Assembly: GCF_006345805.1 (NCBI RefSeq)
Contig: NC_043001.1
Span: 117,118,001-117,182,000, forward strand
Source of the DNA: Octopus sinensis
Lineage: Eukaryota
DNA: 64,000 nucleotides
Direction: 5' to 3'
In this document: piece after piece, positions 1 to 64,000 of the stretch
Layout of the letters: each line of letters begins with the position of its first letter
How positions within the stretch are numbered: position 1 is the first letter of the stretch
Made by a program: the position numbers and the translations under genes
Notes under the pieces: generated by a model
What the model saw: the letters and a program-made list of their open reading frames with translations, nothing else
Told to the model about the DNA's origin: nothing
Databases searched by the model: none

Positions 1-151
1 TTAAAGAGCCATGACAGACAAGTGTTAAGGTAACTGGTAACTATTTGAACTGAATGTTTTATTTCAGAGGGATTTCTAAATTTTTCTTATAAAAATAATA
101 CCTACAAGTCAAGGTTTGATTTGGGAGGTTTAGTTCACCAAATGGATTTAT

Positions 152-534
152 GGAAGCACTCCGTCGGTTACGACGACGAGGGTTCCGGTAGATCCGAATC
201 AACGGAACAGCCTGCTCATGAAATTAACGTGTAAGTGGCTGAGTACCCCACAGACACGTGTACCCTTAACGTAGTTCTCGGGGATATTCAGCGTGACAAA
301 GAGAGTGACAAGGCTGGCCCCTTGAAATACAGGTACAACAGAAACAGGAAGTAAGAGTGAGAGAAAGTTGTGGTGAAAGAGTACAGCAGGGATCATCACC
401 ATCCCCTGCCAGAGCCTCGTTGAGCTTTAGGTGTTTTCGCTCAATAAACACTCACAACGCCCGGTCTGGGAATCGAAACCGCGATCCTACGACCGCGAGT
501 CCGCTGCCCTAACCACTGGGCCATTGCGCCTCCA
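152..534 (-). mobile_element. tRNA-headed SINE (family C here; resembles Octopus OR-type SINEs), full length
   Basis: Minus-strand head GGAGGCGCAATGGCCCAGTGGTTAGGGC...GTTTCGATTCC has A/B-box-like motifs. 16-bp TSD CACCAAATGGATTTAT at 136-151 and 533-548. Confidence 0.9.
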
Positions 535-645
535 CCAAATGGATTTATTGCACATCCGAAGTAAACCAAGAGATTTTCTGGTGCCCACACAACACACACA
601 CACATATATATATATATATACATATATATACACACACATACATAC

Positions 646-685
<40 letters not shown>

Positions 686-688
<3 letters not shown>

Positions 689-845
689 GGTACAGTCGTG
701 GTTGTATGGTAAGAAGATTGCTTCATAACCATATGCTTCTAGGTTCAGTCCCACTGCATAACACCTTAGGCAATTGTCTTCTACTATGGCCTTGGACCAA
801 CCCAAGTCTGTTGAGTAGATGAAAAATGAAAGAAGCCTGTCGTGT
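686..845 (+). mobile_element. SINE-A 5' half, diverged
   Basis: GTGGTTGTATGGTAAG...GGTTCAGTCCCACTGC...GAAAGAAGCCTGTCG matches the head of the other SINE-A copies. Confidence 0.75.
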
Positions 846-846
846 A

Positions 847-890
<44 letters not shown>

Positions 891-1296
891 TGTTTGTGTG
901 TGTGTACATACATATGTATGTATACACACACACGTCATATATATATATAAAGCACATGCATACACACATACATTCACACACAGATAAATATGCATGCATA
1001 CAAACACATCCCATATACATAATAATAATAGCTTTAGCACATCAGATGACAGCTCACATTGAGGCGATGAGACAGACATCTGTAAATTGCAGTGATGTAT
1101 GCATATATCACAACATGACGTGCATACCTCCCTCTAGGTATCTAAGTATCTAGAATTAAAGAGCCATGACAGACAAGTAACTGGTAACTATTTGAACTGA
1201 ATGTTTTATTTCAGAGGGATTTCTAAATTTTTCTTATAAAATAATACCTACAAGTCAGGTTTGATTTGGGAGGTTTAGTTCACCAAATGGATTTAT

Positions 1297-1677
1297 GGAA
1301 GCACTCCGTCGGTTACGACGACGAGGGTTCCGGTAGATCCGATCAACGGAACAGCCTGCTCATGAAATTACGTGTAAGTGGCTGAGTACCCCACAGACAC
1401 GTGTACCCTTAACGTAGTTCTCGGGGATATTCAGCGTGACAAAGAGAGTGACAAGGCTGGCCCCTTGAAATACAGGTACAACAGAAACAGGAAGTAAGAG
1501 TGAGAGAAAGTTGTGGTGAAAGAGTACAGCAGGGATCATCACCATCCCCTGCCAGAGCCTCGTGGAGCTTTAGGTGTTTTCGCTCAATAAACACTCACAA
1601 CGCCCGGTCTGGGAATCGAAACCGCGATCCTACGACCGCGAGTCCGCTGCCCTAACCACTGGGCCATTGCGCCTCCA
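1297..1677 (-). mobile_element. SINE-C, second copy within the tandem duplication
   Basis: Same sequence and same 16-bp TSD (1281-1296, 1676-1691) as 152-534. Confidence 0.9.
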
Positions 1678-1814
1678 CCAAATGGATTTATTGCACATCC
1701 AGAAGTAAACCAAGAGATTTTCTGGTGCCCACACAACACACACACACATACACACAACACACACACACACACGTACGTACATGCACACGTACACACACAC
1801 ACACACACACACAT

Positions 1815-2100
1815 AGTTAAGTTAATTTTTGGGCTCAAAAAGCAAAAAGCAAGGCCATGTAGGGGGACATGGAGTTATGTACAGGGAGGGTGTTCATGCA
1901 AAGAGTTCAGGCCATTTGTGGTCAAGGGAGACTTTGAACCGAGCGGTCGTCGGCATCTTCACTATCTCGTCCGGCAGCTTATTCCACGGATCCGCAACCC
2001 GGATGGAGAAAGCCCCTCTCCTTCAATTGAGATGAAATCGTCGCAAATAGAGCTCTTCGGAGTGACCCCACAGCCGATGCTCTGGAGCAGGAGTGAAGAA
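1815..2100 (-). mobile_element. CR1/L2-type LINE, 3' end of ORF2 plus UTR
   Basis: Minus strand translates RLWGHSEELYLRRFHLN*RRGAFSIRVADPWNKLPDEIVKMPTTARFKVSLDHKWPELFA* (stop at 1894-1896), the typical CR1 ORF2 C-terminus (RGH...F...RV...WN.LP). Confidence 0.8.
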
Positions 2101-2184
2101 CAGCTCTTTCGAGAGGTTACACTTTCCACTTATGATGCATGCATGCACACAGAAAAGATGTACTGGAATCACTGGCAATGGAGA

Positions 2185-2430
2185 CATATGGCTTCATGGT
2201 TAAGGTGTTGGACTCATGGTCCTAAGATTGCAGTTTTGACTCCTGCACTGGGTGGCACATCGTGTTCTTGAGCAAAACACTTCATTTCATGTTGTTCCAA
2301 TTCACTCACCTGGCCACAATGAATAATCCTGTGATGGTCTGGTGTCCCATTCCGGTGGGGAATATATATACACCAGAGAAACTAGGAAATCAGCCCTTAT
2401 GAGTCAGCATGACTTGAGAAGGTATTTTTG
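2185..2430 (+). mobile_element. tRNA-headed SINE (family G here), diverged
   Basis: TGGCTTCATGGTTAAGG head and GTGTTCTTGAGCAAAACACTTCATTTC core are shared with 10691-10925 and 45080-45360. Confidence 0.7.
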
Positions 2431-2724
2431 CTTTAATCACTGGCAGACTATCCAAGAATTTAAGCTTCATATGTAATAGGTGCACTAGAGCAGTACATAC
2501 AAGCACATCTGAAATTAAGTCTCCTAAATGTCAAGATGGCTCATTAGAGGTAGTTGATTGCTTTTGTTATCTAGGAGAAGTAATTAGCAAGAGAGGGGGT
2601 TACTCTGAAAGTATAGTTACTAGAATAAGAACTGGTTGGAGGAAATTCAGGGAGCCAAGACCCCTGGCAACAACAAAGACCTTTTCTCTAAGAGTGAAGG
2701 GCAGATTCTCTTTTTTTTTTTTTT

Positions 2725-3105
2725 TTTTACTTGTTTCAGTCATTTAACTGTGGCCATGCTGGAGCACCGCCTTTAATTGAGCAACTTGACCCCGGGACTT
2801 ATTCTTTTGTAAACCCAGTACTTATTCTATCGGTCACTTTTGCCGAACCGCTAAGTAACGGAGACATAAGCACACCAGCATCGGTTGTCAAGCAATGCTA
2901 GGGGGACAAACACACACACACACATATATATATATATACATATATACGACAGGCTTCTTTCAGTTTCCGTCTACCAAATCCACTCACAAGGCTTTGGTCG
3001 GCCCGAGGCTATAGTAGAAGACACTTGCCCAAGGTGCCATGCAGTGGGACTGAACCCGGAACCATGTGGTTGGTAAGCAAGCTACTTACCACACAGCCAC
3101 TCCTG
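2725..3105 (-). mobile_element. tRNA-headed SINE (family A here), full length
   Basis: Head CAGGAGTGGCTGTGTGGTAAG, B-box-like GGTTCAGTCCC, internal (CA)/(TA) microsatellite and GACTGAAACAAGTAAAA tail. More than 10 copies are in the window. Confidence 0.9.
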
Positions 3106-3545
3106 TGTACAATGCTTGTTAGAAATGCAATGTTGCATGGTAGTGAGGTATGGTAGTGAGATATTAGCCTTGAATGTAGAGGACTTGAGAAGACTGGAAA
3201 GAAATGAAGTGAGCATGCTCTGTCGGATGTGCAACATGAATGCGAGCAAAAGAATTGGTTCAAAGGTGCTGAATGAAAGACTGGTTTTCAGAAGAATCAG
3301 ATGTTTTCAAGAAAGAATTCTGAGATGGTTTGGTCTTGTGATGCTTAAGGATGAGGAGAGTCTTATAAAGAAATGCTATTTGTTTAATGTGGCTGGAACC
3401 TGCTGAAAAGGAAGACCTTGGAAGATATGGGATGAAGTGGTGACAGCTGACCCCAAGACCTTGAGTCTGATGGACGAAAAGACAGAGGAGTGGAATTTCT
3501 GATGATATGAGATTCTCAAAAAGGCTCACCCACCTCAGCAGAACT
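3106..3545 (+). mobile_element. RTE-X-like LINE ORF2 C-terminal fragment, diverged
   Basis: ORF 3116-3406 YGSEILALNVEDLRRLERNEVSMLCRMCN...LRWFGLV parallels HGSETWAVTAEDMRKLVRNEASML*WMCN...LRWYGHV of the element at 35950-38280. Confidence 0.8.
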
Positions 3546-4209
3546 GAGTTCAGGAAGCACTATATTTTGGGTTCTCCACCCATTACAGTGACTCCCTCCC
3601 CCTTGTGCACTATGTCTACCTCTTCCCCCTTCTCTCTTGTTTTCCATCCACCAGCAACTCTGAATACTCCCTGATCCCCTCTCTTCAGCATCCCTCTACC
3701 ATCCCCAGCTCATAACTTTTGTCTTATCCTCCCTTCAACCCCACTTTTTGGCAGTCTCCCCCCCCCATTCCATACAATCTTATAAACCACTACACACTTC
3801 TATTCTACTCAGTTTGTGCCTTGTGGGGTTACCTGGGCATTTTATCTCCTCCATTATATATGTCTTGCGGCCCCTACTGGTCATTTTCTCTTCTTCCTCA
3901 CTCACAATTTGTTTCCTATTATATGAGTAGCCATGCAGATCCCCCTGCAAGAACCTGCTCAGCTCTTCTCTCTCATAATAATCCCTTCATCCCCTAGAAT
4001 GAAACTCCCCCACCCCACCTAGCCTAGGGCTCATGGTCCTGCAAACTGCATGGCAAGCTCAATAATGCAGATTGGTACAGGAATATCACCCAGTCCATGC
4101 TGGCATTAGGAAGGGTATCCAGCCATGGAAACCATGCCAAAGTCCTTGGACACATTAGTTCCTGTCAAACCATCCAACATGGAACATGAATGTTAACTGA
4201 TATATCTAT

Positions 4210-4378
4210 ACGTATGAGTAGGGGCTGAAAAGCTCCTGGCTTTGGATAAAAGAAAATATGATTTTATTTAACATATTTCACTCTCAGATTCACATACTTA
4301 TTGTAGCAGTCCTTCAGTTTTCCTAAGCCCTGTAAAAGAGCTCAGAATGTTGGGCCCCCTACTAGGTCTTCCATGATA
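4210..4378 (-). mobile_element. mariner-family transposon 3' end with TIR
   Basis: Minus strand 4335-4264 reads LQGLGKLKDCYNKYVNLRVKYVK*, a mariner transposase C-terminus. TIR-like GAGTAGGGGCTGAAAAGCTCCTGGCTTT is at ~4216-4243. Confidence 0.7.
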
Positions 4379-4394
4379 CATACATTCATACATT

Positions 4395-4425
<31 letters not shown>

Positions 4426-4468
4426 AACGTTGACTTTTTGACGTACACAATATTTTAATCATTTATAT

Positions 4469-4715
4469 AAAAGCACCATCCGTTCGTGGCTGTTTGCCAG
4501 CTCCGTCTGGCACCTGTGCGGGTGGCACGTAAAAAGCACCCACTACACTCACGGAGTGGTTGGCGTTAGGAAGGGCATCCAGCCGTAGAAACATTGCCAG
4601 ATCAGACTGGGCCTGATGCAGCCTTCTGGCTTCCCAGGCCCCAGTTGAATCGTCCAACTCATGCTAGCATGGAAAACGGACGCTAAATGATGATGATGAT
4701 GATGATGATGATGAT
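4469..4715 (+). mobile_element. 5'-truncated 3' end of RTE-X-like LINE with (ATG)n tail
   Basis: GGTTGGCGTTAGGAAGGGCATCCAGCCGTAGAAA...GCATGGAAAACGGACGCTAAATGATGATG is the reverse complement of the 3' UTR at 35950-36200. Confidence 0.85.
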
Positions 4716-5184
4716 ATATTGTGTACGTCAAAAAGTCAACGTTTCTTTTTTCTAAGAGACCGCGCAGACAACGAACGTGTGATTGTGTTGATTGACACAC
4801 CATGACATTCATGTGTGTGTGTATTCTGTGTGTGCATGTGTGCTGACGTCATGGAAGTCATGTATTTTTTTTTATCAAGAAATAGCAAAAATTGTATTTA
4901 ATCGATTAAATAGTGGTCCAAATGTCTCAAAAATTTGTACTGCACTGCCAACGGTAAGTATGAAAATAAATATGTAAAAATATTAAGATAGAATATACTA
5001 TTTCTGAGATATTTCAGTTACATACAAACATCCCTAGAATTGTAGTATTATCAAGATCATCATCATCATCATAATCATCGTTTAACGTCCGCTTTCCATG
5101 CTAGCATGGGTTGGACGATTTAGCATGGGTTGGACGATAATATATAAATATATATATATATGTATGTTTGTATGTATGTATGTA

Positions 5185-5720
5185 TACAGAAATGGAAATT
5201 TCTGTCTGTTTGTGGGTGTGTGCGTGTGTTTGTGGGTGTTTAACTTCTCCGAGACTATCCATCTGATCTAGATGAAACTTGACACGTGTGTGAGGTTTAT
5301 GCCCATGTAGTCACTTGTGCACTTGGAAGTTTTAAAAAATCGATAATCTTTAATCAGCATCGATTTTTCAAAAATCAGTAGGACATTTCAATGCAAATTC
5401 TCATATGAATATTATTTTCTGCCATAACTTTTAAAAGTTTACAACAGATTTTCTTGAAATTTTATACACAGATGGAATATGCACTAAGCATGGGTTGAGA
5501 CGAATAAATTTTTACCTAGGTCACTCAAGCAAAGTTTTGATTAACTGATTAACGAAATTTGGCCTAAATTGTTGTGGGGTTAAAATGTTCATTAATTATT
5601 TTAGCATTCTCAGGCTGCTGTAACATGTATTTTCTTAACACCAGCACTTAGAATTATCGATTCTGAACGCTGCAATCGATATTTGATTCTTGCGATCAGT
5701 GGAACTATAACCCATGAAAC
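5185..5720. mobile_element. Probable non-autonomous Helitron/Helentron-type or DNA element remnant
   Basis: The GTCTGTTTGTG... microsatellite-like start and CCATCTGATCTAGATGAAACTTGACAC motif resemble the interior of 45748-46110. Ends are not resolved. Confidence 0.35.
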
Positions 5721-6187
5721 ACAGTCGTTGCACTTAGGATTTTTTGGGGTTGCAAGAGGATTTGCCCCAAAATGACGAAAATCATCGTTTTTGCATGCTT
5801 TTTTCCCCTCCCCATAGCATCTTACGACCGCCACATTGTTACCTCTGCACTCCAGCCGTTTTTGTAAGTATAAAGTTTCTTTCTCTAAATATTTTTTTAT
5901 TAACTTTTCAAACTTTTGTGCCCTTTTTTTCATAGCACTCCTTTACAATTCCCTTGTTGATTTTTCTATTGATTATATATTTGCAGCTTTCCACTCATTT
6001 GACTAAACGATTGTCATTTTCAGATTCCACACGTATTTATTTGTATTATTGTTTCGTGAATGAATTCGCTTATACCTTCTATTATCTGTCCTATGTCTTG
6101 ATTTCACTTTTCATCTGAGAGGAATTAGGCATTGTAATGGGTACTGGGAATAACTCTCCTCCCGAATATTACTGGGTACCTCAGCAA

Positions 6188-6246
<59 letters not shown>

Positions 6247-6257
6247 GTGTGTGTGTG

Positions 6258-6539
6258 TCCGTTGCCAGCCTCGCCTGGCCTCCATGCCGGTGACACGTAA
6301 AAGCACCATCCGTTTGTGGCCGTTTGCCAGCTCTGTCTAGCACCTGTGCGGGTGGCACGTAAAAAGCACCCACTACACTCACGGAGTGGTTGGCGTTAGG
6401 AAGGGCATCCAGCCGTAGAAACACTGCCAGATCTGACTGGGCCTGATGAAGCCTTCCAGCTTCACAGACCCCAGTTGAACCGTCCAACCCATGCTAGCAT
6501 GGAAAACGGACGCTAAATGATGATGATGATGATGATGAT
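6258..6539 (+). mobile_element. 5'-truncated 3' end of RTE-X-like LINE with (ATG)n tail
   Basis: Near-identical to 4469-4715 with one extra upstream module. Confidence 0.85.
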
Positions 6540-6557
6540 ATACCTGTAGTATATTAG

Positions 6558-6990
6558 CATTTGTGATCTACACAAAATGATTTTCCAGGACATTTACTAC
6601 AGTCTAAGGTGTTATAAAGAATACATCCGAGTTAGGTTGGATGTGCTAATAAATATTCATTATTAAAGTTGCTTCTGTCATTAATAGCTAATGTATCCAT
6701 GGTGGCCTGCTAACTTTCCAAACACCACTGGTTTGGCTAGCTGCTGCTGCTGCTGATCCATACTACAGTGAAAGGATGTGATATGGTAGTGTCATTCACT
6801 AGTTCTGACAAAATTTCATCAACCTATAATAGAATTTAGATGCTTTTTAGTGTTTGCTGTCTACACAAAATGACTTTTCAGGATGTTTACAGCAGTCTAA
6901 GACATTATAAACAACACATCCAAGTTAGGCTGGGTGTGTTAATTGATATTCGTTACAAAAGCTACTTCTGTCGGTAATTGCTTATTTATA
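6558..6990. repeat. Old ~140-bp direct repeat (6558-6697 vs 6850-6990)
   Basis: TCTACACAAAATGA...CAGTCTAAG...ACATCC.AGTTAGG...CTTCTGTC occurs twice, ~290 bp apart, with many substitutions. Confidence 0.7.
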
Positions 6991-7526
6991 CGAAAGCATT
7001 GCATTCCTGAAAATTTTGCCAAAATATAGAATTTTGTAATGGGAAACCTATTGACCCCTTATTAACCTTCATGTTATTCTACATTATGGCTAGATTTTCA
7101 GGAACACAACACTTCTGTAAGGCAGGGGATGCTATATAAGAAATTGATACTATTAGTGCTAACATTTAATTAAAAAGTTAATTAGAAATATATGTACAGT
7201 GACAAATGAAAAAAAGTTATTAAATAATGATTAAGGATATTTTCATTTATTCTGCGAGTATGGGAGATAACTTCTGTTATGTTTTGGACTTATTCACTCT
7301 CATGAGTAAAACTGTCGTGATATTGACTGAAAGATTGACATCACTAAATTATGATAGTCGTTAAAATATGACAACAGAAAGGTTCCTTGGTGAACACATT
7401 TTATTTGTTGTAAATGTAATATCATGAACACAATAACAATGCAATGGAGTTTTACAGTATATATGTATGCATACATGAACACATATACACACATAAACAT
7501 ATTATTTATTTTATTTTTCAAATTAT

Positions 7527-7878
7527 TTTATTTGTTTCAGTCATTTGACTGCGGCCATGCTGGAGCACCCCGGGACTTATTCTTTGTAAGCCCAGTACTT
7601 ATTCTATTGCTCTCTTTTGCCGAACCGCTAAGTGACGGGGACGTAAACACACCAGCATCGGTTGTCAAGCAATGCTAGGGGGACAAACGCACACACACAA
7701 ACACACATATATATATACATATATACGACGGGCTTCTTTCAGTTTCCGTCTACCAAATCCACTCACAAGGCTTTGGTCGGCCCGAGGCTATAGTAGAAGA
7801 CACTTGCCCAAGGTGCCACGCAGTGGGACTGAACCCGGAACCATGTGGTTGGTAAGCAAGCTACTTACCACACAGCCA
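7527..7878 (-). mobile_element. SINE-A, near full length
   Basis: Same head, core and tail as 2725-3105. Confidence 0.9.
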
Positions 7879-8395
7879 TGTATATTTCTTCTCTGAGTTT
7901 TATATAAGTTCTTAAGAAAGTGCAAGTTGGTCGCTGGCAAAGCAAAAGGACTTCTCAAGTTAAGTCAGTTCCAAGTGTTTGTAAATATATTGCTGAGTTG
8001 GTGTGTTGGTTGAACTGTCGATGCATGCGTTCAAGTGTGTGCACCTATTCATCTGAAGTATCTCAGATGGAGAATCTTTGGAATATCTTACAAATCTTCA
8101 TTGTGTCACCAATAGACTGGATTTGGAAATATGTGTGTCAGTTACTTTTGATCTTTCTTTGAAAACACTATTGGTTCTGAGTTTTTGTGTAAATTTGGAG
8201 GGACATAACCCAATGCATCTATGACAATAGGTACAAATAAAGATTTATAAGCAGGGTACAAAAGCTGTAAGTTCTGCATTAATTCAGGGTAAATGTTCCC
8301 TTTTTCCTGAACCGTTGATGGTACATTTTCATCTACTGAACAGTCGATTCCTACAACAATATATGACTTTTGCTCCTTGTCTCACAAAACAATTA

Positions 8396-8774
8396 GGAGC
8401 ACTCCGTCGGTTACGACGATGAGGGTCCCAGCTGATACGATCAGCGGAATAGCTTGCTCGTGGAATTAACGTGCAAGTGGCTGAGCACTCCACAGACACG
8501 TGTACCCTTAACATAGTTCTTGAGGAGATTCAGCGTGACACAGAGTGAGACAAGGCTGATCCTTTGAAATACAAGTACAACAGAAACAGGAAGTAAGAGT
8601 GAGAGAAAGTTGTGGTGAAAGAGTACAGCAGGGATCACCACCATCCCCTGCGGGAGCCTTGCAAAGCTTTAGGTATTTTCACTCAATAAACACTCACAAT
8701 ACCCGGTCTGGGAATCGAAACCGTGATCCTACGACCGCGAGTCCGCTGCCCTAACCACTGGGCCATTGCGCCTC
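8396..8774 (-). mobile_element. SINE-C, full length
   Basis: Same family as 152-534. 13-bp TSD CTCACAAAACAAT at 8381-8393 and 8775-8787. Confidence 0.9.
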
Positions 8775-9040
8775 CTCACAAAACAATATCAGGTCTGTTA
8801 TGGTTGCACTGAATTGGTGTTTTTATCTGAGTGTTCCATCGGTATTCCTTCTTTTTAAAGGTGTGTATACATGCCGGTTCTGACAAACCTTTTCTGTAAA
8901 CATCAGGACAATCCTTCTTGTGGATAGCATTGTAAATAGTCATTTCAGCTATATCATGCCTTAGCGGTAGGTAATATCTCAGTCATTTTAGGACAGGTGC
9001 TGCTGATGTGGGTGATATCTCCCATACTGGCATTAGTATA

Positions 9041-9248
9041 CTCTTTTACTTGTTTCAGTATTTTGACAGTGGCCATGCTGGAGCACCGCCTTTAGTCGAG
9101 CAGATCGATCCCAGGACTTATTTTTTATAGGCCTAGCACTTATTCTATGGGTCTCTTTTGCCGAACCGCTAAGTTACGGGGACGTAAACACACCAGCATC
9201 GGTTGTTAAGCGATGTTGGGGGGATAAACACAGACACACAAAAAATAT

Positions 9249-9310
<62 letters not shown>

Positions 9311-9465
9311 TACGATGGGCTTCTTTCAGTTTCCGTCTACCAAATCCATTCACAAGGCTTTGGTCGGCCCAAGACTATAGTAGAAGACACTTGCCCAAGG
9401 TGCCACACAGTGGGACTGAACCCGGAACCATATGGTTCGTAAGCAAGCTACTTACCACACAGCCA
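9041..9465 (-). mobile_element. SINE-A, full length
   Basis: Same head, core and tail as the other SINE-A copies. Confidence 0.9.
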
Positions 9466-9787
9466 TTTCTATCACAACATGAGAAATTAGGAGGAGGAAT
9501 TTTCTGGATTGGATACCCCTCACTGTACTGAATAGCATATATCTAGTACAAAGCTCTTACCTATCTATTTTTCTCGCACCAGACTGTATTATTTATTCCT
9601 CCTCTCAGAATTTGTACAACTTTGGAACTGCTAGCATTCATTTCCCTCACCATGGGGTACTGCATAACCATCCTTTCCTTCCTCTCACTAGGGTGTACTA
9701 CCTAACCATCCTTTCATAGATTTACCTAAAGAATATCTTTGTATATATGTACACACACACACACACACACACACCACACACACACAC

Positions 9788-9988
9788 GAAGGGTTGGCCA
9801 AAAGTCAACTGACAGTAAATCAAAACCATTTAATTCTAAGATTAGAACAAAAAAATATTTTATATTTAACTTCGTTAATAAACAGACAAAAGCAGTCAGT
9901 TATTAAACATTCATGATTGGAAGGAATAAATAAAATTGAATATGAAATTTATGATTTTCTATCGGGTGACTTTTGGCTAACCCTGTAT
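9788..9988. mobile_element. Tc1/mariner-type MITE, ~200 bp
   Basis: TIRs AGGGTTGGCCAAAAGTCA (9790-9807) and TGACTTTTGGCTAACCCT (9967-9984) match at 17/18. The right end is followed by GTATA. Confidence 0.75.
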
Positions 9989-10155
9989 ATAAATGGTGGT
10001 GCCCCAGCATGGCCACAGCTCGTGAGCTAAAACTAGATAAAATATGTACACACACACACACACACACACACGTTATACATAACAACAGGAAGGGCTTCTT
10101 GCTGTTAAGCATTGCCTCAATAATAAAAAATTATCCGTGATTCTCCATGTATGTA

Positions 10156-10214
<59 letters not shown>

Positions 10215-10690
10215 GTGTGTATGCGCGTATTCAGCAGTCATTGCCAAGCAATGTTTAGGCAAAAACGAACTTGAAGTTAGTTAAAATATTTTTGCAACAT
10301 ATTTCAACTTCTAAAGGCAAATTCACTGCCATTGTTGTGAAGAAGAATTTCTCTTTTGGCAAAAGGTGTGAAAGCACCATATCTCCCCAGTATTGCCCTC
10401 ACTCTGATTCTCTGGTGCAGCATTTTTTTAGAATAAATCAATCAGTAGTGGTAATACTATGACTGTATCTGATTATTGAGCGAAACTAAATAAACTTCAC
10501 GTCTAAAAAGTAAAAAAGCGAATGGTAATAATAATTCTAATGTTGAGGATATAGAGGTATCTTCTACTGGAATTTCTTCACATACTCATATCAATATCTC
10601 TGACGAATTTACAATTTGCAGCAATAAGAAAAATATTCCACAAGGAATAACTATTGATAAAACTAAACAAAGATAATTAGGAAAAGAATG

Positions 10691-10925
10691 GGGGCGCGTG
10701 GCTTAGTGGTTAGGGTGTCAGCACCATGATCGTAAGACTGTGGTTTCGATTCCTGGACCGGGCGACGCGTTGTGTTCTTGAGCAAAAAACGTTGCTCCAG
10801 TTCACTCAGTTGGCAAAAATGAGTAACGCTGCGATGGACTGGCATCCCATCCAGCTGGGGAATACATATGCCATTGAAACCGGGCCCATGAGCCTGGCTA
10901 GGTTTTAAAAGGGCGCATTTATCTT
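10691..10925 (+). mobile_element. SINE-G, full length
   Basis: tRNA-like head GGCGCGTGGCTTAGTGGTTAGGG...GTTTCGATTCC. The central GCGATGGACTGGCATCCCATCCAG resembles the V-SINE-type domain (from memory). Confidence 0.8.
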
Positions 10926-11198
10926 CTATTTATGATACTCCTTATGTTTAGATGGTAAAAACAAGTATACCTAAGATTTCCTTTGATATAACTAACAAAA
11001 AATATTTCACTAAAACATAAATACCTCAACATCTTTAATAAATTTGAAGTGAAATTCTCAATCTTTATAACAGTCAATCTAGTTCATAACATTAACTAGT
11101 CCAGTACCTCTAAAATTAACAAGCACACCGAATGTAACCTTAATTTCAGGCTAAACACAAGTACTTATACTTATTAATATAGTAACGAATCTATGAGA

Positions 11199-11410
11199 GC
11201 TGCAAGCTGGCAGAACCGTTAGCACTCCGGGCGAAAAGCTTAGCGGCATTTCGTCCGTCTTTACATTCTAAATTCAAATTCCGTCGGGGTCGACTTCGCC
11301 TTTCATTCTTTCAGGGAGGATAAAATAAGTACCATTTTCACACTGAGGTTAATTTAATCGACTTAACCTCCACCCTGAAATTACTGGCCTTGTGTCAAAA
11401 TTTGAAACCA
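11199..11410 (+). mobile_element. tRNA-headed SINE (family B here)
   Basis: GCTGGCAGAACCGTTAGCAC head, AATTCAAATTCC B-box-like motif and CCTTTCATTCTTTCAGGG..GATAAAATAAGTACCA core are shared with ~10 copies. Confidence 0.85.
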
Positions 11411-12039
11411 GTATAGTAATGAAACCTAGAAGTAGATGTAGATTCCAAAATCCAAACTCTACCTAGCGATCCTGGGAATAAAAGTAGAAATAGTGACTCA
11501 ATCCTTTCATCACTCAGCCTAAAAGTAACGGTAAAGAAAAAAACTTGTAACTTGAGACAAAATAATGTGAGCAGTTCGAGCAATAGAGGATATGTTGGTA
11601 TAAACTTTACGTATACAAACCAAAGTACTAGGAGTACTAACAAGAAATCTTTTTCAGTCGCAAGATTCCCGACTTCCGCAAGCAACATTAATAGTCCGAG
11701 TTTAAATTTAGTGAAGTGAACGTGTATTTGTAAAGCTGATTTAATTTCTGCCAACACTGACTTCAAGTATGCAATTTCAACCAATAACTGAGTCTAGTCG
11801 CAGTTTATTTATTTTCGTTCAGGGTCTGGCGGTCGTCTTAGAGGTGCCCTGCGTCAAAAAATATCATTTGTAGCAGACGTTTTCTCAACATCGTTCACAC
11901 GCGCCTGGAGTTGGGCTCAGAAGTTACAACCCGAATTGTTATCTATAAACGGAAAAATTAAAAGTAATTCAAATCCAGTGTTCTCTTGAAACAATAACTT
12001 TCTATAGAGATTAGGGTTTAAATTCCAATCTATTAAAAG

Positions 12040-13967
12040 TTTCCTTTTGGAAACCCTGTTCGCGAAGGATTTAGATGTATCTTGACGTACCTCACAAAAA
12101 ATAGCCGGGTGGAGTTTGATGCTATCACAGTACGATTTCGTTGTTTAGTATGTTCCGGGTAAAAGCATTCCGCACGTCGATGCCTTCTCTCGAGTGAGGT
12201 ATAAAGAGACTAACAATGGTGATATAATTTCCTTTGCTTTGCATTTAGACAAATGCGACAGTGCGTGGCAGGACATCGATTCCGTAATGATGGAAGGTAT
12301 CCGAAAACAACTACAGCAAGCCCTTGCCAGTTCACCTATCGCGCACTCAGTACATCGCGGATTTTCCTGGCTAATATATGTAAATTTACATCGCGGACTC
12401 CTCAGTATATCACGGGTTTCTGCGGCCGATAGGTATTTATATTTTTTTAGATTTTCATTATTTCTGTGAGAGGTTTTCGAAAATAACACCCGCAATAGTC
12501 GAGGGATTACTTTTAAATGAAAACGCATTTTATAACAAAATAAAAGAAATAATTTTACAGCAAAATTGGAGATCGGTCTCGAATCTGGAACGTGCATTTG
12601 TTTAACAGAAGGATTTTCTAACATGCGAAAATGGCTTAGTATATCATAAAAATCGTCCGTTTATTCCGGTGCTTTATAGAGCCACGGTATTAGCTAAAAT
12701 ACACGACACACAGACGGGCATTCAACAAACAATTAAGAAGGCACGACCCTGTATTTGTCGGTCTGGGTTGGCTTATTCGGTGGAGAAATTTGTCAAATCT
12801 TGCGGTAGTTGCCAGAGAATTAGGCCAAACTTATTAAAGGCAAATGATTCATGGCCTATTTCTGGGTCATGAGAATGTGTGCATATGGACTATTCCTAGG
12901 CCTTGGGAACATGTGCATATGGACCAAAACTTCGGTAACATACTCATAATTGTAGATGCCTGTTCAACATGGATCGAGGCGTTCTTGTGTCCTAATCACT
13001 CGACGGAGGCAGTAAAAAGCAAGCTGCTGGAGGTCTTTGCTCGTTTTAGAGTGCCCACAGCTTTAGTATCGGAGAACGGGCCTGCATTTGTTGCGTTAAA
13101 GAATATGTTGTCACCAATAGGTTGCAGAAGGATCGAGACACCTGCTTCTAGTCCGGCATCGAACGGCGCTGCTGAAAGGGGCCGCACAGACTGTGAAAAC
13201 TGCACTGGATCATTTTGATCGGAAGACGGAATTTCGGCAACTCCTTGATCAAATTTCTGTTCAACCATCGGCGTACCTCGGGTGGTTGTAAATCATCAAC
13301 GGCCGAAAAGTTAATGGAAAGACCACTGAGGGTTGCTGTAAACCCATTCTTTGAAATAGGTGCTGATGTGATACACAAAACCACATTCCACAAGGTTAAA
13401 GCTAAGGCAAAATATGTGATACATGCCGGAAAGAAAACTGCATGGATTAAGAAGGAGGATCATCCATTGCAGTTAATGGCAGTTGAGCAACTGGCCCTGC
13501 TGAACACACGGGAACCAGAACCAGAACCAGAATTGAGCACAAAACCTGACACATTGGTTCCCGCTGAGTCTGCAAAGATGTCTAACTGATGATGCGACCA
13601 TATCAAATCCCCGAGCTAGGCATGACACCAACACCGGAGTCATAGTAGAAGTGGAGCAGCCTATTATCGGCAACCCTAGCCGCCGAAGAAATTGCATCAG
13701 GTCCTCAACTGAGGCGGAGCACAAGATTGCGGCAGGATGTAAAAAGCCAAAACGTTTTGAAGAGTAATAATGTGATAGTTGCACTGGGTTGCTGATTTGT
13801 TATTCTGATATGTATATAGAACTCTCAAAGGAAGCTTCCTGCAACCACATGGAAATCATGACAGGAGAACGCTACTAGGAACGGTACAGCGTGGTCCTCG
13901 AAAAGTGAGCTGTGTAACTTGCAATTACGAACATTCAACAGTTGTTCTATAAGAGTGAAACACAACA
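12040..13967 (+). mobile_element. Degenerate Ty3/Gypsy LTR retrotransposon: RNase H end, integrase and candidate 3' LTR
   Basis: IAGWSLMLSQYDFVV*YVPGKSIPHVDAFSR (~12100-12195) is the RNase H end. KIHDTQTG...VKSCGSCQ is the integrase Zn finger. RPWEHVHMD...VSENGPAF...SNGAAER is the rve core. The order RH then IN is Gypsy-type. TG...CA segment 13771-13967 may be the LTR. There are stops and frameshifts. Confidence 0.85.
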
Positions 13968-14149
13968 GGAACATTATTTGGATAAGAAAAGTGGCGTGTC
14001 ATAAAAATGTGAATGTATTTATTTTAAAAATCCCCAGTCTAAACCGATAATAAAAGAGTGTGCCCTAGTAATTCACTCTGATAAAAATAATATTACAAAA
14101 GTGTGTATATTTATATGTGTATCTATGTGTGCAACAAGAAAATATTCAA

Positions 14150-15125
14150 CCTTTGCCGACTCCTTACTCATCCTTGACCTGTTATTCGAAGATGACTGAG
14201 CCCTGCTAATGCACACTGCGGTGACTTTCTAGACAGTCGTGTCTAACATTGTTAATGCAGCCAAGGCCTTTGGCTTCACTGTTAGTCTGAAGAAAAGTGA
14301 AGTGCCGTTTCAGAAACCGACATATGCCACATACCGACCACCGCAAATCAGCATCAAAGAACACACCCTTAACGCTGTTGAACTTCACCTACCCGGGGAG
14401 CGTAATTTCTAATAACATAACCTGTGAAAAGGACATTGACAAACGCATTGCCAAACCCAACACCTCCTTTGGATGACTGCAGAGGCGCGTATGGCAGAAC
14501 TGTACGTTGCACCCGTCCACAAAGATCAAAGTCTACAAGGCAGTTGTCATCATTACTCTCCTCTATGGGTCAGAAGCTTGGGTGCTGTATAGGACGCGAG
14601 TAAAGCTGCTGGAACGCCTCCACTAGAGCTGCCTTCGCTCGATCATGGACATCTCATGGAAGGAACAGGTCAGCAACAACAAAGCCCTCCAGCCGACCAA
14701 ATCCTGAGCACTGAAGCTATGCTGCTCAGACAGCACAAATGCAAAAAGTTATATTATACGAGGATAATCCAGAATGCAAAAAGCGTTATTATACCTCGAG
14801 CTTAGTCAGGACAAAAGAGACAGATGAGTAATCCGGAAGCGTTGTAAAGACCAACTGAAAAGCGAGTTCCCCAGGTGAGAAGGATTTGTAGCACAGAGGG
14901 AGGTGTGGAGAAACTGCATGGACGTCACTGAAAGCAGCTCTGGCGGGTGAGAGACGTGAACGAAGGAAAGAGTCATTGTCACGACCCCCATCTCACCAAA
15001 ACCTATGCATATATTTTGCTCCAAATGCACCAGAGCCTGTTGTTACAAGGATCGGTAAACAGTTACCCGAAGACTTGCTGCTGTTCCTCATGATCTTCGG
15101 ACACGAAGAACTGCCATCATGTCAT
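14150..15125 (+). mobile_element. RTE-BovB-like LINE, 5'-truncated and degenerate
   Basis: LLFEDD*AL...AKAFGFTVSLKKSEV...TYPGSVIS...STKIKVYKAVVIITLLYGSEAW...SCLRSIM is the RT C-terminal half. Tail ATCTTCGGACACGAAGAACTGCCATCAT. Confidence 0.85.
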
Positions 15126-15149
15126 ATCATGCGTATGTATATCATGTGT

Positions 15150-15280
15150 GTGAATGTATGTATGTATGTATGTATGTATGTATGTATGTATGTATGTATG
15201 TATCTATGTATACATACATACATACATACGTACATACATACATACATACATACATACACATATATCTATCTATCTATCTA

Positions 15281-15330
<50 letters not shown>
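15150..15330. repeat. Compound (ATGT)n/(ACAT)n/(ATCT)n/(AT)n microsatellite
   Basis: Direct reading. Confidence 0.95.
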
Positions 15331-15334
<4 letters not shown>

Positions 15335-16229
15335 CAGAGGTGGGCACCGTTAATCAAAAAGTTAACTTCGTTAATCGTTAATCCGTTAATTCTTTGATGA
15401 TCTACGTGTTGCGGTGTTTTTCTTCCTGCCTGTGCCTAGTAGTTTTAAAGAGAAAGTCAATAAGCACAACAATTCTTCTCTTTAGACTTGAAGGTCTGAC
15501 AACAGTTGCTCAGCTAGCTAAGGTGGCTGCGGTAACCAGTAGGCTATGGGTTTCACATTAGAGTGGCCTTACAGGCTTGGAGAACTCTACCTATCCTGGA
15601 GTTGCTAGAAGGGTGTCAAGGAGGGCACCGGGCCGCCTGAGGAACTCCATTCCTTGATTTGCTTTCGAGGTTGACTCCCTGAATATTTTCCTTTCTCAAG
15701 GCATTGGCGAGGCAGTAAAATTTGTGCTTGGAGTTTCTTCCATTACATGCTAAGCTTAGCTGGGACCCTGACAGGTGCTACAATACTCCGAGTTAGAGTA
15801 GATCTGGGAACAATATTAGCTAAGAGATGGCTCCACACTCTTCAAAACCGTAGGACTGTCGAACCAGGACCCATTACCAGATGGAGTTTAAAGTCCTACC
15901 CAGGACACACCCACACGCACAGCGGTAATTGAATAAACAGTAATAAAGAGTAAAAAAATATAACTAACTGAAAATAGTTACCGACAAAATCAAATGAAAC
16001 TTCATCATCTCCATCAATGACCAATTAGCTGAGTGAACAATCACCTTACGAATCTACAGAAATCCTACCGACCTGATATCCTCAATGGACAAAATGTCTA
16101 AGGAACAACTCACAGAGATCGTCAATTGGACATTGAATGTTTTACTCTACTGCACTGTGATTACCATTCGCCAACAGTTGGGTATAACAGATAGATTAAA
16201 CTAAGAAAAAAACAACAACAACAACAAAA

Positions 16230-17235
16230 CAACCAAAATGGATGACATCTGTCCAGAAAAAATATCGAGACTAAGAGAAAATATTGGACAGTATGACATT
16301 ATCATTAAGGGCAAAGTGAATAATAAATTTACTAACTACCAGCTGCGACTTTAAAGTAGGTTGTCTAAGGAATGCCGACAAGAGACTTGTGGTCCAGATA
16401 ATTGCCTTTATACACGAACTGCGATCAGCGAGTGAAAAACTTCGTCATCGCAAAAAAGTTTACTAAATCGCAAAGCCATCAATTACAAGTTTGTACAAAA
16501 AGGTACAGGTAATATATCGCAATATGAAAAGCTCTATCATCAAGGTCATAGATGCTCCTCTCCAGGATGATCTTGAGTCATTTGTGGGGAGGAACGTGGA
16601 CTGTAAACAAACAGTTGTGATATAGTGTGGTTAGATGAGCTCCGAAGTGAGTACTGTGCAAATGGCACTCCCAAAACTTACAGGTCATCAGTGAAACTGT
16701 GTTTACAAAACTACCGAACAGAAAATTACCTGGGAGTGACCTGAGAGTCAGTTATTCGTACAGAGAGCTCATGTTTTACAGGTCATTCCTCGTTAATCTA
16801 TTCAAAAGAACAACAATGCTGAGTTGATAGTTGCACGTACAACACGAGTAACTAAAAACCAGGAGATACAATGACCAAAAACTACAGGCCCATAGCACCA
16901 TAGTATAATTAATTGTGATGTATAATTCATGTACAAGTGAAATGAAACATCCCGATAGGATTACTGTGAAATACGCGAAGTGGTGACAAATGACCAGGAA
17001 GGAGGAAAGAAAGGAATTTGGGGCTGTACCAAACAGCTCCTAAGCAACAAAGGAAACTTATTGTGCCCGGTACTGGGCTACGTAATAATAAATCTGCAGG
17101 AAAATTTAGAAATGCTGGGGTTCTCCATAAAAGAAACGAGTAAACTGATTTGCATTTCCCAAATACGATCGATTGAAAGTAGGGAAAAATTTGCAGAAAA
17201 TTCCATGGGATTTTCATGTGAGGGTCCTAGTCTGA
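16230..17235 (+). mobile_element. Degenerate R4/Dong-like (RLE-type) non-LTR retrotransposon pieces
   Basis: IYRNMKSSIIKVIDAP-like linker (~16510-16560) and PVLGYVIINLQENLEMLGFSIKETSKLICISQIRSI (~17067-17175) resemble the RLE C-terminus. Matched by memory only. Confidence 0.45.
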
Positions 17236-18078
17236 ACACACACACACACATTACCAGTAATAATACACACACTTAACAACTGTTGTCTGTTTGTTTTCGT
17301 CCCCATAACCTAGCAGTCCGACAGTCGAATAAGTGCCAGAATTAAAAATATGTTATCGGGTCGATTTGTTCGACTAGATCCCTAAAGACGATGCTCTCGC
17401 ATGGATGCAGTTCAATGAATGAAACACGTAAAAGATAAAAAGATAAAAGAAAAAAATACATCTTTTATACTTTGTCTTCACTTCAGCTTTGTTATTATTT
17501 TTATTTTAGTGTCCTTTGTCTGGAAATCTCCTGAGACCTCTTCAACGACACTCCTTCCCACGTGTCTCCTTTTCTGTTTATTCCATTCTGTTTTTCCGTG
17601 GTGTGTGTTAAGAATAATAAAATGAGAATGATCATAAAGCTGAAGTGAAGACCAAGTATATAGGGCAAAATATATGATCATCCCCAAATATAACAATATC
17701 TGTTTCAACACACGATTTCACATCAAGAATCTTGCAAAATAAATACACAAACGTATATATCTTTTATATATTTTACTTGTTTCTGTCATTGGGTGCGGCC
17801 ATGCTGGGACACTGCCTTGAAAGGTTTTAGTGGAACAAAGATAAAAGAATCTTTTGTTTCAGTCATTGGACAGCGGCCATACAGGTGTAGCGCCTTGAGG
17901 GGCTTTAGTGGAGCAAAGGGACACAAGTACTTGTATATATTTTATTGGTTAACCATATATTTTAAAACTTGAACTTATTCTGTCACTCTCTATTGCCGAA
18001 CCGCAACTTCACGGGGGACGTAAATAAACCGACACCGTTGGAAAACCGATTATAGCAGCGATTACATCAATTCCTAAG

Positions 18079-18122
18079 GATATCTGAAGAAGGAAGGAAT
18101 TTTTATTCCGAAATATCATATC
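18079..18122 (+). ncRNA. Minimal type I hammerhead ribozyme-like motif, intact core
   Basis: GATAT CTGAAGA A GGAA GGAATTTTTA TTCC GAAA T ATC ATATC: stem I 5 bp perfect, CUGANGA, stem II GGAA/TTCC, GAAA, AUC triplet. Confidence 0.6.
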
Positions 18123-18533
18123 AGACTCTGGATGATTAAATTACAACAGCTATGGTAGTCCATTGTCTGTATTATAGTGCATTGTTGTACCATTCAAAAC
18201 ATTATATATATATATAAAATGGCGGTGCTCCAGCATGGCCACAGTCATTGAATTGAAACATATAAGAGAATAAGATAATATATATATATATGGGAGGGGA
18301 GGTGTACCCTCGCGCGCGTGTGTGCACACGGGCATCGATCCCGGTCAGCCTTGCTATCCGAATAGAATATGCGGATGTCCAATAAGACCGGAACAGGGCA
18401 ATTAGCTTCAAAGACCAGGTACAACCCAATCTGTATATTGTTAAAAGATTGCTAACAACCGAGCTCATTGTCTACTAGTTGCACGGATAATAGTCTCAGT
18501 CGACTGGAGATTTTAGTTTACATATATAAGATT

Positions 18534-18649
18534 TCGGGGTCGATAAATTAAGTACCAGTTACGCACTGGGGTCGATATAATCGACTTAATCCTTTGTCTG
18601 TCCTTGTTTGTCCCCTCTATGTTTAGCCCCTTGTGGGTAGTAAAGAAAT
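18534..18649 (+). mobile_element. 5'-truncated SINE-B, ~340 bp upstream of the G-gamma ATG
   Basis: The 3' half is nearly identical to 38299-38522. 12-bp TSD ATATATAAGATT at 18522-18533 and 18650-18661. Confidence 0.9.
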
Positions 18650-18834
18650 ATATATAAGATTATACAACATGATCCAGTCTTATTATGTCTTTTAAAGACA
18701 GCAGTATGCGGTCTGAAGGAATTTAGCTGTTATTTCTAGCAGGTCAAATGATCCTGCAGTGGCGCCTATGTGAATGGAATTTTTGAAGAGAGGAAGCAGA
18801 GAGAAAGGAAAGAAGATTGTTAGTTGTAACCATG

Positions 18835-18908
18835 TGACGTCATCAAAGAAGCGGAGTAATTGCGAACGAGAATCTCATTGACGTCTCGTTTCACTGAACT
18901 TTGTCAGT
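18835..18908 (+). promoter_or_regulatory. Probable G-gamma proximal promoter with CRE motifs and an Inr-like element
   Basis: Perfect CRE TGACGTCA at 18835-18842, TGACGTCT at 18879-18886 and TCAGT at 18904-18908. About 9 CpG in ~90 nt against a CpG-poor background, 80-150 nt before the ATG. Confidence 0.5.
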
Positions 18909-18986
18909 AGTCGGTGCGCGCAAGCAATTAGTGTTTCTTCATTCACTCATTATTTCGTCTGTCAATAATTGAATCCTACTTCGAAA

Positions 18987-19081
18987 ATGTCTAGTCAAGT
19001 CCAGTCTCTGCAGAAACAACTCTCCCAGTTACGCCAGGAAGCTAGTATCTCTAGAATTCCTGTGTCGCAAGCTATAGAGGA
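18987..19081 (+). CDS. GNG: Heterotrimeric G-protein gamma subunit, coding exon 1 (MSSQVQSLQKQLSQLRQEASISRIPVSQAIE + GA)
   Basis: AAAATG start, N-terminal GGL-domain pattern (QL..L..EA...R..VS.A) and donor GA|GTAAGT at 19082, phase 2. The symbol is family-level only. Confidence 0.93.
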
Positions 19082-21278
19082 GTAAGTGATGATTTCTTCA
19101 ATATTAATTAGTTTTTCTTTTCCTTTTCACTTAATTAATTAACTGCTTTTTGGTACTTCTTTGTTTTAGATTGTTTTTTTTTTTGACGAATTATTGATTA
19201 CTAGAATCTGCTACTATTATGATTTCTTAATTATAACCATCTTCTGCCTATTCCGTATCCTTTATAGTCGCGCACATCATTCTCTTCCATTTCAATTTGT
19301 CGGCATAGATGCACACCTACCAGTTAATCAGTTTAGCCCCAGGTCTGCGGAAATCGAGCAGATTCATCATCCAAGGCTTTCCATCCCTAATCTCTTCGAC
19401 TCTTCCTTTTTGCAATGCACCCTGAGCCAAATTTTTGAATCTGATCTTTTCTCAGGTGATGGAGTATAACTTGAAAGATATTTCACTGTTATTTTTAGCA
19501 AATCTAACGGCCATGTAGAAGCTCTCGCTGACTCACTACTATAGAAACCAACAAGGGAGCCTTTACGTGATAGCTCGATTTGCTAGAAATAGCAGCCACA
19601 CCTCCCTCACACTCCTTAGTGTCTTTAAAAATAGGAAAGTCACTGATCAGTGCTGGAGATGGTCACGTTTGGAATACCGCTTTGATCATAATTCTACTCT
19701 ATCGGGTTTGATCTAGGAAAGGTGGGGTCAAACAGCAGCAGTATTTAAATTATGTATGTTTATTATTTGATCTAATTCCAGTTGGATACTAATATCGATT
19801 GATGAGTTAGTTACCTTGGTAGTGTATCAGTCATCTTAACGAATTGTTGCTATTCTTCATCATTGATTATCTTATTACGACAGAAATGGAAAATGAACAA
19901 GTGTTGCTTTATGGCTGACATCTTGGTAGTAATAGCAGTCAGTAGAGATGGTGCTGCCCGTGTTGATGATGATGGTAGTAGTTTCGCCCCAGTTCAGCTC
20001 CGAGGAGACTTAGAAGCAAAGGCGTTGTAACCATGGCCATCTCGTCTTTTTAGAGCGATCTAGGATCGTACCACTCTGATGGGTTCGTTTTATAAAACGA
20101 TAGCGTGGCTACCGCGCCGAGGTTTCTTGTATAAAGATAATTAATGGTAGATTCCAACTAGAGCAATAAGACGGGGTTTGTCTTGAGAAGAGATATATTA
20201 GCTTTTCTGTTGGCATTAATTCAATTTCGTAAGATGAAGTGTGAAGCTGAACTCGAGTCCTTCATTGCAGCACATGAAACATAAATAATTAGAATATTAT
20301 TGATAAATCTTTAAAATAACCAGTTTTGCAGTGAAGAATGCACTCTTGGTGTATATTAAATATATTCTTAGTCTGTTTATGTGTCGAGTGAGATTTCTGT
20401 CGAAGATTAGCTTTCCAGGTTTAATTAGCTATTTTAAACTACATATAACTACAAGGGACGATCTCTATGTAGGTGCTCGAACTGCTAGAAATAGCAGCTG
20501 AACCCTCCTTCAAACCATACCATAGTCTTAAAAAAATCGGAGTTCTATCATGGAAAAGAATGGATTAGTCGGGGTTTTAAGTTTTTAATCTTAAGGATAC
20601 TCAAACATAGCTGATCTGAGCCTAATCACGAACAGCGGTGGAGTTTATGTAGTCACTCACAATAGCAGTCAAATCTCCTCTAAACCACATGTTATCACTT
20701 AAAAATGAAGGAGAGAAAAAACCTAAACAATATAGAAAAATGATATTCTGGATTCACTCTGTAAGAACGACGAGGTTGTGGCTGCAATGGCTTTAACGAT
20801 AAGTTTACTCTATCAGGTACTTAGTAGTTAAACGGCAGCAGTTGATAAATACTACTTTTAAAGGAATGAATTTTGAAACTCAGCCGAAATATTTTCGAGG
20901 GTTAGTCATACGAAGCTAGGAACGAAAGTAACCATCCACCTCAATGTAGCAGCAGTAATTAACATTTAATGCTTTTAGGAAATAGAAAGTATTCTTGCTT
21001 TTTTTGTTTTTGTTTTAAGAAGCTTATAAAAGATTAATTAGTTAAACTTCTTTCTGTAATTATTATGACTTCGCTGATTGAAGGGAAGAATGTCGAAGAT
21101 ATTAATTACATATGCGGATGGAACATGGTAAGAATGCTTGAATGAGAGCGTAGGGCGGGAGGAAGTAAAGTATTATTCAACTGATCATTTCGGAAACCTA
21201 TTTTGGTGGTACTTTCCTGACTATATATCTTACTACAAAACTTTCCGAATGTAAAAAGTTGCATATATATATATAGTT

Positions 21279-21315
<37 letters not shown>

Positions 21316-24300
21316 GTTTCAGCTAGAACCATAGCTTCTTATTAACTTATTTTCTTTGAAGGTTCAGGTTTGATACAATATAGCAGCAATCAAGTTACTG
21401 GCAATTTAACCAACTACCCTCCTCCAAATTGCTGGCCTTGTGCCTAAATTAGAAATTATTAGGGCGATAGATTGGCAGAATTGTTGGTGTTGGACAAAAT
21501 ACTTAGTGGTACTTGTTCCAGCTTTTTAGTTCGAGTTCAAATCCCGCCGAGGCTAACTACCTTTCCTCCTTTTAGGGTTGATAAGCGAAGTACCAACCAA
21601 ACAATCGACTATTCCTTTATAGTGTTGGTCTTGTACTTAATCTAGAAACAACTATTATTTACCATATCAGCTAATTAAAAACTCTTCATATCGTATAATA
21701 ATTTTAATCATTTACCAATTAAATCATTTTCGTTAATAGTCTTGAGAAATTCGTGAATGATGCTGAATCTCATTTCTCTTTGCTCGAAAGGTTTTGTATC
21801 TAATGACAAAATCTTCATTCTGTATAAACAATGTTGAAGAAATACTGTTCTTTTTTATTATTTACGTTAGTAGTCAGTTGTATATTCTGGTGATTCATTG
21901 AGGCAAGGCGTCGCATTTTCTGTTTTTACTTAAGTCTGAATGTAATTGATGTACACCACATGGGTCGTATTGAAATGTGACGATACGATAACATATCATC
22001 ACTTGATCAGTACTTGCTTTTATGAACTAGTCTAAATCAAAATTATCATTAAATATAAAATATAACTGAATATCATCGATAGAGGAAGATTTAAACAAAG
22101 TGTGTAAGATGATGAAGTAACTGAGGCAACAAGCTATTAAAAGATTATAGCTGAAAACTTAAAGGAATCAGTAATATTAAATAAATAGTATATTTTTAAA
22201 TATTTGGCAAGTTCTTTTAAAACGAGAATGAGCATTAAAAGAGATAGATTTAAATTTGAGCCACTGACGTCTCGTTGTTAATTTTATTTTCTAAACCCAT
22301 CATATCTCGCTATCCATCCTGTGTCGATGAAACAAGTACCTGTTAATTATTGAGAGGAGTCCACATAATTGGTCGTTCCTCTCCCCACAATTCTTGACCT
22401 TATTATTTTCCATTTGCAAAATTAGGGTTATCCTATTTTCGTCAGTGCATGATTACTTAGATGGGAATTCTCTGTTAACAAATATTTGCCACCGGATAAA
22501 GAGGCGGTTTGTTTCGTAAAATGTTGGCGCATATTACTATTAAAATTCGAGAAACTATTCGGTTACCATCACTTCATCTCTTCATTTCTTCCTTCCTGTC
22601 GACTATGTGTGTGTGTGTGTTTTCTAAGTTATAAAAATCGGCAAAAATGCGGCTTCGCTCTGTTTATCAATTAATTCTTTGTTCCCATTAAGGCAGCTGG
22701 CCTGGCACCCACCTCCGTCTCTCTCTCTCTGAGTATGGCTGTTTGTCCCACCACATCAACCTGTGTTGAACTATGTGAAGTGGCAGCTGACTTAGTTCTA
22801 AACTATTCAAACATCGTCAACAGACAAATATTTCTCTGTTTTCTGTAATATAAGTCTCAGTTTATATTTATTTATGGTGAGTGTGATATTAAAAAAAAAA
22901 TCCCTACTCATATACACACTTCTAAACGTGCAAACTTTCGAGAACCCATAAATGTTTATAGTGAGGGGGGAAATAGCTCTTTATTCTTGTTTCAGTCATT
23001 GGACTGCAGCCATGCTGGGACATCACCTCAGTTTTAAGTCTGGCACCTCTTCTATCGATCTTTTTTGCCGAACTGCTAACCTAAGACACCACCGGTTGAG
23101 ACACACACACACACACACGACGGGCGGTCCTTATTAAATTTTTGGCAGCCCTTTGAAGTTTTTCAGATTTTCACCAGATTATTTTGGGGGCAAAATTATA
23201 TAAGAGCTATATTTTTTGAAAATAATCTGTTGATTATTTTCAAGTGGTTGGAAGAAATTTAACAAGAATGTGACACTTCCACCACAATTTTCTGCTACCA
23301 AATTTAAACTCAGGGAATTGGTTGGTCTGAGGATATAGTTGGAAAAACTTGCACAGTGGGACGGAATCTAAAACCCACAAGAGTATGAATTGAACTTCTT
23401 AACCACACGTCCATGACAAAATTATGTGAAATATTTTTGCTTACTTTGTCTTCGTAGGAACCTGACAAAATTCTTGTTTACCTTAAGACCTTTCTTAAAA
23501 GTAACTTGTCCTTTTAAAAATTGTTTCTAAGTGTATTGTTTGTTTACTTCTAATTAACGAGTTAAACCAAAATCTAGCTTTTTTTTTTTTTTACAGTTTA
23601 GGCACATTCTTAAGACATAAACTTATACTCTGTAGAAATCAAGCAGTTGAACTAACTTGGTGTTTGTATGTATCATCAACATCATCATCTTTGTTGTAAT
23701 ATTTACTTTTCTAGGCTAGCGTGGGTCAGACGAGAATATATTAAGGCAGTTTTTCTATGGCCAGATGCCCTTCCTCTTGCAAATCCCCACTTATTTTCAA
23801 CTTTTGAACAGCTTGGACATACATACATGCATGCATGCATGAGTGGGTTTGTGTCTCCTTGGTTAGAAATCTTGTGATGGTTGTAAACAAGCATCACTTA
23901 TATAAGCAGTGTTCCTCATTTTCAATCTGTGAAAACATGTCAGGCCAAGGGAAAATATTACCTTAGTTGAAAACAGGTGAGCTTTAGCAACAGAAAGGGT
24001 ATCCAGATGTAGAAGATCCAATTTAGTGAATTCCGTTTTATGCTCCCTTGATAAGGAATATCCAGTTCAGTTTAGCCTTTCCTTTAGAGGTACATTTTTT
24101 AAATACTTCATACCTTACAACCTGCCTTCTCAAATTACATGTAAGCCCAGCAGAATTAATTGTTTCAATTGGGTAGGTAATAGCAGTAATAGTAGGATTA
24201 ACTAATTTTATACTTATTCACTGGTGGATTATGTTGTTAATCTCAGCTTTAGTCAAGTGGGATTTATTTATCTTTAAATGGACTTCATTGTGTTGGTAGA

Positions 24301-24871
24301 TTACGGTAATTGATATTGTATTTTGTAAATATTTATATTAGCTTTATTTCTATTGAAATGTACTGGTATGCAACTTCTAATGATGGTCACTTTGATGTTA
24401 TTGTCACTTTCTGCTATTATTTAGCCCTTGGCAGCTATTCACATTGTCTTCTCACTTATTTACTTATCAACCTATCCACCCACCTATATATGTCTATTTA
24501 CATGGGGAGTTTAGGCATATGTTAAAGCTTACAATCTACTTGTTGGACTGTTTAGCAATTTCGTTAAGACAAAGAGTATATGTTGTCCTGTTGTTTGCAT
24601 TTCTGTTTTGAAGACAGAATGGCTGTAATAATACCTGTTCATAAGTATCTTTTCTACCTAAGACACAAGGCCTGGAATTTTGTAGGAATTATTTGATTAT
24701 ATTGAACCTAGTACATAACTGGTACTTATTGTATCAACACTGAAAGGACGAAAGGCAAAGTCAATTTTGGTGGCATTTGTACTCAGAATGTAAAGCTGGA
24801 AGAAATGGTAAACATTAAGTCCAGCGTGCTGACAATTCTGCCATTTTGCTGACTTGCTATATATATATATA

Positions 24872-25170
24872 TCACGTCACGTGACCGACCAGGCTATCAG
24901 ATGTTGCTACACATCGCTGGTCACAATGCGCTTCACATTGTTTTAGCCTTCAAATGATGCCACCCCGCTGGCTAAGCGAGGAGCAGGCCAAACAGAAGAA
25001 AGAGTGAGAGAAAGTTGTGGCGAAAGAGTACAGCAGGGATCGCCACCACCCCTGCCGGAGCTTTAGGTGTTTTCGCTCAATAAACACTCACAACGCCTGG
25101 TCTGGGAATCGAAACTGTGATCCTATGACCGCGAGTCCGCTGCCCTAACCACCGGGCCATTGCACCTCCA
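24872..25170 (-). mobile_element. SINE-C-headed element with a different 3' tail
   Basis: 24990-25170 matches the SINE-C head and central part. 24872-24985 is unrelated to the SINE-C tail. Confidence 0.85.
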
Positions 25171-25185
25171 CATATACATATATAT

Positions 25186-25558
25186 TCTTGTACTTGTTTC
25201 AGTCATTTGACTGTGGCCATGCTAGAACACTGCCTTTAGTCAAACAAATCAACCCCAGAACTTATTCTTTGTGAGCTTGGTACTTTTTCTATCGGTCACT
25301 TTTACTGAACTGCTAAGTTATGAGAACGTAAACACACCAACATCAATTGTCAAGCGATGGTGGGGATCAAACACAGACACACACATATACATACACACAA
25401 TGGGCTTCTTTCAGTTTCCATCTACTAAATCCACTTACAAGGCTTTGGTCGTTTCGAGACTATAGTAGAAAACACTTGCCCAAGGTGCCATGCAGTGGGA
25501 CTGAACCCAGAACCATGTGGTTGGGAAGCAAGCTTCTTACCACACAACCCCACACCTG
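25186..25558 (-). mobile_element. SINE-A, full length
   Basis: Same family motifs. Confidence 0.88.
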
Positions 25559-26030
25559 TTCAATAAGACTGTATTCTATCCCAGTAAGTACATGTTCTTG
25601 TACACTTACTTCAGCAAGCATGTTGAAGTTTTTGACTTACTGAAGGGATGTAATATACCCTAAACATACTTGATTTGTCTTGTGCATGGTAAGACTCAAA
25701 AGATCTTTCAATAACTAATACTATTTTTGTCTTCCCCCTACATAGTTTTTACTAGCGAAATTGTCAATGATCTCTGCATGAAATATTTTGACATTAACTG
25801 AAATGTTTGTTAGTTATTTTCCTTGGTCATAATGTACTAAAAGCTCACAATACTTAATAGTAAATATTTTGCAATATTGGAATTAGTTTTAGATGCAGTT
25901 CTCTTTTGAATTTCTGTAAAGTTAAGTATTTTATTTCGTTTTTGGATTTGGTTTGCAAGATTCTTTATATGAATTCATGTGTTGAAGTATATTCTGTTGT
26001 GTCTGGGGAGAGTCATTTTCTTTTTGTGCC

Positions 26031-26155
26031 TTATAATTTAACACACTCACCGGTAGTCAAGACTATTGAAAAGGTTGCAAGACGCAATGAAAATTTTAGG
26101 AAAATAAAAATAAGAAATAAGTGGAAATTTTACTGGTGAGTGTGCTAAATTATAA
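26031..26155. mobile_element. 125-bp Tc1-like MITE
   Basis: TTATAATTTAACACACTCACCGGTA (26031-26055) vs the reverse complement of 26131-26155 match at 23/25. CACTCACCGG resembles Tc1 TIR starts. Confidence 0.7.
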
Positions 26156-26245
26156 GTATTTTTATACAGTTCTATATATAAGAGATGAGGAATTATGTAC
26201 ATTATTTACATTTGACGGATATTTCTCCTCATCTTGTTTGTTGTT

Positions 26246-26291
26246 AACACAATGTTTCAGCTGATATACCCTCCAGCCTTCATCAGGTGTC
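26246..26291 (-). ncRNA. Minimal type I hammerhead-like motif (left arm)
   Basis: Minus strand GACAC CTGATGA A GGCTG GAGGGTATAT CAGCT GAAA C ATT GTGTT. Confidence 0.6.
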
Positions 26292-26385
26292 TTGGGGAAA
26301 TTTCAAACCTGGCTTCTTATTCCTGAGGTATAATAATACTGAAAAATACCTTAGGAATGAGAACCCAGGTTCAAAATTTCCTCAA

Positions 26386-26431
26386 GACACCTGATGAAGG
26401 TTGGAGGGTATATCAGCCGAAATGTTGTGTT
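26386..26431 (+). ncRNA. Minimal type I hammerhead-like motif (right arm)
   Basis: GACAC CTGATGA A GGTTG GAGGGTATAT CAGCC GAAA T GTT GTGTT: stem I 5 bp and stem II 5 bp, each with one G-U pair. Confidence 0.65.
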
Positions 26432-26829
26432 AATAATAAACAAGATGAGGACAAATATCTGTCAAATGTAAATAATGTTAATAGATATTTTAATGTTTTC
26501 AATATTGCAAAAATAAGTTTCCTGTTTTCACTACTTTAAACCTTTGTAGCCTCCTTTTTTAGAATGGTTTTTCGAGTGATAAAATTCCTATAGTTGAATT
26601 CAAATTTATACTACATTGCATCTGGTTTCATCGAATTGATTTTTGTTATTTATATGCAGTGGCGTCACAGGTGGGCTGATAGAAGAGATAGGCAAGAGTA
26701 GTTAGCATTAAGAGCACTCATGAAATACATTCAAATGCGCAGAAGGCTCCATACAACTTGGTGCAATTGCAAGTAGATGTTCTGAGATAGTAGCGAGAGT
26801 AAGGATGGAGTTAGAAAATTTCAAGGGTT

Positions 26830-27110
26830 TAATACCTCAGCTGGTGACAGAAGGGTTCTGTATTTGAATAAAGAGTAGATTGTGTATAAAGTGAGACATT
26901 GCATTGTAGCTAAGTGTAGGTTTTGAGTGCAGAGGATTTGTGAAAGCTTGGAAGATATGAGGTGAGCATGATTTACTGGATGTGTTACGTTAGAATGTAC
27001 AAACAATGGACCACAAATGAGTTGAGAGAAAATGAGAAAAATAGTTTACATGAGGTATATGATGTCGTGTGCAAGAGAAACAACTGTGCTGTTGTTACGG
27101 GCCTGTAATA
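26830..27110 (+). mobile_element. Highly degenerate RTE-X-like ORF2 fragment
   Basis: DNA-level similarity to the LVTKGLSLRVKGRLY...RNEASMLRWMC region of 35950-38280. Confidence 0.5.
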
Positions 27111-27504
27111 TACATGGACTGTTACAATGCAGTATCTCCCTTAAAACACAATCCATCCTTCATTCAAGTAGAGAACCCTTCTATCACCAGCTGAGATATT
27201 AAACTTTTGAAATTCTCTCACACCATCCTATCTATATACAAACAAGCTTCTTTCAGTTTTTGTCAGCTGAATCCACTTACAAGGTTTTGGTCAGTCTGGG
27301 GTTATTGTAGAAGATACTCCAGCCTTCATCAGGTGTCTTGGGGAAATTTCAAACCTGGGTTCCCATTCCTAAGGTATTTTTCGATATTATTATTCAGATC
27401 ACTGCCTGGAATCGAACTTGGAATCTTGGGGTTAGTAGTCCACACTCTTAACCACTATGGCTGCGGGATATTATGGAGTGAATTTTACGGCTTATAAATC
27501 TAAT

Positions 27505-27830
27505 ATTTCCCCATCCTTCCTTAATACAGGTTCCCATATGCTAGTCATATCTCCACTCGGTCTGCTTTAGAAGGTTGTTGTGTCTTAGCATATGTGCTGC
27601 TTCTTTTAGTTTTTGTATTTTCCAGTGGTGTTCTCTGTCTATTATTTTAACTTCATCCCACAGGGAGAGGTGGTCTCCATTTTTCTATACGGGATCAGCT
27701 ACACCCGATTTATCAATATCTTCTCATGTCACAGCTTTGCGATGTTCCTCTACCCTTATTTTTAGGGGACGACATGTTTTGCCTTTGTATAACCTACTAC
27801 AGCTGCATGGGATGGAGTAAACACAGTTCT
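27505..27830 (-). mobile_element. Penelope-like element GIY-YIG endonuclease remnant
   Basis: Minus strand reads SIPCSCSRLYKGKTCRPLKIRVEEHRKAVT*EDIDKSGVADPV*KNGDHLSLWDEVKIIDREHHWKIQKLKEAAHM, which has the PLE GIY-YIG pattern (PC.C...Y.G.T.R.L..R..EH). Confidence 0.75.
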
Positions 27831-28104
27831 TAGTCATATTCTCTTCTATTGGTGGTTTTACTTGAAGGAGAAATTTGCGAATATCCGTCTAATGTAAATA
27901 ATGTACAAGATCACGCAGTTGGGAAGGCTGCTTTTCAACCCACAGTCATGTCTGCACCTATTGTATATCTTCAGAGTAAACTTAGCTAAGACTAAAACAT
28001 TAGTAAGTGAAAGACAAACCCCTTGCTATGATCAAGGAAGTCTATACTTGCTACTCAGAAAAGGAGCAAGTAGGAATTTCACATTATGTACCTAATATAT
28101 ACAG

Positions 28105-28355
28105 TGGACATACAAGATGTGTAGCTGGACCTCAAGCAAGTTAACAATAAATGTAGACTTCATGTGTGGAAAAGTTCACAGAGGTTGTAAGTATCAACAC
28201 CTCATAGGAAGTACATCCTGTCAAGCACTTGGAAGGCTCCCTATAATTAGTTGACAGCCTTTGTTACTGAGGTGATCTAATTAGCAGTGGGGTGGGTATT
28301 CTGAAAGAGTCGCCAGAGTAAGAACGTTCTGGAAAAAGTTCAGTGAGTTAGGGCT
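28105..28355 (+). mobile_element. Highly degenerate RTE-X-like ORF2 fragment
   Basis: LVDSLCY*GDLISSG and FWKKFSEL segments parallel VVDSFRYLGDQVSSGGG and AWAKFREL of the larger element. Confidence 0.55.
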
Positions 28356-28545
28356 TCTTTAAAATTTTAGTGTGTATGAATGACTGAGTTGAAATGAGCA
28401 GAGAGAAAAAAAAACTGGACTTGCTGGTATGGACTTGTGATATATATGAGAGTGAGTAATGTATAAAGAAGTACTGTCCACAATGAAGGAGTGGAGCCTG
28501 TGAAGGAGGGAGACAAGTGTGTGTGTGTGTGTATATATATTTAAA

Positions 28546-28988
28546 AATTATGAGTATAATTATAATTAGTTTCAGCAAAAAATTTGCTTTACCACATACC
28601 GAAAATTAGAAATAGCAGTTAAAAACTATTTCACTACCATAAGAAAATCTCCCAAACAGTAATACTCAACAACTCACGCAGGTAAAAAGAAAAAAAAAAA
28701 ATAACGAATCCACCCGGCTTTGATTAACTGTATACGCGTTTTGGAGTTAGAGAGATGTGAAAAATGTAAAATCATATTTCCGCTCTCATTCCCCTAATTC
28801 AAGATTTTAAATTTGAGACCACTGAAAAATGAAACATACTTATCTGACCAGGCGACATCAGTATTGAGTATTGCTGTCTGGGAGATTTTCTTATGGTAGT
28901 GAAATAGTTTTTAACTGCTATTTCTAAATTTCGGTATGTGGTGAAGCAAATTTTTTGCTGAACCCTAATTATAATTATACTCATAATT
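28546..28988. mobile_element. ~445-bp MITE/fold-back with ~124-bp TIRs
   Basis: Arms 28546-28669 and 28864-28988 are reverse complements with about 6 differences. Confidence 0.85.
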
Positions 28989-29111
28989 ATAGAATTTTTG
29001 TATAAGTTTACTGATAATGGCTCTTTTAACATACCGAACTATTTGGTAAAATTATTAATTAATTAATTAATTTTGCCCTTTGTTATTATTGATATATATA
29101 TATATATGTAC

Positions 29112-29345
29112 ATAATATTAATTAGAGACAAAACCACTATTATGCAAATCAAACAAAGAAAGACTTAATCCAATACATAAAAAAAATTTTATATAAATTA
29201 AATAAAATTAAATTAGAAGAGACACGAAACAATTGTAGTGGCAAATTTAATTTTATTTAATTTATATAAAATTTTTTTATGTCTTGGATTAAGTCTTTCT
29301 TTGTTTGATTTGCATAATAGTGGTTTTGTCTCTAATTAATATTAT
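29112..29345. repeat. Near-perfect fold-back: 103/102-bp arms, 29-nt spacer
   Basis: Arms 29112-29214 and 29244-29345 differ by 1 substitution and 1 indel in an A-run. Confidence 0.92.
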
Positions 29346-29557
29346 ATAATATTTTACTATAAAATTGGATTCAGTCCTAAATCTGATTTTTCCCTGTAAA
29401 TTTGGATTTATTCCCTAATATTTATTATTATATATATACATATATATATGTGTGTGTGTGTGTGTGTGTATATACAGTAATCTTCAACTATCATGGGTGT
29501 TACATTCCAAAACACCCCCGTGATAGGTGAAAATCCATGAGGTAGAAACAGTACTGT

Positions 29558-29951
29558 ACTCTTTTACTTGTTTCAGTCATTTGACTGTGGCTATGCTTGA
29601 GCACCGCCTTTAGTCGAGAAAATCGACCCCAGGACTTATCCTTTGTAAGCCTAGTACTTATTCTGTCGGTCTCTTTTGCCGAACCACTAAGTTATGGGGA
29701 TGTAAATACATTAGCATCGGTTATCAAGTGATGTTGGGGTGGACAAACACAGATGCACAAACATATACACACACACACACATACATACATATATACGACG
29801 GGCTTCTTTCAGTTTCCGTCTACTAAATCCACTCACAAGGGTTTGGTCAACCCGAGGCTATAGTTGAAGACACTTACCCAAGGTTCCATGCAGTGGGACT
29901 GAACCCGGAACCATGTGGTTCGTAAGCAAGCTACTTATCACATAGCCACTC
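29558..29951 (-). mobile_element. SINE-A, full length
   Basis: Same family motifs. Confidence 0.9.
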
Positions 29952-30087
29952 TTTTGCCTACTGTATGTTTTTTTAAAATTATTTTTATAATTTGTATATA
30001 TTTTATTATAAATGCAAAACAGCATCACGGAGGAATTGATGTAAGCTTATATAATAAACTGCGAAATGGCGAGGGATTACTGTGTGT

Positions 30088-30401
30088 GTGCCGGTGGCAC
30101 GTAAAAAGCACCATCTGTTCGTGTCTGTTGCCAGCCTCGCCTGGGCCCCGTGCCGGTGGCACATAAAAAGCACCATCCGTTCGTGGTCGTTTGCCAGCTC
30201 TGTCTGGCACCTGTGCAGGTGGCACGTAAAAAGCACCCACTACACTCACGGAGTGGTTGGCGTTAGGAAGGGCATCCAGCCGTAGAAACACTGCCAGATC
30301 TGACTGGGCCTGATGAAGCCTTCCGGCTTCCCAGACCACAGTTGAACCGTCCAACCCATGCTAGCATGGAAAACGGACGCTAAATGATGATGATGATGAT
30401 G
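30088..30401 (+). mobile_element. 5'-truncated 3' end of RTE-X-like LINE with (ATG)n tail
   Basis: As 4469-4715 and 6258-6539, with three GGCACGTAAAAAGCACC modules. Confidence 0.85.
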
Positions 30402-30881
30402 GCTTGACAGGGTCTAATGAGTCAGAAGACTGCATTGGGTTCCAGTGTCTACTTTGGTATGGTTTCTATGGATGGATGCTCTTCCTAACGCCAGCCATTT
30501 TATAGTGTGTACTAGGTACCTTACTTATAGTATTGGTAATAGTGAGGTTGCTAAGTAACTTGTATGACAAAATAACTCCTCAACTGAGTGGGAATGTAAT
30601 AGAGAGGCAGTTGACTTTGTCTGGTGTTGAGAGCCTAGTGATAGAGTGACAGGAACAGATGACTTGCTGCAGTGGAGATATAGGGCTACCTCAAATTATA
30701 TGAGTGAGTGGGAGTAGTTAGAAAGTGTGATGAAGATGGTGGTGACAAGGTGTAAGAGCATAAGGTGAATAGAAGAGAAAATAGGGACTAAGTCAGGAAG
30801 GGTTGGGAGTAGGTTCACAAGAGTGTGAGAGGAGCAGGATTTATAATACAGTTCTGTATTCAAGAGATGAGGAATTATGTA

Positions 30882-30948
30882 CATTATTTACATTTGACAA
30901 GTATTTGTCCTCAAGATGAGGACAAATATCCGTCAAATGTAAATAATG
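30882..30948. repeat. 32-bp-arm hairpin made of the termini of the 26199-26478 element
   Basis: CATTATTTACATTTGACAAGTATTTGTCCTCA aga TGAGGACAAATATCCGTCAAATGTAAATAATG (29/32). It is preceded by the same AGAGATGAGGAATTATGTA as 26181. Confidence 0.85.
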
Positions 30949-31911
30949 AGCATGATTGATGGTTAGAGATGGAGGTAGAAGTTAAAATAATGAATACTGA
31001 ACAAGGTTAGAGGGGGGTGGTTGATGCTAAATATGAATTTTGAGGGACAGTAATAAGAAACAGAAATGGCTCTGGAAGGACATCATCAAGGCTCAGTTCT
31101 CAGTCTCCTTTTGGTCATCATATTCCTCCAAGCCATAAAAAACATGCTATACCAGACATTGGAGCATGATGAAGTCTTCTGACTGATTGGACTCTGTTTC
31201 AGCATCCAACAAAATGTTATCAAGGCAGACAGACATTAAAAGATGTAGATGGTGATATATGTATGTCAGCTGTTATCTACATCTGCTGCTTCTTCTATCT
31301 CTTTGATACATTCTCATGTCTAATACTTGCCCTTCTATTCACCATATGATGGCTGCCTATAAGACTAAGGATGGCAGGGGATATCACTGTACCATCTTTT
31401 CCATGTAGATGCTATTGGACCTCTCTAACCCTTTCATCTCTCACATTCACCCTCTCCACTGTACCATGCTGTCTGTGTAATGAGGGATTGTATTAGACCT
31501 ACCCATATTTCAATCCCTCACCACCAATGTCCTTAACATTACTTCTCTTGCTCATCATGAAACATGTATAAGGGACACAGCAGGTGTTTGTATTTCATAC
31601 ACTTTACCATCACCTTTTCTTTCTTGGACCACTTGTTACTGACATCAACTACTGAGTCTCACTCTCCAGTATTGTCCATTACCCTTTGTCTCCCTTTACC
31701 ACTCTCTCACATCTTCCATTATACTCTTGCTTTCATCCACTCATCCCAGTTCTTTGGTTATTGCTTTCATCTTTGCTTTCTCTTCACTCACCTTCTTGCT
31801 CACGTTGTTTTGAGTGAATGAATGCATCATAAAGTAAGACTAAGGTTATTCTCCTAGTACTGGTTCCACAATAAAATGTATCTAGTATGATTTGTAAAAA
31901 ATGGTTGTTCA

Positions 31912-32208
31912 CCATCCGAACGTGGCCGATGCCAGCGCCGCCATGACTGGCTTCTGTGCTGGTGGCACGTGAAAAGCACCAACTGATCGTGACCGCTGCC
32001 AGCCTCCCCTGGCACCTGTGCCAGTAGCATGTAAAGAGCACCCACTACACTCATGGAGTGGTTGGCCTTAAGAAAGGCATCCAGCTGTAGAAACACTGCC
32101 AGATCAGATTGGAGTCTGGTGTAGCCTCCTGGCTTCCCAGAACCCGGTCGAACCGTCCAACACATGCCAGCATGGAAAACGGACGTTAAGCAATGATGAT
32201 GATGATGA
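31912..32208 (+). mobile_element. RTE-X-like LINE 3' end, subfamily closer to the long copy
   Basis: CTGGCTTCCCAGAACCCGGTCGAACCGTCCAAC...GGAAAACGGACGTTAAGCAATGATGATG. Confidence 0.8.
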
Positions 32209-32849
32209 ATGGATGGGGATGATGTGGAGTTGAGAGGATCTATTTGTCTTGTTGAGAACATGGCAGTATCTCTAGTGTTGGTGGTACCTTGGTAAAATGC
32301 ACCCAGCATGCACTATAAAGTAGCTGGCAGTTGGAAGGATATGCAACTGTGGAAAGCAAGCCAAAACATGAGCAAGACGTGGTTGTCGGATCCACCTAGA
32401 AGAGTAAGAACTAACTGATCTATCTAACCCATGCCAGCATGGAAAATTTACATAATGATGATTACACTGTTGTGTAATGTGCATGCTAGCTGGTCAATTT
32501 CTTTTTCTGAAAAACCCAGCTTTGCCAGATTGTCACTTCAGCATTTATTAACAAAACCAAGTGCACCAATTATTAGTGGTAAAAATATTAATTTATAATC
32601 TGAGTATAGAAAGTGAAGGCTTTGAAGTTGTTTATAAATATCCTCTTCTCTTTGATTTTCAAACAGATACTCACATCAGCAGGGCAACTGACCTCTATGA
32701 CTGGACATGCTTTTTCTTGTCAGCCCCAAACAACTATATCCAGCATGTTTGCAAGTAGTAGTAGTTTTGATGGGAATGTTCCACCAATATTTTTTGTGTC
32801 AATGTACATGAATATATTAAGTAACAGGGAAACTCTAGATTTATCCCAG

Positions 32850-34570
32850 AACAGACATTGCATTGTATATTGTCTGCATTACAACATAATGTCACGTTGA
32901 GAGGTTATACCTTGATAACATTTTTAGGCAACAGTTGACCACATGTATGATGTCTTCCACAGAAATGTGACGTAATTGACATTTTCGGTTACATCTTGGG
33001 TCTTCAAGGGCTCACTATTTCTTCTGTTCATTAGGTATTTTAGAGTAATCTGCTGCACTTGGATTGCAAACTCATAGCCTACAAAGTATGATGTAATGCA
33101 ACAATGGTGATTCCAAGAAAGGCTGCAGTTATGTTGATGGTGTCATCTTCAAAGCAGCAAGCTGGCAGAATTGTTAGTATTCCAGGCAAAATGCTTAGTG
33201 GCATTTCATACATTCTGAGTTCAAATTCCACCAAGGTCAACTTTGACTTCCATCCTTTCAGGGTCAATAAAATAAATATCAGTTGAGTTTTGGGGTTGAT
33301 GTAATTGACTCCCCCCACCTTTCCCTGAAATAGCTGGTCTTGTGCCAAAATTTGAAACCAATATTAGTGTTATCTTCAAGTCTTTGGAAAACATATAATC
33401 ATACAAATGTATAGTCTCTCTCTCTGATATGTTGGTTGAGCATTTAACATCTGGGTCTTCTTTGAGGTATGGCAGTCCAGCTGTTTTTGGGTTGTATGGG
33501 AAGTTAGGAAGAGAGCACTTCCTGAGGAGCTCATTGCCAACATGTAGGATGTTCTCTTTGCTTTTCAGCATGAAGCTTATATATTTATTTTTGCTGGTAT
33601 TGTTTACATTCGAAGACTTCTTGCCCTGATCCCAAGCCCCTATTTCCATTGTTTCTTAGGTAGACCTTGTTGATATTGTTTCTGCTGAAGTTTCCAGTTG
33701 ATATCAGGGTCTTGTGGAGTTTAAACCGGCTGTATCCGGCCCGAATAGTCTACACATTTTATGCTCAAACTGGCCAGAACCAGCATCTCACACCTACCCT
33801 GCAATGTCATTCTAAAAATAAGCAATTACATCTTTCCTATCTTGAAGCTACAAAATAATATCAGATAAATTTTTTTAAATGTGAATGAATAAGGATTATT
33901 TTTGCCAAATTAATCTGAATGCTAAAGGGTTAATGTCTATGGAGTGGATTTCCTCATTCAAATATCTCAAATATTGGTTTCAGCACAGGTACTCTAAATG
34001 CATTGTAGGATATCGTCTTGCTGTGAGACATGAACCCCACCTGCCAAATTTTTCTAAATCTGGTGTAATATTCTTGGGTTACTCTATCTTCATTCACAGT
34101 ACGTTCAGATGACGTATTTTCATCAATGCCTATGTATTAGTAGTATTAGTAGCATTCTTTGTGTTGAACAAGAGATAGAGATGCATATGTTTCGGGTTTA
34201 GAAGTCTGATTTTCCACATTCAATAATCAAATACAAAGACTTCTTTTTGGCCAAATTCCATTCCTATATCAGCTGAATATGTTGATATTAACTCCAGCTG
34301 TCTTTTTGGCATTAAAAACATTTTTATCATAGGTTTTCAGGTCATCCACAAAGAAATTATGAGTTACATTGATATCTCCAGCAGTTGCTGACCCTAATGT
34401 AGCCATTGGATTTTCGTAAAAGAAATGATTGTAGATTTAATGCCAAAATAAACAGAATTATAGAAAGACTATCTAATTTGAATATTTCCATTGGGATATG
34501 CATAACATCAGAGACAATCATTCTGCTCCCAGGTGTAAGTGCAAGGATTGTTGTCAATGGTAGCAACTAA
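32850..34570 (-). mobile_element. Degenerate R4/Dong-like (RLE-type) LINE: RT motifs and CCHC knuckle, interrupted by SINE-B
   Basis: Minus strand IFKLDSLSIILFILALNLQSFLLRKSNGY and THNFFVDDLKTY (RT, ~34330-34500). FAIQVQQITLKYLMNRRN...CQLRHISVEDIIHVVNCCLKMLSRYN (CCHC region, ~32900-33080, frameshifted). Confidence 0.65.
33153..33366 (+). mobile_element. SINE-B inserted in the R4/Dong-like remnant
   Basis: Family motifs. 13-bp TSD GTGT[C/T]ATCTTCAA at 33140-33152 and 33367-33379. Confidence 0.85.
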
Positions 34571-35949
34571 TTTTAGTTTTAAAATAGTCTCTAAAATATT
34601 TATCACAAGCATGCATTTTATCCAGTCAGATACCAACATGAGTGGTGATTAACATTGGTTCCAGTGGTCAACTTAGTACATCTTAGAGAATCTTTTATTT
34701 TAATCAATGAAAAAAGAAGCTTATGAATCTATATGCTAAAAGATGTGACCCATTCCCCCTTTACTTTGTCTATACATACTGAACCAAATGTAAGTTTTTT
34801 TCCTCATATTTATGTTAATATCACACGTCATCTCAAAAGCTCTCTGCATTTATTTAGACAATTCCCATCTGTTCTCACTCTAAGGACTCTTACTTAATTG
34901 GAATGTATATTTACCAGGTAGATGACTTTATCCCTATGTATCTCTGCAAACAAACTTTGCCAACACCTGATAATATTTCCTTTTACACTGTATATTGACT
35001 CCTTTATCCATTTACTTTGCCCTACAATAGCCCTTCAGTTTTTAAACTGGCCATGCTTTCAGACATACATGTATCGTAATAGAAGGCAGCTGATGTGAAT
35101 ATCTCTTAGAAAATCAAGGAGAAAGAAGATAACTATGGACAATTGCTTTGAAACCTCCAGCTTCTATATCCAGATTACAACTTTACACTTATACTAATAA
35201 AAATTGGAGTACTTGGGGTTTAGTAAGTACATGCTTAACTGTCAGTCTGGATAAGCCTGGATTTTCAAAAAAGAAAAAAGGTTAATCAGCTGATTCACAC
35301 ATTACAAATACAATTTGTAAGTGGAACAGTAAAACTATGCAAGACTTTTTTCAGGTTTAGAATGTGATATTCTTTTCCATATCTATATTCCAAAGATGGA
35401 GCTTTGTACCTTTGTTAGAAACCAGTTCCTTGCTCAGAGGAAGAATTTAAATGATTAAATACAGAAGATAGAGAGAGAGAGAGAGAGAAATACACATACA
35501 TACATGCACACAATCAATTAATAGTGTATATAATCATCGTTTTATGTCATTTTCCATGCTGGGATAGGTTAGCTATATCATTGCAGTCTTAGTCATTTAC
35601 TACTTTTCTAGGTGGGTCAGACAACCATGTCTTGCTCAGGCTTGGTTTCTACAGCTGCTTATCCTTCCTACTGCCTGCTACTTTACAGTGTGTACTAATT
35701 GCATTTTACCAATGCCAAAACAAATACATTTTATAAGCAGAACAGTAAAAATGTGTGACATTTTTCTCAAGTTCAACATGTGACATTGTTTTTGCTATCT
35801 ATATTCCAATAATGGAGCTTTTGTTTCTTTGTTAGAATCCATCTCCTTCTGTACAGGAAGACATCAAATAATTGAAAATAGAGAAGATGCATGCATGCAT
35901 ACATATATACATACATACGTACATAAGTATGTATATATGTATTTCCTTC

Positions 35950-38280
35950 TCGTTTAACGTCCGTTCTCCATGCTAGCATGGGTTGGACGGTTCGACCAGG
36001 GTTCTGGGAAGCCAGAAGGCTGCACCAGGCTCCAGTCTAATCTGGCAATGTTTCTACAGCTGGATGCCCTTCCTAACGCCAACCACTCCGTGAGTGTAGT
36101 GGGTGCTTTTTACGTGCCACCTGCACAGGTGCCAGGCGGGGCTGGCAACGGCCACGGTCAGATTGGTGTATTTTATGTGCCACCGGCACGGAAGCCAGTC
36201 GAGGCGGTGCTGGCATCGGCCACGAGTCGGATAGTGCTTTTTACGTACCACCAGACCAGGGATCCTGGCTGGTTCAATTCGATTTCGATTTCGATTCCGC
36301 TTGCCCCAACATGTCTTCACAAGCAAAGGGGGTTGGCATGGGTGCCTGTCGTACGGTCGCATTGGAGTATTTTACGTGCCACGGCCGCGAGTCGGGTAGT
36401 GCTTTTTACGTACCACCAGACCAGGGATCCTGGCTGGTTCAATTCGATTTCGATTTCGATTGCCCCAACATGTCTTCGCAAGCATGGGGGGTTGGCATGG
36501 GTGTCTGTCGTCGGGTGAGGTTCTATATCGACTTCGCTTGCCTCAACCGGTCTTTGTGTCCAAGGGAGGAAAGGCATTCATAAGTGGGCTGGGCTCACTT
36601 GTCCTGCCTGGTCTTCTCACGTACAGAATATTTCCAAAGGTCTCGGTCGCTGGTCATTTCCTCAGTGAGGCCTAAAGTTCGAAGGTCGTGCTTCACCACC
36701 TCGTCCCAGGTTTTCCTGGGTCTACCTCTTCCACGGGTTCCCTCAACTGCTAGGGATTGGCACTTTCTCACACACCCATCTTCATCCATTCTCGCCACAT
36801 GACCATACCAGCGCAATCGTCTCTCTTGCACACCACAACTGATGCTTCTTAGGTACAACATTTCTCTCAAGGTGCTAACGCTCTGTCGAGTATGTACACT
36901 GACATTACACATCCATCAGAGCATACTGGCTTCATTCCTCACGAGCTTACGCATGTCCTCAGCAGTCACGGCCCATGTTTCGCTGCCATGTAGCATGGCT
37001 GTTCGTACACACGCATCATACAGTCTGCCTTTTACTCTGAGCGAGAGGCCTTTAGTCACCAGCAGAGGTAAGAGCTCCCTAAACTTTGCCCAGGCTATTC
37101 TTATTCTAGCAGTTACACTTTCAGCGCACCCACCCCCACTACTGACTTGGTCACCTAGATAACGGAAGCTATCAACTACTTCTAGTTTTTCCCCCTGGAA
37201 AGTGACGGAAGTTGTTTTCTGCAGATTTTCGGAGGTTAATGCTCCCGAGCATCTGCCACATACAAAAACTATCTTCCCAGTTAGCCTACCTTTGACATTG
37301 CTGCACCTCTTATGTGTCCATAGCTTACACTGGGTACATCTTATAGAGTTTCTACCTACACTTTTTCTACAGATCGAGCAGGGCCATCTTCCTGAAGATA
37401 TTTGTGGATTGTCTACCTTTCTACTTATTAGTACTTTGGTTTTAGCTAGGTTGACTCTAAGGCCCCTTGATTCTAAACCCTCCTTCCACACCTGGAACTT
37501 CTCCTCCAGTTCTGATAGTGACTCAGCAATAAGAGCAAGGTCGTCAGCGTAGAGGAGCTCCCAGGGACAGCCTGTCTTGAATTCCTCCGTAATTGCCTGG
37601 AGTACTATGATAAATAGGAGGGGGCTGAGTACTGAACCCTGGTGGACCCCAACCTCTACTTTGAATTCTTCTGTGTACATGTTGCCAACCCTAACCTTAC
37701 TTACGGCATCTCTGTACATGGCTTGCACAGTCCTCACCAGCCATTCATCTATCCCTAGTTTCCTCATTGACCACCAGATAAGGGATCGGGGGACCCTATC
37801 AAAAGCTTTCTCCATGTCAACGAAAGCCAGGTACAGGGGCTTATCTTTGGCTAGGTATTTCTCCTGCAGCTGCCTTACCAGGAATATAGCATCAGTGGTA
37901 CTTTTCCCTGGCACGAACCCAAACTGCATCTCATCTAAACTAACTCTCTCTCTAATTAGTTGGGCTATGACCCTCTCCGTAACCTTCATTACTTGATCCA
38001 ACAGCTTGATACCTCTGTAATTATTTGTATCTAGGGCATCACCTTTACCTTTGTAGCAGTTGACTAGTATGCTGCTGCACCAGTCATTGGGTATGACTCC
38101 TTCGTGTATCACCTGGTTGACTATACGGGTGACTAGGTTATAGCCGACACTGCCAGATATTTTGAGCATCTCTGCAGTAATTCCTGATGGGCCTGGGGCT
38201 TTCCCTGTCTTCATGCTTCTAATTGCCTTAGCTACCACGGAACTATCAACTCGGATAGCTGGTCCCTCTGTAGGGTCATG
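35950..38280 (-). mobile_element. 5'-truncated RTE-clade (RTE-X-like) LINE: complete RT domain, PHD-like finger, C-terminus and 3' UTR
   Basis: ORFs 36916-38238 and 36595-36912 are one frame split by a single TGA (SML*WMCN). RT motifs NYRGIKLL, QFGFVPGKSTTDAIF, FVDMEKAFD, GVHQGSVLSPLLF, LLYADD, YLG. C4HC3 finger at ~37250-37385. The 3' UTR ends GGAGAACGGACGTTAAACG. Confidence 0.95.
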
Positions 38281-38298
38281 GTATTATTTACATGTGGA

Positions 38299-38522
38299 GC
38301 TGGCAGAAACGTTAGCACGCCGGACGAAATGCTTAGCAGTATTTCGTCTGCCGCTACGTTCTGAGTTCAAATTCCGCCAAGGTCGACTTTGCCTTTCATC
38401 CTTTCAGGGTCGATTAAATAAGTACCAGTTACGCACTGGGGTCGATGTAATCAAATTAATACATAAGTCTGGCCTTGTTTGTCCACTCTATGTTTAGCCC
38501 CTTGTGGGCAATAAAGAAATAG
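38299..38522 (+). mobile_element. SINE-B, full length, young
   Basis: 18-bp TSD GTATTATTTACATGTGGA at 38281-38298 and 38523-38540. Confidence 0.92.
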
Positions 38523-39572
38523 GTATTATTTACATGTGGAAAGGCTGGTAGATTGGCAGAACCACTCTCGTGTTTAAGAAGATACTTTGCAGTATTTTAT
38601 GTGTCTCTTTATTTACAGTTTGAGTTCAAATTCCACCAGTCAGCTTTACTTTCATCCCACTGGAGCTGATAAAATAAAATTACCTATCAAGTACTAGAAT
38701 CAGTAGTATTGGCAACTAATAACATCTTTCAAAATTGCTGGCCTTAGTGCCTGAATTAGAAATTATTATCGTGTTTGTATGTCTCAGTGTATTAGAATCA
38801 ACTGTGTTTTGGTGGTAAAATAAATGTTTTAATCTCTTTTAATTACTTTTCAAAAAGTCAAAATAGCTTGAAATGAATTAGCTGAAGCCATTTCTGTATT
38901 AATTACTGTGAGAATTTAATTCTTAGAGCTGGGGACAAATTTTTTCTCACGGGATTTTGTTTCTTTTCTTTCTTTTTGTAGTTAGGTTCCAAGTACTAAA
39001 CTAAAATCTGTAAAAAGGATGCAGAGTATAAAAAAATAAACAACCACCAAACTAGATTCTTTACATTATCTATTTCAGTGTAATTTTTTTTTATATTTGT
39101 GGCTCCAAATTAGCTCTAATTGAGCTGACTTGTGATTAAAGATGTTTAGACTATTATCATTCCATTTCTTTTATTATTTTTATATTCGTTTAGGAATGGT
39201 GTACCCCTAATTACATAATCCACTGTTTTTTTTTTAAATTGGTGGTGAGAGAATTTTGGTTACTATTTGTTACAGCTCAAGTGACCATTTAGAGAGCTCT
39301 AGAATTGACTTTAGTTTTCTATATTAAATCTAATGGTGGACTAGATAATTAGAACCAACAACAAGCAGATATCAGTTAACTCCTTTGTTCTTTCGGTAAA
39401 AACTTTGTTGTTTAAAACTAGTCACCTAGTTTTTTTTGTTTAAAGTTATTTAAGTAATTACACCTTATTTTCTATTGCTAGATAAGAGCATTTATTTTGT
39501 TACACTATTCATAAGAGGAAACCAAGAATACTCACGATCATTATAATATTTCAAAATATAAAGAATATATAT

Positions 39573-40192
39573 CTTTTACTTGTTTCAGTCATTGGACTGC
39601 AGCCATGGTGGTGCACTCCCTGCAGGGTTTTCTCTTTAAAATTGACCCCTAGTACTTATTTTTAAGTCTGGCACTTAGTCTATAGGTCTCTCTATAACTG
39701 TCAAGTTATAGAGATGTAAACAAACCAACACTGGTTGTCAAGTGGAGTTAGGGGACAAATGCAAATACACTGACATGCACATGCATATACTATGGGCTTT
39801 TTTCAGTTTCTGTCTTCCAAATCCATTCACAAGGCTTTGGTCTGCCTAAGGCTATAGTAGAAGGTAAGGTGGCAAGCTAGCAGAAACGTTAGCGAGCTGG
39901 GCGAAATGCTTAGTGGTATTTCGTCTGTCGTTACGTTCTGAGTTAAAATTCCACCTCAGTCGACTTTACCTTTCATCCTTTCGGGGTCGATAAATAAAGT
40001 ACCAGTTTCGCACTGGGGTTGATGTAATCGACTTAATCCCTTTGTCTGTCCTTGTTTGTCCCCTCTATGTTTAGCCCCTTGTCGGCAGTAAAGAAATATA
40101 TAGTAGAAGATGACTGCCCAAAGTGCCATGCAGTGGGACTGAACGTAGAACCATGTGGTTGGGAAGCAAGCTTCTTAACCACACAACCACCC
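39573..40192 (-). mobile_element. SINE-A split by a nested SINE-B
   Basis: SINE-A continues on both sides (39573-39863 and 40099-40192). Confidence 0.85.
39864..40098 (+). mobile_element. SINE-B nested in SINE-A
   Basis: 11-bp TSD TATAGTAGAAG at 39853-39863 and 40099-40109. Confidence 0.9.
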
Positions 40193-42240
40193 CTATTTCT
40201 ACATGTTTCAGTTAATTTTGAAAATAAGAATTTTGGCAGTAAGTAGAATTAAAAGTGAAAAAAAATTGTATTAATATGCACATCAACAGGAATCATTCCC
40301 AATGTTTTTCAATCTGTTTGCAGCTTTAACATCTCTTTTTAAGTTCACAGAATTTTGTGTTGCAACATGTTTTACAAAATATTAACATGGTGATGAAGTA
40401 ATGCAGCAAGCTGGCTGAATTACTAGCATGCTTTACAAAATGCTGCTAAGCATTTTGTCCGTCTTTATGTTCTGAGTAATCGACTTACCCCTCTCCAAAA
40501 TTTACTGGCCTTATGCCAAAATTTGAGACCCTTTAGTATTCAGATTATTCTGTCAAATGTAATACTTATGTAATCAAATTGTTTTGAATTAATCATGCAA
40601 AGACATCGTAGTATTGAAATTTTGAAGATGTGATTGCTTATTCTTAGAATGACATTGTAGGATAAGTGTGCAAAGCCAGATCTGGCCAGTTTGAACACAG
40701 AACAAGTAGACTATTTTGGCTGGATATGGCCGGTTTAAATGCTAAAGGGTTAAGTGAAAACCGAGAAGTAAATATAAATTCAAAACATTAGTTAGTGTTT
40801 AAACTTCCTAAATTATTAAATTATTAAAATTCATAAATTATTCTAAACTGAAGTTCTTACTTGAAATCATAGAAGGTTTTAATATAATATGAGCATTTTA
40901 AATCAGCAGGTATTGTGTCACAGAGCGCAGGTAGGATGTCAAAACACTAATAACCCTTTCAATAAATGACTACCAATTTACACATTTAAAAATACATTTT
41001 TAACATTTCAGAGAGTTCTTGTAGCTTTGTTTTGTCTTTCTCTTCTTTCTTTGTATGTTTTTGGTCTTCAAGTTCCATAGCACCTTGGTTAATAATAACC
41101 GTTTTTGATTCCCAAGTGCTGGTGTGTAAGCTAATGAGCTGAGCACACATTCCAGTTTTCAATTATTCAATTTCTAATCATCATCATCCCTTTTTCCATA
41201 CTGGTATGTGTTGGATGGTTTGATAAGAACATATAAGCCAGAGCACTGAATCAGGTTCTATGTCTGTTTTGGCATTGTCTTTACAGCTGGATGTCCTTCC
41301 TAATGCCAACCACTTTACAGAGTGTACTGGGTGCTTTTTTTATGATGCACCAGCACCAGTGAGGTCACCAAGTACTCACAAGACCCCCTCGATTGAGTAC
41401 AGTATAGAATGGAGGGATAAGAAACTAATAGAGAGAAAGAAGCTGGTGTCATAACTCCCATACTCCTATTTCTTGAAGGTCAATTGAGTTAATTAACCAT
41501 TGATTAATCTTGCTAGTTGCAATCAGTTGAGCATGAAAATCAGAATTAGTTTCTCTTTTACCTCAACCTGTGAATGGTTACAATGATGAAATACAATATA
41601 TTTCTTGAAAGCAGCAAAAACCTATAAACTGTTTTGATGTTAACAAAACCTATGTAGCTGGTAAATAGCAAGTTTTCCTTTATGTGCAGAAACCAATTCT
41701 GATTTCTGAAGAAAATAATTGAAGGGAAAAGCTTTGAATAAATTAGAACCAGTGTTTTGAAAGAGTTTACATTCATTCATACTCGATGCTGTAAACAGCT
41801 GTGATTGTAATTGCTTTAAATGTACCTTCCTAGTTTCTGTATTTTTGAGTTTACTTTTTGAAAAAGTTATATACCATCCTCAGTTGGTGGTAGCATATCA
41901 GCTTTTACATGGATGTTAAAATTGAATAAATAAATACCTTCTAAAATTCTTAACTATTCTAAATTAGGTAGCTTTTGTTTAATATCTTTAAAATCACCTA
42001 TTTTGATTTTTAGAGAAAGAATCTGTATTATCGCTAGAAGCTCTCTTGGATGTTTACATAGTAGATTTTGTTCTAAAATAATTCAAAGCAAACAATGTTA
42101 ATTCAAATTTCTCCAATTAGATTTTTGATAAAGAGATTTCAGATTGAATGTAAGACAAATAGAGTTTCTAATCTTAAAGTCTCTCTGTTAAGTGCTATTT
42201 GGACATATTCAATTTATTGCCTTTATCCTTGTTTAGAAAA

Positions 42241-42623
42241 CAGGAGTGGCTGTGTGATAAGTAGCTCGCTTACCAACCACATGGTTCCGGGTTCAGTCCC
42301 ACTGCGTGGCACCTTGGGCAAGTGTCTTCTACTATAGCCCTTGGGTCGACTAAAGCCTTGTGAGTGGTTTTGGTAGACGGAAACTGAAAGAAGCCTGTTG
42401 TATATATATATGTGTGTGTGTGTGTGTGTATATGTCAAACTTCGCTTGACAAACGATGCTGGTGTGCTTACATCCCTGTAACTTAGCAGTTCGGCAACAG
42501 AGACTGATAGAATAACTATTAGGCATGCAAAGAATAAGTCTTGGGGTTGATTTGCTCGACTAAAGGTGGTGCTCCAGCATGGTCGCAGTCAAATGACTGA
42601 AACAAGTAAAAGCGTAAAGAGAG
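42241..42623 (+). mobile_element. SINE-A, full length, sense orientation
   Basis: CAGGAGTGGCTGTGTGATAAG head through GACTGAAACAAGTAAAAG tail. A degenerate antisense copy follows at ~42755-43000. Confidence 0.9.
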
Positions 42624-43563
42624 TCTGAGGTATTTTAGCTGCCTTGCATCTTTAGCAGTTATGAATTTTAATAATTTACAAAATTAGAATTTTAACTAAT
42701 GTCTTTAATTTATAGTCATGTTTCACTTATTGGTTTTTACTGATCTTTTATCTCTTACCTGTTTCAGTCATTGGACTGCAACTATGCTAGGGCATTGCCT
42801 TGCTGAACTGCTAAGTTATAAAGAATGTAAATAAACCAACACTGGTTGTCAAACTGATGAGAGACAAACACAAAGGCAAATACACACACACACGACTGAC
42901 TGCTTTCAGTTTCCAACTACCAAATCTGCTCAGGGCTTTGATTGGCCCCCAAGCTATTGTAGAAGACACCTAAGTTGCCATGAAGTAGGACTGAACCTGA
43001 ATGATTTTGTGTTAAAAAGTGAAGTTGGAGCTGCAAGCAGTTTGAAAGGCATTGAAAATAATTCCTGTTTAAGTGTAGATTGATACAAATCTTTTCACTC
43101 CTACTTAATGTTTAGAAAAAATTCTTTTCACTCCTTAAAGTGAAGCAATTTCAAAGGAAAAATATTTCAAATTGAGAGTAATTAGGTTGTAAAACTTGTT
43201 TCACGACCATTTTATTTCCTTGTTACATGACTATTATATTTTCTGTGTATTTTAAGTCAATGTTTCTCCCATGGAGTGGTAGTGATACTGTGAGGATTTA
43301 ATAAAATAAAAATGGTTTTAACCCTCTTGATACCATGTTTGAGACTGCCTCTGATATAAACTTCCTGTTTTAAAATGATCTAATGACTGAAACAAGTAAA
43401 AGATAAAAGATAATATTCTATTTATTTGTTCATGGAGGCTTGATACTGTCTATTTGAAAATCACTGTTTTTAAGTATCATAAATTGTATTTAAGACAATA
43501 GAATATTTAGTTTCACTTTCACATTTTCAAATGGATCATTACATAAATTTAATTATTTTTCAG

Positions 43564-43669
43564 TTTGCTGGTTTACATGAACGAACATGCCACCCAAGAT
43601 GCATTGGTTATAGGGGTAAATCAGTCAGAAAACCCCTTCAGGGACCAGAAGAGTTGTATTATATTATGA
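43564..43669 (+). CDS. GNG: G-protein gamma subunit, coding exon 2 (D/LLVYMNEHATQDALVIGVNQSENPFRDQKSCIIL*)
   Basis: The acceptor TTATTTTTCAG| at 43563 joins exon 1 in phase (GA+T = Asp). The D.L and NPF motifs of the GGL domain are present. The C-terminal CaaX CIIL predicts geranylgeranylation. Total 66 aa. Confidence 0.95.
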
Positions 43670-44512
43670 GCTGAATATCAAAATCTAGAGATGCATTTGT
43701 GTAAGTACTTTTTAATGTTATACTTTTATCATCATCATTATTTTACATCTGTTTTTCTATGTTGGTATGGGTGGGATAAAATTGCTCCAGCTTTGTTCTG
43801 TTGTGGTCCTTTGTCATTAGCTACACATAACTATAAAGAAAACCAATAATTTTTCTTGTTGTGTATGTCATCATTTTTGGTGTGTTTTTCTTTTTTGTAG
43901 GGTTGTTTTATATCTTTTGTGGGGTTGAATTATGTTATCTACCTATGGTTTTGTATATTTTCATTAATGCAAACATGAGTAAATGTTAAAAAGGGAGTAA
44001 AAGAAAATGAATTCCTTAGATCTGTCTGTCTGGCTTGTATAGTTAACCCTTTTACTGTGGAAATCAGATGTATCCACTGAAAATTTCATTACTCTGTAGA
44101 AAGCAGCCTATTTTTTGTTGAAGAATGTCATATTTGAACTATTTTTTGTTGAGAAAAGTCAAATTTATTGCAGAAAATATCAATTCTATTTTTTGGTAGA
44201 TATTCAACATCGTTACTGGAATAATCATGAAATTTATTTATACAGTTAAAGAGTTAAGAGTGTTAAATCTGAAATACAAGGAAAATGTTTATGGTCTATC
44301 ATTGGCACCGATTATTTTATTAGAGAACTTTTGGTAGAGTCTGTGTATGGGAGGTGAAGAGTTTAATTCTTTGGGATCTTTCTTTTGTCTGAGACTGACA
44401 AATGGAGAAATATTATTACCTAGGTTGTAAGCATTCTTTCAGTAGTATTCTGACAAAAACTATAATGTGAGTGATGATTATAAATCAGTTTTTATTTGTT
44501 TTCTATTTTCAG

Positions 44513-44940
44513 AAATGATTTATTTATCTGACTTACCACGACTTGTACATCATCTACCCGTGGCCTCCTGTGTTCAGTCCTCAAATGTTGCATTGCTCTA
44601 CAGATCTGGTCTACAGAATTCATCCTTTTCCCTACCTAAAACTCCACCCACCCAATTTTTGCCTAGTCAGGGGTTTAGGTTTCACTGCTGTTTTTTTTTT
44701 TATATTTAGTTTATATTTAACAATCATGATATTGCTACACTTGTGTAAACTGCTGTAGAGTGATTTATTTACTGTAAAACATTTTGTCAAAGTATATTTG
44801 AAATTTTCTCAAGTCTCCATTTGGTTCTAAATGTATAATTTTTTCCATTTTTAGAATGCTATTTTAGACGATTTGTGTCAGTATTAAAAAAATAACAAAC
44901 AAAAAAAAATAAAACAAACCCCAATTATTTATTAAAGCAA
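44513..44940 (+). other. Probable non-coding terminal (3' UTR) exon of the G-gamma gene
   Basis: Donor TGT|GTAAGT at 43701 and strong acceptor TTTTTATTTGTTTTCTATTTTCAG| at 44512. The sequence is repeat-free, with ATTAAA 44883, AATAAA 44908 and ATTAAA 44931, then a U/GU-rich tract. Confidence 0.6.
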
Positions 44941-45079
44941 TGTTCATCATACTTAATTTTTGTTGTTGTTAATCTTACTTTTGTATATTCATGCTTTTAG
45001 TTTGTTTTGATGTAATAATTAAAATGTAATTGTGATCATTAGCTTCAGTTTATTATTATTATTATTATTATTATTGTGA

Positions 45080-45360
45080 AGGCACGTGGCCTAGTGGTTT
45101 GGGTATTGCACTCATGATATCGAGATTGTGGGTTTGATTCCCGGACTGAGCAGCACATTGTGTTCTTGCGCAAAACACTTCATTTCACATCTCTCTGTGA
45201 TCATTTCAACTTGTGACGTCTGACACACTTGTGCACTTGTTCAGGGAATGTCGGTTTGATGAAGGGAGTGTACAGTGCATACATTGGATCACTATAAGCA
45301 AACCATTTGTGCAGGTCATTCAGCAATAGCTGAACACACATACATTGTCTTCAATGGGAG
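45080..45360 (+). mobile_element. SINE-G-headed element
   Basis: GGCACGTGGCCTAGTGGTTTGGG head and GTGTTCTTGCGCAAAACACTTCATTTC core. Confidence 0.7.
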
Positions 45361-45384
45361 TCCATCATCATCATCATCATCATT

Positions 45385-45745
45385 ATTAGTGTGCTGAGCA
45401 GAATGCTTAGCAGCATTTTGTCCATCTTTATGCTCTGAGTTCAAATTTCACCAGGGTCGATTTTTGTCTTTCATACTTTCGAGGTCAATAAATTAAATAC
45501 CAGTTGAGTACTGGGGTTGATATGATTGACTGTCCCCCTCCCCACAAATTCCAGGCTGTGTGCTTATAGTAGAAAGGATTATTATTCTTTCCTACTCGAG
45601 GTACAAGGCCCAAAATTTTTGGGGAGAGGACCAGTCGATTAGATCGACCCCAGTGTGCAACTGGTACCTATTTTATTGACTCCGAAAGGATGAAAGGCAA
45701 AGTTGACCTTGGTGGAATTTGAACTCAGAACGTAAAGACAGAAAG
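45385..45745. mobile_element. Two SINE-B copies tail-to-tail (+ 45385-45585, - 45590-45745)
   Basis: GAGTTCAAATTTCACC on + and GGTGGAATTTGAACTC on -, each with the TTTCAT.CTTTCG.GGTC.ATAAA core. Confidence 0.8.
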
Positions 45746-45747
45746 GA

Positions 45748-46110
45748 TACCTCTGCCTTAGCGAAGGCGGGGGTATTGTCTTCCGTCGTGTTTGTCCGTG
45801 GACAAAATATCTCAAGAACTGTGGGATGGATTTGGATGAAACTTTCAGGGATGTTTGGCCTCGTGACTGACATGAACTCATTAGATTTTGGGATCGATCC
45901 GGTACCAGACAAGGATTCTGGATTATTTTTCCGTTTTTTTGTTTTTACTTAATTTTTGAGAGCAGTTGGGTTCATTTTTAGTATTCTCATTTGTGAGAGC
46001 AGTCAAGTTTATTTCAGATATTATCATTTTAAAAATCATCTCCAGCTAATTGTTGAGAAGACATTGGTGCTGCCTTGGCAGAGGTTTGCGCTCTCTGAGT
46101 GCTCTTGTTG
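45748..46110 (+). mobile_element. Helentron-associated (HINE/DINE-like) non-autonomous element
   Basis: Sub-terminal inverted repeats ACCTCTGCC (45749-45757) and GGCAGAGGT (46077-46085). 3' hairpin GCGCTC-TCT-GAGTGC at 46088-46102, T-rich 3' end and a 5' GCCTT..AAGGC hairpin. Confidence 0.65.
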
Positions 46111-46959
46111 TTGTTATTTTGCTGTTTCAGTTTAAATTCAATGTTGTATACTCTCAAATATGGCTGAGAAACTTGCTTCACAATCATGCTGTTTTGAGTT
46201 CAGTTTCACTGTGTGGCAGCTTGGACAAATAAATGTCTTCTACTATATAGACTCCAGACTGATTAAGGCCTTGTAAGTGTATTTGGTAGACAAAAACAAA
46301 GAAATTTGTCATTTGTCTGTGTGTCTTTGTTTTGACATTGTTCACTAATTGTAAACAGATGCCTTTCATACAAGTGGTGTAGTTTGAAGTCTTCTAATGG
46401 AAACTTGTCTGGCTGTTATACTGTTCATTGTTCAAAGGACTAGGGAAATATCACCTTGAAACAGGTGATGGTTGGCAGCAGGAAGAGCATCCAGGCCATA
46501 AAACATCTGCATCATTGAATTTCATCTGACCCATGCAAGCATGGAAAAATAGATGTTAAAACAAGGCTGCTGATGACTCCCACTTATATTCATCTTATCT
46601 GTCACATTGTTCTGAATGAATGAACACATCATAGAATAACGAGCATTCTTTAATTTTATGGGGTACAAAACAACCCCACAAGTGATTCGTGGTAGGAATG
46701 GCTAAAACCATAGAAACCAACCCCAAACTGAAATGTGGTCCTCAAAACTGTCTTGGAGGAATTTAACTTTGCTGGAATATCTATGATCACAGGTCTGCTG
46801 AATCAAAGCTCGCCTAGAGTTTAAACTCTAACAAAAAATAGTAACCATTAACAATAGTCTTGTTTATATTAGTTTTCCTTGCAGTGTTGGTGAAGCAACA
46901 GAACCACCTGTCTCTCTGTTTCTGTTATTTAATTTTCCTGCGAAGCTCATCTTTTCAGA

Positions 46960-47713
46960 TGAAACCACCATGCATTTTGGGAGAAAAAACCCTGCGTCCA
47001 CATACTCCCTCCACAACACTGATATCAAGAAATCCTCTTGCGAGCGTGACCTAGGCATCACTGTCAGCAGTGATTTGCGTTGGACAAAGCATATCTCTAA
47101 AATTGTCAAGAAGGCCGAGGGTGTCTTGGCATCACTCAGCAAGACTTTTGTTAGCCGCTCTCCAGCCATCTATTTAAAACTGTATACAGCTATGGTACGA
47201 CCACACTTGGAATTCGCATCATCAGTTTGGAATCCCTATCTTGCTCAGAACATTGACTTCCTGGAATCTGTCCAGAGAGGCGCAACCAAACGCATACCCT
47301 CCATCAGACACCTACCATATTCTGAGCGCCTTGTTTCCCTGGGCATGGATTCACTGAAGCTCCGGCGTCTGGCGACGGACTTGGTAAACACCCACAAAGT
47401 TATCAACCACCTCACCAACAACAACACTGAACACCTTTTTGATCTCCATGTGTCTAACACACGTGGACATGCCTACAAAGTCAGAAAACAACACAGCTCC
47501 CATGACTTTCGGAAACATTTTTTCACGCTCAGAGTTGCTGAAGCATGGAATAAACTGCCTGTGTCAGTTGTTGACTGCCATGACACTGCATCCTTTAAGG
47601 CCCTCATGCTTTCCGAAATCCGCTGAAACTACACCTGATTATATATACACTTTAGATGAGTTGTAGTGCACCTGAGCACTGTACACAATTATTATTATTA
47701 TTATTATTATTAT
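46960..47713 (+). mobile_element. CR1-type LINE, 5'-truncated; uninterrupted 218-codon ORF2 C-terminus, UTR and (ATT)n tail
   Basis: ERDLGITVSSDLRW, LYTAMVRPHLEFASSVWNP, LESVQRGATK, TRGHAYK and FFTLRVAEAWNKLP motifs. Confidence 0.92.
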
Positions 47714-48789
47714 CATAAGTCAAACAGGACTTCTGATATCCTGCCCTTGCCTGAGATATATTATTTAGTTTTGAACTTTCTAAAGTCCAGAATCTAAATC
47801 TGGTGCCATAGTTGAATAAACTTCTCATAAAAAATTTGAAAATGTGCAGCTACAAAACATTTACACTAACAATAGAGGCAAAATTTAGTATTTACAGATA
47901 AATACACGAAAATGTGCAGTTGATCAGGAAATGATGTGAAACAGCTTTAATGTTCTTTGGTTATAAGTAGATATAAAGTGTCATCATTATTATTATGTCT
48001 GTTTTCCCAGGCTTGCATTGATTGGATGGGTTTTCTCTAATGCAACATCTTCCCGCTTTTTTATTTTTTTTCCTGCCGTCTCCTTTGTGAGGTCTTAACC
48101 TTTTAGTATTCAGATTATTTTGTTAAATGCAATGCTTTTTCATTCACATTGTGTTTAATTAACCATGCATTATTTTGTTGCATTGAAATTTTGATGATGA
48201 GATTGTATATTTTATTGTGGCATTGAAAGGTAGTCGTGATAAGCTGGATTGAGCTGGTTAGAACATAAAACAGCATATTTGGGTTGAATATGACTGGTTT
48301 AAATGCTAAATGCTTAACTTCCTAAGACTACTTTTTGCTATTTCTACCTATGCCAGCCTAGCTTTTCTTCAACAGCTGCCTTCACTTGGATATGTTAGTA
48401 CTTCTTTACCCAACTCTCTTCATATGCATTACATGTCTGTATCAGTACAGACCTCTCTTGCATTTGACGTGTTATCCTTCTTATAAGCGATTTTTTTTTT
48501 TGTCCATTGGTACTTTATTGGTTATACCCTGTAACATTATGCTTCCAACAAGCACATTCACTTGATTTATCATCAGTATTCAGTGTCCATGTTTCACTGC
48601 TTTGCAACATCGCACTTTGTATACAAACTTCATACATTCTAACCCTTACTTGACAAGAGAAAGCCTTTCCTGTCAATAGATGTAACTTTTTCTATCCTCT
48701 TTTTACTTTACTCACTATGCACCAGCTTTTGTCACCAGTGATGACCTACGAAAACAGGTCCGGATCAACTTCCAACTCTTCTTTCAGTT

Positions 48790-49352
48790 CACGACACGCA
48801 TTCAGTCGTGACTGCTTTTGATCTTCCTTGAGCAAGCGAAACAAATTTTGCTGCAACTCTTTGCATTTGCAATTCCTCACTCAAAATTCGTTGGCAGGAG
48901 CTCCAGGACACACCTGTCATATCAAGTTAGTCAATTGTTCGGTGACTGTCATCCAAGATCAGTTCATGAAATTTCATGTTTTCATTGGTTTGGGCAGTCG
49001 ATGGTCGCCCTGATGAGGTTGCTTTTCGAGCGACAAGTGGCCATTCCTAAAGCGTGGAAATCACTCGTGAACTTGTTTTACTCCTGGCAGAGTCCTTGTA
49101 AGCCATTTGAAGCATGACAACTGTTTCGACCCCAGCAGAAAACAGAATTTCACAGAAGCACGCTGTTCCTTCGTTTCAACCATCGCAAAAATCGACAAAC
49201 AGGGGAGAAGCACTGCAAAACAAAGACTCACCACGTGGTAGCATGACCGCACTGGACAACGCTGATCGGCAGACTCTAGCGGCGGAAGTCTGAACTACAA
49301 AAGGCTTGTCCTACAGAAAACATTTCCTGTTACTTTTGTGTACCCACTCCTA
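48790..49352 (-). mobile_element. mariner transposase N-terminal remnant with 5' end
   Basis: MVETKEQRASVKFCFLLG followed, after frameshifts, by segments resembling the mariner HTH and linker (RTIDQLV, SWSSCQRIL, RVAAKFV). Confidence 0.8.
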
Positions 49353-50519
49353 TCCACCCATCTATCTATCTACCTATCTATCTATCTATCTATACGCATG
49401 TGTGTGTGTGTATAAATACATGAGTTTCTATGAAAATTGTCATTGACTTTTTTCTAAGCGCATATTTCTTAATTCTTTCTAAATACATCATTTTAGAAGC
49501 ATTAAGACCTCCTAAATATGCAATTTAAGAAGCTTCAATCCTTCCTAAATAAGTTATATTAAATACTACTATTGTCTATCATGCGAATAATGCATAAATT
49601 AATTGATTCACATATCTATTTAATCAGTTTAAAGCTAGTCAAATTATAAGAATAAAGAGAATTTTCTGCACAAGGGAGGTAACATATGTAGTTAGCTCCC
49701 TTTCCTCGAAGCTGAAATATTTTATAGTTGATTGGGTGTGTTTAGAAATTGGGGAATAGGAAAAGGAATAAAGAAATGCGAGAAACGACTGAAGGGAAGT
49801 GAGAAACAAACTACGCAGAAAGAGGAAGTAACAACAGTGCATTCATTGCTTGAATAGTGGAAGTGGGTAATAAATGGAACATTTGCTGCAACGAAGAAAA
49901 AAGTCGGGAGTGTTTGTGTGTGTGTGTATGAAAGCAAGAGAGAGAGAGAGAGAGAGAGAGTGGTGGGAGAAGATATTTAGACAGCCACTGCAACAAAGAA
50001 TAGAGATAAAGCGTGTGGGAAAAAGGGAGAGGCTAGAGATATTCTCTTATTAGCGACTAGAAGAGGGACGTAGACACATGCATTCGCGTATATGGTTATA
50101 GAGAGAAGACAGATACTACTAATCCTGAAGAGAAATATTGAACAGACGACAGATATCACGGATGATCAACATACAAGTGAAAAAAAAAAACATGTTATTT
50201 TTAGATTGGCGGTTTTTTGTTAGTTCCTTCTGAGTCTAACTTCCTCATATGGCCATCCCATAGACCAATTAATCTTGAATAAAATTTATCTCTTTCAATG
50301 CTTATTCATTGCAGCTGTACAATATTAAGGCAGGTTTTGAAATAGCTTATAAAAAAAATTCTAAGCAGATAAGATTAGCATATATAATTTTTAAAAGACG
50401 TAGATGTATAACAGGAGTTTAAGCTAAGAGGACTACCAAAGATAAGATGATTAGTACAAGGTGAGCCTACGTTTCGCAGTTAAATTTCTGTGGAGCCTTC
50501 TCAATAACTGTAATTATAA

Positions 50520-52250
50520 TGTTCCATTATTGTTTTAAAAAATTCTGGTTTATTGTCCGGTATAGTCGGTCTCTGGCGAGTGTTGAGAAAAGGAGAATGC
50601 TGGAGTGCGTGCTGGTAACCTTGCCTTCATTACTGATATTGCTAATAGAAATGAGGAGTGGATTCATTAACAAGGTAGCGAGATGGTACATCTGTTGGTG
50701 CTTCTATGATGGTGGCGGACAAAAGAAAGATCGCCCTTTGATCAGATTGATTTTCACTCAATTATATCACGACAGTGGTCAGCGAACAGTCGAAACAGGT
50801 ACTCTAAAGATGACCATCTACTATGTAGTCAGGTCAGTGTTATTTCGTCAGTGGAAATAAGAGAGTTCTACACTCTGGTCAGAGATAACATCACAATCAA
50901 GGGGTTAGAATCATCTTGAGTGGGGAGTGGGGCATGCATTTGACTAGACCAATGGGAGCCAGAAGTGAGGCAGTCTTAAGGACTATGGAGGAGGACCTAC
51001 AGATGTGTACCTGTCGTGGGAGTAGGCTTATGATAGGGTTTGCGATCGTTCTGGGTGAAGATCGCTCACCGACGTTCCATGTAGAACAGAAGTAACTCAG
51101 ACTAAGATTTTGATGTTATATATAGGTTAACCAAATTTAAGAAAGGATATTAGAAGAGTAAAGGAAAATAGTTGGTCCATTATCTGACAGAGCGGATCTA
51201 TGATCAAAGGTATTCTAATCAGGAACAAAAGTCTGGATCCATAGAAAGAGAACATAAGTTATTTGAATCCCCGAAACTACAACAAATCTACGACAAAAGC
51301 TCAAACTGGTGGCCCACAATGGATGGAAGGATGTGAGTGCGATATAATCTGCGTATGAGGTTGTATGTTTTGCGTATGTGTTGGTGGAAAAATAGCGAAT
51401 GAAAGGACAGGCTCCTGTAGTCATCTTTTTTGGGAAATTGCAAGTCCTGGAACTGTTGTTCTTGTACACTACATAGGCTGGACGACCTGACAGGTTGTTT
51501 CTTAGTCATTGTGTTGCGTAGATTTTTAAGATGGTGTTGAGTATTTTCTTTTTTGTGTGAACGGACAGTGGGGAATGGAGTCGAAAGATTTGCTGATGCT
51601 CATGATGGTTAAAAAGGGTACGTGTGAGAGATTTTTTATCGTTGAAATCATCACGCAGGATAGTAACTTGATTTTCTGTGCCAGGTTTATTGAGTCAGAG
51701 CTCTGAATCCATGATGTGATTTGGAGAGGGAGGCGTGCGGGCTAGTAATATCAAATATTAGCTTTGCTAAAACTTTTGAATGCGTGTACAGGAAAGTGAT
51801 AGGTCTATATAATATAGATTCACTAAAGATTTTGTTGAGCTTTAGAGATTTTCTAATTTTTAAAAAAAGTTTTCAGACTTTGTGAATCTAACAGTATTGC
51901 AGTATTGCTATAAGTAGTGGTAAGTGTTGTTGAATGTAGTGGTCCCGTCAGACCTGTTTTAAATGCGTGTGGGTGCCTGGGTGTGATTTTGTCTGGTTCT
52001 CATCTTTTTGGGCTGTTAAATTTCCCTGCTATTTTTGTGGTGTCTGATGGAAGAAAGGGGTTTAAATCTTGATCTAGGTGGAAGGTTCGTATTTTTCGTA
52101 TTGTTTTCTGTATTATTATGTGGTTTTGGTGGCTGATTTCTGAGAAATGTCTAATGAGGGCATTTGTTTGGTGTTGCTGTGTGTGTATGTCATTTAGAGT
52201 TATAGTTACAAGGCTGTGAGAATATAGCCATTGTTATTGTTGATGATGCT
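50520..52250 (-). mobile_element. Probable highly degenerate Penelope-like remnant
   Basis: Composition shift and weak GIY-YIG-like fragments (TTGACPFIR, HQHIRK) on the minus strand. No clean motif. Confidence 0.3.
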
Positions 52251-52598
52251 CGCGTTTTACTGTTCATTCTATTGTTTGTGTGTGTGTGTGTAGGATATAA
52301 ATCTTCGCTAGTTTCTCTCTTCTTTGGTTTATTTTTATTTCTCTGTTTAGTTGTTTGATGCTGAATTTTATTTCGGTTCTGAGCGGTTTTGGTCAGTTGT
52401 TTTTGACATTGTCTCTATTTACAAGGAAGCATTTAAGTGGTCATTCGGCCTGAAAGAAATTGCAGCCAAATTGTCCTCATGCATTATCCCCACCCTTTTA
52501 AAAACAGCGAAATATACATGGGAGACTAATACAGAATATACAAGTCAGAAGAAAAAAAAACAGAAAAGAAAAGAAAAAAACATTAAGTTAAATTATAA

Positions 52599-52604
52599 TT
52601 TATT
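52599..52604 (-). promoter_or_regulatory. Polyadenylation signal of the peptide gene
   Basis: AATAAA on the minus strand ~70 nt after the TAG, followed by a long T-rich downstream tract. Confidence 0.6.
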
Positions 52605-52675
52605 GTCTTTTTTTCCCCGAACAATCTCGCAAAAAACATGAAGTAACATTGCTATGACTAACATTAGTCGCCATG

Positions 52676-52920
52676 CTAGGCCAGATATACTTGACAGAAA
52701 GAATAGTATAATTTTTCTTGAGCACAGCAGCCGTTGTAGACATCAATATCTTCCATTGCTCGTGCACACAAATAGCACAGACGGTACACGTCTTCGTCCG
52801 TTTGGCAAAATTGCGGTCGGGGTATTTTGAATTCAATCTTGCGGTTGTGAGGGAGACCTTCAGCCAAATTACACACAGGACCATTGTTATGGCAGCAAAC
52901 AATACCAATGTAGATCGCAT
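52676..52920 (-). CDS. Secreted six-cysteine peptide precursor (81 aa after a +1 correction in the T-run at 52866-52868); real gene or recent pseudogene
   Basis: The acceptor TTTTCTTTCTAG| is directly followed by ATG. Corrected: MRSTLVLFAAITMVLCVILAEG-LPHNRKIEFKIPRPQFCQTDEDVYRLCYLCARAMEDIDVYNGCCAQEKLYYSFCQVYLA*. 245 nt + 1 = 82 codons. Signal peptide with an A-x-G cleavage site, and AATAAA downstream. Confidence 0.75.
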
Positions 52921-52983
52921 CTAGAAAGAAAACAGATAAATAAGTACTTAGTGTTGCACTTTGAATAACTGAATCTTTATTGT

Positions 52984-53028
52984 CGTACGCTGATGACAGA
53001 TCAATACCTAGAAACTGCAGTCCGTGCG
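52984..53028 (+). ncRNA. Minimal type I hammerhead-like motif, intact core, weak stem II
   Basis: CGTACG CTGATGA CAGATCAATACCTA GAAA CTGCAG TC CGTGCG: 6-bp stem I, 8-nt palindrome ACTGCAGT and GUC triplet. Confidence 0.55.
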
Positions 53029-53259
53029 TATCACTTAGGTTGATGGGGAAGGATGACCTCCTTTGCAAATACCTTAAGTGTATAGAAAGTGTGTCTAAAG
53101 CCAGCTGGAGACGATGTTCTCCTGGGGCTGCAAGCTACAGTAACATTCACCCTTAGTGGTTAGCCATATTGAGATGGCAAATATACCTCACATAACTATA
53201 TATTATTATTTTTTTATTCAGTGCAATGACACTCTCTCCACCTCTCTTCCTCTTTATCG

Positions 53260-53302
<43 letters not shown>

Positions 53303-53721
53303 GTATGTACACGCACACACACACACTCACACACACGCGCGCGCAATGAAAGACGTGTACGACAGCTGAACGAAGAAATAAAAAAAAAGCAAAGCAAGAA
53401 GAGAACCGATATGGAAAGTTCCATTTCATCAACCCAAGAGTCATTATAATTTTGAGGATGGAAAAAGTTGGGATCGCTCGTCTGGAATGTTCCATGATAA
53501 ACAACAAAACAAAACACAGACCGGATCCGTAATACTGACGCGAAAAACACGGACAAAGAGGTACAGAGTATCGACAAAGAGGTTGTCTTTCCACCAGAGA
53601 AATTAGAAAAAGACTTTAGTATAAATACAACCTGAACAGTGAGAAATATTAAATGTGTGCGGCCAGAAAGATGTTCGCGACACAAAAGAGCGATAAAAAG
53701 GAGGGACAGAAGTATATATAC

Positions 53722-53748
53722 ATACAGAGGAGCGCGCACGCACTACCC

Positions 53749-53784
<36 letters not shown>

Positions 53785-53811
53785 GGGTAGTGCGTGCGCG
53801 CTCCTCTGTAT
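53722..53811. repeat. Perfect 90-bp palindrome: 31-bp GC-rich arms around (TA)14
   Basis: ATACAGAGGAGCGCGCACGCACTACCCACCC (TA)14 GGGTGGGTAGTGCGTGCGCGCTCCTCTGTAT. Confidence 0.95.
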
Positions 53812-53819
53812 ATATATAT

Positions 53820-54470
53820 ATATACACATACATACATACATACATACGTACATACATACATACATACATACATACATACATACATACATACATACATACA
53901 TACATACATACATACATACATACATACATACATACTTATGCTGTCTTAAATAACTTCTAGGTTTTCGCAGTACTACCTGCCTTGGCATTCATGATGGTAA
54001 TGTTGTTATCAATATCAACCATGATCGCACAAGCGAAACTCCACACAGTCTAAGACATACTTTGTAATCTGTTTTGAATCAGGCCAATAGGTATTTCTCT
54101 CTTACAGAAGAAATAAGCCAGTTTCTGAAACTAGGCTGGGGGAGTCGATATAATTGTAGTAGAAAAAGTTTCAAATAGCATTTTTAAACGGTTTCCTACG
54201 CCTGCACACCTGATGTTGATGGCACTTTTTTATGTATGTATGTATGTATGTATGTATGTATGTATGTATGTATGTATGTATGTATGTATGTATGTATGTA
54301 TGTATGTATGTATGTATGTATGTATGTATGTATGTATGTATGTATGCATGTATGTATGTATGTATGTATGCATGTATGTATGCATGTATGTATGTATGTA
54401 TGTTTGTATGTATATATGTGTGTATGTATGTATGTATGTATGTATGTACATATATATATATATGTGTGTA
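53820..54470. repeat. Two long tetranucleotide arrays in opposite orientation: (ACAT)n 53820-53937 and (ATGT)n 54231-54470
   Basis: Direct reading. Confidence 0.95.
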
Positions 54471-54487
54471 TATAAATATACATACAT

Positions 54488-55411
54488 ACAAAGGTATCCG
54501 ACTTTATTTTTTCCCGTCAAAACTAATGTCACATGGACAAAATCCTAATGGGTGGTGACGTCATCGTTTCTATGCATGTATAAAAACTTTCAGGCTGGTA
54601 GGTTGCATCAGTTCCCGGCTGATACGCCTCGAGTACAGACGTGTGCTGCGCGCTCATCGGATTTTCGTTTTCACTCAAGATGACCGAACGCATCAAGCAG
54701 AAATGTTGTATCAAGTTTTGCCAAAGTTTGGCGATACTCAAGCTCAGACTACCCAGAAGATTCAGCAGGCTTTTGGCGATGATGCCATGAGTAAAACTAA
54801 GATCAGGGAGTGGTTCATCCGCTTCAAACATGGTCGCTACTCTGTGGAGAGCGAAGCACGCTCAAGCAGGCCTTCTACAAACCGAAACAAGGAGCCGGTT
54901 GAGAAGGCTCGGCGCGAATAGACATGAAAGATCGTCGTGTAACAATCCAGGGAATTGCTCACGAAGTAGGAATAAGCTGAAGATCAGTGCAGTTTAACGG
55001 AGGATCAGTGCATGCGGAGATTGTTGGCGAAAGAACAAAGCCGGATACTTTTGAACGCATCTTATAATCCAAGATTTCCTGATCGAGAACAACATACCAA
55101 TTGTTCGGTAGGCTCCTTACTATCCCGATTCGACACCGTGTGACCTCTGGCTCTTCTCTGAACTGAAGACCATGATGAAAGGAAAGCGATTTGAGTCGTG
55201 AGAGGAAATTATGAGAAATGGGACGGCAGAGCTCCACAACATCCTTGAGAAGGCGTTCCAGGGGTGTCACCAGCTGCGGCAGAAATGCCGGGAGAAGTGT
55301 GTGAAGTATCAAGGGGAGTATTTTGAAGGTGATTAAATGAAATTTGTGAAATATACAAAATTGTTTTTCTTTTATCTCCAAAGGTCGGGTACTTTTTGAA
55401 CACACCTCGTA
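54488..55411 (+). mobile_element. Internally deleted mariner element
   Basis: MTERIKQKCCIKFC / FGDDAMSKTKIREWFIRFKHGR..VESEARSSRPST is the HTH region. PYYPDSTPCDLWLFSELK..KGKRF...KCVKYQGEYFEGD* is the C-terminus. Most of the DDD domain is missing. The right TIR ends CACACCTCGTA; the left TIR is partly lost. Confidence 0.88.
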
Positions 55412-55599
55412 TCACATCGTACTTCGAAGGCTTTGCAATCCAAGCTTGCACTTCAGACTGGTTCTCATACAATATTCTAAGTGACTAAAAAAGTCAATTC
55501 CAACTGAATTTGTACGAGAACGCAGGAGATGGCCAAAATGCCTGAATGGACGGACAGGCAGTTGGTGATCTGATAAGTTACCTGGCTATATACACACGC

Positions 55600-55624
55600 A
55601 CGCGTGCAGACACACACGCGTGCA

Positions 55625-55705
<81 letters not shown>

Positions 55706-56334
55706 GTGTATATGTATATATACATTTAAACGTAAGTGAATATATATATATATAAATGTAAAAATAGATAAATAAATAAATAAATAAATTAAAAAAAAAT
55801 AATAATAAGGATTATTACGAAGTAGCATTAGCATTACATTTCCTTTTTATATTTATACAGCCTCAAATAGACCTACAAATATACATAGATGAATAGATAG
55901 ATAGATTTGTGTGGGTGTATATGTGTATACAAACATATATATATGTGTATATGTATGCCTATATATACATACGTACATACATACATGCATACATACACGT
56001 ATAAATACATACATATTATACATGTACATACGTGCATTGCTATAGCAACCAATCATCGGTTATCCGAATCGGTTGTGAAAATATCTCTTAATTATGCGCA
56101 ACTTTTTCATATCGATACAATCCTTCCGTCTGTTATTGTTTTTTCTGTTTTTATTTTTTACCAACGTACACACACACGCACACACACACAGACACACACA
56201 CACACACACCACAGACACACACACACAGACACAACACACACAAACACACACACAGACAGACAGACACACACACACACAGACACACACACACACACATACA
56301 CAAACACACAGACACACACAGACACAGACACACA

Positions 56335-56365
<31 letters not shown>

Positions 56366-56400
56366 CACACACACACACACACAGCCCTCACACACAAGTG
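55600..56400. repeat. (CA)n-rich simple and degenerate repeats
   Basis: Direct reading. Confidence 0.9.
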
Positions 56401-58462
56401 GGGAGGAGTAGAATGAGAAAAAGAAAGTGAGAGAGGGGAAGATTGAAAAAAAGTAAGAACGGTTAGAATTAGAAAATAATAAAAGAAATCTTTTGGTATT
56501 TTGAGCTTCCTTTCATGAAGGAAATATTCTTATCTATGAATTAATTAATTCTACTGATCACATTAATTGTAATTGTACTAATAATCAGCTATTATTTCCA
56601 TTGATAGTCCTTACCATGGTCAAATATGGAATGTCTGGAAAAAAAGATAACTGCTAATTTGGTTAAAACGTGTGGGAATTTGGAAAGAGTGAAATGGTGT
56701 TAATGTTTGGAAAAGCGATAATTAAAGACAAAAAGAAGAAAAAAAGACCCAACAAAATAATAAAAATATTGAATTTGCTTTCCAAGCGGAGTTATCGTAC
56801 ATCATATGAATATTGATACGTGCAGGTATGTCGGGTCAGTGAGTACTCGATCCGTATAGAAGGAATGAGTGGGATATCAGTACGACCACGACCCTCCCCC
56901 CTACTCTTCTACCCCCGCTAAACCCACAGCAATACCAGAATCAGGATAAATTAAGATTAAAGTCAAATAAGGTCAACCACCTCACACTCACGAACACGCA
57001 CAACACACACACACACACGCACGCACGCACACACATACACACACACACACAGAGGCATACGCTTATACACAAACTGCAAACACAAACCATAAATATACAA
57101 AAACCACAAACACACACACATACAAACCACAAGCACACACACAACCTGCAAAGATACACACACACACACATACACACACAGACCATAGACAGCCCGCACA
57201 GTCACACACATACGCAATCACGCACGCACGTGGAAAAGTCATATGCGCACACCACAAAACACACATGCAAGCCAAAACAACGCACACAAACCACAAATTA
57301 AAATTTTAAAAAACCCTAAACACAAGGAAAACGAAAATCCACACATATTTAATATCATAGACGACCCATACAAAATAAGATCATTTGAAGCATTGGAAAT
57401 CATTGAAAATGTCACAGAAGTGTGATGAAAATTTACGACATATTAATAAAACCAGAACAGAAGTGAACTACAACCAGTGCCTGTGTCTGTCGGCAATATG
57501 TCCGCCCCAAAATACAACAATGCCGGTTTAAATGCGCGGTTTCGTTTAAAAATTCTTGCAAAACAAATTCAAAAGCGAAACTGCAGATGGTTTACGCTAG
57601 ACTAACGTTCTACCTGTAATCACTGGAATGAAGACACCTCTTTAGTGTTCGAAAAGATATTTCTAAAAAGTAATGGTTACAGAAATAAACAGGTTAACAA
57701 TACTTTTACACTGCAAGGATTGGCTCAAACTATTGATATATCATTCAAACCTCTCTCGAGTATACACCCTGTCCTCATAGAAAGGTAAGATAATAGGCGT
57801 GTCCAGTAATATGTGATTTTAAATACATTATGTCAAGAATAAAGATGGATTAGTTACAGCTTGAAGGTTTTTGATCATAAGACTGCTCAGTCAAAGCTGA
57901 CTTTCGGCTAAACAATAACACACACAACAACATCTATTAAATTGTTGTAAAGCAACTGAACTGAAACAACAAAAAATTCAGGTTTGATCCAAGGAGAAAT
58001 TGCAGGAATTGATATTGCATAAACCATTCTGTATGATAAACCTTACACACTAATGTGAGTCGACGAGAGAGCCTCTACATATTCGCTTGAAGTATTAGAA
58101 ATAGTAGCTAAATTACTATCAAATCGTCTCTTACCGTCTTACCAAAAATTGAAGGAAGCATCGGAAAATGTAGCCATAAATGCACAAGCAATATGATGAT
58201 CAAGAGTGGAATACCGTAGAGCATAGGTTTGTCAGATCAGTGTCCATCGGGAGTTAAGCATCATCAATGATAATGATATTAACAACAACATGAATAACAA
58301 CAACAAGGACAACCAAAGCAACAAATGCAGATAAGAAAAACAACAATGGCATCAACGATAACAAGAACAAGATCAGCAATAAGGATAAGAACGACTACCA
58401 TAATTCGCCAACAACATTTAGACCAATGAAAGAACAGTTTCAGTCCGTCTTACATGAACACT

Positions 58463-58885
58463 ATATGACTATGTGGTTAAGGAGTTTACTTCCCATCCAT
58501 GTTGTCTTGGGTTTTCAGTCCCACTGCGTGGAACCTTGGACCAGGTATCTGCTACTACATAATACACAAGCCAACCAAAGCCTTGTGAGTAGACTTGACA
58601 GACGGAAACTGAAGGAAGACCGTTGTATGTGTGTGTGTGTGTGTGTATGTGTGTGTGTGCGTGTGTGCGCGAGTATCTTTGTGTTTGTGTTTGTCCCTTG
58701 GCAACTTTTGTTGGTTTGTATACCTCCCTGTTATCTAGCGGTTTGGCAAAAGTACCCTACAGAATAACAACCAACTTTAAAAAAATAGATACTCGGGTCG
58801 ATTTGTTCGACCATACCCCTCAAGGTGGTGCCCCAGCATAGCTGCAATCCATTGACTGAAGTAAATAAAAGCTAACAGATAAAGA
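58463..58885 (+). mobile_element. SINE-A-related copy, diverged
   Basis: CAGTCCCACTGCGTGG, CCAAAGCCTTGTGAGT, GACGGAAACTGAA and CCCCAGCAT...GACTGAA motifs. Confidence 0.8.
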
Positions 58886-59516
58886 TTAGCTATTTGTTCT
58901 GTTCAGTTAAGCAGAATGACAGGCGACTGATGCCCTACACAAGAATGACTGAAATAATGAGTGTTCCTTTGATTTAATCATGCGAGACATTCTCAGATCA
59001 GGTGCATGTTTCCAAATGGAATCAATCTGTCCAATCAAACCAAATCTAAAGTCCTGTATGCTGTCACGCATGCGTGAAAGCACGTGTAAAATTTTCTACG
59101 TGCATCGTTCATTTTGTATGGCTTTCTATAACTTTCCAGGGAACTATCTACGCATGTCGATTCAGCAAGCGAAGCACTCAATGTAAACACGACTTTCTAG
59201 AATTAGCAGCCAAAAATATTTAAAACATACAATCGGCCAAGAAAGACAAAATGCATAATGCGGTTTTGGAAGCACCGCATCTAGTGAGAAGACGGTATAG
59301 TTTCGGTCGGAACTGCACAGATCGTAGGACTGATCTATGACAGCCTACCTGGGGCTAAAGAAAAAAAAAAAGCGAAGTGTGTGTACATTTATGTTATATT
59401 ACATATTGCACATTACAATGTATTTGCATTAGACATAAAAAATGACACGTACTTATGCTTACACCAACACACACATACGAATATATACTATAGAGTTAGT
59501 GATAAGTATGCATTCT

Positions 59517-59568
<52 letters not shown>

Positions 59569-59769
59569 GTGCGTGTGTGGTATGTATGTATGTATATATA
59601 TATATATATCTAGCTATATATGTATACACACATATGTATACATATATATATATATACATACATATATATATATATATATATCTTATATTATATATATATA
59701 TATAACATACATACATACGTATATATATATATATATATATAATAACTTTACATATATAAATATAAATAA

Positions 59770-60489
59770 CGTGAAATACACGAAGGGACGAACATAAAAA
59801 ACAGACGGGTCATTCAAAGCCTTCATTCTTCAGTCAGAAACCGATTCATCATTGCAAATTTCGGCTGTTTAATTCTGAGATCTGCTCTGAATCGGCCAGC
59901 CCCAGAAGGAAAGAATGCAACGCAACAGAGACGAACATGAAACGAAAAAAAACTTTTTTGAAGACAGTAACGGTTAAAAACAAGGATGACACAGGCGCCC
60001 TACGGCTTTGAGACAGGGAGAGTTTACGAAAAAAACAAAAGACGAAGACAGGTGGTGTACAAAACAGACAGATGTATTTGTAAAACGCTCAGGAATAGAA
60101 AAAGTCTTTTACATTTCGAGCCTACGCTCTTCTACATAAAGGGACACAGAAAAAACAAGGAGAGAAAAAAATGTGTGTAGTGGCTAACGATCTGTCATAT
60201 ATATATATATACACACATACATACATACATGTACATATATGTGAAACAAGGTAGGAAAAATACTACTCAAATACCGGAGGTAGAGTAATATGCTCTATTA
60301 TTAAAGCTGCAAAAATGTCACAAATAACTGCTACTCGGAGCTTCACGTTTCCGTTCGTCGGGCAACCAGACAAACGGGGACGTGAAAGGGGCAACAGCCA
60401 GGAGTATTAGTTTGGCGCTCGAGAAAAAGGAAATTTTTTTGACGTTTCGAGCCTATGCTCTTCGACAGAAAGGGATGAGCGGGAAAAAG

Positions 60490-60527
<38 letters not shown>

Positions 60528-60570
60528 ACGAGAAAGAAAAAAATGTATTGGGAGTAACGGTTCCACATGC
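59770..60570 (-). mobile_element. Two adjacent Penelope-LTR-like segments carrying three hammerhead-like motifs with core variants
   Basis: Motifs at 60104-60145, 60326-60367 and 60437-60472. GAAGAGC.TAGGCTCGAAA is shared by two of them. The PLE assignment is inferred from the motifs. Confidence 0.5.
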
Positions 60571-60759
60571 TGTGTGCATATGTATAAAACATGCGCATAT
60601 CATACCCATGTACGCACGCAGACATGTACATGCATAAATGCATATATTTATATTTATATTCAGGCTGATTCAGAAGTGCCTTTAATATTTAAATGATATA
60701 TAAAATGCTAAAGGGATTTTGAATAATCGTGTGTTTGTGTGTGTATGTGAATGTGTATG

Positions 60760-60785
60760 TGAATGTGTGTTTATGTATATACATG

Positions 60786-60877
<92 letters not shown>

Positions 60878-61029
60878 CACCTTGTTTCACATTATGTGTT
60901 TACTCCAGTATATATATATATTATATAGGTATATATTATTATTATATATATATATCTATATATATATATAGTTATATATATATATATATATATATAGATA
61001 CATATATATATATATATATATATATATTG

Positions 61030-61061
<32 letters not shown>

Positions 61062-61376
61062 CTGGAGTAAACACATATATATATGTAAAAAACATATATA
61101 TATATATGTATGTATATATATATGTATATATTATGTATATATATATATATATTATGTATATTTATATATACATACGTACATATATATATATATATATACA
61201 TATACATCCACCTTGTTTCACATTTATGTGTTTACTCCGGTGTATATATATATATTATATTATAATATATATTATATATAGATATATATATTGTAAGTAT
61301 GTATATATATACATATATATATGTATATATATATATATATATAATATATGTATGTATATATATATATATATATACA

Positions 61377-61413
<37 letters not shown>

Positions 61414-61432
61414 GTATGTATATATATATATG
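60760..61432. repeat. ~670-bp (TA)n-dominated tract with embedded direct and inverted unique islands
   Basis: Direct reading. Confidence 0.92.
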
Positions 61433-61809
61433 AAGGTAGTATAGGTAGAAGGCATTGACCAAGCAAGAGATTACTCACGGTTCAGTTGAGTTTACTGAGT
61501 CTGGGAACTGGAGATCAACGAAGTACAACTGTGTTTGATGTGTTGTGGGTTCGATCGAGTATGAAGATAGCAATGCATTGTTCTTGCCTATTTAAATAGC
61601 TGATCGATCGAGTAGGCGTGGTAAGTAGTCACAGCCTCATTCAATGTTTTTTTGGCCCACACAGGAACGGAGAAAGAGGAGAGAGAGAGAGAGAGAAAGA
61701 GAAAGGTGGAGAGAGAGAGAGAGAGAGAGAGTGGTGGGGAGAGAGAAAGAGTTAAATTGGTGGGTGTCGAGAAATCATTTGGAAAATTTATAGATTAATA
61801 AGATAAGTA

Positions 61810-62797
61810 GCATCAACAACAACAACACCATTAATAATTACATCACCACCAACAAGTACAACATCACCGTCGTCGTCACCATCATCGATATTACTACCAT
61901 CATAATCCGCACCACCACCACCACCACCACCAACACCACCACCACCAACAACCCAACAACACCACCACCAACCACACCACCCACCACCCCACCATCCACC
62001 ATCACCACCACCCCAACCACCAACAACACAACAACACACCAACCAAACCACCACCACACCACCACCACCACCACCCACACACAACAACAACAACAACACC
62101 GCCAACACCACCACCCCACACCACCACCACCACCAACACCACCACCACCACCACCACCACCACCACCCACCACCCACCACCCAACCCACACCACCACCAC
62201 CACCCCCACCACCACCACCACCACCACCAACACCACAACAACAACAACACCAACAACAACAACAACAACACCCACAACCACACCACCGACCACCACCAAC
62301 ACCCGCCACCCCACACACCCACCACCCACCACCCACCACCCCACCACCACCACCCCACCACCAACAACACAACAACAACAACAACAACAACAACACCACC
62401 ACCACACACCAACACCCGCCACCACCACCACCCCCCACCCACCACCCACCACCACCACCACACCACCACCACCACAACAACAACAACAACCACAACAACA
62501 ACAACAACACCAACAACACCCGCCCCCACCACCCGCACCCACCACCACCACCACCACACACCACCAACGACGACGACGACAACCTGAAAAACAATGAGAA
62601 GAACAAAACAAGTGTAGTGACACCACCATCGGCGGCAGTAGTAACAACAACAACATCACACGTAGCAGCCTCTGCAGCCTCTGCAGCATCGTTCCCACCA
62701 CCAGTAACAACGTCAACAACAAGTGCAGCAAAACCACAACCAACAAGTGCAGCGACCTCGTCATCACCACCACCACCAGCAACTGCAACAAGTGCTG

Positions 62798-62835
<38 letters not shown>

Positions 62836-62887
62836 TACTACTACTACTTGCTGCTGCTGCTACTGCTGCTGCTGCTGCTGGCTGCTG

Positions 62888-62929
<42 letters not shown>

Positions 62930-62945
62930 TCAACAACAACAATAA
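61810..62945. repeat. Degenerate (CCA)/(CAA)/(CTA)/(CTG) trinucleotide low-complexity tract
   Basis: Direct reading. The register is irregular. Confidence 0.9.
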
Positions 62946-63049
62946 AAAAGCAATAACAATATTGTCAATTTTTTATGTAACAATAACATGGGTTTTGAGG
63001 AAGATATGGTTGCAATTTCTAGCCGATCTTACGACCACATAGTGGATCC

Positions 63050-63330
63050 CTTGTTGTCTGAAATCGCAGAAGGGATCACTGCATCGTAACAATAACAACA
63101 ATGATGACAGCCAGAGGTCGGAGCCTGTCTGTGAATGACCTTCTGGCGGCAATCAATCGTTTAACCTTTTCTGGATGCAGTCTAGGATCTTGTGTGTCCA
63201 GCAACACTATTGTCCCAGATGTGGAAGCAACACTCCACAGAGGATCTCATCTGAACTTTGAAGAGTTTTTAGTAATATCAATACAAAATGTCATACTTTT
63301 GCTTTTCTTTGCAGCAAATTTAATTCCTTA
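63050..63330 (-). mobile_element. Degenerate CR1/L2/Jockey-type LINE ORF2 C-terminal fragment
   Basis: Minus strand KLFKVQMRSSVECCFHIWD...CIQKRLNRLI...FTDRLRPLA resembles LYKAQVRP.LEYCSHIW...LDRIQ..A.RLI. Confidence 0.45.
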
Positions 63331-63847
63331 TACTTTATATATTTCTTATTTGCTGACCAAGACCATCGCTGGAGTTCTACTATTTTTCTTTGATACCACA
63401 AAGTTACTCCGATATACACATTTCTAAGACTCTATAGATGAGGATGAAGAATATTTGTAGCACTATAGGCGAATTACAAATGCATAAGTTGAAGAGACAC
63501 GGCTATGTTGAGAAAAATAAGTGCTTTTTAATTTTACAAATTCATTGGCGTGTAACTTAAATTATCCCTTTGGTCTGAAGAGATGTTTTGATTTTTTACG
63601 CATGAACTTTTGAAGTCAGTAGACGGTTTTAAATTTGAATACGGACCGATATGATGGGTTCCTCAACTCTACTTTATTGAGACGGAAGATTGTGGATCTT
63701 TTCGTATCGAAGAACGAAGAATCTTATTATAAAATAGTATAATGAAATGATCGAATATTAAATGTTCATTCTGATTGAACTAGTATATATATATATAAAG
63801 ATTTATGATTCTAATGGTCACTAATTAACTGACTTTTACTTTTATAT

Positions 63848-63881
<34 letters not shown>

Positions 63882-64000
63882 GAGTTACAGAATGGAGTAG
63901 ATAAGATCCGGATTACATATGTTTCAAAGCGAGCGTACCCTCAGAAGTGGTAAAAATCCAAGCGAGGAGTATACCGCCGGCTACTCTTCAGGACAACGAT

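Follow-up and report, generated by a model that had tools for sequence, protein, structure and literature searches.

The locus treated here raises the question whether two overlapping open reading frames (ORFs) on the minus strand of an Octopus sinensis contig belong to a single gene for a secreted cysteine-rich peptide, and if so, to which kind of peptide that gene belongs. The two frames, one of 106 aa with an ATG start (52600-52920) and one of 130 aa (52676-53068), lie in a stretch of 64,000 nucleotides, which was analysed as a whole and is called the window in the following; all window positions refer to it. In our reading the locus is probably a conserved spiralian prepropeptide gene, broken in its frame in the window, whose product would be a secreted and helical six-cysteine ligand of the endocrine or neuropeptide type within the CHH/ITP-HAND structural class. 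The frameshift itself is of modest interest; the main point is the family of proteins which is found behind it.

The features of the locus are listed in Table 1. The ORF listing returns the two overlapping minus-strand frames exactly as they were claimed in the preliminary description, and the TTT at 52866-52868, the AATAAA with its T-rich tract past the stop and the compact cysteine-rich domain at the end of the longer frame are likewise present. Directly 5' of the ATG at 52920 the sequence acttatttatctgttttctttctag forms a pyrimidine tract followed by AG. The first 17 codons of the ATG frame, MRSTLVLFAAITMVLCV, are strongly hydrophobic (mean Kyte-Doolittle value 2.03) and can be aligned collinearly with the signal peptide of a cuttlefish protein, MKSTLIISLFLALVLVT, which agrees with the signal peptide that had been proposed at this position. 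In the domain frame the window translates into LPHNRKIEFKIPRPQFCQTDEDVYRLCYLCARAMEDIDVYNGCCAQEKLYYSFCQVYLA and then reads TAG, with the framework C-x9-C-x2-C-x12-CC-x9-C-x5-stop, i.e. with cysteine spacings of 9/2/12/0/9 and five residues behind the last cysteine. On a cuttlefish contig (L020) an AATAAA is found 114 nt past the corresponding stop. By tblastn and blastn no second copy of the peptide gene and no P5CR exons were detected within the 64-kb window, and scans of the window for Rfam families and tRNAs came back empty.

Table 1. Features of the six-cysteine peptide locus in the window (Octopus sinensis NC_043001.1).
Feature	Position	Strand	Remarks
End of 5'UTR intron	52921..52945	-	pyrimidine tract and AG acceptor at 52922-52921, abutting the start codon
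Start codon and signal-peptide piece	52870..52920	-	ATG frame
Frame-change interval	52856..52880	-	between signal piece and mature domain; exact base not determinable
Mature domain, LPHNRK...FCQVYLA	52679..52855	-	59 codons; 46/59 identical to the cuttlefish mature peptide
Six cysteine codons	52807-05, 52777-75, 52768-66, 52729-27, 52726-24, 52696-94	-	domain frame
Stop codon TAG	52676..52678	-	domain frame; 5 residues past the last Cys, as in the rest of the family
AATAAA polyadenylation signal	52599..52604	-	71 nt past the stop; T-rich tract next

When the unaltered domain piece was used as the query against 5.8 billion protein clusters, a single match was obtained, the intact protein P0001 of 78 aa. 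With an E-value of 4e-29 to an intact protein, the window domain is not a product of chance. P0001 is composed of MKSTLIISLFLALVLVTES followed by a 59-residue peptide, which agrees with the window at 46 positions, and the overall identity amounts to 75-78%. It is located on a Logan contig (L001) whose P5CR is identical to the proC protein CAE1176423.1 of Acanthosepion (Sepia) pharaonis, and P0001 is therefore a cuttlefish gene. A variant differing in one residue, P0018, is found on two contigs from other runs. P0001 shows that all six cysteines are kept in another cephalopod, as the preliminary description had called for.

Between the mature domains of the window and the cuttlefish the differences are distributed over the three codon positions as 15/2/31, which corresponds to a pN of 0.14 and a pS of 0.80, the latter being saturated. 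The same DNA read in the two other frames is far less conserved (25/58) and contains stops. This pattern indicates that purifying selection has acted on the mature domain throughout practically the entire divergence of the two lineages, and judged by sequence comparison the window locus is the orthologue of a conserved gene with a single coding exon. The proposal that a gene with an interrupted frame is hidden here, and that it encodes a secreted peptide with six cysteines, is thus upheld by an intact orthologue, by purifying selection and by the family described below. It had further been expected that an annotation pipeline would miss such a gene. That is the case even for the cuttlefish, where gene calls on Logan contigs are its only record and the annotated genes of the genome do not include it, though the neighbouring proC is annotated there; genome annotation passes over very small peptide genes of one exon also where these are intact.

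The contig carrying P0001 (L001, 1-3807, Sepia pharaonis, Logan SRR30931882) contains a complete intron-less P5CR/proC coding sequence at 290-1141 and, at 1234-1252, an AATAAA with a run of A16 that resembles a poly(A) tail. The spliced peptide mRNA follows at a distance of about 2.2 kb, and its joining to proC on this contig is due either to read-through of transcription or to a chimeric assembly.

The architecture of the gene can be read from several loci. In three genomic loci (L004 from Lamellibrachia satsuma GCA_022478865.1, and the ENA contigs L005 and L006) the entire precursor is one ORF, and a phase-2 intron is absent from the coding region in these three as well as in the window exon. 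The acceptor abuts the ATG in the window, in the cuttlefish contig L020, in the Lamellibrachia locus and in L006, while in L005 a cag acceptor is placed 12 nt upstream of the ATG. The cuttlefish contigs L020 and L021 both read ...ttttcttttcttttttttcag|ATG. The contig L001 carries unrelated sequence up to the ATG, and its identity to L020 begins exactly at that codon, from which it follows that one of the two contigs is spliced and the other unspliced and that the acceptor is real and used in the cuttlefish. The start of the frame exactly at a splice acceptor, as given in the preliminary description, is confirmed by homology through this spliced transcript and the conserved acceptor. On the strength of these comparisons, the ATG is directly preceded by a 5'UTR intron and the coding sequence is a single exon.

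When 1.84 billion representatives were searched exhaustively with HMMER, 17 proteins were found at E <= 1e-3, and an indexed search added two more. The window domain shares with them a significant sequence match, the cysteine framework and the single coding exon with its acceptor at the ATG. Apart from the cuttlefish proteins, the members are at most 44% identical to the window domain. The only one with a public name is KAI0234816.1 from the tubeworm Lamellibrachia satsuma, annotated as a hypothetical protein. All members possess the six cysteines. Of the 20 aligned domains, 16 agree in the spacing 9/2/12/0/9 and in having five terminal residues; three members deviate in the first loop, having x8, x10 or x5 in place of x9, and one (P0026) carries an extra cysteine within the x12 loop, the last four spacings being the same in all others. 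The proteins begin with a signal-like segment, usually followed by a spacer that varies between members and contains KR, RR or polybasic sites, and the conserved domain occupies the extreme C-terminus with the consensus xRPxxCxxDxxxFxxCYLCGKLxxDxRIYxGCCxxxxxxxxFCxxLLx. No Pfam domain was recognized in the window pieces or in any of 18 members. A full-text search of the literature that included sequence motifs found no description of these proteins, which is absence of evidence only. The family is conserved in molluscs and annelids, is unnamed and apparently undescribed.

Some peculiarities of single members may be mentioned. The database protein P0011 (L003, 4464-4952) extends 51 residues beyond the usual end of the family, an effect of TGA having been translated as Trp by the gene caller; under the standard code its end is FCSSLLS-stop. 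Several neighbouring gene calls on L003 and L006 likewise contain in-frame stops. The most widely sampled member is P0009, which is present on 18 contigs; the ten shown (L007-L016) come from ten different SRA runs, and in each of them an antisense ORF of about 165 aa overlaps the 3' end of the transcript.

How the frame of the window copy came to be broken can be considered on this basis. The distance between the ATG and the conserved Pro-His codons amounts to 68 nt in the window vs 60 nt in the cuttlefish, which leaves 2 vs 0 when divided by three, so that the signal and domain frames of the window are truly out of register. Homology to the cuttlefish extends in the ATG frame as far as about 52870 and sets in for the domain frame at about 52861, and therefore the break can be placed only at roughly 52880-52856; it is not pinned to one base because the stretch also changed its length in frame. 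The addition of one T at the TTT, which had been proposed as the repair, is one among several that would fit. As assembled, the window copy cannot make the peptide: the ATG frame leads into a 106-aa out-of-frame product without the six-cysteine domain, and an uninterrupted ORF from signal to domain is absent, whereas all 19 other members of the family are intact. Neither among the 5.8 billion clusters nor by look-ups of gene calls was a protein or transcript record from O. sinensis found in either frame, and exact and near-exact look-ups of the 106-aa product found nothing on record. Since neither an out-of-frame nor an intact product is recorded, public data do not allow an assembly error to be told from a pseudogene, and the two are rated about equally likely.

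That the slip goes back to an indel of sequencing or assembly, or to a rare allele, the gene being intact and functional in O. sinensis, has nearly an even chance of being right. Only one lesion is present, and the ATG, the acceptor, the six cysteines, the stop codon and the AATAAA are all retained; the domain is free of stops and under strong purifying selection relative to the cuttlefish, and the 19 other members are intact without exception. However, no intact protein from this species or a close relative is contained in the 5.8 billion clusters, the run at the suspected position is short and no classic site of homopolymer errors, and the end of the signal peptide has clearly undergone indels relative to the cuttlefish, as the 68 vs 60 nt show.

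The odds for the window copy being a young pseudogene, or a null allele that segregates in the lineage, are also below even. It would be in keeping with a dead copy that the assembled ATG frame enters 106 aa of unrelated sequence and that neither frame is recorded in public gene calls, but missing records are weak evidence, as even the cuttlefish gene sits on only three contigs. In addition a second disabling change is missing across 59 codons, and the codon-position bias of 15/2/31 implies constraint over nearly all of the divergence.

The domain frame also remains open across the acceptor (AIYIGIVCCHNNGPVCNLAEG...), and an unseen upstream coding exon that enters the acceptor at 52921 in phase 1 would allow the domain to be read without any frameshift. 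We regard this as very improbable, since the window start (ATG, MRSTL) has its orthologue in the MKSTL with which the cuttlefish protein begins, the alternative reading is much less signal-like (mean hydrophobicity of 0.74 vs 2.03) and has three extra cysteines, and the coding sequence starts at or just past the acceptor in four other loci.

With regard to the kind of peptide, the most informative comparison is that of predicted structure. AlphaFold was run on the window's own mature piece with an alignment of 18 sequences and gave a model with a pLDDT of 87.7 and a pTM of 0.71, in which helices are predicted at residues 17-20, 22-35, 38-45 and 49-59. In a Foldseek comparison with 350,542 PDB chains, both models matched only three structures, at E-values of 2-4 that are not significant alone in a protein of such small size. 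The three are 2MUN (Ssm6a), 2M35 (kappa-Ssm1a) and 2MVT (SSD609). For the second model, the TM-score relative to the target and the rmsd are 0.84 and 1.6 A over all 46 residues of 2MUN, 0.64 and 1.7 A over 42 columns for 2M35, and 0.76 and 1.5 A over 43 columns for 2MVT; over both models the values range from 0.64 to 0.84 and from 1.2 to 1.7 A, respectively. Structures of CHH and MIH as well as the spider toxin Ta1a are absent from the PDB hits of both models.

The cysteines of the centipede toxins are found at positions 5, 15, 18, 31, 32 and 41 (and at 9, 19, 22, 35, 36 and 45), and their disulfides are paired 1-5, 2-4 and 3-6 (PMC7232367). The framework of the SLPTX3 toxins, C-x9-C-x2-C-x12-CC-x8-C, is identical to that of the present family, C-x9-C-x2-C-x12-CC-x9-C, in four of five spacings, and only the last cysteine loop is one residue longer in the family. 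Both groups are of similar size; the toxins are all-helical with three disulfides, as is predicted for the fold and may be assumed for the disulfides of the family. In contrast to these arthropod venom components, the family is of mollusc and annelid origin, evolves conservatively and has prohormone-like precursors. Sequence similarity to SLPTX3 was not detectable: profiles of 2 and of 20 sequences run against the PDB sequences gave nothing or spurious hits to CxxC zinc motifs. Ssm6a is classed as a HAND toxin, and for the CHH superfamily, to which the HAND toxins have been assigned, the pairing 1-5/2-4/3-6 is the signature (PMC8541221). Because the matches are HAND toxins and these have been placed in the CHH superfamily, the possibly CHH-like helical fold suggested in the preliminary description has structural support and is plausible, the cysteine framework being nearly the same. 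On these models the CHH/ITP-HAND structural class appears to have a six-cysteine counterpart in spiralians in the form of this family.

The family shares with CHH, ITP and MIH that the peptides are secreted, have six cysteines with a C-x2-C-x12-C core and, according to the prediction, form a helical bundle. CHH has C-x3-C where the family has CC, and its first loop is longer. Four helices are predicted for the family, unlike the five of CHH. Genes for CHH have two coding exons split by a phase-2 intron (Montagne 2010, as cited in PMC10501145), unlike the single-exon coding sequences found here, which are without such an intron. Membership by sequence in CHH/ITP, to which the preliminary description had pointed, was therefore rejected: the Pfam family Crust_neurohorm hits neither the window pieces nor any of the 18 members at E <= 10, the searches of PDB sequences were negative and the phase-2 intron is missing. 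The suggested link to eclosion hormone fares no better, as the Pfam family Eclosion hits none of the 18 members at the same limit.

A further group for comparison are the spiralian "CHH DREPs" of Koch et al. 2023, which include KOF87272.1 of Octopus bimaculoides, a transcript of Sepia pharaonis (GEIE01017690.1) and a squid gene that is expressed in brain, and whose predicted structures hit 2M35, 2MVT and a prawn CHH (PMC10501145). Like the present family they are secreted helical peptides of molluscs and annelids with a C-x2-C-G...x12-C core and fold hits to centipede toxins. The DREPs have, however, four cysteines (C-x2-C-x12-C-x11-C) and an N-terminal HYAG or PKG motif, as opposed to six cysteines here, and a phase-2 intron between signal and peptide (PMC10501145, Supplement 10), which the present family lacks. 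A profile-profile comparison with hhalign yielded a probability of 0.8% and an E-value of 0.066, which is not significant, and DREP membership was rejected. Because Sepia pharaonis carries both genes, the DREP and the six-cysteine gene are separate loci. C1 and C5 are both missing from the DREPs, as one would expect if they form a disulfide pair. The six-cysteine proteins thus appear to be a second, distinct spiralian family of the CHH structural class that would have retained the third disulfide.

In the intact copies, the gene would give rise to a small prepropeptide, the signal peptide of which is removed on entry into the secretory pathway. In cephalopods a 59-residue peptide would follow directly, from which cleavage at the R-K pair (residues 5-6) could release a form of 53 residues; in the remaining lineages the domain is preceded by a variable spacer that carries putative di- or polybasic convertase sites. 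With its roughly 50 residues, this C-terminal domain is predicted to fold into a compact four-helix bundle, which by analogy with the structural matches may be locked by three disulfides paired 1-5, 2-4 and 3-6, and the C-terminus would be free, as an amidation glycine is missing. The most likely role of the peptide is that of an extracellular ligand of the endocrine or neuropeptide type.

A different role would be that of a salivary or venom toxin acting on ion channels of prey, in the way of the centipede SLPTX3 peptides. Cephalopods have venomous salivary glands, and the sole structural matches are ion-channel toxins with a nearly identical cysteine framework. We nevertheless consider such a role improbable, as the family is conserved across phyla, including a tubeworm (Lamellibrachia) that is gutless, mouthless and non-venomous, evolves conservatively and slowly, is represented in the window by a single copy without tandem expansion, and has prohormone-like precursors with basic cleavage sites. 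An endogenous role is for these reasons favoured over venom.

The CLCCY precursors of lophotrochozoans, named as a candidate in the preliminary description, are secreted and cysteine-rich as well, but with their knottin-type eight-cysteine framework C-x6-C-x6-CC-x4-C-x8-C-x6-C-x-C in Platynereis, Capitella, Alvinella, Tritonia and Aplysia (PMC3890597) they differ in spacing and length, and membership of the family in that group is refuted. Another candidate, PaOGS36577 (Periplaneta NPLP, fliktin), was rejected by its description, which lists it as a short single-peptide precursor.

The endocrine or neuropeptide reading, if correct, has some consequences beyond this locus. To our knowledge, CHH/ITP-type hormones have long been held to be restricted to ecdysozoans. 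A four-cysteine spiralian relative of CHH was reported in 2023 on structural grounds (PMC10501145). The present family is separate from that relative and apparently undescribed, and its cysteine framework is almost exactly of the centipede HAND type. If the resemblance is due to common descent, the presumed origin of the centipede HAND toxins changes and an orphan peptide hormone is added to the endocrinology of cephalopods and annelids. One could go further and speculate that the family is an ancient protostome hormone lineage, whose full HAND framework C-x9-C-x2-C-x12-CC-x8/9-C predates the split of molluscs, annelids and arthropods, and that SLPTX3 was recruited from an arthropod member of that lineage and did not arise by truncation of a CHH/ITP hormone. 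This is an unlikely scenario on present grounds, but in that case the CHH superfamily would gain a third, orphan branch. The intact cuttlefish sequence can be used for synthesis, structure determination and the search for a receptor. For ITP, membrane guanylyl cyclases and GPCRs have been reported as receptors (PMC13311285).

Besides the peptide gene the window holds several other features. On the minus strand, about 320 nt ahead of the peptide exon, microsatellites of the types (GT)n and (GA)n are located at 53240-53300. A 440-aa ORF on the minus strand (36916-38238) hits RVT_1 with an E-value of 1.9e-32 and contains a weak PHD-like zinc finger, which identifies it as a retroelement fragment. 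By its sequence the 218-aa ORF with an ATG start on the plus strand at 46970-47626 resembles the C-terminal portion of ORF2 from a non-LTR retroelement, though neither Pfam nor the protein collection gave a match. As weak side hits of tblastn, the translated motif R(R/K)I(A/T)VSIPRP recurs at 462-491, 1605-1634, 8692-8739, 10725-10760 and 25098-25124 and probably marks a dispersed repeat family. Finally, a G/T-rich low-complexity tract of about 1 kb at 61788-62791 yields long spurious ORFs.
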